64,000 nucleotides of DNA, taken from assembly GCA_012295275.1 (NCBI GenBank), contig CM022667.1, positions 5,208,001 to 5,272,000 of the forward strand, written 5' to 3'. The notes under the pieces are model-generated. The model worked only from the letters and a program-made list of their open reading frames with translations, was not told the origin of the DNA and made no database searches. A program made the position numbers and the translations under genes. Each line of letters starts with the position of its first letter. The stretch's first letter is position 1. This DNA comes from Chrysomallon squamiferum. Its lineage: Eukaryota > Animalia > Mollusca. Shown here piece after piece: positions 1 to 64,000 of this stretch.

Positions 1-70
<70 letters not shown>

Positions 71-595
71 TAATATAAATAATAATAATAAGAAGAAGAA
101 TTCTAAAAATCTACAAATATAAATAGTAATAAGATCAATTAAAAATTAAAGAAACTAAAACGAAAGTAAATGAAGAGTATATTATAAGCAGCTGTTTAGA
201 TAATAAATACATATTAAAATTAAATTATTTATGAAGAATTTAGGATAGTAAAGACTGAAAGTGCAGAATTTTCGATTTTAATATAATCGGAGATAGTGTC
301 TTCACATATTCAAAATACAATAATTCGTCAATTTCCGTGAAATGCATTTTATTTTTCTATAAATTCATAGGTATTTAAATATCCTTAGATTACAGTGGAT
401 TCTACATAAGATAAAATAAGCAATTTCACAGTTAATCTACATAGAGCAGAATAGAAATAGCTGTGTCGGAAGGTTTCTAATGAACTTTTGTTGTAACATT
501 TGAAAATAGCACCCCTACACAAATATGATGATTTCATCAATAAATTTGTTTTTTAATATTTTAGAAGTGAACATTAAAGTTTTAATTTTACTTAC

Positions 596-916
596 ATTGA
601 CTAGCTTTGTTACAGGTAGTTTCACCAACACCAGGAGGTGGTCCGTCAGTGCAGGTCCACTTTCCTTCGTCGACATTTTTTCTGAACCATTGTATCATAA
701 TAGTAATTTCTGAGGCTGAATCTACTATAACACAATATTCTACTCTTTTGAGAACACGAGTACAGACTGTATTACGATTACAATCTATAACTAACTGACC
801 ATCTGGTCTACGAACTTGTATTCCGTACTTTACAGTGCCGTTTATACGACATATCAGTTGTGATTCCCGTGCATTATTTGGACCATTTAAACAGTCTAAA
901 TATGTCATTGCTTTTT
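596..916 (-). CDS. Ig-like exon type A, copy 1 (KAMTYLDC...DEGKWTC...NKASQ)
   Basis: tttattcag acceptor, GTAAGT donor, 321 nt, phase 1-1, 7 Cys, D-x-G-x-W-x-C resembling the Ig F-strand motif. Confidence 0.85.
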
Positions 917-2801
917 CTGAATAAAAAAATCAAAATAATAATAATGAGAAAAAAGAAAGAATATGTGTGTATATATATATGTATATATTTATATATATAT
1001 ATACACACACACACATATAAATAGATAGATAGAGAGATAGATAGATAGATACATAAACACATAGGTGGCTAGATAGATATATAGACAGATAGATAGATAA
1101 ATAGAGGTATAGACTGGTAGATAAGAAATAAGCTAGATTATGAAACAGAGAGAAAGAGAGAGCCAGAGTGAGAGAGAGAGGAAGTGAGTGAGTCTGTGTG
1201 TGTGCCTTTTCATATAACGTTATACCTGTGATGAAATAATTTCAATTAGGTGTAACTGGCAGTATTCTTTGAAAAGTAGGAAAAACAAATCGGTTCAGGA
1301 CCCTATGTTTTCTATTTAACATAACGTTTCCCGTTATACCAATTCACCAATAATTGGGTACATTTGTCTTTATATAACCTCAAATAACGAAAGCAGCAAG
1401 AACCAGAACAACTACAAGCACAACAACAGAAACAGCAGTGACAACAACAACAGCAACAACAACCGGAAAAAGAAGAAAAATGATAGTAGTAGCAGTAGTA
1501 GTAGTAATAATAATAATAATAATAATAATAGTAATAATAATAATAATAATAACAATAAATATATATAAAGAAATGAATAAATTAAATTAAAAAAACATTA
1601 AAGTGTTTGAAACATAGGATAATAATTTTATTCAAAAGCGAATTATTCACATATACAATATATAGTTTGAAAGGAGCATCATATGTGTGTGTCTGCTATG
1701 AATCACAAATAGGCATCGAAAATGTCTCATAATATCTTAAATCAGGATTTGTGATGTGATTTTTCAGAAATAACTATAATCTTTATAGCTTTCAAGGAAC
1801 CTCTGTCCGAAAAAAAGAAATAAATTAAAATCAACCTTGATAACTCATATCAATTCCTTTAAACTATTGACACATGGAATAATAAACAAACAACCAGACT
1901 AAAATCTAAATAAAAAAACAATAAAAAAAATTACTAAAAAAGGTTTGTCAGAGGAGTGATAGAGAAACCACTGTTTTAGTAAATTTTTAAATTAAAACCT
2001 AACAGGTGGAAACATTACATTTTTCATTTTCTTTTTGTACCGATATTGTCTAAGTTCTGTTTGTTACATTATCTTCGTTATGCTTCGAACGTACGGAAAG
2101 AACATTTTGCTTTAGAGTGTCAGATATCGAAAATGTTTACAAATTACCTTGCTTCGCGAATTTCATTTGTTGTTAAACGTATGCAATAACTAAAATACAC
2201 CTTTTAGTATACAAACAAAACAAACAAATAATAATAATAAAAAGTAAAAATAGAAAATAAATAGATAAATAAATAAGTAAATAAAATAAAATAAAATAAA
2301 TAAAATAAAATAATACATTAGTAAAATATCATTTATGTAAGTAAAATATTTGTATGAATAAGTTTTGCTGAATTATGCATGACGTACATGATTATTACTA
2401 GCAAACATTATCATGAAGGAGAAGAACTCCACACAGATATCCATGAACAGTAGTTTGTAATTTGAGATCACACTTATTTGTAACTAGTATTACATAATAG
2501 GATTATAAAAGAAAAAAAAATTATAGGAGTCAAACACTGCTTTCTAAAAGCTACGTATCTTTCGACTTGCACTGTAGGAACTCAAACGAATCTCTGGGTT
2601 GAAACATGCAAAATGAAGTAGAAGAGGAGTGTGGATGGTGTATATCTGTATTTCTTAACTGGTAATTCTGCTGAAAATACTATTTCTGCCGTCACTGTAG
2701 ATACTGCTACTGCTAATACTATTACTACTATTAATAGTTATAAAATATTCTTCTTTGGTATTCAATAGAAAAGAATACTCAGTCAATGAGAAACGTCTTA
2801 C

Positions 2802-2822
2802 CAGCAGTCAAGTTGTTCTGAC
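2802..2822 (-). CDS. 21-nt linker microexon (GQNNLTA)
   Basis: Pyrimidine tract + AG, GTAAGA donor, phase 1-1, same position in each repeat. Confidence 0.65.
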
Positions 2823-2966
2823 CTTTAGAGGAGAAAAAGAAATCAAGGAAATTATATTAGTCATTTGCAATAAATTATGTAAAGATGCAGCAAGGAAATG
2901 GAACCAAATATTTATTACAATATATTGATTATATCATTATATAAGAGGGATTGATATTCTTAATAA

Positions 2967-3020
<54 letters not shown>

Positions 3021-3023
3021 GGC

Positions 3024-3347
3024 CTCGAGTGCTTTTAATACACGGAGTATGACTGACATCAGTGGAATATCCATCAGAACACATCCATTGGCCTTCGTCA
3101 ACTTCCTTGTGAAACTTCTCTATACCGATAGTAATTTGTGTCGGTGAATCTACCCGAGCGCAGTATCCTGGCCGATGTCCGTTGGTTATACACATTGTTG
3201 TCTGGTAATTGCAAAATATAACTGTTTGTTTATTTGGCCTAAATACTCTTATTCCATTTGTTACAGTGCCATTCATGGTACATGTTAATTTTGTAGGAAA
3301 TCCTTCTTCGGCTTCATCCAAGCAGTCAATATATGTTCTTGCTCGTC
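3024..3347 (-). CDS. Ig-like exon type B, copy 1 (RARTYIDCLDEAEEG...DEGQWMC...PCIKSTR)
   Basis: ttgctttccag acceptor, 324 nt, phase 1-1, 7 Cys; donor AG|GCCAGT (variant of AG|GCAAGT in other copies). Confidence 0.8.
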
Positions 3348-3705
3348 CTGGAAAGCAAGTTATTGAATACTACAGTTATTAAAGATAGGAAACTACTATA
3401 ATAAAACTTTTACTAAATCGTTAAAAATTAATTATGATACAACAAGTGGAATGGAAACGATTTAATTCTATCTATCAATCAATGCATGTATGTATGTGTG
3501 TATGTATATATGTGTGTGTGTAAGTGTATTAACAAAAATTAAGGAAACTAAAATTAAAAGAATAATCGTATATCGTAGATAATTAAACGAGATTATACAG
3601 ACACAAAATACGAAAGCAAAATAAATAATTCTTTAAGGAAATATACAGAGTATTTTGAGATAATCGACAACTACTGTTCTGTCTGCTACAACTATTTGTA
3701 CTTAC

Positions 3706-3726
3706 CTTCAGAAGGATTATAGCTTC
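3706..3726 (-). CDS. 21-nt linker microexon (GSYNPSE)
   Basis: ctctgtag acceptor after pyrimidine tract, AAG|GTAAGT donor, phase 1-1. Confidence 0.75.
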
Positions 3727-4236
3727 CTACAGAGCGAGAGAAAAGAAAGAAAAACAACACGGTTTTGTTAGTAGTGAGAAAACAAACATTATAAATTAAT
3801 TTACAATTTAAGGGAGAAACGAAATCATTTCGTTGAAAATTGAGAAGAAAAGACAGTGTAATAAGGTGATAAGTATACATATCAACATCTGATGTTTACA
3901 ATCATTTCATGATGTGTTTGGTCAACAATATCTGAACTTCTTGTTTAGACAGCTATTCAGCTTTCTTTTATACATAAATTCAATGCAAATATTTAAAGGT
4001 GGTAAATATTAGTGCACAGCCACCCACACGCTTGGGAGACAATTCGGACCAATAATTCAGACGAACTCGACGCATGAACCGGAGTCACAACAGAAAAACA
4101 CTGGGAATTTGAATGATCTACAAAAGTCTCATTCCACAAAAATGGGCGAGATAACTGCACGTCGTGATGTCTATAGATGAGTCGTTACTTGTTTATGCGT
4201 GTGCGTCTGTGCGTTTCTATATGTAAGAGCTAGAGA

Positions 4237-4298
<62 letters not shown>

Positions 4299-4318
4299 TC
4301 TAGTTCAAAATTTCTTAC

Positions 4319-4333
4319 CTGTAGGTAACGTAG
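4319..4333 (-). CDS. 15-nt linker microexon (xTLPT)
   Basis: ttatag acceptor, CAG|GTAAGA donor, phase 1-1. Confidence 0.65.
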
Positions 4334-4417
4334 CTATAATATAAAAACGGAAAATAAGGTTCTTTATTACGTCACTTGCATCGAATTTACTAATTATCTA
4401 CCAGACAATTAAAGTTA

Positions 4418-4510
<93 letters not shown>

Positions 4511-5023
4511 TAATAATAAGAAGAAGAATTCTAAAAATCTACAAATATAAATAGTAATAAGATAAATTAAAAATTAAAGAAACTAAAACGAAAGTAAATG
4601 AAGAGTATATTATAAGCAGCTGTTTAGATAATAAATACATATTAAAATTAAATTATTTATGAAGAATTTAGGATAGTAAAGACTGAAAGTGCAGAATTTT
4701 CGATTTTAATATAATCGGAGATAGTGTCTTCACATATTCAAAATACAATAATTAGTCAATTTCCGTGAAATGCATTTTATTTTTCTATAAATTCATAGGT
4801 ATTTAAATATCCTTAGATTACAGTGGATTCTACATAAGATAAAATAAACAATTTCACAGTTAATCTATATAGAGCAGAATAGAAATAGCTGTGTCGGAAG
4901 GTTTCTAATGAACTTTTGTTGTAACATTTGAAAATAGCAGCCCTACACAAATATGATGATTTCATCAATAATTTTGTTTTTTAATATTTTAGAAGTGAAC
5001 ATTAAAGTTTTAATTTTACTTAC

Positions 5024-5344
5024 ATTGACTAGCTTTGTTACAGGTAGTTTCACCAACACCAGGAGGTGGTCCGTCAGTGCAGGTCCACTTTCCTTCATCG
5101 ACATTTTTTCTGAAGTTTTGTATCATAATAGTAATTTCTGAGGCTGAATCTACTATAACACAATATTCTACTGTTTTGAGAACACCAGTACAAACTGTGT
5201 TACGATTACAATCTATAACTAACTGACCATCTGGTCTACGAACTTGTATTCCGTACTTTACAGTGCCGTTTATACGACATATCAGTTGTGATTCCCGTGC
5301 ATTATTTGGACCATTTAAACAGTCTAAATATGTCATTGCTTTTT
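5024..5344 (-). CDS. Ig-like exon type A, copy 2
   Basis: 321 nt open exon, AG/GTAAGT, phase 1-1. Confidence 0.85.
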
Positions 5345-5403
5345 CTGAATAAAAAAATCAAAATAATAATAATAATATAAAAGAAAGAATATCTATTTAT
5401 ATA

Positions 5404-5449
<46 letters not shown>

Positions 5450-5945
5450 CACACACATATATAAATAGATAGATAGAGAGATAGATAGATAGATACATAA
5501 ACACATAGGTGGCTAGATAGATATATAGACAGATAGATAGATAAATAGAGGTATAGACTGGTAGATAAGAAATAAGCTAGATTATGAAAAAGAGAGAGAG
5601 AGAGAGCCAGAGTGAGAGAGAGAGGAAGTGAGTGAGTCTGTGTGTGTGCCTTTTCATATAACGTTATACCTGTGATGAAATAATTTCAATTAGGTGTAAC
5701 TGGCAGTATTCTTTGAAAAGTAGGAAAAACAAATCGGTTCAGGACCCTATGTTTTCTATTTAACATAACGTTTCCCGTTATACCAATTCACCAATAATTG
5801 GGTACATTTGTCTTTATATAACCTCAAATAACGAAAGCAGCAAGAACCAGAACAACTACAGGCACAACAACAGAAACAGCAGTGACAACAACAACAGCAA
5901 CAACAACCGGAAAAAAGAAGAAAAATGATAGTAGTAGCAGTAGTA

Positions 5946-6010
<65 letters not shown>

Positions 6011-7245
6011 TATATAAAGAAATGAATAAATTAAATTAAAAAAACATTAAAGTGTTTGAAACATAGGATAATAATTTTATTCATAAGCGAATTATTCACA
6101 TATACAATATATAGTTTGAAAGGAGCATCATATGTGTGTGTCTGCTATGAATCACAAATAGGCATCGAAAATGTCTCATAATATCTTAAATCAGGATTTG
6201 TGATGTGATTTTTCAGAAATAACTATAATCTTTATAGCTTTCAAGGAACCTCTGTCCGAAAAAAAGAAATAAATTAAAATCAACCTTGATAACTCATATC
6301 AATTCCTTTAAACTATTGACACATGGAATAATAAACAACCAGACTAAAATCTAAATAAAAATAAATAAAAACAAAATTACTAAAAAAGGTTTGTCAGAGG
6401 AGTGATAGAGAAACCACTGTTTTAGTAAATTTTTAAATTAAAACCTAACAGGTGGAAACATTACATTTTTCATTTTCTTTTTGTACCGATATTGTCTAAC
6501 TTTTGTTTGTTACATTATCTTCGTTATCCTTTGAACGTACGGAAAGAACATTTTGCTTTAAAGTGTCAGATATCGAAAATGTTTACAAATTACCTTGCTT
6601 CGCGAATTTCATTTGTTGTTAAACGTATGGAATAACTAATACACACCTTTTAGTATACAAACAAAACAAACAAATAATAATAATAAAAGGTAATAATAGA
6701 AAATAAATAGATAAAGAAATAAATAAATAAAATAAAATAAAATAAATAAAATAAAATAATACATTAGTAAAATATCATTTATATAAGTAAAATATTTGTA
6801 TAATAAAGTTTTGCTGAATTATGCATGACGTACATGATTATTACTAGCAAACATTATCATGAAGGAGAAGAACTCCACACAGATATCCATGGACAGTAGT
6901 TTGTAATTTGAGACCACACTTATTTGTAACTAGTATTACATAATAGGATTATAAAAGAAAAAAATGAAAAGAGTCAAACACTGCTTTCTAAAAGCTACGT
7001 ATCTTTCGACTTGCACTGTAGGAACTCAAACGAATCTCTGGGTTGAAACATGCAAAATGAAGTAGAAGAGGAGTGTGGATGGTGTATATCTGTATTTCTT
7101 AACTGGTAATTCTGCTGAAAATACTATTTCTGCCGTCACTATAGATACTGCTACTGCTAATACTATTACTACTATTAATAGTTATAAAATATTCTTCTTT
7201 GGTATTCAACTGAAAAGAATACACAGTCAATGAGAAACGTCTTAC

Positions 7246-7266
7246 CAGCAGTCAAGTTGTTCTGAC
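7246..7266 (-). CDS. 21-nt linker microexon (GQNNLTA)
   Basis: AG/GTAAGA, phase 1-1. Confidence 0.65.
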
Positions 7267-7408
7267 CTTTAGAGGAGAAAAAGAAATCAAGGAAATTATA
7301 TTAGTCATTTGTAATAAATTATGTAAAGATGCAGCAAGGAAATGGAACCAAATATTTATTACAATATATTGATTATATCATTATATAAGAGGGATTGATA
7401 TGCTTCAA

Positions 7409-7508
<100 letters not shown>

Positions 7509-7510
7509 GC

Positions 7511-7837
7511 CTCGAGTGCTTTTAATACATGGAGTATCACTGACATCATTAGGAAGAAATCCATCAGAACATATCCATTGGCCTTCGTCAACTTCCTTGT
7601 GGAACTTCTCTATACCGATAGTAATTTGTGTCGGTGAATCTATCCGAGCGCAGTATCCTGGCTTATCGTCTATGGTTCCACACATTGTTGTAAGGTAATC
7701 GCAAATTATAACTAGTTGTTTATTTGGCCTAAATACTCTTATTCCAGTTCTTACAGTGCCATTCATGTTACATGTTAATTTTGTAGGTAATCCTTCTTCG
7801 GCTTCATCCAAGCAGTCAGTATATGTTCTTGCCCTTC
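7511..7837 (-). CDS. Ig-like exon type B, copy 2
   Basis: 327 nt open exon, ccag acceptor, AG|GCAAGT donor. Confidence 0.85.
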
Positions 7838-8238
7838 CTGGAAACCAAGTTAACGAATAGTACAGATATTAAAGACAGGAAACTACTATAATAAAACATT
7901 TACTAAATCGTTAAAAATTGATTATGATTCAACAAGTGGAATGGAAACGATTTATTTCTATCTATCAATCTATGTATGTATGTATGTACGTATATATGTA
8001 TGTGTGTGTGTATGTATGTATGCATGTATATATATATATGTGTGTATGTATATTAACAGAAATTAAAGAAACTAAAATTAATACTATTAAAAGAAATATC
8101 GTATATCATAGATAATTAAAGGAGATTATACAGACACAAATTATGAAAGGAATATAAATAATTCTTTAAAGAAATATACAGAGTATTTTTAGAGAATTAA
8201 CAACTACTGTTCTCTCTGCTACAACTATTTGTACTTAC

Positions 8239-8259
8239 GTTGAGGAGGATTATCTCTTG
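8239..8259 (-). CDS. 21-nt linker microexon (ARDNPPQ)
   Basis: tgtag acceptor, GTAAGT donor, phase 1-1. Confidence 0.7.
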
Positions 8260-8760
8260 CTACACAGGCGGAGAAAAGATACAATAACAATACGATTTTG
8301 TTAGTAGTGAGAAACAAACACTATAAATGATTTTTCAATTTGAGAAAGAAACGAAATGATTTCATTAAAAATTGAGAAGAAAAGACAGTGTAATAAGGTG
8401 ATAAATATATATATGAACGTCTGGTGTTTAGAATCATATCGTGATGTGTTGGGTCAACAATATCTGAACTTCTTGTGTACACAGCAATTCAGCTTTTTTA
8501 AACCTATAGTCAATGCAGTCAGGTGGTAAATATTTGTGCATCGCCACCCACATGCTTGAGAGACAATTAGGACGAATAATTGAGAGGAACGCCAGGCATG
8601 AACCGGAGTCACAATAGAAAAACACTGGGAATTTGAATGATCTACAAAATTCTCATTCCACAAAAATGGGCGAGATAACTGCACGTCGTGATGTCTATAG
8701 ATGAGTCATTATTTGTTTATGCGTGTGCGTCTGTGTGTTTCTATATGTAAGAAATAATGT

Positions 8761-8875
<115 letters not shown>

Positions 8876-8895
8876 TCTAATTCGAAATTTCTTAC

Positions 8896-8910
8896 CTGTA
8901 GCTATTATAG
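8896..8910 (-). CDS. 15-nt linker microexon (xIIAT)
   Basis: ttatag acceptor, CAG|GTAAGA donor. Confidence 0.65.
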
Positions 8911-8994
8911 CTATAATATAAAAATGGGAAAAACGGTTGATTATTACGTCAAATGTATCGAATTTACTGATTATCTACCAGACAATTAAAGCAA

Positions 8995-9070
<76 letters not shown>

Positions 9071-9581
9071 GTAATAATAATAAAAGTTTTAAAAATCTAC
9101 AAATATAAATATTAATAAAATAAATTAAAAATTTAAGAAACTAAAACGAAAGTAAATGAAGAGTAAATTATAAGAAGCTCTTTAGATAGGAAATGCATGT
9201 AAAAATTTAGTGATTTATGAAGAATTTAAGATAATTTGGTCTGAAAATGCTGAATTTTCGAATTTTGTTATTATCGGAGACAGAGTCTTCACATATTCAA
9301 ATTACAATAATTCGTCAATTTCCGTGAAATGTATTTTTTTTCTATAAATTCATAGATATCTAAATATCCTTAGATTACAGTGGGTTGTACATAAGATAAA
9401 ATAAACAATGTCATAGTTAATCTACATACAGCAGAATAGAAATAGCTGTGTCGGAAGGTTTCTAATGAACTTTTGCTGTAACATTTCAAAATAGCAGCCC
9501 TACAGAAATATGATGATTTCATCATTAATTTAGTTTTTTTAATATTTTAGAAGTGAACATTAAAGTTTTAATTGTACTTAC

Positions 9582-9902
9582 GTTGACTAGTTTTGTTACA
9601 GGTAGTTTCCCCAACACCAGGAGGTGTTCCGTCAATGCAGGTCCACTGTCCTTCATCGACATTTCTTCTGAAGTACTGTATCATAATAGCAATTTCTGAG
9701 GCTGAATCAACTATAACACAATATTCTACTTTTTTGAGAACACGAGTACAGACTGTGTTACGATTACAATCTATAACTAACTGACCATCTGGTCTACGAA
9801 CTTGTATTCCGTACTTTACAGTGCCGTTTATACGACATATCAGTTGTGATGGCCGTGCATTATTTGGACCATTTAAACAGTCTAAATATGTCAGTGCTTT
9901 TT
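9582..9902 (-). CDS. Ig-like exon type A, copy 3 (KALTYLDC...; missed by ORF track)
   Basis: 321 nt open exon, AG/GTAAGT, phase 1-1. Confidence 0.85.
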
Positions 9903-10504
9903 CTGAATAAAAAAATCAAAATAATAATAATAATATAAAAGAAAGAATATCTATTTATATATGTGTGTGTGTATATATATATTGATATATATATATACAC
10001 ACACATACACACACATATATAAATAGATAGATAGAGAGATAGATAGATAGATAGACACATACACACATAGGTGGCTAGATAGATATATAGACAGATAGAT
10101 AGATAAATAGAGGTATAGACTGGTAGATAAGAAATAAGCTAGATTATGAAACAGAGAGAGAGAGAGCCAGAGTGAGAGAGAGAGGAAGTGAGTGAGTCTG
10201 TGTGTGTGCCTTTTCATATAACGTTATACCTGTGATGAAATAATTTCAGTTAGGTGTAACTGGCAGTATTCTTTGAAAAGTAGGAAAAACAAATCGGTTC
10301 AGGACCCTATGTTTTCTATTTAACATAACGTTTCCCGTTATACCAATTCACCAATAATTGGGTACATTTGTCTTTATATAACCTCAAATAACGAAAGCAG
10401 CAAGAACCAGAACAACTACAGGCACAACAACAGAAACAGCAGTGACAACAACAACAGCAACAACAACCGGAAAAAGAAGAAAAATGATAGTAGTAGCAGT
10501 AGTA

Positions 10505-10541
<37 letters not shown>

Positions 10542-11789
10542 TAAATATATATAAATAAATAAATAAATTAAATTAAAAAAACATTAAAGTGTTTGAAACA
10601 TAGGATAATAATTTTATTCATAAGCGAATTATTCACATATACAATATATAGTTTGAAAGGAGCATCATATGTGTGTGTCTGCTATGAATCACAAATAGGC
10701 ATCGAAAATGTCTCATAATATCTTAAATCAGGATTTGTGATGTGATTTTTCAGAAATAACTATAATCTTTATAGCTTTCAAGGAACCTCTGTCCGAAAAA
10801 AATAAATAAATGAAAATCAACCTTGATAACTCATATCAATTCCTTTAAACTATTGACACATGGAATAATAAACAAACAACCAGACTAAAATCTAAATAAA
10901 AAAAAAATAAAAAAACATTACTAAAAAAGGTTTGTCAGAGGAGTGATAGAGAAACCACTGTTTTAGTAAATTTTTAAATTAAAACCTAACAGGTGGAAAC
11001 ATTACATTTTTCATTTTCTTTTTGTACCGATATTGTCTAAGTTCTGTTTGTTACATTATCTTCGTTATGCTTCGAACGTACGGAAAGAACATTTTGCTTT
11101 AAAGTGTCAGATATCGAAAATGTTTACAAATTACCTTGCTTCGCGAATTTCATTTGTTGTTAAACGTATGCAATAACTAAAATACACCTTTTAGTATACA
11201 AACAAAACAAACAAATAATAATAATAAAAAGTAAAAATAGAAAATAAATAGATAAATAAATAAGTAAATAAAATAAAATAAAATAAATAAAATAAAATAA
11301 TACATTAGTAAAATATCATTTATGTAAGTAAAATATTTGTATGAATAAGTTTTGCTGAATTATGCATGACGTACATGATTATTACTAGCAAACATTATCA
11401 TGAAGGAGAAGAACTCCACACAGATATCCATGAACAGTAGTTTGAAATTTGAGACAACACTTATTTGTAACTAGTATTACATAATAGGATGATAAAACAA
11501 ACAAAAAATTAAAAGAGTCAAAATTTGTTTTCTAAAACCAACGTATCTTTCGACTTGCACTGTAGGAACTCAAACGAATCTCTGGGTTGAAATATGCAAA
11601 ATGAAGTAGAAGAGGAGTGTGGATGGTGTATATCTGTATTTCTTAACTGGTAATTCTGCTGAAAATACTATTTCTGCCGTCACAATAGATACTGCTACTG
11701 CTAATACTATTACTACTATTAATAGTTATAAAATATTCTTCTTTGGTATTCAACTGAAAAGAATACACTGTCAATGAGAATCGTCTTAC

Positions 11790-11810
11790 CAGCAGCCAAG
11801 TTTCTCAGAC
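11790..11810 (-). CDS. 21-nt linker microexon (GLRNLAA)
   Basis: AG/GTAAGA, phase 1-1. Confidence 0.65.
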
Positions 11811-11932
11811 CTTTAGAAGAGAAAAAGAAATCAAGGAGATTATATTAGTCATTTGTAATAAATTATGTAAAGATGCAGCAAGGAAATGGAAAAATATTTA
11901 ATTAATTATAATATAATAATGATATGCTTCAA

Positions 11933-11993
<61 letters not shown>

Positions 11994-11995
11994 GC

Positions 11996-12322
11996 CTCGA
12001 GTGCTTTTAATACATGGAGTATCAGTGACATCATTAGGAAGAAATCCATCAGAACACATCCATTGGCCTTCGTCAACTTCCTTGTGGAACTTCTCTATAC
12101 CGATAGTAATTTGTGTCGGTGAATCTATCCGAGCACAGTATCCTAGATTACGGCCGTTGGTTTCACACATTGTTGTCAGGTAATTGCATGATATAACTTC
12201 TTCTTTAGTTGGCCTTAATACTCTTATTCCAGTTCTTACAGTGCCATTCATGGTACATGTTAATTTTGTTGGTAATCCTTCTTCGGCTTCATCCAAGCAG
12301 TCAAAATGTGTTCTTGCTCTTC
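11996..12322 (-). CDS. Ig-like exon type B, copy 3
   Basis: 327 nt open exon, AG|GCAAGT donor. Confidence 0.85.
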
Positions 12323-12701
12323 CTGGAAAGCAAGTTATTCAATATTACAGATATTAAAGATAGGAAACTACTATAATAATACATTTACTAAATGGTTAAA
12401 TAATGTTTATGATTCAACAATTGGAATGGAAATCGATTTCTTTGTGACTATGAATCTATGTATGTATATATGTATGTACGTATGTATATATATATATATG
12501 TGTATAGTGTATTTGTATTAACAAGTTAAGGAAACTAAAATTAATACTATTTAAAGAGGAATCGTATATCGTAGATAATTAAAGGAGATTAGACAGACAC
12601 AACATACGGAAGCAATATAAATAATTCTTTAAGGAAATATACGGAGTATTTTCAGAGAATCGACAACTACTGTTCTCTCTGCTACAACTATTTGTACTTA
12701 C

Positions 12702-12722
12702 CTTGAGAAGGAATATACCTTC
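12702..12722 (-). CDS. 21-nt linker microexon (GRYIPSQ)
   Basis: AG/GTAAGT, phase 1-1. Confidence 0.75.
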
Positions 12723-13236
12723 CTACAGAGCAAGAGAAAAGAATGAAAAACAGTACGATTTTGTTAATAGTGAGAAAACAAACACTATAAATGATTTTAC
12801 AATTTGAGAAGGTAATGAAATAACTTGATTAAAACCTGAGAAAAAAGACAGTGTAATAAGGTAATAAGTATATGTATGAACGTCTGGTGTTTAGAATCAT
12901 ATCGTGATGTGTTGGTCAACAATATCTGAACTTCTTGTGTACACAGCTATTCAGCTTTTTTAAACCTATAGTCAATGCAGTCAGCTGGTAAATATTTGTA
13001 CGCAGCCACACACATGCTTGAGAGACAATTAGGACGAATAATTCAGAGGAACGCCAGGCATGAACCGGAGTCACAATAGAAAAACACTGGGAATTTGAAT
13101 GATCTACAAAATTCTCATTCCACAAAAATGGGCGAGATAACTGCACGTCGTGATGTCTATAGATGAGTCATTAATTGTTTATGCGTGTGCGTCTGTGTGT
13201 TTCTATATGTAAGAGCTAGAGAAATAATGTTTAATA

Positions 13237-13324
<88 letters not shown>

Positions 13325-13357
13325 CATAATAATAAAAATCAAGTCGAAATTTCTTAC

Positions 13358-13372
13358 CTGTAGCTATTATAG
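13358..13372 (-). CDS. 15-nt linker microexon (xIIAT)
   Basis: AG/GTAAGA, phase 1-1. Confidence 0.65.
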
Positions 13373-14020
13373 CTATAATATAAAAATGGGAAATAAGGTT
13401 CATTACTACGTCACATGTATCGAATTTACTGATTATCTACCAGACAATTAAAGCAAAAGCAAAATAATAATAATAATAATATTAATAATAATAATAATAA
13501 TAATAATAAAAATAAAAATAAAAGTTTAAAAAATCTACAAATATAAATATTAATAAAATAAATAAAAAATTAAAGAAACTAAAATGAAAGTAAATGAAGA
13601 GTAAATTATAAGAAGCTCTTTAGATAGGAAATGCATGTTAAAATTTAGTGATTTATGAAGAATTTAGGATAATTTGGTCTGAAAATGCTGAATTTTCGAA
13701 TTTTAACATAATCTGGGATAGTCTTCACATATTCAAAGTACAATAATTCGTCAATTTCCGTGAAATGTATTTTTTTTTCTATCAATTCATAGGTAATTAA
13801 ATATCCTTAGATTACAGTGGATTGTACATAAGATAAAATAAGCAATTTCACAGTTAATCTACATACAGCAGAATAGAAATAGCTGTGTCGGAAGGTTTCT
13901 AATGAAGTTTTGCTGTAACATTTGAAAATAGCACCCCTACAGAAATATGATGATTTCATCAATAATTTTTTTTTTTTTTAATATTTTAGAAGTGAACATC
14001 AACGTTTTAATTGTACTTAC

Positions 14021-14341
14021 GTTGACTACTTTTGTTACAGGTAGTTTCACCAACCCCAGGAGGTGTTCCGTCAGTGCAGGTCCACTCTCCTTCATCGACA
14101 TTTTTTCTGAAGTTTTGTATCATAATAGTAATTTCTGAGGCTGAATCTACTATAACACAATATTCTACTGTTTTGAGAACACCAGTACAGACCGTATTAC
14201 GATTACAATCTATAACTAACTGACCATCTGGTCTACGAACTTGTATTCCGTACTTTACAGTGCCGTATATACGACATATCAGTTGCGATTCCCGTGGATT
14301 ATTTGGACCATTTAAACAGTCTAAATACGTCTTTGCTTTTT
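14021..14341 (-). CDS. Ig-like exon type A, copy 4 (KAKTYLDC...; missed by ORF track)
   Basis: 321 nt open exon, tctatag acceptor, GTAAGT donor. Confidence 0.85.
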
Positions 14342-14491
14342 CTATAGAAAAAAGAAGAAAAAAGAATAATTAAACAAAAGATTGTGTGTATATATACATA
14401 TAGATAGATATATAGATAGATATATGAATAGATAGATAGACGGGTGGATAATAAATAACCTAGATCATGAGAGAGAGAGAGAGAGAGAGAC

Positions 14492-14615
<124 letters not shown>

Positions 14616-15162
14616 TGTGTGTGTGTGTGTGTGTGCGTGTGTGTCTGTGGCTTAGCTTGTATCGTGTATAACGTTATAACAAAAGCCACAGACACATGAC
14701 AGGTATACTGTGATGAAATAATTTCAATTAGGTGTATCTGGCAATCTTCTTGGAAAAGCCGGAGAAACAAATCGGTTTATGACCCTATCTATTTTCTATT
14801 TAACATAACGTTTTACCAGTTCACCAATAATTGGGTACATTTGTCATTACATAGCCTCACATACCGAAAGAAGCAAAAACGAGAACAAGTACAGACAAAA
14901 TAACGCCAGCAGCAGAGACAACAACAACAACAACAAGAAAAACAAGAATAATGATAGAAGTAATAACAACAACAACAGGAACAACAACAACAAAAATAAT
15001 ACTACTACTACTACTACTACTACTAATAATAATAATAATAAATAAATAAATGACTTTAACAAAAAAATATTAAAGTGTTTGAAACATAGGAAAATAATTT
15101 TATTCATAAGCGAATTATTCACATATATCAAATATTGTTTGAAAGGAGTATCATATGTGTTT

Positions 15163-15205
<43 letters not shown>

Positions 15206-16292
15206 TGTTTGTGCGTGTGCTAAGAATTACAAATAGGCATCGAAAATACATCATAACATCTTAAATCAGGAGTTATAATGTGATCTTTCAGAACTATATT
15301 GTTTACAGCTTACAAGGAACCTCCGTCCGAAAAAACATAAATCAAAATCAACCTTCATAACTCATATCGATTCCTTTAAACCTTTGAGATGTGCAAGACT
15401 AAACACACAACCTGACTAAAATCTAAATAAATATAAATGAAAATAAATAACTAAAAAAGGTTTGTCACTGGAGTAACATAGATACCAATGCTTTAGTAAA
15501 TTTTTAAATTAAAATCTAACAGGTGGAAACATTACATTTTTCATTTTCTTTTTGTACCGATATTGTCTAAGTTTTGTTTGTTACATTATCTCCTGTATCC
15601 TTCGAACTTACGGAAGAAACATTTTGCTTTAAAGTGCCAGATATCCAATATGTTTACAAATTACCTTGTTTCGCGAATTTCATTCCTTGTCATACGTATG
15701 GAATAAAAAATACATACCTATTATTCTACAAAAAAAACACACCAAATATAATAATAATAATAATTATAATAATAAATAATAATGAATAAAAAAAAAAATA
15801 TATATAAAATGAAATAAAATGTTAATAAAGAATGATTTATAAAAGTAAAATATTTGTATCAGTAAATTTTGCTGAATTATGCGTGAGGTACATGATTATT
15901 ACTAGTAAACATTATCATGAAGGTGAAGAACTCCACACAGAGATCCATGGACATTAGTTTGTAATTTGAGACCACACTTATTTGTAACTAGTATTACATA
16001 ATAGGATTATCAGATAAAAAACAATTAAAAGAGTCAAACTTTGTTTTCTAAAACCAACGTATCTTTCGACTTGCACTACAGGAACTCAAACGAATCTCTG
16101 GGTTGAAACATGCAAAATGAAATGCAAGAGTAAGTGAATAGTGTATATTTGTATTTCTTTACTGACAATTCTGCTGAAAATACTATTTCTGCCTTCACTA
16201 TAGATACTACTGCTACTACTATTAATTGTGATCAAATATTTTTGTTTGCTATTCAACTGAAAAGAATACACTGTCAATTAGAAACGTCTTAA

Positions 16293-16313
16293 AAGCAGTC
16301 AAGGTTTTCAGAC
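16293..16313 (-). pseudogene. Inactivated 21-nt linker microexon
   Basis: Aligns to the GQNNLTA microexon but donor G|GTAAG is changed to T|TTAAG. Confidence 0.65.
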
Positions 16314-16445
16314 CTTTAGAAGAGAAAAAGAAAGGAAGAAGATTATATTAGTCATTTGTAATAAATTATGTAAAGGAATAGCAAGGAAATGGAACCAAAC
16401 ATTTATTAAAGTATATTGATTATATCTTAATATAAGACTGATTGC

Positions 16446-16551
<106 letters not shown>

Positions 16552-16553
16552 GC

Positions 16554-16877
16554 CTTGAGATCTTTTAATACATGGAGTATCAGTGACATTAGTAGGATAT
16601 CCATCAGAACACACCCATTGGCCTTCGTCAACTTCCTTGTGGTACTTCTCTATACCGATAGTAATTTGTGTCGGTGAATCTATCCGAGCGCAGTATCCTG
16701 GCCTATTGCCCATGGTTCCACACATTGTTGTCAGGTAATTGCAAGATATAACTTCTTGTTTTTTTGGCCTTAATACTCTTATTCCAGTTCTTACAGTGCC
16801 TTTCATGTTACATGTTAATTTTGTAGGAAATCCTTCTTCGGCTTCATCCAAGCAGTCAGTATATGTTCTTGCCCTTC
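16554..16877 (-). CDS. Ig-like exon type B, copy 4
   Basis: 324 nt open exon, AG|GCAAGT donor. Confidence 0.85.
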
Positions 16878-17290
16878 CTGGAAAGCAAGTTAGTGAATAG
16901 TACAGATATTAAAGATAGGAAACTACTATAATAAAACATTTACTAAATCGTTAAAAATTGATTAATATTCAACAAGTGGAATGGAAACGATTTATTTCTA
17001 GCTATCAATTAATGTATGTATGTATGTATGTACGTATATATGTATGTGTGTGTGTCTGTGTGTATGTATGCATGTATGTATGCATATATGCGTCTGTATG
17101 TGTATTAACAGAAATTATAGAAACTAAAATTAATACTATTAAAAGAAATATCGTATATGGTAGATAATTAAAGGAGATTATACAGACACAAAGTATGAAA
17201 GGAATATAAATAATTCTTTAAAGAACTGTACACAGTATTTTTAGAGAATCGACAACTACTGTTCTCTCTGCTTCAACTATTTGTACTTAC

Positions 17291-17311
17291 CTTGATAAGG
17301 AATATACCTTC
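17291..17311 (-). CDS. 21-nt linker microexon (GRYIPYQ)
   Basis: AG/GTAAGT, phase 1-1. Confidence 0.75.
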
Positions 17312-17844
17312 CTACAGAGCAGGAGAAAAGAAAGAAAAACAATTCTATTTTGTTAGTAGTGAGAAACAAACACTAATAAATGAGTTTTCAATGTGAGAAA
17401 AATCGAAATGATTTCATTATTAAATTGAGAAAAAATTGAGACAAAAAAGAAAGAGTAATGTGGTGATAAATATATATATGAACATCTGGTGTTTAGAATC
17501 ATATCGTGATGTGTTGGGTCAACAATATCTGAACTTCTTGTGTACACAGCCATTCAAATTTTTTAAACCTATAGTCAATGCAATCAGGTGGTAAATATTT
17601 GTACATCGCCACCCACATGCTTGAGAGACAATTAGGACCAATAATTCAGACTAACTCGAGGCATGAACCGGAGTCACAATAGAAAAACACTGGGAATTTG
17701 AATGATCTACAAAATTCTCATTCCACAAAAATGGGCGAGATAACTGCACGTCGTGATGTCTATAGATGAGTCATTACTTGTTTATGCGTGTGCGTCTGTG
17801 TGTTTCTATATGTAAGAGCTAGAGAAATAATGTTTAATAATGTT

Positions 17845-17906
<62 letters not shown>

Positions 17907-17940
17907 CATAATAATAAAAATCTAGTTCGAAATTTCTTAC

Positions 17941-17955
17941 CTGTAGCTATTATAG
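17941..17955 (-). CDS. 15-nt linker microexon (xIIAT)
   Basis: AG/GTAAGA, phase 1-1. Confidence 0.65.
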
Positions 17956-18039
17956 CTATAATATAAAAATGGGAAATAAGGTTCATTATTACGTCACATG
18001 TATCGAATTTACTGATTATCTACCAGACAATTAAAGCAA

Positions 18040-18106
<67 letters not shown>

Positions 18107-18642
18107 TTAATGTTAATAATAATAATAATACAACTAAAAATAAAAGTTTAAAAAATCTACAAATATAAATATTAATAAAATAAATAAAAAATTAAAGAAA
18201 CTAAAATGAAAGTAAATGAAGAGTAAATTATAAGAAGCTCTTTAGATAGGAAATGCATGTTAAAATTTAGTGATTTATGAAGAATTTAGGATAATTTGGT
18301 CTGAAAATGCTGAATTCTCTAATTTTAACATAATCTGGGAGTCTTCACATATTCAAATTACAATAATTCGTCAATTTCCGTGAAATGTATTTTTTTTTCT
18401 ATCAATTCATAGGTAATTAAATACCCTTAGATTACAGTGGGTTGTACACAAGATAAAATAAGCAATGTCATAGTTAATCTACATACAGCAGAATAGAAAT
18501 AGCTGTGTCGGATGGTTTCTAATGAAGTTTTGCTGTAACATTTGAAAATAGCATCCCTACAGAAATATGATGATTTCATAAATAATTGAGTTTTTTTAAA
18601 AAATATTTTCGAATTGAACATTAAAGTTTTAATTTTACTTAC

Positions 18643-18963
18643 GTTGACTACTTTTGTCACAGGTAGTTTCACCAACCCCAGGAGGTGTTCCGTCAGTGCA
18701 GGTCCACTCTCCTTCATCGACATTTTTTCTGAAGTTTTGTATCATAATAGTTATTTCTGAGGCTGAATCTACTATAACACAATATTCTACTCTTTTGAGA
18801 ACACAAGTACAAACTGTGTTACGATTACAATCTATAACTAACTGACCATCTGGTCTACGAACTTGTATTCCGTACTTTACAGTGCCGTATATACGACATA
18901 TCAGTTGTGATTCCCGTGCATTATTTGGACCATTTAAACAGTCTAAATACGTCTTTGCTTTTT
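18643..18963 (-). CDS. Ig-like exon type A, copy 5 (extra Cys: NTVCTCVL; missed by ORF track)
   Basis: 321 nt open exon, ctacag acceptor, GTAAGT donor. Confidence 0.85.
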
Positions 18964-19108
18964 CTGTAGAAAAAAGAAGAAAAAAGAAGAAAAAAGAAGA
19001 AAAAAGAATAATTAAAAAAAAGAATGTGTTTATATATACATATAGATAAATATATAGATAGATATATGAATAGATAGATAGACGGGTGGATAATAAATAA
19101 CCTAGATC

Positions 19109-19223
<115 letters not shown>

Positions 19224-19439
19224 ATCGGTTTATGACCCTATCTATTTTCTATTTAACAGAACGTTTTACCAGTTCACCAATAATTGGGTACATTTCTCGT
19301 TACATAGCCTCACATACCGAAAGAAGCAAAAAACGAGAACAAGTACAGGCAAAACAACACCAACAGCAGAGACAACAACAACAACAACCGGAAAAACAAG
19401 AATAATGATAGAAGTAATAACAACAACAACAACAACAAC

Positions 19440-19473
<34 letters not shown>

Positions 19474-19608
19474 TAAACAGCTTTAATAAAAAAAATATTA
19501 AAGTGTTTGAAACATAGGATAATAATTTTATTCATAAGCGAATTATTCACATATATCAAATATTGTTTGAAAGGAGTATCATATGTGTTTCTGTGTGTGT
19601 GTGTGTGT

Positions 19609-19640
<32 letters not shown>

Positions 19641-20649
19641 CTGTTTGTGCGTGTGCTAAGAATTACAAATAGGCGTCGAAAATACATCATAACATCTTAA
19701 ATCAGGAGTTATAATGTGATCTTTCAGAACTATATTGTTTACAGCTTACAAGGAACCTCCGTCCGAAAAAACATAAATCAAAATCAACCTTCATAACTCA
19801 TATCAATTCCTTTAAACCTTTGAGGTGTGCAAGACTAAACACAGACAAAGACTAAAATCTGAATAAATATAAATAAACATAGATAACTAAAAAAGGTTTG
19901 TCATTGAAGTAACATAGATACCAATGTTTTAGTAAATTTTTCTTTTTGTACCGATATTGTCTAAGTTTTCTTTGTTACATTATCTCCTGTATCCTTCGAA
20001 CGTACGGAAAAAACATTTTGCTTTAAAGTGCCAGATATCCAATATGTTTACAAATTACCTCGCTTCGCGAATTTCATTTCTTGTCAGACGTATCCAATAA
20101 AAAATACATACCTATTATTCTACAAAAAATAAATAAAATAAAATAAAATAAAAATAAAATAAAAAAATTATAATAATCAATAATAAAAAAAAAAAATAAG
20201 GAAATAAATTAATAAATTAAATAAAATTATAGAAATACAATAAAATAATATGAAAGTAGGTAATGACTTATATTAGTAAAATATTTGTATCAGTAAGTTT
20301 TGCTGAATTATGCATGACGTGCATCATTATTACTAGTAAACATTATCATGAAGGTGAAGAACTCCAAACAGATATCCATGGACAGTAGTTTGTAATTTGA
20401 GACCACACTTATTTGTAACTAGTATTACATAATAGGATTATAAGAGAAAAAACAATTAAAAGAATCAAATGTTTTCTAAAACCAACGTATCTTTCGACTT
20501 GCACTGTAGGAACTCAAACGAATCTCTGGGTTGAAATATGCAAAATGAAGTAGAAGAGGAGTGTGGATGGTGTATATCTGTATTTCTTAACTGAAAATTC
20601 TGCTGAAAATACTATTTCTGCCGTGACTATAGATACTATTTTACTACTA

Positions 20650-20684
<35 letters not shown>

Positions 20685-20801
20685 ACTACTACTACTACTA
20701 CTGCTGCTGCTACTACTACTACTACAACTATTAATTGTGATCAAATATTTTTGTTTGCTATTCAACTGAAAAGAATACACTGTCAATTAGAAACGTCTTA
20801 A

Positions 20802-20822
20802 AAGCAGTCAAGGTTTTGAGAC
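20802..20822 (-). pseudogene. Inactivated 21-nt linker microexon
   Basis: Same donor loss (T|TTAAG) as at 16293. Confidence 0.65.
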
Positions 20823-20961
20823 CTTTAGAAGAGAAAAAGAAAGGAAGAAGATTATATTAGTCATTTGTAATAAATTATGTAAAGGGATAGCAAGGAAATG
20901 GAACCAAACGTTTATTAAAATATATTGATTATATCTTTATATAAGACTAATTGCTATGCTT

Positions 20962-21022
<61 letters not shown>

Positions 21023-21038
21023 TAATAATAATACTTGC

Positions 21039-21362
21039 CTTGAGTTCTTTTTATACATGGAGTATCAGTGACATTAGTAGGATATCCATCAGAACACACC
21101 CATTGGCCTTCATCAACTTCCTTGTGGAACTTCTCTATACCGATAGTAATTTGTGTCGGTGAATCTATCCGAGCGCAGTATCCTGGCTTATTGCCCATGG
21201 TCATACACATTGTTGTAAGGTAATTGCAAGATATAACTTCTTGTTTTTTTGGCCTTAACACTCTTATTCCAGTTGTTACAGTGCCTTTCATGTTACATGT
21301 TAATTTTGTAGGAAATCCTTCTTCGGCTTCATCCAAGCAGTCAGTATATGTTCTTGCTCTTC
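21039..21362 (-). CDS. Ig-like exon type B, copy 5
   Basis: 324 nt open exon, AG|GCAAGT donor. Confidence 0.85.
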
Positions 21363-21799
21363 CTGGAAAGAAAGTTAATGAATATTACAGATATTAAAGA
21401 TAGGAAACTACTATAATAAAACATTTACTAAATCGTTAAAAATTGATTATGATTCAACAAGTGGAATGGAAAGGATTTATTTCTATCTATCAATCTATGT
21501 ATGTATGTATGCACGTATATATGTATGTATGTGTGTATGTATGTATGTATATACGTATATATTTATGTGTGTATGTATGTATGTATGTATGTACATATGC
21601 GTGTCTATGTGTATTAACAGAAATTAAGGAAACGAAAATTAATACTATTAAAAGAAATGTCGTATATGGTAGATAATTAAAGGATTTTATAAAGACACAA
21701 AATATGAAAGCAATATAAATAATTCTTTAAAGAAATATACAGAGTATTTTTAGAAAATTAACAACTACTGTTCTCTCTGCTACAACTATTTGTACTTAC

Positions 21800-21820
21800 G
21801 TTGAGGAGGATTATATTTTC
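21800..21820 (-). CDS. 21-nt linker microexon (GKYNPPQ)
   Basis: AG/GTAAGT, phase 1-1. Confidence 0.7.
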
Positions 21821-22264
21821 CTACACAGGCGGAGAAAAGAATGAAAAACAACACGATGTTGTTAGTAATGAGAAAAGAAACACTATAAATGATTTTTTAA
21901 TTTCAGAAAGAAACGAAATGATTTCTTAAAAAATTGAGAAGAAAAAACAGTGTAATATGGTGATAAATATGTATATAAACATCTGGTGTTTAGAATCAGA
22001 TCGTGGTGTGTTGGGTCAACAATATCTGAACTTCTTTTGTACCCAACCATTCAATTTTATTTGGTCATAAAGTCAATGCAGTCAGGTGGTTAATATTTGT
22101 ACACGGCCACCCACATGCTTGAGAGACAGTTAGGACTAATAATTAAGGGGAACTCCCCGCATGAATCGGAGTCACAATAGAAAAACGCCTGGAATTTGAA
22201 TGATCTACAAAATTCTCATTCCTCAAAAATATGCGAGATGATTTCCCGTCATGATGTCTGTACA

Positions 22265-22553
22265 TGATCCTTCATCGACATTTCTTAAAAAATAGTAGTA
22301 GTAGTAGTAGTAAAAATAATAATAATAATAATAGTAATTTCTGAGGGTGAATCTAATATAACACAGTATCGTCGTTGATCGAGAACACTAGTACAGACTG
22401 TATTCCGATCACAATCTATAACTAACTGACCATCTGTCCTGCGAATTTGTATTCCGTACTTTACTTCGCCGATGAGACTACATTTCAGTTGTGATGGCCG
22501 TGCATCTTTTGGACCATTGAAACAGTCTAAGTTTGTCACTTTTTCATTTTTTT
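22265..22553 (-). pseudogene. Broken divergent type A Ig exon (KNEKVTNLDCFNGP...)
   Basis: Good acceptor, but an ATT/ACT microsatellite inside the exon shifts frame to a stop at 22285; NVDEG follows out of frame; exon 3' end and donor are absent. Confidence 0.8.
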
Positions 22554-22605
22554 CTGAAAAGAAAAAAAAAACATTTAGATAATCTACTATAAAAAACCTG
22601 TTTTT

Positions 22606-22724
<119 letters not shown>

Positions 22725-22912
22725 TCATGCAATGTTATACAATAATCTCAGTTGTTTAGAACTGGAAATATTTTTTCAAAAATCGGAAAAAAAAAAAATA
22801 GATTATTGATTTGGCACTAGCTGCTGGTTTTTTTCTTAAGAGACGACAGCATTTTCCCCATTAATAAGTGAGTAACTTCGACCATATGCTATGTAAATAA
22901 TAATAATAACAA

Positions 22913-22970
<58 letters not shown>

Positions 22971-23168
22971 AATAATAAGAATAAGAATAAGAATAAAATA
23001 ATATTCATAACAAGAAGAAGAAGAAGAAGAAGGACATAAAAGATAACAGCTACAACAACAGCACCAATTATGCTCATTGAATACAACCAGGACCAAGTGT
23101 CATACTGTTAATATAGAAGTGAAACTGAGTATGATGATAATGATTATTCAAAATATATTTATATGACG

Positions 23169-23217
<49 letters not shown>

Positions 23218-23318
23218 AAAATTAAAATAAAAATAATAATAAAAAAAATAAAATCGAAAAATAATTAAGATGAAATATAGAGAACGTAAAAATATAGGAG
23301 TAATAATATTTTAAAAAA

Positions 23319-23414
<96 letters not shown>

Positions 23415-23489
23415 AAGAAGAAAAAGAACAACAACAACAACAACAACAACTACAACAAAGACAAGAGTAATAATAATAATGAAACTTAC

Positions 23490-23516
23490 CATTGTCATTA
23501 CTGTCCCTTTTATGTC
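23490..23516 (-). CDS. 27-nt microexon (RHKRDSNDN)
   Basis: tttttaatcag acceptor, G|GTAAGT donor, phase 1-1. Confidence 0.7.
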
Positions 23517-24780
23517 CTGATTAAAAAATAAAATTAATAAATCAATTAATCTTCATTACTGATAAACTGTAGAGATTGCTGGAGTGAGTTGTATTGATCT
23601 AATTAATCTCATTCTTATTCTTATGTTATTTTAGCCGATTTAGAAAGTAATTTCAGAAGCAAATGGTAGATTTTAGCCTCAATATTTTACAGGATGTATA
23701 GTCACTTGCGGAATACAGTTCATAGATAAAAAAAAAAAAGAAGAAAAAAAAAAAAATAAAACATTTAAAAGTTCCAAAATGATAAATAATAATAAATAAT
23801 TAACATGACTGTGAAAGAAGATTTAGTATCGTATTATTTTAATCATTTGTTTTCATCAGTTATATTTCTTCATATTTTTATCATAAATTAGATTTTCTTT
23901 TTCTTTTAATGGGTCCAGAATAGCGAAGTCTCCTGTCTATTTTTGATTTAAAAATAAATAAATAAACACAAGAATAGTGTTCTCTGTATAAAAATATATT
24001 TTTGAAGTTGGATAGTGAACAGTATAGTCATACTTCAGAGACTGGATTGATTTATTTCATGTTGTTTCTCACATGATGCATTACGGATAGTTGATAAGAA
24101 AAGTAATTCCTTGAATTTGAATCGATATTTGATAAAATACTTTTTTTATATAATGGAAATGAACTGAGAATGTTTTGGAAAAGGTATCTTCATGTATTGT
24201 TACTGATATCCCGATTAAAGTCCAGTTCAATATCACATGATCCACAAGTTTTGTTCAGAATGAAAATCTCATGAGCTCCCTTTCCAGCAGAATCACCATT
24301 ATGAATGATGGCCCATTGGTTGCTGAAATACTGTGACCTAAAGAAAGGTGGTCATCCGTCTTTTGTTTAAAAATATTACTTTTTGAAGAGTCTAAATTAC
24401 AAAATTATCAATCCAACGAAGATTATTATTTGATGCTTTGGGTTTTGATAGCAACATTTATAAAAATTTAAAAAATTTCAGGTTTGGTGAAAGACACAGT
24501 TTGTTTTAGACGCCGGTGGTAATTCTCATAGTCAGCATTCTTGGACGTGACACAGATCCACTGTAGGTTAATGTTGATATGACAGAAAGAAAAATACGTT
24601 CCTGCTAAATTAATATAAATCCCACTATTTAAAAACAAATTGAAAGCCCAGCACGCACGAAATAAGACGCGCAAAACGCATATAAACACAAATCTGGTAT
24701 GAAAACTTATATGTATTTATGAACATCTGTCTGTGTGCTTATCTCTCTATATGTATGATGCAAGTTTTTGAATAACTTAC

Positions 24781-25104
24781 TTGGAATAGTTTTGCTGCAT
24801 GTTGTTTCACCAACACCACGCGACTCTCCATCGCTGCAAACCCACAGACCTTCGTCTTTTTTACTGAAAGAATGTACGGTGACAGTGATGATGTCACCCT
24901 GAATCACTGCAGTGTATCGTTTATCGGATGTCTCACACTTCGTATTCAGACGATTACAAACAACAACTTCTTCAGGAAGACCAGCGTCTAGCCGTGTAAA
25001 TCTTATTCCTTGTGTTACAGGACCAAGCACCGTACACTTTACTTTCGTAGTTTGTCCGTCCTGTGGAGCTTCCAGACAATCTATATTCGTTCTAGCTAAT
25101 CCCA
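24781..25104 (-). CDS. Divergent, probably N-terminal Ig-like exon (GLARTNIDCLEAP...DEGLWVC...TCSKTIP)
   Basis: 324 nt, gcctag acceptor, GTAAGT donor, phase 1-1, 6 Cys aligned to types A and B. Confidence 0.85.
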
Positions 25105-25111
25105 CTAGGCA

Positions 25112-25189
<78 letters not shown>

Positions 25190-25907
25190 AATAAATAAAT
25201 AATAATAATAATATAATAATAATAATAATTTAATAATAATATCTTTAATTAATTCTAATACATTAATAAAAAAAAATGTATAAATTTTAACAGGTATTTT
25301 TATCTTGAAGCAGAATATATCGAGGGTGGGGGGAAATGGAGTGTGTATTTAGAGACATAAGACACGAAGAAGTAAATTATCCAAACCCCAACTGAACTTC
25401 ATTTTTCCATGTGTATTTATACAAATTTGAGAGTATTATTATTTTCACTTCGTGGACTTTGCTAAAATCGAATAATAATACTTCGTGAAGTGCTTGAAAT
25501 AAAACCCGTCCAAAAGCCGTGTTCACAAATATGACAACTGCGCATGTCAGGCGGAAGTGACAGTTTAATAGTAGAAAACATAATAAACAGCCTTACGGTT
25601 AATTATCTAATTGTGTCTAAAAGTTAAAATAAAAATTGCAAAACGACAATATAATAAACTAGTGTAACTAGAACGAGTATTCATTAGTTTCACACACTAA
25701 CCCGATATTGATACAAACTCTTGGATGATGATGAAACGGATAATAGTCTTCATATTATGATTTCACTGAAAATAAGATATATTAAAATATGATTACTTTA
25801 TATTATGGTAATGTTATCAAAAATAAGGGTGTTAGATAGGTGCAAATTTACAAAAGTGGTATTTAGTGTGGTCTTTTTATTATTTATTCATTTATTTATA
25901 TTTATTT

Positions 25908-25970
<63 letters not shown>

Positions 25971-27389
25971 TATTATTATTATTATTATTATACTTTTTAT
26001 TATTATTTTTTTTTTTCATAGATCATCATCGAGGTATCCATTACAAATATACATAGAATACTCACTGAACCTTCTAGTTAGGATGGATTTATACGATTGA
26101 GAAAAGAAATTATGAAGAGGAAACCGAATAAAAACCACGGTATTTCTTTTCAACTTCTGTTTTTACGTCTTTTCCTTTAAGTTTGATGATGGTATTACCA
26201 GAAAGTAGGAAAATTTATTATAACTGCTTGTATGATATCTATCTTCATTGCACGAGACGCTAGATAATCTGTCGATTGCGTCATTAATTTGAACGTTACG
26301 TCATCTCAAGAAATAAAACCATGTGTTCTAGCAGAAAAATATGGACAAATCTTTTACATCTGTAAGAATATTTGTATTTATTTATTTAGTTACTTATTTT
26401 TTATCGTTTTATTATTTTTATTATTATTATTATTTTTTTCAAAATCTGCTCATATTTTAAAGCATGTGTAGATATACAAGTAATTAAAATAAGTAATGCA
26501 TGCAGACATTGTGTATTATTATAACTATTAGCGGAAGAGTGGGGTCTAGTATTGCAGGTAGCCTGTGAATTCGAGGTAAGCGAAGAGTAGGACAGATGGT
26601 TATGGACGCAGAAGAAACATTTCTTTACTAATATGCAGTGGGGACATTTATTTATTAGTTATTATTTACGTTTCTAATAAACAAAGGTAATTCATTTCCT
26701 TTAATTATATTTGCATATTTTACTCAGGTATCACAAATAACTGGTGTATAAGAATATATATATATATATATATAAAGAAATACAAATTCTTTACTAAATT
26801 TTATTGCACATAGACAGGCATACTTGCAAATTATGGTGGTCCACATATCTGTACAGAAGTTTGAATGGTTTTGTTAAAGCATAGTTCTGTGAAAGATGTT
26901 TTTATCCATTATAACATGTATAATTACTTTGCTGGAGACTTGCTATGGATTTGTATTTGTTGAGTTCGACTCTCTTGAGCATAGAGAAAACAAACTTCAT
27001 AATAGAAACTATCTGGAATTTTTGTCGGCGAGATCATAAAAGAAAACTGGCAACATTATATTTGAAGTAAGATCATATTTAACATGGTGTCAAGAATCAT
27101 GGGATTGCTGCTTACATGTTTATTGTATATTTGAATCAAGAATATGAGATATTTGTTTTATTGTACCCACGTGAATAATTCCATGTTTTATTTTACTTAG
27201 AAGTGGGAATTTAGTTTTAATTATACAGAACAGAAGCAAGTTTGCTTTTCTACTACTCCATTAGTAATCAAAATATGATACGCTTTAAATCGACTACTAC
27301 TACTACTACTACTACTATTTGTAATATTATTATTCTTGTTAAGCATTAGTACTGTGCTCTTAATTTTTGGTTATATCTAACAAGTATGA

Positions 27390-27420
<31 letters not shown>

Positions 27421-28579
27421 TTGAGGCTGAATATTTTTGATGTAAGATTTTTTTCTGTTAATGCAGTTATGACGGAAGGAAGTTGTTTCATTTCTAGTGT
27501 AAATCAAAGAAAACTAAATCAAAGACCTGCTGGGCTTTTTATGTCGTCGATTTAATTACGTGAAAATAGGATATTTCACTGTTACAGCTGGTTTTGTTGG
27601 CAACTAGGTCATGTTCGCAAGCTGTTGTTGCCTATAACAATATCGTTAATTTGTTGTAGACAAAAGGTTCATGATTTCGAAAGTGTCGTCTTTAAAGTCT
27701 TTAGCCTACGATATCTCTACACAACAGGTCCAGCTCTGCATATTACAACAAACATCATGTGCAGATGATCAGATGGTTCCTAGGAAACAGAACGACACAG
27801 GGTGCCAATACGTTGTTCTAGTAGTACTACCTGTCACTCTTGATACACAGAGCTATAATAACTGCATGACCAACAAAATAAAAAATGATTTAAAGAAATA
27901 ACGTTCCGCAGTGACTATTCAACATTCCTCGGAAAATTGAGAGTGACACGTGTAGAGGGCACCTGCGTGATGCACGTGCAAACTATGAAATTTGTTTATT
28001 AACAGCCTGAATGTTCTTTTTACTGGCACGTGTCCGCTCAAAACATATGATCCGTCAAATAGCTGGCATTAACGTTTTTATATTTCAGTTTTCCCCCACT
28101 TTGTTGGAAGTGTATATAATTTTACAATCTCACACATATACACACACACACACATACACACACTCACACATATGATGTTTATACTGATTTATAACTTTCC
28201 CGATACATAGAGTTGAAAATACCGATAGGAGAAATTTTGGAAAAAAGTATCCGTGGTTTAGGGGTTTCAGTCGTTGTTACTATGGTAACTTGATTCTGGA
28301 TCTCTTACCGGTATCTGCATTGATAGAAAGATTTGTACTTGACTGACAATAAGAACACGAAAATATTTGATACAATTTTTTAATATAGAAACCATCGAGA
28401 TTAAAATAAGTTATTTTGTATTGTCAATCTGCTATATGAAATAAAATATGATTAGCTAACAAGTAAAATTGATAATAACATGAAGTTAGTTTTATATTTC
28501 AGTATTATCATATGTTTCCCAAACACAGATACATAAACGTAAAACTACAAACACATCACTCGAACGTAATGATAAAATA

Positions 28580-28629
<50 letters not shown>

Positions 28630-28729
28630 AAGAAAATCTCGGTCACATAAAACATAAATATATATTACAATTAAACTCTAGCAGAAATTAACCACAAATA
28701 AAACAAATTAGTTAAGTGTTCCTATTCTG

Positions 28730-28865
28730 TTACTTTGAAACGTTGTTGCTTCTATCAATCTTGTCAGCTTCAAAAGCAGGGTTCTCAAATGACTTATTTT
28801 CTTCTGATTTTGCTCCACATTTTTTCTCAGGAAATGTTTCGTAAACAACTTTGAGTTTAATGGAC
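28730..28865 (-). CDS. Terminal cytoplasmic-tail exon (SIKLKVVYETFPEKKCGAKSEENKSFENPAFEADKIDRSNNVSK*)
   Basis: ttcacag acceptor, phase 2 matches TM exon; paralogue of identical length at 47761-47896. Confidence 0.85.
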
Positions 28866-29152
28866 CTGTGAACAAAATTTATTTAAAATTAAACATTATG
28901 TTTTAAGAAATTATTCTTCATATAAGGATAAAGGGTAGGAGACTATAATATTTAATTGATGTGTGTTTTTTATCCCACCAGATAAATAGTAACAGCTATA
29001 AAACTTAACTGCATCCACTTTCAACCATCTGCGTCTAGTAGATCCAGTTGCATAAACATTTATTTTTGTGATAGATAAAAAAAAGGAAACAAAAAAAAAA
29101 AGAAAAGAAGAGGAAAGAAAGAAGAAACCAAATCCCGGTGGCCCCACTGCCC

Positions 29153-29183
<31 letters not shown>

Positions 29184-29493
29184 AAAAATCAAACAAAGAA
29201 ACAACAAACAAATGAAAACAAACACAACAAACTCATTTACAATTTTTTAGCGTTTGGTTGAGAAGTAAGTCTGATATTTATTTATTTGATCAGACAAAAA
29301 AGTTCGTACAGAATAACCGATTTGGAACACGACTTTGCATAGCCGAATGGACAAAACAGACCAAACAATTTTGCCGATTTACATGATCTTTCTTCTCTTG
29401 TAGTTTTACTTGAATATACAAAATTACTCTACAGTCTCTGTCTGGCATTAATAATGTATTTTCTTATTTAATATACATGTATATATGTATTAC

Positions 29494-29560
29494 CTTTTCC
29501 AAGCTATGACCAGCAGAAAAACAACTACACTCGCAAAAGTCGCTACAGATACAAATACAC
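29494..29560 (-). CDS. Transmembrane exon (GVFVSVATFASVVVFLLVIAWKR)
   Basis: ttttgtag acceptor, AG|GTAATA donor, 67 nt phase 1-2, hydrophobic run ending in WKR. Confidence 0.85.
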
Positions 29561-29715
29561 CTACAAAAGAAACGTAATAAAAATAATAAATCATTTTAGA
29601 AACGAATGAATGAATGAATGAATGGATGAATGGATGAATGAATGAATGCATTGAAAACTAAATATCTAAATAGATAAGTAAATATACAAAATATTAAATA
29701 AAACATATTACTTAC

Positions 29716-29760
29716 CAAGTAGAGTCGTTTTAGAGGTGGATGTCTGTTTGTTAGTACGAC
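29716..29760 (-). CDS. 45-nt juxtamembrane exon (GRTNKQTSTSKTTLL)
   Basis: ccag/GTAAGT, phase 1-1; same length as paralogue 51032-51076. Confidence 0.8.
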
Positions 29761-29858
29761 CTGGACAAGTGAAATGACAACAGATGTAATGAGAGTGATG
29801 ACATTAATTCAGAAAGACAGAACTGTTTTAATTATATGTAATGAAATTCCTAAAATTA

Positions 29859-29907
<49 letters not shown>

Positions 29908-29955
29908 TTAATAATAATAATGGTAATGACAATGATGTAGATAATGATGATGATG

Positions 29956-29998
<43 letters not shown>

Positions 29999-30021
29999 CA
30001 ATGATGTAGATAATGATGATG

Positions 30022-30058
<37 letters not shown>

Positions 30059-31966
30059 GAGAAAAATATAGGGAAAGGAAGTTGATTTTAAAGTTAACGA
30101 TTACTAATGAACTGGTGACATATTCTGATATATATTACTACAGTGACATGGAAGTAGATAATATACTGATTCATTTATATACTTGATTTTTAAATAGATG
30201 CACTAGAAAATCAGAAAAATAATTGAGTAAGTAAATACATTATTAACTCCAAACAGAATTTCGAGAGCAGAATAGTGAATGAAAAAAAAAAAAAAAAAAA
30301 AAATAAATAAATAAAAAAAAAAAAAAAAAAAAAAAATCTAGTAACCGAAGAAATAAATAAATAAAATATTTAGTACTATATATTAAAATCAATAAAAGAA
30401 GAAGAAAAAAAAAAGAAGCAGACCAGAAAGTACAAAAAGAAAATATTGAGCAGTTACAGAAAAAAAATGATTGAATAAAATGCTGTTTTTCAGGAGGAGT
30501 TGAGATATACGTACATACGTATGATCAGACATACATACATATGTACTTTCCCTGAGGAATGAAAATCGGGTCGTAAAAAGTTTGAAATCATTTGGAGAAG
30601 ATTGTGTAGGTTTTTCACCGCAGCTCGCAGTTCTTCGAAAACTTCGCGTAAAACAATGAAACATAATACTGATAATGTCTTTGTTGTTTTAAGGTTATTA
30701 TGTATACTTAATTTTCAGACCTGGTTGAAGCGGCTGACGATTAGCAATACAATAAGCCACTAAAGTGACGCCATCTTGAATATTTCGCCAGGGTGCTGGG
30801 AACAGTTTTACAGATATGAATACTGTAACAAGGATCTGCATAAACTAAATTATCTTACTGTGCTTGCCGTTTGGAAATCGGACATATGATTCCGGAGAAA
30901 TGTTCGATTAGATCAATAACTAATTATTCAAAAAAATTCAAAAAAAGTACACTATTAATAGCAGTAATAAAAAACAATAATTACAAAAAATTCAAACAAG
31001 GACACAAAAGAATGTTATGTAATACATGTTACTGTAATCTCATCCTATATAATAATAAACCCGGTTATATATGAAGCAGTGTTTGATTTGCATATACTAA
31101 CTTCACATACTTTATCAGAGTACTAATTTTTATGTGTCTATAATCTTCAGATTATCTTCTTTCCGTGTATGCGATGGAGACAAAATAAAATAACGACAAC
31201 GATTAAATAAGTATTGATATGTATTAATAATTATAACCAGTAAATGAACAGCCTTCAGTTGCCGATCTATGGAAATAATTAAATTTCTGTTTGACACGAG
31301 TGATAGCTTTTTACAAGAAAAGGACGAACTTTCAACAGCAGTTTTTAAACTTTAGTTACATTAATTAGCTAGTTTTGTTTGACAAACTAACACATCTTTG
31401 AAATTTTTCCGCCTACGTTTTTCGCTTTTTTCTTTGATTGGCCTTGCTTTGACAAGCAATTGGCAGCGGTAGTTTGTACGATTCTTTACTTCCTTTCTTC
31501 TTTTTGTTTTTATTTATTTCTATATGTTTCTTGATACTGTCATTAGACAGTGTAATCTGTGTCATAATTGGCATTTAAATATGTAACTTAAACTTGCATT
31601 AAAGTAATTACTTAGTGACCGACTGCGTAGGTGTAATTATGATTCCACTGATTCTGTATTTTAAGTCATGTTTCCTCAAAACTCTAAATAAGTTAGTTTT
31701 ATTTATATTGTTTTAGCTGATTCCAAAATAAGTTCTTTATATAAACAAACGACTCAAACTGCACACATATTGATTTGTTATTTATATAGAGGATATATAT
31801 TTTGCTTTCACAATTCAAAACTTACTAATCCCTGTCACAGAGTTCTAAACCACTAGACACGATAACGAGAAGGTAAAGCATTGGCACCGTGACGGATTGA
31901 AAGAGTAAAAGTGAGAAAAAATACAAAGCAAACAATAATATTGTTCTATTCCATGAGAAAACTTAC

Positions 31967-31993
31967 CTAAATGTTTCTGCGGCCGAAACCTTT
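31967..31993 (-). CDS. 27-nt stalk microexon (QRFRPQKHL)
   Basis: ttttcttcag/GTAAGT, phase 1-1; positional paralogue of 51581-51607. Confidence 0.7.
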   Translation of the reverse strand, partial: KGFGRRNI

Positions 31994-32024
31994 CTGAAGA
32001 AAATAATAAAAGTAATAAAAAAAA

Positions 32025-32085
<61 letters not shown>

Positions 32086-32192
32086 GTAATAATATTCATA
32101 ATCATAAGAAAAAGAAGAACAGGAAGAGGACAGATGAATAAAGATGATAGTATCAGTAAAGAAGTAAACAAAAGTCATAGGATGATACTTAC

Positions 32193-32219
32193 GACTAAAA
32201 TCCATATCGTGTGCAGATC
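32193..32219 (-). CDS. 27-nt stalk microexon (GSAHDMDFS)
   Basis: AG/GTAAGT, phase 1-1; paralogue GTSQDVDYS at 51898-51924. Confidence 0.8.
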
Positions 32220-32236
32220 CTTGAAGAGAAATCAAA

Positions 32237-32279
<43 letters not shown>

Positions 32280-32534
32280 CATTATTAATAGGTACTGAGT
32301 AAAATGATGTTAAATTTTGTATTTAATATTTGACTGGATTAGGAAATGTAATATTCAACTTTTTACATGCGATAGAAAAAGCTAATTTACACACTAAGAG
32401 AACTCACGTACATGTTAACAAAGGAAAATAATAATAATAATAAAAATAATAATAGTAATAATAATAAATATTGTTATTTTGATTATCATTATCATCATTT
32501 AAATGATGATAGAAATAAAATAAAATGTTCTTAC

Positions 32535-32549
32535 CAACAACTAGTGTAT
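32535..32549 (-). CDS. 15-nt stalk microexon (DTLVV)
   Basis: ttttttgtccgcag/GTAAGA, phase 1-1. Confidence 0.7.
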
Positions 32550-33592
32550 CTGCGGACAAAAAAGAAAATAATAATGACAGCATATTAATGTACAAATGTA
32601 TAAGGGAAAGTGAGAGTCTATACATTACAACCTCCATTTAACGAACTTAAGATTTAGAGTATAGAGATGTGGCGGTTTGGTTACTTTAGGTTTCAAGTAT
32701 GTATCGGAGAATTCAAAATCTTAGCCATTGTTAGTAGATTCAATAGACTGCGCTGTGCGGAAATTAATAAAACAATACATTTTTCGTTATATCAGAACTG
32801 TGGAACTGTAATTGTAAAGTTTTCTTCAATACAAAATGCTATAAACTGTTTCTCTTATCGTTGATCTCTCTCACTCACACACACATACACACACACACAT
32901 ACCGGAACACACACAAATATATAAATAGATAAATAGATAGAAACATGTATAGTCTATCAAACATATAAAAATAAAAATAGGCGAAATATTCATGGTTTTT
33001 CTCTTTGATACAAACTTTCATAATTTCGTTTTTCTTGATGTCATCCCAGTGAAATGTGACATGGCTATGTGACAGTGTTCATGCAATACACTGACTTCAG
33101 ATTTCGTCATCAAACAGCATCGCAAGACGGTGCTGAAACCAATGAGCTTCTGAATCCTGGCACGTGCAGTGAGTGCTCATTCTTTGAGCAATGCATGTGA
33201 CAGTAGGCATACATGGTGTTTTCATAGCCATCTTCATCTGTCAGTTCAGGTAATACGAGCCATCCACTGCTACTGACAGGGTAAAATGGCAATAACTATT
33301 GATATTTGTTGTGTGGAGGATTTATGTTGAGAAATTGGACTTCTGTTCCTTCTTGATCAATTTGTAGTACAACGAGAAACAGATTCATTAATTCGTTAAT
33401 CAACAACACAAATGGTGTGGACGAAACTAAGCAACATATATCAGCTATCAAGAAAGAAAATCTCAAGAGGGGGGTTTAGTGTGTGTCCGAAATTCTTATT
33501 AGTGATTCGAGTACTTTCCAGGTGAGGTGTTGTCTAACCGAGAATAGTCCGACAGAGTTTTACCCAAGTCCTGGGTTCGATATAAATACATA

Positions 33593-33696
<104 letters not shown>

Positions 33697-33844
33697 CATC
33701 ATTATCATCATTATTATTATTTTTGATTTTTGAAGTAGTCAAAGTTTATTAACCTCATTATCATAAAATTATTATTATTTTGATTTTGTAAAGTAGTCAA
33801 AGTTTCACGGTGATTTTCTTATAAATAAAACAAAATATTCTTAC

Positions 33845-33859
33845 CAACAGTTCTTGTGT
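33845..33859 (-). CDS. 15-nt stalk microexon (DTRTV)
   Basis: GTAAGA donor; near-identical to ETRTV at 52431; weak pyrimidine tract. Confidence 0.5.
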
Positions 33860-34261
33860 CTGTGCTGTGTGTAAGTGACTTATACTCTGTAAACATTTAC
33901 TATTATAGTCTTCAGATTAATGCTGTGTACATTTTACGATACTGTATTATGATAGTTTAAAAAATGTGCGGTTTGACTGATTTTAACATTACTATTGTCT
34001 TCTCATTTTCAGTCAAATCAAAGGTCCACTCTATAGTAAGAAAAAGCCTATTAGTATTGTAGAAATAACTGTTAAATAAATCTAGCTGAAACATGAAGTC
34101 ATTCGAAACAAGTATAATAAAACTTTCAAATGACTCTAAAACCGTGTTATGATACTTTAATTTCAAAATAAGTAATTATGATTTAGCAATTTAAATAAAT
34201 AGATAAACAAAATAAAACAAATAAAAAAGATGAAAGTTGTTGGATTATAAATAATACTTGC

Positions 34262-34585
34262 CTCGAGTGCTTTTAATACATGGAGTATCAGTGACATTAG
34301 TAGGAAATCCATCAGAACATATCCATTGGCCTTCATCAACTTCCTTGTGGAACTTCTCTATGCCGATAGTAATTTATGTCGGTGAATCTATCCGAGCGCA
34401 GTATCCTGGCTTCTCGCCATTGGTTTCACACATTGTTGCAAGGTAATTGCAAGTTATAACTTCTTGTTTATTTGGCCTTAATACTCTTATTCCATTTCTT
34501 ACAGTGCCCTTCATGTTACATGCTAATTTTGTAGGTAATCCTTCTTCGGCTTCATCCAAGCAGTCAGTATATGTTCTTGCTCTTC
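34262..34585 (-). pseudogene. Type B Ig exon with in-frame stop (CAA>TAA at 34374-34376)
   Basis: 324 nt, intact splice sites, SPTQ becomes SPT*. Confidence 0.8.
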
Positions 34586-34944
34586 CTGGAAAGCAAGTTA
34601 TTAAATATTACATATAGTAAAAATAGGAAACTAATATAATAAAACATTTACTAACTGGTTAAAAATCGATTATGATTCAACAAGTTGAATGGAAAGGATT
34701 TATTTCTATCTATCAATCTACGTATGTATGTATGTATGTATGTGTGTGTTTGTATGTGTATTAACAAAAAATAAGGAAACTAAAATTAATACTATTAAAA
34801 AAGTAATCGTATATCGTCGACAATTAAAGGAGATTATACAGACACAAAATATGAAAGGACTATAAATAATTCTTTAAGGAAATATACAGAGTATTTTGAG
34901 ATAATCGAGAACTACTGTTCTCTGCTACAACTATTTGTACTTAC

Positions 34945-34965
34945 CTTTAGAAGGATTATAGCTTC
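34945..34965 (-). CDS. 21-nt linker microexon (GSYNPSK)
   Basis: AG/GTAAGT, phase 1-1. Confidence 0.75.
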
Positions 34966-35542
34966 CTACAGAGGCGGAGAAAAGAAAGAAAACCAATACG
35001 GTTTTGTTAGTAGTGAGAAAACAAACACTATAAATGATTTTACAGTTTGAGAAAGAAACGAAATGATTTCATTAAAAATTGAGAAGAAAAGACAGTGTAA
35101 TAAGGTGATAAATATATATATGAACGTCTGGTGTTTAGAATCATATCGTGATGTGTTGGGTCAACTATATCTGAACTTCTTGTGTACAAAGCAATTCAGC
35201 TTTTGTTTTAGACATAAATTCAATGTAATCAGGTGGTAAATATTTGTACATCGCCACCCACATGCTTGAGAAACAATTCGGACTAACAATTCAGAGGAAC
35301 GCCAGGCATGAACCGGAGTCACAATAGAAAAACACTGGGAATTTGAATGATCTACAAAATTCTCATTCCACAAAAATGGGCGAGATAACTGCACGTCGTG
35401 ATGTCTATAGATGAGTCATTACTTGTTTATGCGTGTGCGTCTGTGTGTTTCTATATGTAAGAGCTGGACAAATAATGTTTAATAATGTTTAATAATAATA
35501 GTAATAATAATAATAATAAAAATCTAGTTCGAAATTTCTTAC

Positions 35543-35557
35543 CTGTAGCTATTATAG
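35543..35557 (-). CDS. 15-nt linker microexon (xIIAT)
   Basis: AG/GTAAGA, phase 1-1. Confidence 0.65.
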
Positions 35558-35641
35558 CTATAATATAAAAATGGGAAAAACAGTTGATTATTACGTCAAA
35601 TGTATCGAATTTACTCATTATCTACCAGACAATTAAAGGAA

Positions 35642-35710
<69 letters not shown>

Positions 35711-35958
35711 TAAAAATGTTAAAAATCTACAAATATAAATATTAATAAAAGAGATTAAAAATTAAAGAAACTAAAACGAAAGTAAATGAAGTGTAAATTA
35801 TTAGAAACTCTTTAGATAATAAATGCATGTTAAAATTTAGTGATTTATTAAGAATTTAGGATAATTAGATCTGAAAATGCTGAATTTTCGAATTTTAACA
35901 TAATCGGAGATAGAGTCTTCAGATATTCAATATACAATAACGTTTTAATTGTACTTAC

Positions 35959-36279
35959 GTTGACTACTTTTGTTACAGGTAGTTTCACCAATACCAGAAG
36001 GTGGTCCGTCAGTGCAGGTCCACTCTCCTTCATCGACATTTTTTCTGAAGTTTTGTATCATAATAGTAATTTCTGAGGCTGAATCAACTATAACACAATA
36101 TTCTACTTTTGTGAGAACACGAGTACAGACTGTGTTACGATTACAATCTATAACTAACTGACCATCTGGTCTACGAACTTGTATTCCGTACTTTACAGTG
36201 CCGTTTATACGACATATCAGTTGTGATGGCCGTGCATTATTTGGACCATTTAAACAGTCTAAATATGTCATTGCTTTTT
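35959..36279 (-). CDS. Ig-like exon type A, copy 6
   Basis: 321 nt open exon, AG/GTAAGT. Confidence 0.85.
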
Positions 36280-36328
36280 CTGAATAAAAAATGAAAAAAA
36301 AAAAATAATAATAAGAAAGAAAGAATGC

Positions 36329-36382
<54 letters not shown>

Positions 36383-36485
36383 GTATGTATAGTTAGATAG
36401 ATACATAAATAGATGTCTAGATAGATATATAGATATACAGATAAATAGATAGATAGACGGGTAGATAAGAAATAGCCTAGATCAT

Positions 36486-36566
<81 letters not shown>

Positions 36567-36895
36567 TGTGTGTGTGTGTGCTTTTGATATAACGTTGTAC
36601 CTGTGATGAAATAATTTCAATCAGCTGTAACTGGCAGTATTCTTTGAAAAGTCGGAAAAACAAATCGGTTCAGGACCCTATTTTCTATTTAACATAACGT
36701 TTCCAGTTTTACCAATTCACCGATAATAGGTACATTTGTCAATATATAGCCTCAAATAACGAAAGCATCAAGAACCAGAACAACTACAGGCAAAACAATA
36801 GCAACATTAGAGACAACAACAACAACAGCAACAACAACAGGAAAAATAAGAATACTGATAGTAGTAGTAGTAATAATAATCATAATAATAATAAT

Positions 36896-36930
<35 letters not shown>

Positions 36931-37681
36931 GAATTATAATTATGATGATAATAATAATATATAATAATAAATCAATAAATAAATCAATTAAATTAAAAAA
37001 AAAATAAAGTGTTTGAAACAGAATAATAATTGAAAAGCGAATTATTCATATATGAAATATAGTTTGAAAAGAGAATCATATGTGTGTGTTCTAAGAATTA
37101 CAAATATGCATCTAAAATATCTCATATTATCTTAAATCAGAAGTTGTTATGTGACCTTTCAGAACTAACTGTAATCTTTATAGCTCACAAGGAACCTCCG
37201 TCCGAAAAAACATAAATCAAAATCAACCTTTATAACTCTTATCAATTCCTTTAAACTATTGGGATGTGCAAGAATAAACACACAACCTGACTAAAATATA
37301 AATAAATATAAATAAAACTAAATAACTAAAAAAGGTTTGTGACTGACGTAACACAGGAACCACTGTTTTAGTACATTTTTGAATTAAAAACTAACAGGGG
37401 GAAATATTACATTTTTCATTTTCTTACTGTACCGATATTGTCTAAGTTTTGTTTCTTACATTATTTCCGTTATCCTTCGAACGTACGGACAGAACATTTT
37501 GCTACAAATTGTGAGATATCCAATATGTTTACAAATCACCTTGCTTAGCGAATTTCATTTTTTTGTCATACGTATGCAAAACAAATAAAATAATAATAAT
37601 AATAAAATAATAAACGATAAAAAAAAAATAAAAAAATAAATAAATAAAATAAAATAATAATAATAATAAAATAATAAACGA

Positions 37682-37712
<31 letters not shown>

Positions 37713-38230
37713 AAAATAAAAAATAAAATAAAATAAAATAAAATAAAATAAATAAAATAAAATAATATATTATTAAAGAATGACTTATATAAGTAAAATA
37801 TTTGTATTAATAAGTTTATGATTATTACTAGTAAACATTATCATGTAGGAGAAGAACTTCACACAGATATCCATCGACAGAAGTTTGTAATTTGAGATCA
37901 CACTTATTTGTAACTAGTATTACATAATTAGATTATAAAAGAAAAAACAATTAAAAGAGTCGAGCTTTGTTTTCTAAAAGCTACGTATCTGTCGACTTGC
38001 ACTACAGGAACTCAAACGAATCTCTGGGTTGAAATATGCAAAATGAAGTAGAAGAGGAAGTGGATGGTGTATATCTGTATTTCTTAACTGCTAATTCTGC
38101 TGAAAATACTATTTCTGCCATCACTGTAGATACTGCCACTGCTAATACTATTACTACTATTAATAGTGATAAAATATTCTTCTTTGGTATTCAACTTTAA
38201 AGAATACACAGTCAATGAGAAACGTCTTAC

Positions 38231-38251
38231 CAGCAGGCAAGTTTTTCTGAC
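38231..38251 (-). CDS. 21-nt linker microexon (GQKNLPA)
   Basis: AG/GTAAGA, phase 1-1. Confidence 0.65.
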
Positions 38252-38393
38252 CTTTAGAAGAGAAAAAGAATTCAAGGAAATTATATTAGTCATTTGTAAT
38301 AAATTATGTAAAGATGCAGCAAGGAAATGGAACCAAATATTTATTACAAGATATTGATTATATCATTATATAAGAGGGATTGATGTGCTTCAA

Positions 38394-38452
<59 letters not shown>

Positions 38453-38459
38453 CAACAAC

Positions 38460-38534
<75 letters not shown>

Positions 38535-38535
38535 C

Positions 38536-38574
<39 letters not shown>

Positions 38575-38576
38575 GC

Positions 38577-38900
38577 CTCGAGACCTTTTAATACATGGAG
38601 TATCAGTGACATTATTAGGATATCCATCAGAACATATCCATTGGCCTTCGTCATCTTCCTTGTGGAACTTCTCTATACCGATAGTAATTTGTGTCGGTGA
38701 ATCTATCCGAGCGCAGTATCCTGGCCTATTGCCCATGGTTCCACACATTGTTGTCAGGTAATTGCAAGTTATAACTTCTTCTTTAGTTGGATTTAATACT
38801 CTTATTCCAGTTCTTACAGTGCCCTTCATGTTACATGTTAATTTTGTAGGTAATCCTTCTTCGGCTTCATCCAAGCAGTCAGTATATGTTCTTGCCCTTC
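38577..38900 (-). CDS. Ig-like exon type B, copy 7
   Basis: 324 nt open exon, AG|GCAAGT donor. Confidence 0.85.
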
Positions 38901-39304
38901 CTGGAAAGGAAGTTAGTGAATAGTACAGATATTAAAGATAGGAAACTATTATAATAAAACATTTACTAAATCGTTAAAAATTGATTATGATTCAACAAGT
39001 GGAATGGAAACGATTTATTTCTATCTATCAATCTCTGTATGCATTTATGTATGTATGTATGTATGTATGTATGTATGTATGTATGTATGTATGTATGTAT
39101 GTATGTGTGTTTATGTGAATTGAAAAAATCAAGGAAAGTAAAATTAATACTATTAAAAGAATAATCGTATATCGTAGGTAATTAAAGGAGATTATATAGA
39201 CACAAAATATGAAAGCAATATAAATAATTGTTTAAGGAAATATACAGAGTATTTATAGAGAATTAACAACTACTTTTCTCTCTGCTACAACTATTTGTAC
39301 TTAC

Positions 39305-39326
39305 CTTGTAAAGGAATTATAGCTTC
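39305..39326 (-). CDS. Linker microexon with 1-nt insertion (22 nt; in-frame 18 nt if the AG at 39323-39324 is used)
   Basis: Aligns to GSYNPSE microexon; GTAAGT donor intact. Confidence 0.4.
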
Positions 39327-39916
39327 CTTCAGAGGCCGAGAAAAGAAAGAAAAACAAATCGATTTTGTTAGTACTCAGAAAACACTATAAATTATTTTAC
39401 AATTTGAGTGAGAAACGAAATAACGTCATTAAAAATTGAGAAAAAAGACAGTGTAATATGGTGATAAATATATATATGAACGTCTGGTGTTTAGAATCAT
39501 ATCGTGATGTGTTGGGTCAACAATATCTGAACTTCTTGTGTACACACCCATTTAGCTTTTGTTTTATACATAAATTCAATGCAATCATGTGGTAAATATT
39601 TGTACATCGCCACCCACACGCTTGGGAGACAATTCGGACCAATAATTCAGACGAACTCGACGCAGGAACCGGAGTCACAATAGAAAAACACTGGGAATTT
39701 GAGTGATCTACAAAATTCTCATTCCACAAAAATGGGAGAGATAACTGCACGTCGTGATGTCTATAGATGAGTCACTACTTGTTTATGCGTGTGCGTCTGT
39801 GTGTTTCTATATGTAAGAAATAATGTTTAATAGCAATAAAAAAAATAATAATAATAATAATAATAATAATAACCATAATAATAATAATAAAAATAATCTA
39901 ATTCAAAATTTCTTAC

Positions 39917-39931
39917 CTGCAGGTAGTATAG
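39917..39931 (-). CDS. 15-nt linker microexon (xILPA)
   Basis: AG/GTAAGA, phase 1-1. Confidence 0.65.
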
Positions 39932-40015
39932 CTATAATGCATAAATGGAAAATAAGGTTCTTTATTCAGTCTCTTGTATCGAATTCACTAATTATCTACC
40001 AGACAATTAATACAA

Positions 40016-40077
<62 letters not shown>

Positions 40078-40860
40078 TAATAATAACAATAATAATAATA
40101 ATAATAATAAAATTTTGAAAATCTACAAGTATAGATACTAATAAAATAAATTAAAAACTAAAGAAACTAAAACGAAAGTAAATGAAGAGTAAATTATAAG
40201 AAGCTGTTTAGATAATACATAAAGATTAAGTGATTATCAAAAATGAATCGATTATATCTAATTGACTAATTATGTAGTAGACAGCCAGTAAAAAATAAAA
40301 AGAGAAAAAGGAAAACAAGAGAAAACAAAGAAGAAATCATAGGTATAAATAATAATAATAAATAAATTAGAATAAAACGAAGGTATATAAAACAAAAAAT
40401 ATAAGAAGCTGTTTAGATAATGATGATATATTTAATGATCTGATAATTGGTCTATGAAGAGTTACCTTTCTGAGTTGCTGTAACGAAGACGCTGATAAAT
40501 TCCTGTCACTTAACCGCGTGAGATTGTAATTAGGATAATTAGGATAGAAACATAATCAGATATAGAGTCTTCACATATTCAAAATTCAATAATTCATCAA
40601 ATTTCCTGAAACGTATTTTATTTTTATTTTTATAAAGTAATAGTATTTAAACATGCCTTAGATTACAATGGATTCTACATAAGATAAAGTAAACAATTTC
40701 ACAGTTAATCTACATACAGCAGAATAGAAATAGCTGTGTCGGAAAGTTTCTAACGAAGTTTTGCTGTAACATTTCAAAATACCAGCCCTACAGAAAAATT
40801 ATGATTTCATGAGTAGTTTATTTTTTTAGAAGTGGACATTAAAGTTTTAATTGTACTTAC

Positions 40861-41181
40861 GTTGACTAATTTTGTTACAGGTAGTTTCACCAATACCAGG
40901 AGGTGGTCCGTCAGTGCAGGTCCACTTTCCTTCATCGACATTTTTTCTGAAGTTTTGTACCATAATAGTTATTTCTGAGGCTGAATCTACTATAACACAA
41001 TATTCTACTTTTTTAAGAACGACAGTACAGACTGTATTAGGAGTACAAGATATAACTAACTGACCATCTGGTCTACGAACTTGTATTCCGTACTTTACAG
41101 TGCCGCTGATGCGACACTTCAGTTGTGATTCCCGTGGATCATTTGGACCATTGAAACAGTCTAGATTCGTCATTGCTTTTT
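40861..41181 (-). CDS. Ig-like exon type A, copy 7 (KAMTNLDCFNGPNDP...)
   Basis: 321 nt open exon, ttttaag acceptor, GTAAGT donor. Confidence 0.85.
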
Positions 41182-41259
41182 CTTAAAAAAAATAAAAAAA
41201 ATAAAAAAAATAAAATAAAAAATGACTAAAGATGAATATATAGAGATTAAATGTCCCAG

Positions 41260-41434
<175 letters not shown>

Positions 41435-41676
41435 CATATCACTGTGCATCTGGGATAAATAATTTCAATTAACCGGGAAAAAAGCCAAACAACAGCAACA
41501 ACAACAACAACAACAAAAAATGATGACACTGGCCATTTTCTTTCTAACATACATTTTCAGTTTTATCAATTGACTAATAATTTTCATTATATATCCTCTA
41601 ATAACGAAAATAGCATGAACAACAACAACTGAAGCCAACAACAGCAATAACCACAGTATCAACAACTACAATAACG

Positions 41677-41732
<56 letters not shown>

Positions 41733-42358
41733 TTAAAGAAAGAAACGTAAAGCTTCCAAACATAAAACATAATAATTTAGTGATAAGCGAGTTATTCATA
41801 TACATGAATTATCATTTGAAAATGCCACCATATATATACATTTGTAGCGATGTTGTCTAAGTTTTGGGTATTGCTTCATTATTTTTCTCATCCTTCGAAC
41901 GGAGGGAAAGACGATTTTAGTGGTATAAAATGTCAATTATGATACAAAAAAAAAAAAATATAGAAAATCAAATATATGAGTAATGAATCACTCATGTGAG
42001 CAAAATATGTTTATTAATACGTTTTGTTGAATTATACACGACGAACATGATTATTAATAGTAAACATTAACATCAAGGCGATAGTCTCCACACAGACACC
42101 CATCGACAGTAGCTTGTAATTAGAGAGTACACTCATTTATACAAGTATTACATAATATGATAATAAAAGGTAAAATAATCAAACCGTATTTTCTAAAAGG
42201 TATAGAGCTTTCGACTTAGACCGTAGCCACTGAAGCTAATCTCCGAGTCGAAATATGCAAAATGAGTGGATGGAAGAACTAGACAGTGTATACCTCAATT
42301 TCTCAACTGCTAATTCTGCTGAAAATAGTATTTCTGCCGCCACTGATGCTATTGATGA

Positions 42359-42390
<32 letters not shown>

Positions 42391-42459
42391 TTATTAATAG
42401 TGATAAAATGTTCCTCTTTCATATACAAACGAATATAATACAATTAAAAAACTTCTTAC

Positions 42460-42480
42460 CAGCAGTCAAATTTTTCAAAT
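42460..42480 (-). CDS. 21-nt linker microexon (xLKNLTA)
   Basis: AG/GTAAGA, phase 1-1; homologue of the post-B microexon. Confidence 0.6.
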
Positions 42481-42668
42481 CTTTACAAGAAAAAAAAAAA
42501 AAAAAATAAAATAAAATAAAATTAATAAAATTAAATAAATAAATAAATTAAGGTTATTATTTTAGTCATTTGTAATAAATTATATAAAGATGTAGCAAGG
42601 AAATGGAACCAAATATTTATAACAATGTGTGCATTATATCATTATTTGAGAGTGATTGCTATGATTTA

Positions 42669-42705
<37 letters not shown>

Positions 42706-44189
42706 AATAATAATAATAATTATTATTTATATTATTGATAATATAATATAATATAATATAATATAATTTAACATAAGATAACGTAACATTACGTAATATT
42801 AAATAAAACGTACACGGTGCCCACTAACATACTGTTGATATGTTAGAAAACAGTATTTACACACTCACATGATATGATTAGAATCTCTAGAATTGTAAGG
42901 AAGCGAATGTTTTCCATAATATGATTTCAAGCTATTATCTGAAAAAAAAAAAAAAAAAATAAATAAAAAAACTTTTTAAGACGATTGTACTTTTGTTTTC
43001 AGTTTCGATTCGCTTTCATACAGAATGTTTAAGTACCTATTTTGCGATGTATCAAAAAAAATAAAAAAATGAACAAAATATAAATGAAAAAAAAAAATCT
43101 ATGTATCTATCTGTATCTATCTATCTATCTAAAACAAAATATGGTCATAGGAGATAATGTGTTCAGTAGACGAATATATCTATTTCTGATATAGTTATTT
43201 TTAATACATGCAAAGGCAAACATACACACAGAGACACAACATACACAATTTTATATTTATTGATTTATATAATTTTTTTTTTTTTTTTTTTACAAAGTTG
43301 AATATAATTATTGTTATTACTGTCCTTGCAAATGTTTATAATTATATATATTAAAAGATGTCACTTTATACAACTACATATAATCAATCGGAATCCTGGG
43401 TGAAAAGTTACACAACTTTTATTGAGCCGATAAGCGCAAAGTCCTGGCGTTGATTTCCATTTTAAAACTGTGACTTCAACTATTGTAAAATATCGGTCAA
43501 AGTACGTATCGTTAAAACTGCTCTATTCGAAAGATAATTATTCATTTATCATAAATTTAAATAATAAAAATAAAAAGTCTTCATGCATTTATAATTATCA
43601 AATAATCATTTTATTAACAGTCAATAAGGTGGCCGCAGGGCGGAATTGTCACGTCTGCCAAAAAAGTTATTGCAACTCAAATGTATTAAACATCAAGTTC
43701 ACTCTATACATTTTTAGGTTAGTTAGATTCGATATTTACGACTAATCGTCAAACAACACATATGCATACACAGAAAGTTACTGGGTCCAGTAAATCAAAT
43801 ATAAATATCCAGAATAGTCAGATATTCAGTAACGTTCACAATCGTCCATTTCTTCTATCTGTGATGTAAAGTTTTGACATAATGAAAATGCCGACTGAGT
43901 GATTTTATGAGAAAAGATGAACATACCCAGTAAAGTATGGATGAATTTTTTTCCCCTTCTATTTCTTTTCCTAACAGTTTTCTTCACTTTGTTTTGATGT
44001 GTATGTGGCGAAATGATGAATGTACAGTACATTACAGGCACCTCCGATCAGACGCTACACTATGCTAATTGACTACCTCACAGATTTGTGTGTTAATGGT
44101 GATGACGTCATTTCCTTTTAAAGATCAATATTAAAAACCGATGTATCAGAATACAACCGAAACAATATAGACGGACGTTATTTTCACTT

Positions 44190-44562
44190 TCATTTATATA
44201 TATAATGAAAACAAAATAAAACAATATGTTTGAATAGCAGAAGTGCTCTGTATATGTATATAGAAATATACTTTCTTCCCACTATATGTGCATGCATTCT
44301 CTTTCAGTATTGTAAGACTGAATTGAAATGCATGCTCATATAGTGGCAAGAAAATGCTATTCAAACATATTGTTTTATTTTGTTTTCATTATATATATAA
44401 TGAAAACAAAATATATATATAATGATGACAAAATAAAACAATATGTTTGAATAGCAGGAGTGCTCTGTGTATGTATGTAGAAATATGCCACTATATGTGC
44501 ATGCATTCTCTTTCATTATTGTGAGACTGAATTGAAATTCATGCATATATAGTGGCAAGAAA
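44190..44562. repeat. Direct duplication with an intervening inverted copy (28-bp perfect arms 44355-44382 / 44429-44456)
   Basis: tgctattcaaacatattgttttattttg ... caaaataaaacaatatgtttgaatagca. Confidence 0.8.
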
Positions 44563-45109
44563 AATTGTTCTTCTTCTTCTTTTAATCCTTTAATACTGTG
44601 TAGAGTCCTCTACATTTTAAAATAATAAAATAAAATATGAGAAGACATAACGGTTAAAATTGGGGTAGAGATAACTGAGTAGATTTTACATATGAGCAAA
44701 ACATGGCATGGAGTTATAGACTATAATAATATAGAGTAATCGCCCACAGAAACTGATATGAAGTCAACATCTTTGAGCTCTGTTCAGATATGAAGATCGT
44801 CACATCGGTATTGTCAGCATTCAGCTTCAGCATGTTACAGTGAGAACAGCAGAACATGCACTTTGGTGTTGTTACCGCTTAAAACAGTGTCTTCCGAAAA
44901 GACAGACGTCCCATAACGCAGACGTATGAAAACAACACAAGACACGGTTGAGCGATTACTAATGATCTGCCGTGTACCTTGAATAATACATGTAGTTAAT
45001 AATGGAATAGTCTGAAACAACTAAATACAGAACACAGAACAAAATTATAAAAATTAGATTTATTTAAAGATTTTAACGCGTCCATTTGACGCCTTCTTAT
45101 CCTAATTTT

Positions 45110-46110
45110 AAAAGATGTCCAACGGCATCCATGAACTGAATGGGTGTTTTCTGGCCAAGGGTTAGCTGTGCCGTCAGTCTCACGAGTCTGTTTTCTTCTG
45201 TTTATAAAGTCTCTTTCTTAGTGGTCGGATAGATCCAATGTTGTTTACTTGTCTCAATTTAACACGTTCTGATGTTTCTATTCCTTTCATCAATTCAACA
45301 AACTTGTATGTATTTGGATGGCGAAGTGGAATTGACCAGTTCATTCTGGAATGAAAACCCTCCAGATTATTGGTTGTACCTGGGCCGGTGGTCAGATGAT
45401 GGTTTCACAAAATCCAAGGAAATCTTTAATTGGAGGAAAAGATGATTGTAGTACATGATTGTTGTACATGATTATAGTACACGATTCTTCAACAGACTGA
45501 ACACTCTACTGTATGCTATTCTCTGTTTGTTGAGAAGAAGAGCAGACACACAGGGATACTTAGTGGCTCCGTCCACAGCATGGATGATATGTAATTGTTT
45601 CCACAATGCTGGACAAGAAGATAAAGTTCTGTCCATAAAAATGGATTCTGAAGCCTGTAGAGCTACGATTTGTTCGTCTGTCGAAAAAACAAGAATGTTA
45701 TCTTCATTTCCATGCTAATTAAAATTTATCATCTTCCGTCATTTGTCTTTATCCATGGTTCTTCCATGATGACTTCGGCTCTAGTCTGTGGTAGGGCAGG
45801 AATGAGAAGTCGTCTCTCTCTATACAGTGCACTGCTCATAATGGGAAAGGAAGGCAAATGAGGAACAATTTCTGATGCTTGCTTTGCAACCTCATCATTG
45901 TATATTTTCTGCACTGGTGTCGTTTCTTCTCTTACTCGATTCCGTAGTGTGCTAACAAACCGAGCAACATTCCAGTCATTTGGAAGATGGACGTGTTCTG
46001 AATAAAATCGCCGACAGTGGTGCACTTCCCGGTACACGTTTCTACCACGCATCTCCAGTGAAAGCTTTCCCCTCTGGTGCGATTCGTTACAAATAGAATT
46101 CTTTCCAGTA
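45110..46110 (-). mobile_element. Degenerate MULE/Mutator-like transposase remnant
   Basis: Minus-strand fragments FMDRTLSSCPALWKQLHIIHAV (like MULE xDGTF..P..QLY.IH) and TTNNLEGFHSRMN...HPNTYKFVELMK (typical MULE C-terminal motif); stops and frameshifts. Confidence 0.75.
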
Positions 46111-46739
46111 TTATATGTGGTCTACCTTTTTGTGACTGACCACATTATACCCTTGTAAGATCGGCCATGATCTGAATCAGTTTTAGTAAGTGCATGTAGT
46201 TAATGTAGAAGAACTGTTATAATGTTGTGTCTGTGATTAGCTATGATTTAAATCCACGATCAATCAGAGACATAATATCATTGATATATAAACAATTTTT
46301 ACCTGAAGTGAAATGTTGCAGTGGAGAAGCCCATGAGCTAAACTCCCAAAACACAGTATCTTTACATTTATTAATTTTGTTTAGTAGATTACAATTACGT
46401 TCTCCTAGTTGTTAGTGTGGAACTGGTAGATATAACCACAACAACAGGCGGTAGCTTGCTGAACAGACAGGTGCAGTACCACTAAAGCAGTCAGAGGTGT
46501 ACAGGATGCATTACAAAGAGTTTTGTCTATCAAATGGCATGTCTGCATTATGTCTGTCTCTTGGCACCAGATACCAGACGTCACACGCACATCACGTGAC
46601 ACTGCCGATTAATATGAAATTCCTCGTAAACAGTTATCCAGGCATATTCAGACTGATATCCGTTTAGTAAACAAAGAATAATGTTTGCGTTTTTAGTTTG
46701 GCATTTATTGAATTATATAATTTTGTTTCGATTCCATAT

Positions 46740-46774
<35 letters not shown>

Positions 46775-47276
46775 CTTATATAAATATATGATTATAATTC
46801 AAGTTTGGTTGAGCAATGCAAAAATTCCCTTTGTTTCTTTCTTTTTCACTTATTTTTATCTTTTCACTTTATTCTTTCTTCTTATATATATATATTTTAT
46901 TTTTTTTCAACTTTAATTGTTGTTTTTTGTTGATTTTTATTTGTTCCTTTTCCTTATTTTTTTAAATTATGCATGATTTAAAATTATATTTCCACCATGA
47001 TTTCATTATTGCAACTATTGCAGTATTATATTCAAATTAAGATCATAATTTAGCATCATGTGAAGAATGCTGAGTTTTCTACTTTCTTATTTATTGCCTT
47101 ACTACATTTAGATTATGAATTTATGACGACATTTCAACTGTGTATATTTTTCACAGTTTTCAGCTTATCGGAAATTCAGAATTTAATTTATTGAACATAA
47201 AGATTGTCTCAGATTGGACAGAAACAAGTTTGTTTTTCAACTACTTCAATTATAATCAAATATAATAGACTTTAAT

Positions 47277-47327
<51 letters not shown>

Positions 47328-47760
47328 TTATTACTATCATCATCATCGGACACCTGAGCTTGGTTCTAAGATTGTGGCTACTAGAATAAAATGAAAAATG
47401 ACGAAAATGTTTGGGTTTTTTTCGTTTTTTTTTTTAACACTTTATTACTAAAAAACAACCTTATAACAAAGAGGTATTTATATTTTTAAAGTATTAACAA
47501 GAACTGAAATGTAATTACCAAACAAGTAGTATGACTTAGTATCTTGAAGGACATTTTATACTATCATAAAAATTATCACAAATACAGAAACATAAACACA
47601 AAAACTAGACAAACAAATTCAAACATAATAATGAGACACACACGCATACAGACTTTGACAGAAACACTCGGACACATAAAGCAATGAAAATATATATATA
47701 TATATTAAAGTTAAACTGTAATTGAAATTAACCACAAATCAAATAAGTGTTTCTGTTCTG

Positions 47761-47896
47761 TTACTGTGAAACGATATTGCTTCTGTTAAACTTGTCAGCT
47801 TCAAAAGCAGGGTTGTCAAACGATTTGTTTACTTCTGTTGTTGAGCCAAACCTATTCTCAGGAAATGTTTCGTAAACAACTTTGAGTTTCCTGAAC
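47761..47896 (-). CDS. Terminal cytoplasmic-tail exon (FRKLKVVYETFPENRFGSTTEVNKSFDNPAFEADKFNRSNIVSQ*)
   Basis: ctttcacag acceptor, 136 nt to TAA, colinear with 28730-28865. Confidence 0.85.
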
Positions 47897-48072
47897 CTGT
47901 GAAAGAAATTATAATTTAATTTCATTTTTCTTTTTTTAAAATAGTGGCACTACTATAAACCTGACGTGTGAAATACAGATGTCTGTCTTTATGTTTCCAA
48001 ACACACACAGACACAAATAAAACAACAGAGGAGAATAAACAACGAAACTGGATATGATATACATTTTAAACG

Positions 48073-48114
<42 letters not shown>

Positions 48115-48246
48115 TAATTTAGTTTAGTTTTTCTTTGTTGGGGGCGGGTACTTTCGATTTAAGTTAATAAATGTGTCTTCTAAACATTTTCTATATCCAT
48201 AAAGAAACAGTGCAACAAGATCCACAAGACAGACAGACAGACAGAC

Positions 48247-48358
<112 letters not shown>

Positions 48359-48667
48359 TGTTTTTGTTATGTTTGTAAAACAGTTTGCTAGATAATTATT
48401 ACTTGAGCCATATGTTTTGGTGAAGTCGCTCATATATAAAGATTTTAATTTTAGATTTTAACTTCACTTAAAAGTGATTGTCAAACGATGCATATAACAA
48501 TGAATATGATTGTCTTGCTTGATAACGTCTGCAGAAATTTACCTCAAAAGAATTCTATTTTTGTTTCAACTACATTATGCATAAGATGTAAAGGATTTCT
48601 CATCTTTAGAGTATAATATCATGAGGTTATTTTTACACACATATATATATGTAAAAATAACCTAATG

Positions 48668-48699
<32 letters not shown>

Positions 48700-48882
48700 T
48701 TGAATTGTGCTATGTATGGATAATATTGGACTGTGAAATGAATTTTTCACTGAACATTTATAATGAATTGCAACCTGGCGTACGGTTAATATTGGACTGT
48801 GAAATGAATTTTAACTATCTTCATATAGTAATTTTGTTTAAGGAAAAAATTTAATAAAAAGTTAAAATTTCCAAGATGCAAC

Positions 48883-48940
48883 CAGGAAAAAATACAAACA
48901 AAAACAAAACAACAAACAAAAACTGAGATAATATATATAG
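48883..48940 (-). CDS. Candidate transmembrane exon (AIYIISVFVCCFVFVCIFSW)
   Basis: ttctctag acceptor, 58 nt phase 1-2 fits neighbours, but donor GTTGCA is weak and sequence is low complexity. Confidence 0.3.
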
Positions 48941-48977
48941 CTAGAGAATAATAATAATAATAATAATAATAATGATG

Positions 48978-49029
<52 letters not shown>

Positions 49030-49261
49030 CAATAGACTTCAGAATCTATATTAGCGCTGTACTCAGAGAAACATAAACAAAGACACAGGCTGCATATAGT
49101 ACCATAATTATAACAAAAATTACATACACACAGTTTATGTAATAAACGATTATACATAATGGATTAATATTAATCATAAGGCGTTTCTGGATCAGTTTCA
49201 TTCACTTAGACATATACGAAGCTATTTTAATATTATTAATTCTTAATAACAAATTGATGAG

Positions 49262-49460
49262 TTAAAGGTTTCTTCCAATAAAAAGATATGATATACGTTC
49301 TTCTATGATCGCTATATTGGGGTATACTAATAGCATAAAGTAACCGTCTTCAGTTTCGTTTAGAATGCAATAAGTACATGTTGTATGTCTCCTATACGTT
49401 TTTCTATATATTCCAGTTTCTATCGCTAATGAATGTCCTATCAATCTAGGTTTAGTTAAT
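49262..49460 (-). mobile_element. Non-LTR retrotransposon ORF2 C-terminal remnant
   Basis: HSLAIETGIY...CTYCILNETEDGYFMLLVYP resembles the HxLxIExGR...CxxC...EDExHFLxxCP end of LINE ORF2. Confidence 0.65.
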
Positions 49461-50348
49461 AAACAGCAATTACGTTTTGTAATATTCTAAATAAAAATTA
49501 TTTAGACTGATCAGAAATGCTAATTTTAACTAATATTAATGAACAGAACAACAACGACAACAGCAACACATAGGCACATGTATCCACACATATATAATAT
49601 ATACATACATACATGTAAAACACACACACACACAGATACACCAATCTGTTATTTACAAATAGTTGACTTACCCATATATTAGAAAAGCGCAATGACATAA
49701 ATTTATTCATTTTTTGTTTGTTTGTTTGTTGTTTGCTTTTTGTTAGAAAAGATACCCAATTAACATTGAAAACATTGGTTTCGTGTTACTTGTGATATGT
49801 GTATCAAAAATATGTAAGACTGTTTTACTTTTACAAAGGTTTACTTTTAAACTACATAAAGCTTTACGACCTTGGACTGTCAGTGTCTCTGAAAAGAAAC
49901 ATAAAAGCAACCCCCGGAAAAAAACAACAACACAAAAACAAACATCTTTAGTGCATTAATAGAATTTAACTGTTGTGCATTTCAGAATGAATACTCAATA
50001 AAAACACCAACTTCAACTAACTGACGTTCGTCTAGATTAAGCTATGTTTTCCTGGATTACCAGACACTGTGTACAACATATTGATATAATACAGTAATAA
50101 AACACTAGTAGCTGTATAATTTTACGTTATTCGTGTTCAAAAAGCAGATTTGCCAGAAGTCCGTAGATGGGATGTTGGCGATTATTTCCTGATAAAAACA
50201 AAAGTTTATTAACAAAGTGTGGGAATACCCGATACAATGTGTAATTACAATATCAACCATTCTCGTGAAATACCCTACATCCAGATGGCGTTACGTAATT
50301 AACTAATCACAAAAACACTTGTGGATATCAATGTATTTGATCAGGCAT

Positions 50349-50381
<33 letters not shown>

Positions 50382-50648
50382 AAAAAAAAAGACAAACAAA
50401 ACACAAAACAAACAAACAACAAAACAAAAAATAACAACATGAGAAACAGCACCACCACCAACAACAACTACAACAACAAAAATAGATAATCCCCACCACA
50501 CAAGAAAATAATATAACCGTCTTTTACCCATCATCGCTTTCATTATTTATGAGTATGGCACAACATTATGCAATAATAAAATAGAAAAAGAACGCTTCAC
50601 TGCCGATAATAAGATTTTCAAGCATGCTACTACTACTACCACTACTTA

Positions 50649-50728
<80 letters not shown>

Positions 50729-51031
50729 TTATAATGGCAGTAACAACGGTAACATGGAAAAACAACATTCGGCTCCCATTACAAGTAAAAAAAAAAAAAA
50801 AATGGTACTACCGTATTAGTAGAATTAATTGCACTAACACTCTAACAGTACTAAAATTAATGTCATTACTACTACCATATGAAAGATATTGCTACTTCTA
50901 CCAATTATACCAAATACAACAGCAACTAGTATTTATTACGCGAATAAAATTAATAATCAATAACCTTCTTTTATATTTATTTATTTATAAACAGTACACA
51001 TTATATAAAACGAAACATAAAAACAACCTAC

Positions 51032-51076
51032 CAAGAAAAGTTTTTGTTGCGGAAGATTTGGCACTGAAAGGACGGT
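51032..51076 (-). CDS. 45-nt juxtamembrane exon (NRPFSAKSSATKTFL)
   Basis: ttttccag/GTAGGT, phase 1-1; paralogue of 29716-29760. Confidence 0.75.
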
Positions 51077-51370
51077 CTGGAAAAGCGAAATAACAACAAA
51101 AGTAATCATTATGGAAATAATAATGATAATAAGGCACGCGTGCTCTCACACATTCATACATCAGATGTTACTACGGTGACAACGAAGTAGATAAGATACC
51201 CATTCTCGTGTTTAAACGCTCTTTTTTATATATAAATGGTAAACAAGGAAAATATTTAGGTAACTAAATAAATAAATTAAAGGAAGTGAATACAGAAGTT
51301 GCAGACGAACTAAAGCAAGGGGAAAAAATCAGAGAGAGAGAGAGAGAGAATTCGTTGAAAAAATACTCAC

Positions 51371-51397
51371 TCCTATGTTCTTCAGCGACCGAAGTTT
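51371..51397 (-). CDS. 27-nt stalk microexon (ETSVAEEHR)
   Basis: cag/GTGAGT, phase 1-1. Confidence 0.6.
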
Positions 51398-51580
51398 CTG
51401 TCCAAGACATTTAAAACAATATATATATATAATTTGCATGAAGCAATACAGTTAGAGAGATAAGAAAAAAGTGGATATAGATTGAGAATAAGAATGGTAA
51501 AAAACAACAGCAATGTTTAGTTCCAGAAAGATACGTACGTATATAGAGTTATGAACATTTTTAGAGAATGGAGACCTTAC

Positions 51581-51607
51581 CGTGACGATTCTCCGTCCCA
51601 AAGCTTT
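51581..51607 (-). CDS. 27-nt stalk microexon (QSFGTENRH)
   Basis: tcttcag/GTAAGG, phase 1-1. Confidence 0.7.
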
Positions 51608-51613
51608 CTGAAG

Positions 51614-51664
<51 letters not shown>

Positions 51665-51897
51665 GTAAGAAGAAGAAGAAGAAGAGTAAAAGCAAGAATG
51701 TCATGCCACAACAAAGAAGAAGAAAACAACAAAATAAAACAACAATAATAAGAAGAAGAACAATAAGAAAACTAGCATCAAAATTTAAAGATGATGACCA
51801 TAGGAGATGATGATTATTATGGTGATGACGACGATGATGATAATAACCGTAATAACAAAAAATACAATATATATATTTTTGTTCTGATGATACTTAC

Positions 51898-51924
51898 GAC
51901 TATAATCCACATCCTGAGAAGTCC
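51898..51924 (-). CDS. 27-nt stalk microexon (GTSQDVDYS)
   Basis: ttctccag/GTAAGT, phase 1-1. Confidence 0.8.
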
Positions 51925-52059
51925 CTGGAGAAGATATCAAAGAAATAGAAAAGTAAATAAATAAATGAATAAATACATTTATGACGCTACCACTAGGCAG
52001 TGTTTCTTGTAAAATAAATATTATATTTGACTAGTAGGAAACACATTCAGCAGTGCGCG

Positions 52060-52103
<44 letters not shown>

Positions 52104-52430
52104 AACACACACGCACACACACACACAGACAGGCGCGCAAAAACAACAAAAAACACAACAAATTATAAATCAAAAGAAAAAAGAGAGGAAAACTCTATAA
52201 GAATAAAACTGGTTGCATTTTTGTTACTTTTGTTGTTGTTGTTATTCTTCTGCTTCTTGTTGTTTTTATTATTGTTGTTGTCCATGCTATTATTGTACTT
52301 TTTTCGTTTTTTTGTTGTTGTTTTGTGTTTTTGTTGTTGTTATTAAATATGAAATAATGAAATGCTAATGGCATGCTTGTTATATAAAAAAAAAAAAATA
52401 AATAAAATAAAATAAAATAAACATTCTTAC

Positions 52431-52445
52431 CAACAGTTCGAGTCT
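52431..52445 (-). CDS. 15-nt stalk microexon (ETRTV)
   Basis: ttccatag/GTAAGA, phase 1-1. Confidence 0.7.
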
Positions 52446-52493
52446 CTATGGAAATTTATAACAAAAGAAAAGAATAATAGTGAAAATATATTT

Positions 52494-52532
<39 letters not shown>

Positions 52533-52919
52533 CATATTATCATTGTGATGTCTTTCTGTTTCAAAAGATACTGATGATGAACTAGTATAGATAAATAAAT
52601 AATGAATAGTGAGTACACAAAATAAATAATTAAAAAAAAATAAATAAAAGTACAAAGCGAAAACCGAACATCACAAACAATAATGATAATAATTGAATAT
52701 TAACATGATGGATAAAGAAGATTGTCGTTCGTATTTTTTATTACTTTTACCTACTTGTGTTCATTATAGGAAATATAGTATGACTAAAGCATTTGATATA
52801 TTTTATTACTTAAGTACTATTTACAGGAAATGTAATAAGACTACTGTATTTTATCAACTTGTGGTAGTTAACTACAGTTTATAGGAGATGTTAAAAAGAT
52901 TAGCTATAATGAAACTTAC

Positions 52920-52937
52920 CCTGAACAACACTGTCGT
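52920..52937 (-). CDS. 18-nt microexon (DDSVVQ)
   Basis: tttcag/GTAAGT, phase 1-1. Confidence 0.75.
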
Positions 52938-53416
52938 CTGAAATTTATGAGGAAAATAAAACAAATGATAGAGAAAAATTAAAGTAAAATAAATAACTCA
53001 ATAATAATGAAATGTAGTATGGTTTAACCTACTTGTGTTAGTTAGGTACAATTTGCAGCAAATGCACTACGACTAATATATAATGAACAAATTTATCTAT
53101 CTGTGTCTGTTAAGTACCACTTGCACACAAGGCAGCACGCATTTTATCTACTTGAATTAGGTACAATTTATAGGAAATGAGTTATGCATTATTAAGATTG
53201 GTTATTATAAAAGTTAATATCAACAACACTGTGTGCTGTAGGTTGTGAGAATGATAAAACAAATTAACAAACAAATTATGAAAAGAAATTTTTTATAAAG
53301 CTACTAAATATATAGTTATTAAAGAAATAATAAAGTAAATAAATAAAATAAATAAATAATAAAAACAGAAATTAAATATTAAAGAAAACAAGAACAGCAA
53401 CAACAACAACAACAAA

Positions 53417-53471
<55 letters not shown>

Positions 53472-53958
53472 AATAAAATAAATTACAAATAGTAATAGTG
53501 GGAAGAAAAGGTTGCATTTGTTCTTACTGCACTTTTATCCCTTGTCCCTTTTTACATTTTTTATTATTATTTTTTTAATGGTATTTTATATGCTAATGCT
53601 GAATATCTAATAATCAATTGTGAACTACAAGTTCTGAGTCAATAAGTAGCAGAAATTATTTGAATGTATTGCAGTCCTCTAATAAAACTGAGCTGATTAA
53701 TAAAGTGGTATCAACGCATTTCATGTTTATGTAATAAAAGAAAAACCGAAAAACATAAAAAAATAAAAATTATGAGAAATTAAACAAATGAGATAGAAGT
53801 AAAACATCAAATTAAAAGTGAAAGAAAAAAAATATTTTTGTAAAGCATTTCGAACAGTATTAAAATGGTAACAGCAATATTTTACCTTACTGTGTTAGTA
53901 AAGAACAGTTTATAGATATGACTAATTTCTTAATAAGATTCAGTATCACGAAACTTAC

Positions 53959-53976
53959 CATCGATATAACTGGCGA
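53959..53976 (-). CDS. 18-nt microexon (VASYID)
   Basis: ttttcag/GTAAGT, phase 1-1. Confidence 0.8.
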
Positions 53977-54099
53977 CTGAAAAAAAAAAGAAGCAAAATA
54001 GAAACAAATAAAGAAGGAGAAAAATATTAAGTAAATATTAATTTTAAAGAGAAAAATATTTAGTAAAATAAATCAATAAGTAACAACACAACGGAAGTA

Positions 54100-54450
54100 C
54101 TTTATTTGTGTTCATTAAGTACAGTTAATGGGAAATGTACTATGACTGACGGGCCTTATCTACTTGTGCTAGATAAGTACAGTTTACAGTACATGTGGTA
54201 TGACCACCGCATTTTCACTACTTATGTTAGTTAAGTATAGTTTATTGGAAATATTGATTAACTAAGGTAACTTATCAATTTCTGTTACTTAAGTATAGTT
54301 TACAGGAAACGTAGGATGACTCAAGTATTTGATCTTTTTCTGTTAATTAAGTACACTTTACAGGAAAGGCAGTATGTCTAAAATGTTTGTTTTACTTGTG
54401 TAAGGTAAATACAATTGATAGGAAATGTAGTACGACAAATGTAGTAGTAA
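54100..54450. repeat. Degenerate 58-bp intronic minisatellite (about 6 units; recurs in each larger unit)
   Basis: aagtac/aagtat-type core at 54117, 54175, 54233, 54291, 54349, 54407. Confidence 0.75.
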
Positions 54451-54475
54451 TAAGAGTAGGTATGACGAAACTTAC

Positions 54476-54493
54476 CCTCCATCTCGCTGTCGT
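54476..54493 (-). CDS. 18-nt microexon (DDSEME)
   Basis: ttttcag/GTAAGT, phase 1-1. Confidence 0.8.
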
Positions 54494-55597
54494 CTGAAAA
54501 TTGTGAGGAAAAATAAAAGAAATAAAGAAAATATATTATCAAAGAAATAATGATATTAAAGAAAAAGGTAAAGTACAATAAATAAATCAACACTAATGAA
54601 AGAAGTAAGAATATTGCCAAAGAAACAGTGATACTAAAGAAAAAGGAAAAGTACAATAAATAAATCAACAATAATAAAACATGAAGCTAAGTATTAAGAA
54701 AAGAAGAAAACATTGAAAAGAAAAACGACCAGCAACAAAAACAAAAGTTATAATAATAAAAGCCTGTTAACTTTATGGATTAGGAGTGATACCTTTAGGA
54801 CTTTTCATTATTTATTTCCAATTACTTCTTTCTGTTTAAATTATTATTGTTGTTGTTGTTTTTATTATTATTATTATTATTATTACTATTATTACTGTTG
54901 TTGTTGTTGTTGTTACTATTATTATTGTTATTATGTCAATATCTTTACCTCTATATACATCTGCATCTATATATAATTTTGTATCGATGGTATTTTATAT
55001 ACCGAGGCTGAATTATATATAGTAGTTAATTGTGAACTATAATTTGTGTGTGGATAAGTAACAGAACTTATTCGAATGTATTGCATTTCTCTAATAAATT
55101 TAAAGAGAATAAAAAAGTTGTATAAACGCGTTTCGTGGTTAAGTAATAAAAGTAAATTTTAATTTTATTTTATTTAAGTTGAGCTGCAATGAACTACGAA
55201 ACAATTACAAGTCCAGATGTCAAGATTTATCTACTGTCAATTAGAAAATGTATGACGTAAATTAACATTACTATCATTGTCTATATTTTCAGATGATATA
55301 ACAAAAATAAAATAAATAAAGCGTAAATAGACAATTAAATGGTATAATAAACATTTATAATAATATTGAACAAAAATATGGAAATCGAATAAAATAAAAA
55401 TTTAAAGAAATTAAACGGATGAGATAGAAATACAATATTAAAATATAACTGAAAAAAAAAAAAAAAAAAAAAAGAAATTGAAATGTATTACGAGGAGATT
55501 ACAGTTATAACAGCAGTATTTTACCTATCTGTGTTCTTGAAGTACAGTTTATAGGTATCACTAATTTCCTATTAAGATTTAGTTTCAGGAAACTTAC

Positions 55598-55615
55598 CAT
55601 CGAGATCACTGTCGA
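55598..55615 (-). CDS. 18-nt microexon (VDSDLD)
   Basis: ttttcag/GTAAGT, phase 1-1. Confidence 0.8.
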
Positions 55616-56317
55616 CTGAAAAGTCTTAGGAAGAAAATAAAAGCAAAGTAGAAACAAATAAAGGAGGAAAAAATATTATCAATTTATAAAGTAAATGGTA
55701 ATATTAAAGAGTAATAACAATAAAAACTAATACAAATTATGGATTAACACAGTTACATATAGCACTTTTCATTATATATTTTGAATTACTTCTTTCTTTC
55801 TAAATTATTGATGTTTTTTTTAATTATTTTTACTGTCTATATATACATATATGTGTGTTTGTGTGTGTGTATGTGTGTGTGTCAGCGTGTGTGTTTGTGT
55901 GTGTGTGCCTATAGATACATACATTCATATGCATCTACATGTGAAGAGAAATATATATATATCTATATATATAAAGGAGAACTATAATTTTTGTGTGGAT
56001 AAGCATCCGAAAATTATTGTAATGTATTGCAGTTCTCTAATAAAATTAAGCAGATTAATGAAGTAGTATCAACGCATTTGACTTTTGTGTAATAAAAGTA
56101 AAAATTCAAATAGAATTAAATAAAAGTTAAGAGAAATTAGACGAATGCGGTAGAAATAAAATATTAAATCAAGAAATCAAAAAATATATACATATATCTG
56201 TAAAGTATTACGAGCAGATTACAGTGGTACCAACAGTATTTCGCCTAACTCTGTTCGTTAAGTTAAGTTAATAGGTATCACTAACTTTCTAATTAGATCG
56301 AATATCACGAAACTTAC

Positions 56318-56335
56318 CATCGACATCACTGGCGA
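56318..56335 (-). CDS. 18-nt microexon (VASDVD)
   Basis: ttttcag/GTAAGT, phase 1-1. Confidence 0.8.
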
Positions 56336-56838
56336 CTGAAAAGTGTTAGGAAGACAATAAAAGAAATATAGAAACAAATAAAGAAGGAAACATTTGGTAA
56401 AAAATTATAAAGTAAATATAAATACTCTAATGAAAAAATACAGTGAAATAAACTACTAATTAACAACACAACGGAAGTACTTTATTTGTGTTCATTAAGT
56501 ACAATTAATGGGAAATGTACTATGACTCACGGATCTTATCTACTTGTGTTAGATAAGTACAGTTTACAGTACATGTGGTATGGCTACCCTACTTTCACTA
56601 CTTATGTTAGTTAAGTATAGTTTATTGGAAATATTGATTAACTAAGGTATTTTATCAATTTGTTTTGCTTAAGTATAGTTGACAGGAAACGTATTTTAAC
56701 TTTTTCTCTGAGTTAAGTACAGTTTACAGGAAATGCAGTATGTCTAAAACATTTGTTTTACTTGTGTAAGGTAAGTACAATTGATAGGAAATGTAGTACG
56801 ACAAATGTAGTAATAAGAGTAGGTATAACGAAACTTAC

Positions 56839-56856
56839 CCTCCATCTCGCTGTCGT
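56839..56856 (-). CDS. 18-nt microexon (DDSEME)
   Basis: ttttcag/GTAAGT, phase 1-1. Confidence 0.8.
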
Positions 56857-57887
56857 CTGAAAATTGTGAGGAAAAATAAAAGAAATAAAGACAAAATATT
56901 ATCAAAGAAACAGTCATATTAAAGAAAAAGGAAAAGTACAATAAATAAATCAACAATGATAAAACATGAAGCTAAGTATTAAGAAAAGAAGAAAACATTC
57001 AAAAGAAAAACGACCAGCAACAAAACCAAAAGTTATAATAATAAAAACCTGTTAACTTTATGGATTAGGAGTGTTATCTTTAGGACTTTTCAATATTTAT
57101 TTCCAATTACTTCTTTCTCTTTCAATTATTATTGTTGCTGTTGTTGTTATTATTATTATCATCATCATCATCGTTATTATTATTATTGTTATTATATCAA
57201 TATCTTTACCTCTATATACATCTACATATATATATATATATATAATTTTGTTTCGATGGTATTTTATATACTAAGGCTGAATTATATATATTAGTTAATT
57301 GTGAACTATAATTTGTGTGTGGATAAGTAGCAGAACTTATTCGAATGTATTGCATTTCTCTAATAAAATTTAAAGAGAATAAAAAAGTTGTATAAACACG
57401 TTTCGTGGTTAAGTAATAAAAGTAAATTTTAATTTTATTTTATTTAAGTTGAGCTGCAATGAGCTACGAAACAATTACAAGTCCAGATGTCAAGATTTAT
57501 CTACTGTCAGTTAGAAAATGTATGACGTAAATTAACATTACTATCATTGTCTATATTTTCAGATGATATAACAAAAATAAAATAAATAAAGCGTAAATAG
57601 ACAATTAAATGGTATAATAAACATTTATAATAATATGGAACAAAAATATGGAAATCGAAAAAAAAAAAATTCAAAGAAATTAAACGAATGAGATAGAAAT
57701 ACAATATTAAAATATAACTGAAAGAAAAAAAAAAAAAAAAAAAAATTAAAAAAAAAAAAAAAAAAAATTGAAAAGTATTACGAGGAGATTACAGTTGTAA
57801 CAGCAGTATTTTACCTATCTGTGTTCTTGAAGTACAGTTTATAGGTATCACTAATTTTCTATTAAGATTTAGTTTCAGGAAACTTAC

Positions 57888-57905
57888 CATCGAGATCACT
57901 GTCGA
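57888..57905 (-). CDS. 18-nt microexon (VDSDLD)
   Basis: ttttcag/GTAAGT, phase 1-1. Confidence 0.8.
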
Positions 57906-58611
57906 CTGAAAAGTCTTAGGAAGAAAATAAAAGCAAAGTAGAAACAAATAAAGGAGGACAAAAATTATCAATTTATAAAGTAAATGGTAATATTAAAGAG
58001 TAATAACAATAAAAACTAATAACATTATGGATTAACACAGTTACATATAGCACTTTTCATTATATATTTTGAATTACTTCTTTCTTTCTAAATTATTGAT
58101 GTTTTTTTAAATTATTTTTACTGTCTATATATACATATATGCGTGTTTTGTGTGTGTGTATGTGTGTGTGTGTGTCTGCGTGTGTGTTTGTGTATGTGTG
58201 CCTATAGATACATACATTCATATGCATCTACATGTGAAGAGAATATATATATATATATATATATTTAAAGGAGGACTATAATTTTTGTGTGGATAAGCAT
58301 CCGAAAATTATTGGAATGTATTGCAGTTCTCTAATAAAACTAAGCAGATTAATGAAGTAGTATCAACGCAATTGACTTTTGTGTAATAAAAGTGAAAATT
58401 CAAATAGAATTAAATAAAAGTTAAGAGAAATTAGACGAATGCGGTAGAAATAAAATATTAAATCAAGAAATCAAGAAATATATACATATATCTGTAAAGT
58501 ATTACGAGCAGATTACAGTGGTACCAACAGTATTTCACCTAACTCTATTCGTTAAGTTAAGTTAATAGGTATCACTAACTTTCTAATTAGATTGAATATC
58601 ACGAAACTTAC

Positions 58612-58629
58612 CATCGACATCACTGGCGA
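58612..58629 (-). CDS. 18-nt microexon (VASDVD)
   Basis: ttttcag/GTAAGT, phase 1-1. Confidence 0.8.
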
Positions 58630-59132
58630 CTGAAAAGTGTTAGGAAGACAATAAAAGAAATATAGAAACAAATAAAGAAGGAAACATTTGGTAAAAAATT
58701 ATAAAGTAAATATAAATACTCTAATGAAAAAATACAGTGAAATAAACTACCAATTAACAACACAATGGAAGTACTTTATTTGTGTTCATTAAGTACAATT
58801 AATGGGAAATGTACTATGACTCACGGATCTTATCTACTTCTGGTAGATAAGTACAGTTTACAGTACATGTGGTATGACTACCCTACTTTCACTACTTATG
58901 TTAGTTAAGTATAGTTTATTGGAAATATTGATTAACTAATGTATTTTATGAATTTGTTTTGCTTAAGTATAGTTGACAGGAAACGTATTTTATCTTTTTC
59001 TATCAGTTAAGTACAGTTTACAGGAAATGCAGTATGTCTAAAATATTTGTTTTTCTTGTGTACGGTAAGTACAATTGATAGGAAATGTAGTACGACAAAT
59101 GTAGTAATAAGAGCAGGTATGACGAAACTTAC

Positions 59133-59150
59133 CCTCCATCTCGCTGTCGT
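59133..59150 (-). CDS. 18-nt microexon (DDSEME)
   Basis: ttttcag/GTAAGT, phase 1-1. Confidence 0.8.
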
Positions 59151-59437
59151 CTGAAAATTGTGAGGAAAAATAAAAGAAATAAAGAACAAATATTATCAAA
59201 GAAATAATGATATTAAAGAAAAAGGTAAAGTACAATAAATAAATCAACAATAATAAAACATGAAACTAAGTATTAAGAAAAGAAGAAAACATACAAAAGA
59301 AAAACGACCAGTAACAAAAACAAAAGTTATAATAATAAAAACGTGTTAACTTTATGGATTAGGAGTGATACCTTTAGGACTTTTCATTATTTATTTCCAA
59401 TTACTTCTTTCTGTTTAAATTATTATTGTTGTTGTTG

Positions 59438-59472
<35 letters not shown>

Positions 59473-60172
59473 GTTGTTGTTGTTGTTGTTGTTACTATTA
59501 TTATTGTTATTATGTCAATATCTTTACCTCTATATACATCTGCATATATATAAATATATATAATTTTGTATCGATGGTATTTTATATACCGAGGCTGAAT
59601 TATACATAGTAGTTAATTGTGAACTATAATTTGTGTGTGGATAAGTAACAGAACTTATTCGAATGTATTGCATTTCTCTAATAAATTTAAGGAGAATAAA
59701 AAAGTTGTATAAATGCGTTTCGTGGTAAAGTAATAAAAGTAAATTTTAATTTTATTTTATTTAAGTTGAGCTGCAATGAACTACGAAACAATTACAAGTC
59801 CAGATGTCAAGATTTATCTACTGTCAGTTAAAAAATGTATGACGTAAATTAACATTACTATCATTGTCTATATTTTCAGATGATATAACAAAAATAAAAT
59901 AAATAAAGCGTAAATAGACAATTAAATGGTATAATAAACATTTATAATAATATGGAACAAAAATATGGAACTCGAATAAAATAAAAATTTTGAGAACAAA
60001 CGGATGAGATAGAAATACAATATTAAAATATAACTGAAAGAACATAAAAAAATTGAAATCTATTACGAGGAGATTACAGTTGTAACAGCAGTATTTTGCC
60101 TATCTGTGTTCTTGAAGTACAGTTTATAGGTATCACTAATTTTCTATTAAGATTTAGTTTCAGGAAACTTAC

Positions 60173-60190
60173 CATCGAGATCACTGTCGA
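60173..60190 (-). CDS. 18-nt microexon (VDSDLD)
   Basis: ttttcag/GTAAGT, phase 1-1. Confidence 0.8.
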
Positions 60191-61109
60191 CTGAAAAGTC
60201 TTAGGAAGAAAATAAAAGCAAAGTAGAAACAAATAAAGGAGGAAAAAATATTATCAATTTATAAAGTAAATGGTAATATTAAAGAGTAATAATAATAAAA
60301 ACTAATAACATTATGGATTAACACAGTTACATATAGCTCTTTTCATTATATATTTTGAATTGCTTCTTTCTTTCTAAATGATTGATGTTTTTTATTATTT
60401 TTACTGTCTATATATGTGTGTGTGTATGTGTGTGAGTGTCAGCGTGTGTGTTTGTGTGTGTGTACCTATATATACATACATTGATATGCATCTACATATG
60501 AACAGAAATATATATCTATATATATATAGATATATATTTAAAGGAGAACTATAATTTTTGTGGTGATAAGCATCCAAAACTTATTCGAATGTATTGCATT
60601 TCTCTAATAAAATTAAGGAGAATAAAAAAGTTGTATAAATGCGTTTCGTGGTTAAGTAATAAAAGTAAATTTTAATTTTATTTTATTTAAGTTGAGCTGC
60701 AATGAGCTACGAAACAATTACAAGTCCAGATGTCAAGATTTATCTACTGTCAGTTAGAAAATGTATGACGTAAATCAACATTACTATCATTGTCTATATT
60801 TTCAGATGATATAACAAAAATAAAATAAATAAAGCGTAAACAGAGAATTAAATGGTATAATAAACATTTATAATAATATTGAACAAAAATATGGCTATCG
60901 AATAAAATAAAAATTGAGAGAAATTAAACGAAGGAGATAGAAATAAAATATTAAAATAAAACTGAAAGAACTAAAAAAAATATATATATATATTTGAAAA
61001 GCATTACCAGGAGATTACAGTGGTATCAGCAGTATTTTACCTGTGTTCCATAAGTACAGTTTATAGGTGTCACTAATTTCCTAATAAGATTTAGGTTCAG
61101 GAAACTTAC

Positions 61110-61127
61110 CATCGATATCACTGTCGA
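61110..61127 (-). CDS. 18-nt microexon (VDSDID)
   Basis: ttttcag/GTAAGT, phase 1-1. Confidence 0.8.
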
Positions 61128-61981
61128 CTGAAAAGTCTTAGGAAGAAAATAAAAGCAAAGTAGAAACAAATAAAGGATGAAGAAATATTATAAATTTATA
61201 AAGTAAATATTAGTATTAAAGAGAAAATAATTTTGCGAAATAAAGTGATAATTAACAACACAACGGCACTTCAATATCGTGTTGTGTTCATTAAGTACAA
61301 TTTATGGGGAATGTACTATGATTTACATACCTAATGTGCTTTTGTTAGGTAAGTACAGTCTAACGGAAATATTGATTAACTAACACATTTCATCTATTTG
61401 TATTACTTAAATACCAGTTTACAGGAAACGTAGAATGACTAATACAGTTTATCTATTTGTGTAAGTTAAGTAGGTTTTACAGGAAACACAGCATGACTAA
61501 TATATTTTATCAACTTAAGTTAGTTAGACACAATTTGTACGAAAGGTAGTACAACTAATGTATTAATAACAGCGGGTATGAGTGCTGTCGTCTGAAAATT
61601 GTGAAGAAAAATGAAAGAAATATAGGTTAAACGATAAAAATGTTTCAAAAGTAATAGTGATGTGGAAGAAAAAAGTAAAGTAAAATAAATAACTCAGTAC
61701 AGTTCTTTAAGAAAACTAAGCAGATTAATCAAGCAGTATGAACGCATTTAATGCTTAGGTAATAAAAGTAAAAATCGAAATAGAATAAAATAAAAATTAT
61801 CACAAAATTAAACGAATGAGATAGAAATAAAATATTAATATAAAACAAAGAGAAAATATATTTGTAAAGTATTAGGGGCACATTGCAATGGTAACAGCAG
61901 TATTTTACCTACCTCTGCTCGTTAAGTGCACTTTATAGGTGGTACTTACTTCCTAATTAAATTCAGTATCATGAAACTTAC

Positions 61982-61999
61982 CATCGACATCACTGGCGA
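61982..61999 (-). CDS. 18-nt microexon (VASDVD)
   Basis: ttttcag/GTAAGT, phase 1-1. Confidence 0.8.
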
Positions 62000-62492
62000 C
62001 TGAAAAGTGTTAGGAAGGAAATAAAATCAGTATAGAAAAAAAAATTAAAGAATGAAAAATGCTAAAAAGTTATCAAGTAAATATTATTATCCAAGAGAAA
62101 AATAATATATTGAAATAAATTAATAGTTAACAACACAAAGGGAGTACTTTATCTATTCGAGTTCATTAAGTACAATTAAATGGAAATGTACTATGACTCG
62201 CAGTTTACAGTACATGTGGTAAGACTAACGCATTTTCTCTACTTATGTTAGTTAAGTACAGTTCATTGGAACTACTGATTAACTAATGTATTTTATTAAT
62301 TTGTGTTACTTTAGTACTGTTTATAGGAAACGTAGCATGACTAACGCATTTCATATTTTTCTCTTAGTTAAGTACAGTTTATAGAAAATGCAGTATGACT
62401 AATAAATTGTTTCTACTTGAGTTAGCTAGGTACAGTTTATACGAAATGTAGTAAATTAAAGTATTAATAAGACTGGGTATGACGAAATTTAC

Positions 62493-62510
62493 CCTCAATA
62501 TTGCTGTCGA
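62493..62510 (-). pseudogene. 18-nt microexon with dead acceptor (VDSNIE)
   Basis: Acceptor ttttcag changed to ttttcgg; donor GTAAAT. Confidence 0.65.
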
Positions 62511-63054
62511 CCGAAAATAGTGAGGAAAATTGAAATAAATAAAGGGAAAATGTTACATATGAAATAGTGGTTTTAAAGATAAAGGTAAAGTGAAACAAAT
62601 AGCTCAGTGATAATGAAAAAAGAAAGTAAACATTAACAAAACAAGAAAAAATCCGAAAGATAACGGAGCAAAAACAACAACAAGAGTAATAACGATAAAA
62701 AGCAATTAATATTATGGATTAGGTGTATTACTTTTAGCTCTTTTCATTACATATTTTGAACTGTAGATAGACAGATAGGTAGATATAATGTTAGAAGAAT
62801 TGTGCTCAATTGTATTTTATATTTTAAGGCCGAATTATATGTAATCATTAATTCAGAACTATACATTTTATGTGGATAAGCAGCCGAAAATTAGTGTAAC
62901 GTATTGCAGTTCCCTAATAAAACTAATCAGATTAATGAAGTAGTATCAGCGCATTTGACGTTTGTGTAATAAAAGTAAAAATTCAAATAGAATTAAATAA
63001 AAGTTAAGAGAAATTAAACGAATGCGCTAGAAATAAAATATTAAATGAAAAATG

Positions 63055-63108
<54 letters not shown>

Positions 63109-63218
63109 GTAAAGCATTACGAGCAGATTACAGTGGTACCAACAGTATTTCACCTACTGTTCGTTAAGTTAAGAGGTTTGAATCATTTTGTAATTGGATT
63201 GAATATCACGAAACTTAC

Positions 63219-63236
63219 CACCGACATCACTGGAGA
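63219..63236 (-). CDS. 18-nt microexon (VSSDVG)
   Basis: tttccag/GTAAGT, phase 1-1. Confidence 0.8.
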
Positions 63237-63732
63237 CTGGAAAGTGTCAGGAAGAAAATAAAAAATGTAGAAACAAAAAGAAAAGGAAAAAATGTTAAAA
63301 AGTTATAAAGTAAATGTAAATATTCTAGAGAAAAAATAGAATGAAATAAATGAATCGTTGACAACACAAAGGCAGTACTTTATTAATGTTCATTGTGTAC
63401 AATTAATATGAAATGTTCTACCGACTCACGGATCTTATCTACTTATGTTAGATCTGTACAGGTTACAATACATGTGGTATGTCTACCGTTTTTTTCTATG
63501 CTTATCTTAGTTTCGTATAGTTTACTGGAAACGCAGTATAACTAATGTATTGTATCACTTTGTTTTACTTAAGTACAGTTTAGAGGAAACGTAGCATATC
63601 CAATATATTTTATCTTTTTGTGTTGTGTACACTTTACAGGCAATGCAGAATGTTTAATATATTTCTTCTACTTGTGTTAGATAAGCACAAACGATAGAAA
63701 ATGTAGTACGACTAATGTATGACAAAACTTAC

Positions 63733-63750
63733 CCTCATCATTGCTGTCGT
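63733..63750 (-). CDS. 18-nt microexon (DDSNDE)
   Basis: ttttcag/GTAAGT, phase 1-1. Confidence 0.8.
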
Positions 63751-64000
63751 CTGAAAATATGAGGAAAAACAAAAGAAAGGAAGAAAAAAGATAAAGGGTT
63801 AAAAAAAAGTATATTTAATAGATATCAAAGAAAATGTAAAGTGAAATAAATAAATCAATAATAATAATGAAACAAGAAACTAAATATTAAATAAAAAAAA
63901 AAAAAAAAAATAGAAAAGAAAAAAAAAATTGAAAAGAAAAACGACCAACAACAACAAAAGTAATAATAATAAAAATCTATTAACATTATGGATTAGGAGT

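Follow-up and report, generated by a model that had tools for sequence, protein, structure and literature searches.

A tandem array of 14 candidate 18-nt microexons predicted to encode an acidic stalk in a probable V-set Ig-like receptor gene of Chrysomallon squamiferum

The window analysed here, the whole 64,000-nucleotide stretch of Chrysomallon squamiferum contig CM022667.1, carries on its minus strand, from 63750 to 52920, 14 units of exactly 18 nt that are each set between YAG and GTAAGTTT. The units were retrieved by a regular-expression scan of both strands for YAG-N18-GTAAGT, and all of the matches (14/14) fell on the minus strand, a point on which the initial annotation had been silent. 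The acceptor ended in TTCAG in 13 of the 14 units and in TCCAG in E2, GTAAGTTT was the donor in every one (14/14), and the introns between the microexons of the array measured 496-1219 nt. All 14 were found in phase 1, sharing a common open frame with no indels in the 18 nt. The scan and the phase-1 translation agreed with the initial listing of 14 exons of exactly 18 nt and of their acidic hexapeptides. The array units sit among repeats, including a 58-nt intronic satellite. Coordinates of all features are collected in Table 1.

Table 1. Units of the array and downstream exons of the host gene, with positions counted from the first letter of the window
Feature	Position	Strand	Product or content	Remark
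E1	63733..63750	-	18 nt, (?)DSNDE	attttcag/18 nt/gtaagttt, phase 1
E2	63219..63236	-	VSSDVG	sole TCCAG acceptor
Decayed unit	62493..62510	-	18-mer frame kept	acceptor AG changed to GG; donor GTAAAT
E3	61982..61999	-	VASDVD	regex scan and splice-site reading
Decayed unit	61583..61591	-	exon 3' half and donor deleted	acceptor kept
E4	61110..61127	-	VDSDID	regex scan and splice-site reading
E5	60173..60190	-	VDSDLD	identical: E8, E11
Tandem repeat of ~2.3 kb with three exons, two full copies	54494..59150	-	E6-E8, E9-E11	3.6% intron substitutions between the copies
E6	59133..59150	-	DDSEME	identical: E9, E12
E7	58612..58629	-	VASDVD	identical: E3, E10
E8	57888..57905	-	VDSDLD	regex scan and splice-site reading
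E9	56839..56856	-	DDSEME	regex scan and splice-site reading
E10	56318..56335	-	VASDVD	regex scan and splice-site reading
E11	55598..55615	-	VDSDLD	regex scan and splice-site reading
E12	54476..54493	-	DDSEME	regex scan and splice-site reading
E13	53959..53976	-	VASYID	regex scan and splice-site reading
Decayed unit	53218..53235	-		TTAACT in place of donor
E14	52920..52937	-	DDSVVQ	regex scan and splice-site reading
27-nt stalk exon	51898..51924	-	(G)TSQDVDYS	in RNA contigs (records 22 and 24, 0 mismatches)
27-nt stalk exon	51581..51607	-	QSFGTENRH	joint 51397/51581 spliced in RNA runs X6, X9; not in DNA runs X1, X5
27-nt stalk exon	51371..51397	-	ETSVAEEHR	joint 51076/51371 spliced in RNA runs X6, X9; not in the DNA runs
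45-nt stalk exon	51032..51076	-	NRPFSAKSSATKTFL	present in RNA contigs
Candidate transmembrane exon	48883..48940	-	AIYIISVFVCCFVFVCIFS	T-rich, weak donor
Terminal exon, cytoplasmic tail	47764..47896	-	FRKLKVVYETFPENRF...NPAFEADK...SQ and stop	paralogous to 28864-28733

When E1 to E14 were joined in phase 1, the hexapeptides of Table 1 read in order as one translation in which 37 of the 83 determinable residues were D or E. K and R were absent and Ser stood at position 3 of all hexapeptides (14/14), just as had been reported initially; the codon of this Ser varied across the units by synonymous change alone (AGT/AGC), and 12 Ser of the array peptide lay in an S-x-x-D/E context. The acidic richness claimed before was confirmed, but the count of 38 D/E in 84 presupposed D at the first residue of E1, which is set by an exon beyond the window. 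An example of the peptides predicted from 18-mer translation is VASDVDVDSDLD. Frame 0 of the joined microexons was open too, so that with two of three frames open an open frame is by itself weak evidence; it is the transmembrane and tail exons further downstream that fix the acidic frame.

By chance, 64 kb should hold about one match to YAG-N18-GTAAGT when the two strands are counted together (0.65 + 0.40 analytically), and first-order Markov simulations (n=200) gave a mean of 1.11 matches and a maximum of 5, against 14 observed. Since the 14 units are duplicates and not independent, conservation is a more meaningful test than this count. The mean pairwise identity among the 14 copies was 0.98 at acceptor positions -6 to -1 and 1.00 at donor positions +1 to +8, compared with 0.75 in the exon and 0.41-0.69 in flanking intron segments. 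Between the two full copies of the 2.3-kb repeat, the introns differed at 76 of 2126 positions (3.6%) with 141 gap columns besides, and all 54 exon and all 78 splice-flank positions were identical; tested on this youngest pair by itself, the lack of exon differences was not significant (P = 0.14) and the splice flanks gave P = 0.06. The exon identity among units owes much to recent duplication.

The microexons are copies of a 0.3-kb unit consisting of the exon plus its flanks, partly nested in the 2.3-kb three-exon tandem repeat. An nhmmer search with a profile of this unit returned 17 near-full-length copies, every one within 52774-63881, and three of them, without acceptor, donor or half of the exon, had been overlooked in the initial annotation. 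The array grew by tandem duplication, of single units first and of the 2.3-kb three-exon block later. The earlier proposal that stalk length is tuned by copy number is consistent with this tandem repeat and with the three decayed copies.

Downstream of the array come the four stalk exons of the host gene (27/27/27/45 nt), then a transmembrane-like exon and lastly the exon of the cytoplasmic tail. Of the 20 exons of this gene within the window, 18 are <=45 nt and symmetric, the 5' part and the Ig exons lying beyond the window end. This position, directly upstream of stalk exons that were seen spliced in RNA, fits the earlier placement of the array in a stalk. The 27/27/27/45 series recurs in a paralogue within the window, followed there by a clear transmembrane exon and a tail exon, and a transmembrane exon is clear in the RNA contigs too; the tail exon of the host gene has its frame and stop at the same position as in this paralogue. 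The candidate transmembrane exon at 48940 has TTAAC at the position aligned with the paralogue's donor, and a second transmembrane-like exon, at 48047, fits in another phase only. The host tail exon carries ...NKSFDNPAFEADK..., an NPx[FLV]-like (NPxF-type) motif that may be compared with the tails QHDNPALEMID and QIDNPVFTQTD of relatives.

The host gene probably belongs to a lineage-restricted family of mollusc membrane receptors that are Cys-rich and V-set Ig-like. The family's domain in the neighbouring genes of the window comprises ~106 residues with a conserved Cys/Trp pattern (C22, W86, C88, C101 and others), and phmmer with this domain gave 63 matches at E <= 1e-3, of which 20 were at <= 1e-10 (best 1.5e-46); among 20 matches looked up, 16 were named proteins, all from the vent snail Gigantopelta aegis. 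An AlphaFold2 model of a 321-nt exon product (pLDDT 84, pTM 0.79) predicted a V-set Ig fold, and the top Foldseek matches in the PDB (TM 0.6-0.7) were nectin-like/SynCAM Ig1 and antibody V domains; in Pfam a sub-threshold V-set match was obtained, for the C-type domain alone. The family genes are dominated by 321-nt Ig exons, and all of their exons seen in the window are phase 1-1, including linkers of 21, 27 and 45 nt; one Ig exon of a neighbouring gene contains an in-frame stop. Relatives end in a short stalk followed by a transmembrane or GPI-like hydrophobic end, with a cytoplasmic tail in the transmembrane forms. None of 68 related proteins had an acidic tract at a threshold of >=10 D/E per 30-residue window.

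In two RNA runs (X6, X9), contigs joined 51924-51898, 51607-51581, 51397-51371 and 51076-51032 at GT..AG as predicted, and these joints were absent when looked for in two DNA runs (X1, X5). The contigs extend upstream of the 51924-51898 exon, by 72 nt in one and at least 255 nt in the other. Translated in frame together with the junction base, the 30 visible nt of this upstream tail give YGVVEDSGTV-G, a microexon-like sequence that resembles E14; the tail so read is a consensus of two contigs (agreement 0.78), one of them with its sequence only partly known. No 15-mer of these 30 nt occurred in the window at <=2 mismatches, the best pair of window exons matched 16 of the 30 positions, and the tail equalled none of the 14 exons. 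Contigs that were perfect over the four stalk exons did not continue into E14 or E13 of the window. The initial annotation called the microexons intact, but intact need not mean used: the RNA contigs with 51924-51898 run upstream into none of the 14. By hand comparison, the first 30 nt of the candidate at 48940 matched the RNA transmembrane exon at 20 of 30 positions, leaving ~10 different. Since both the transmembrane exon and the upstream tail of the RNA are unlike the window, the expressed copy may be another allele or a paralogue. The RNA and DNA runs come from samples other than the assembly individual, in a species that is clearly polymorphic; DNA contigs only 90-95% alike made up 42 of 71 in X1 and 47 of 70 in X5, and loose ends at exon borders were not seen among those listed for the DNA runs.

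On balance we favour the reading that the 14 units are genuine phase-1 18-nt coding microexons of a type-I mollusc V-set receptor and that they build a polyanionic juxtamembrane spacer. They would be included in mRNA and add up to 84 Ser/Asp residues with a net charge of about -37, placed between the Ig ectodomain and the membrane. The tract would serve as a spacer that is disordered and extended by its charge and that may bind cations or carry phosphate; unequal crossing-over among the repeat units could change its length, six residues at a time. Exon skipping probably also alters this length; since every microexon is symmetric (phase 1-1) with a length divisible by three, the reading frame survives the loss of any combination of them. 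The skipping proposed initially is plausible in this family, given that Gigantopelta aegis RefSeq isoforms vary by a whole Ig exon and by a stalk cassette of 11 residues whose presence alters the residue at the junction, a sign of a phase-1 cassette.

The RNA data can also be read, with a clearly smaller probability, as those of a real microexon stalk of which the window holds a silent or decaying copy, be it an allele or a paralogue, whereas expression comes from a near-identical sister that has other microexons and whose transmembrane exon is intact. Along 126 nt of stalk exons the contigs equal the window, yet they diverge from it on both sides, in the upstream tail and in the transmembrane exon; the transmembrane candidates of the window are degenerate, three unit copies are already dead and a neighbouring gene has its in-frame stop; the share of DNA contigs of lower identity suggests several related copies. 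However, splice signals and frame are perfect in 14 of the 17 units, the tail exon keeps the paralogue's frame and stop, the DNA runs gave no loose ends at exon borders among those listed, and the mismatch, found in runs from other samples of a polymorphic species, could reflect haplotypes that differ in an array of fast turnover. It seems improbable that the units are noncoding, that is, intronic repeats whose splice-like signals are kept as decoy or stepwise-splicing sites or are merely young. Such a reading would suit their embedding in repeats, the satellite included, the two open frames and the finding of none of the 14 18-mers in the RNA contigs that cover the stalk exons, but old copies with flanks only 41-69% alike keep invariant donors and acceptors without an indel, the Ser codon varies only synonymously, and expressed transcripts have homologous in-frame microexon-like sequence at the same position. 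Moreover, no 5' splice site is regenerated after the AG, unlike at zero-length recursive sites.

Very improbable, in our judgement, is the functional reading offered initially, in which the tract binds Ca2+ as a module of a protein of biomineralisation, in the shell or sclerite matrix. Composition alone, with its acidic residues and S-x-x-D/E serines, and the hydrothermal-vent snail lineage of the relatives speak for it; against it stand a host family of V-set Ig-like proteins with transmembrane or GPI-like C-termini and an NPxF-type tail, which is not that of a secreted matrix protein, and the lack of an acidic tract in the 68 relatives. The earlier link to biomineralisation was not supported. 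Acidic shell-matrix proteins of the Aspein/Asprich type are secreted, have no membrane anchor and are expressed in mineralising mantle, and the transmembrane-like and cytoplasmic-tail exons of the host speak against assigning it to this type.

If the favoured reading, that of coding microexons in a receptor stalk, is right, the array has consequences for annotation, as ORF callers and most gene predictors overlook 18-nt exons and an 84-residue receptor segment with a charge of -37 would drop out of any annotation of the genome. The array leaves an unusually clear birth-and-death record, with 14 live and 3 dead copies, and its host family is noteworthy too, being an expansion of Cys-rich V-set receptors that is uncharacterised and confined to one lineage. 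Were splicing or copy number variable, it would offer a simple system for the recognition of very short exons and for the tuning of receptor stalk length and charge. A bolder version, which we regard as unlikely, is that a V-set immune-type receptor family of vent snails has built a MEG-like diversification module outside flatworms, in which unequal crossing-over and combinatorial skipping of 18-nt exons set the length and charge of a polyanionic stalk per individual and per transcript; the mismatch between assembly and RNA microexons would then be a first glimpse of hypervariability.

Tandem symmetric microexon arrays are a known gene design, to which this array adds a new mollusc Ig-receptor example; it joins the small set that build repetitive acidic spacers in this way (TnT P exons, PEVK, schistosome MEGs). 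According to PMC11016001, avian fast skeletal troponin T has seven tandem P exons (the Tx segment) encoding the pentapeptide AHH[A/E]E, which resemble the array in being tandemly duplicated microexons with one peptide repeat each and an acidic metal- or Ca2+-binding tract in some isoforms. By its 14 exons of 18 nt with one hexapeptide each, arisen by unit duplication, the array corresponds to the P-exon type. The P exons differ in lying in another gene, that of an intracellular thin-filament protein, in their pentapeptide and in their number (7 against 14); a sequence relationship is not expected, and inclusion in mRNA is documented for TnT only. Schistosome micro-exon genes (MEGs), according to PMC4350168, have very small symmetrical exons whose alternative splicing yields variants differing by a few residues; their products are small, secreted and for the most part encoded by microexons, and they are grouped by protein sequence into 25 families and said to be restricted to platyhelminths. 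The composite gene VAL-6, described in the same paper (PMC4350168), resembles the host gene in combining conventional exons with a MEG-like stretch. Unlike MEGs, the host gene encodes a large mollusc Ig-domain membrane receptor and its microexons are near-identical tandem copies giving a low-complexity acidic repeat. Membership in a MEG family was ruled out by this identity, MEGs being secreted and platyhelminth-only in that account (PMC4350168).

The Gigantopelta aegis genes LOC121386317, LOC121390234 and LOC121377638 are of the same family, with small in-frame cassettes at the same juxtamembrane or linker position and annotated isoforms with and without them; in contrast to the array, these cassettes occur singly rather than in a row, measure 11 or 16 residues and lack acidic character. 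In the PEVK exon arrays of titin, short symmetric exons tandemly duplicated with their introns produce a long disordered acidic spacer, the exons being ~84 nt. Length could be set by splicing in titin PEVK and in the array alike, whereas exon size and host protein differ. The VDYS motif of the stalk exon 51924-51898 is common to the Gigantopelta cassette RSVDYSFIKYR.

A regular-expression search of both strands for YAG-N18-GT[AG]AG recovered 14 sites carrying the strong donor GTAAGT, all on the minus strand and each enclosing exactly 18 nt, in agreement with the 14 exons of 18 nt claimed in the initial annotation. Roughly one such YAG-18-nt-donor pattern would be expected by chance in the whole window; the count was not itself taken as the test, because the copies are duplicates. 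The acceptor was a pyrimidine tract ending in TTCAG in 13 units and in TCCAG in one, the donor side of every unit read GTAAGTTT, and the introns between the microexons measured 496-1219 nt. Conceptual splicing of the units and translation in phase 1 reproduced the hexapeptides listed in that annotation, with Ser at position 3 in 14/14 exons and without any K or R, both as it had stated. Asp and Glu made up 37 of the 83 residues that could be determined, residue 1 being set by an exon outside the window, and 15 residues were Ser; the calculated charge of the tract was about -37. The Ser codon alternated between AGT and AGC only in the 14 copies. The microexon array is thus a real and tidy feature, and its coordinates are listed below with those of the other features.

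Coordinates of the array and of the other features in the window
Feature	Position	Strand	Remark
Microexons E1-E14	52920-63750	minus	E1 63750-63733; E13 53976-53959; E14 52937-52920
Near-full-length unit copies	52774-63881		live and dead
58-nt tandem repeat	54123-54450, 61341-61569, 62176-62471 and others		in array introns
Gene 1 stalk exons	51924-51898, 51607-51581, 51397-51371, 51076-51032	minus	27/27/27/45 nt
High-copy segment	51734-51775		intronic
Gene 1 transmembrane-like exons	48033-48047, 48883-48940	minus	two different candidates
Gene 1 tail exon	47896-47764		counterpart of paralogue tail exon
GC-richer island	~43400-46200	minus	broken ORFs
Signal-peptide exon candidate	42917-42869		weak
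A/B exon run	1-41200	minus	with 21-nt linkers
GC intron starts after B exons	38577, 34262, 21039, 16554, 11996, 7511	minus	GCAAGT
GC intron start after B exon	3024	minus	GCCAGT
B exon with in-frame stop	34263-34583	minus	IDSPT*ITIG; middle gene
Paralogue transmembrane exon	29560-29494
Gene 3 linker exon	23490-23516	minus	27 nt; HKRDSNDN

When the 14 units were aligned with 150 nt on each side, a conserved unit of about 0.3 kb was found around each microexon. Mean pairwise identity among the live copies was 0.98 for the last 6 nt of the acceptor, 1.00 for the first 8 nt of the donor, 0.75 for the exon and 0.41-0.69 for the flanking intron segments, and no copy carried an indel inside the 18 nt, the flanks being rich in them. 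A unit profile search found 17 near-full-length copies, all within the array region, so that three dead copies lie beyond the 14 live ones: in one the acceptor CAG had changed to CGG and the donor to GTAAAT, in another the donor was missing along with the 3′ half of the exon, and in the remaining one the donor was replaced by TTAACT. The youngest part of the array was a 2.3-kb block of three exons (DDSEME-VASDVD-VDSDLD), present in about three copies with 90-98% identity. Its two full copies differed at 76 of 2126 intron positions, with 141 further gap columns, at 0/54 exon positions and at 0/78 splice-flank positions; conservation in these two units alone was not significant (P = 0.14 for the exon and 0.06 for the splice flank). 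Overall, the pattern is as would be expected for exons selected for splicing and frame, with copies being born and dying. RNAalifold predicted no conserved pairs bracketing the microexons in nine old copies, no inverted repeats of at least 150 nt were found in the window, which also gave no Rfam match at gathering score and no tRNA, and the exon-plus-splice-site pattern had no match in the JGI metagenome contigs. Parts of the array introns were occupied by a 58-nt tandem repeat, related to the conserved sequence 3′ of each microexon. The 27-nt linker exon of gene 3 (donor GTAAGTTTC) resembled the DD-type microexons and gave a weak nhmmer match (E = 0.0035); the array may have arisen from a linker exon of this type.

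Comparison of the window halves revealed a paralogous gene end, in which exons of 27/27/27/45 nt are followed by a clear transmembrane exon (...VFVSVATFASVVVFLLVIAWK) and by a tail exon ending ...NPAFEADK...stop. Gene 1, the host of the array, possesses the same four stalk exons and a counterpart of the tail exon. The array therefore occupies the juxtamembrane stalk position of the family, which is consistent with its earlier reading as a stalk, and the acidic reading frame is fixed by the frame of the transmembrane and tail exons. Upstream of the gene 1 tail exon, two different transmembrane-like exons were observed, one of which fits phase 1 with a weak donor and the other phase 0 only; the candidate at 48940 is T-rich and lacks the donor of the paralogue. 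The unit profile search detected no array in gene 2, and an acidic tract was present in 0 of the 68 relatives examined.

Expression was assessed with contigs from two RNA runs of one study (X6 and X9) and two DNA runs (X1 and X5), all from one coded organism, which were compared with positions 50810-52050, i.e. with the stalk exons, outside the array. The RNA contigs of both X6 and X9 joined 51076 to 51371 and 51397 to 51581 with GT..AG boundaries on the minus strand, and these joints were absent from X1 and X5; the predicted splicing of the stalk exons is thus borne out by transcripts. One 303-nt RNA contig carried all four exons back to back with 0 mismatches, including the exon at 51898 that had been named in the initial annotation as one end of the region to be amplified. 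The intronic segment 51734-51775, where the summed depth of the DNA runs was 1264 and 2110 vs tens elsewhere, is a high-copy repeat of the Chrysomallon squamiferum genome.

Beyond 51925 the RNA contigs extended by 72 nt and by at least 255 nt with a sequence different from the adjacent intron. The 30 letters of this upstream tail, a consensus of two contigs with an agreement of 0.78, one of them from another member of the family, in which two 27-nt exons are divergent, read YGVVEDSGTV-G in the acidic frame together with the matching junction base and resembled E14, with GTGTTGTTG common to both. Since the tail reads in the acidic frame and resembles E14, transcripts of gene 1 or of a near-identical copy carry an in-frame microexon-like sequence at the position of the array. 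Identity of the tail with E14/E13 themselves was rejected, as the best pair of window microexons matched at only 16/30 positions; when 15-mers were searched against the window with up to two mismatches, the upstream tail gave no match and the downstream tail two irrelevant ones. The 14 exons of the window are accordingly treated as candidate microexons, and what is expressed may be a different allele or a paralogue. Downstream, the RNA entered a transmembrane-like exon (AIYIASAIVA...), which by hand comparison agreed with the candidate at 48940 at 20/30 positions and equals neither candidate in the window.

The product of the 321-nt A exon matched 63 proteins by phmmer (best E 1.5e-46, identity at most 42%), and its AlphaFold2 model (pLDDT 84) matched V-set Ig domains, including nectin-like/SynCAM Ig1 and antibody V domains; no Pfam family exceeded the threshold for the Ig exons, the A-exon product included. 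Twenty of the 63 relatives were looked up: all 16 named ones came from the vent snail Gigantopelta aegis, mostly from one chromosome and "uncharacterized" or misnamed, and the other four from ENA contigs. These proteins carry signal peptides together with one to six A-type domains, to which classical Ig domains are added in some, and they end either in a transmembrane segment followed by a short tail or in a GPI-like hydrophobic stretch. The protein collections searched held no same-species protein or transcript for the Ig exon or for the tail exon, and none of 187 pattern matches of the Ig-domain alignment in JGI metagenome contigs was confirmed.

The biomineralisation reading of the tract proposed earlier found no support, and an Aspein-type matrix protein was ruled out, as gene 1 has an anchor and a tail. 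A micro-exon gene of the flatworm kind was likewise ruled out, its product being a small secreted flatworm protein in contrast to the predicted mollusc Ig receptor. In design, titin PEVK is among the closest to the array. Also among the closest are the schistosome micro-exon genes with the composite VAL-6 gene (PMC4350168) and the P exons of avian fast troponin T, of which seven in tandem encode one pentapeptide each of an acidic metal-binding tract (PMC11016001). The array would be another case of this known design, acidic tracts built from tandem microexons; the literature searched yielded, by title or abstract, no account of a mollusc receptor with an array of this type.

Because all units are 18 nt long and of phase 1-1, any number of them is tolerated without a change of frame. 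Their number could be set by unequal crossing-over among the repeats of 0.3 and 2.3 kb, a process that has demonstrably occurred, given the nesting of the repeats and the dead copies, and by analogy might also be set by exon skipping. Among annotated isoforms of the Gigantopelta relatives, the differences consist of a phase-1 stalk cassette of 11 residues, a linker cassette of 16 residues and a whole Ig exon, and the VDYS motif is common to the 11-residue cassette and the 27-nt exon of the window. The tract would form a disordered and strongly anionic spacer that keeps the Ig ectodomain at a distance from the membrane; its sequence makes phosphorylation or the binding of cations conceivable, since 12/15 Ser lie in an S-x-x-D/E context.

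Phase 1-1 exons (321-nt A, 321-324-nt B with GC-AG introns, one C, and linkers of 21, 27 and 45 nt) filled the minus strand throughout the window; they make up gene 1 (3′ part, with array, stalk, anchor and tail), gene 2 (complete) and gene 3 (5′ part). The tandem run of alternating A and B Ig-like exons has a period of about 4.5 kb and is part of two other genes of this family, for which a weak candidate was the only signal-peptide exon found. Between two receptor genes lies the GC-richer island (0.36 vs about 0.28), probably a decayed transposon; one of its broken ORFs matched a FLYWCH zinc finger (Pfam E = 1.5e-6). The B exon of the middle gene that carries an in-frame stop may be dead or skipped. 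All seven B exons were followed by GC rather than GT (GCAAGT in six and GCCAGT in one), and their introns form a conserved GC-AG set.
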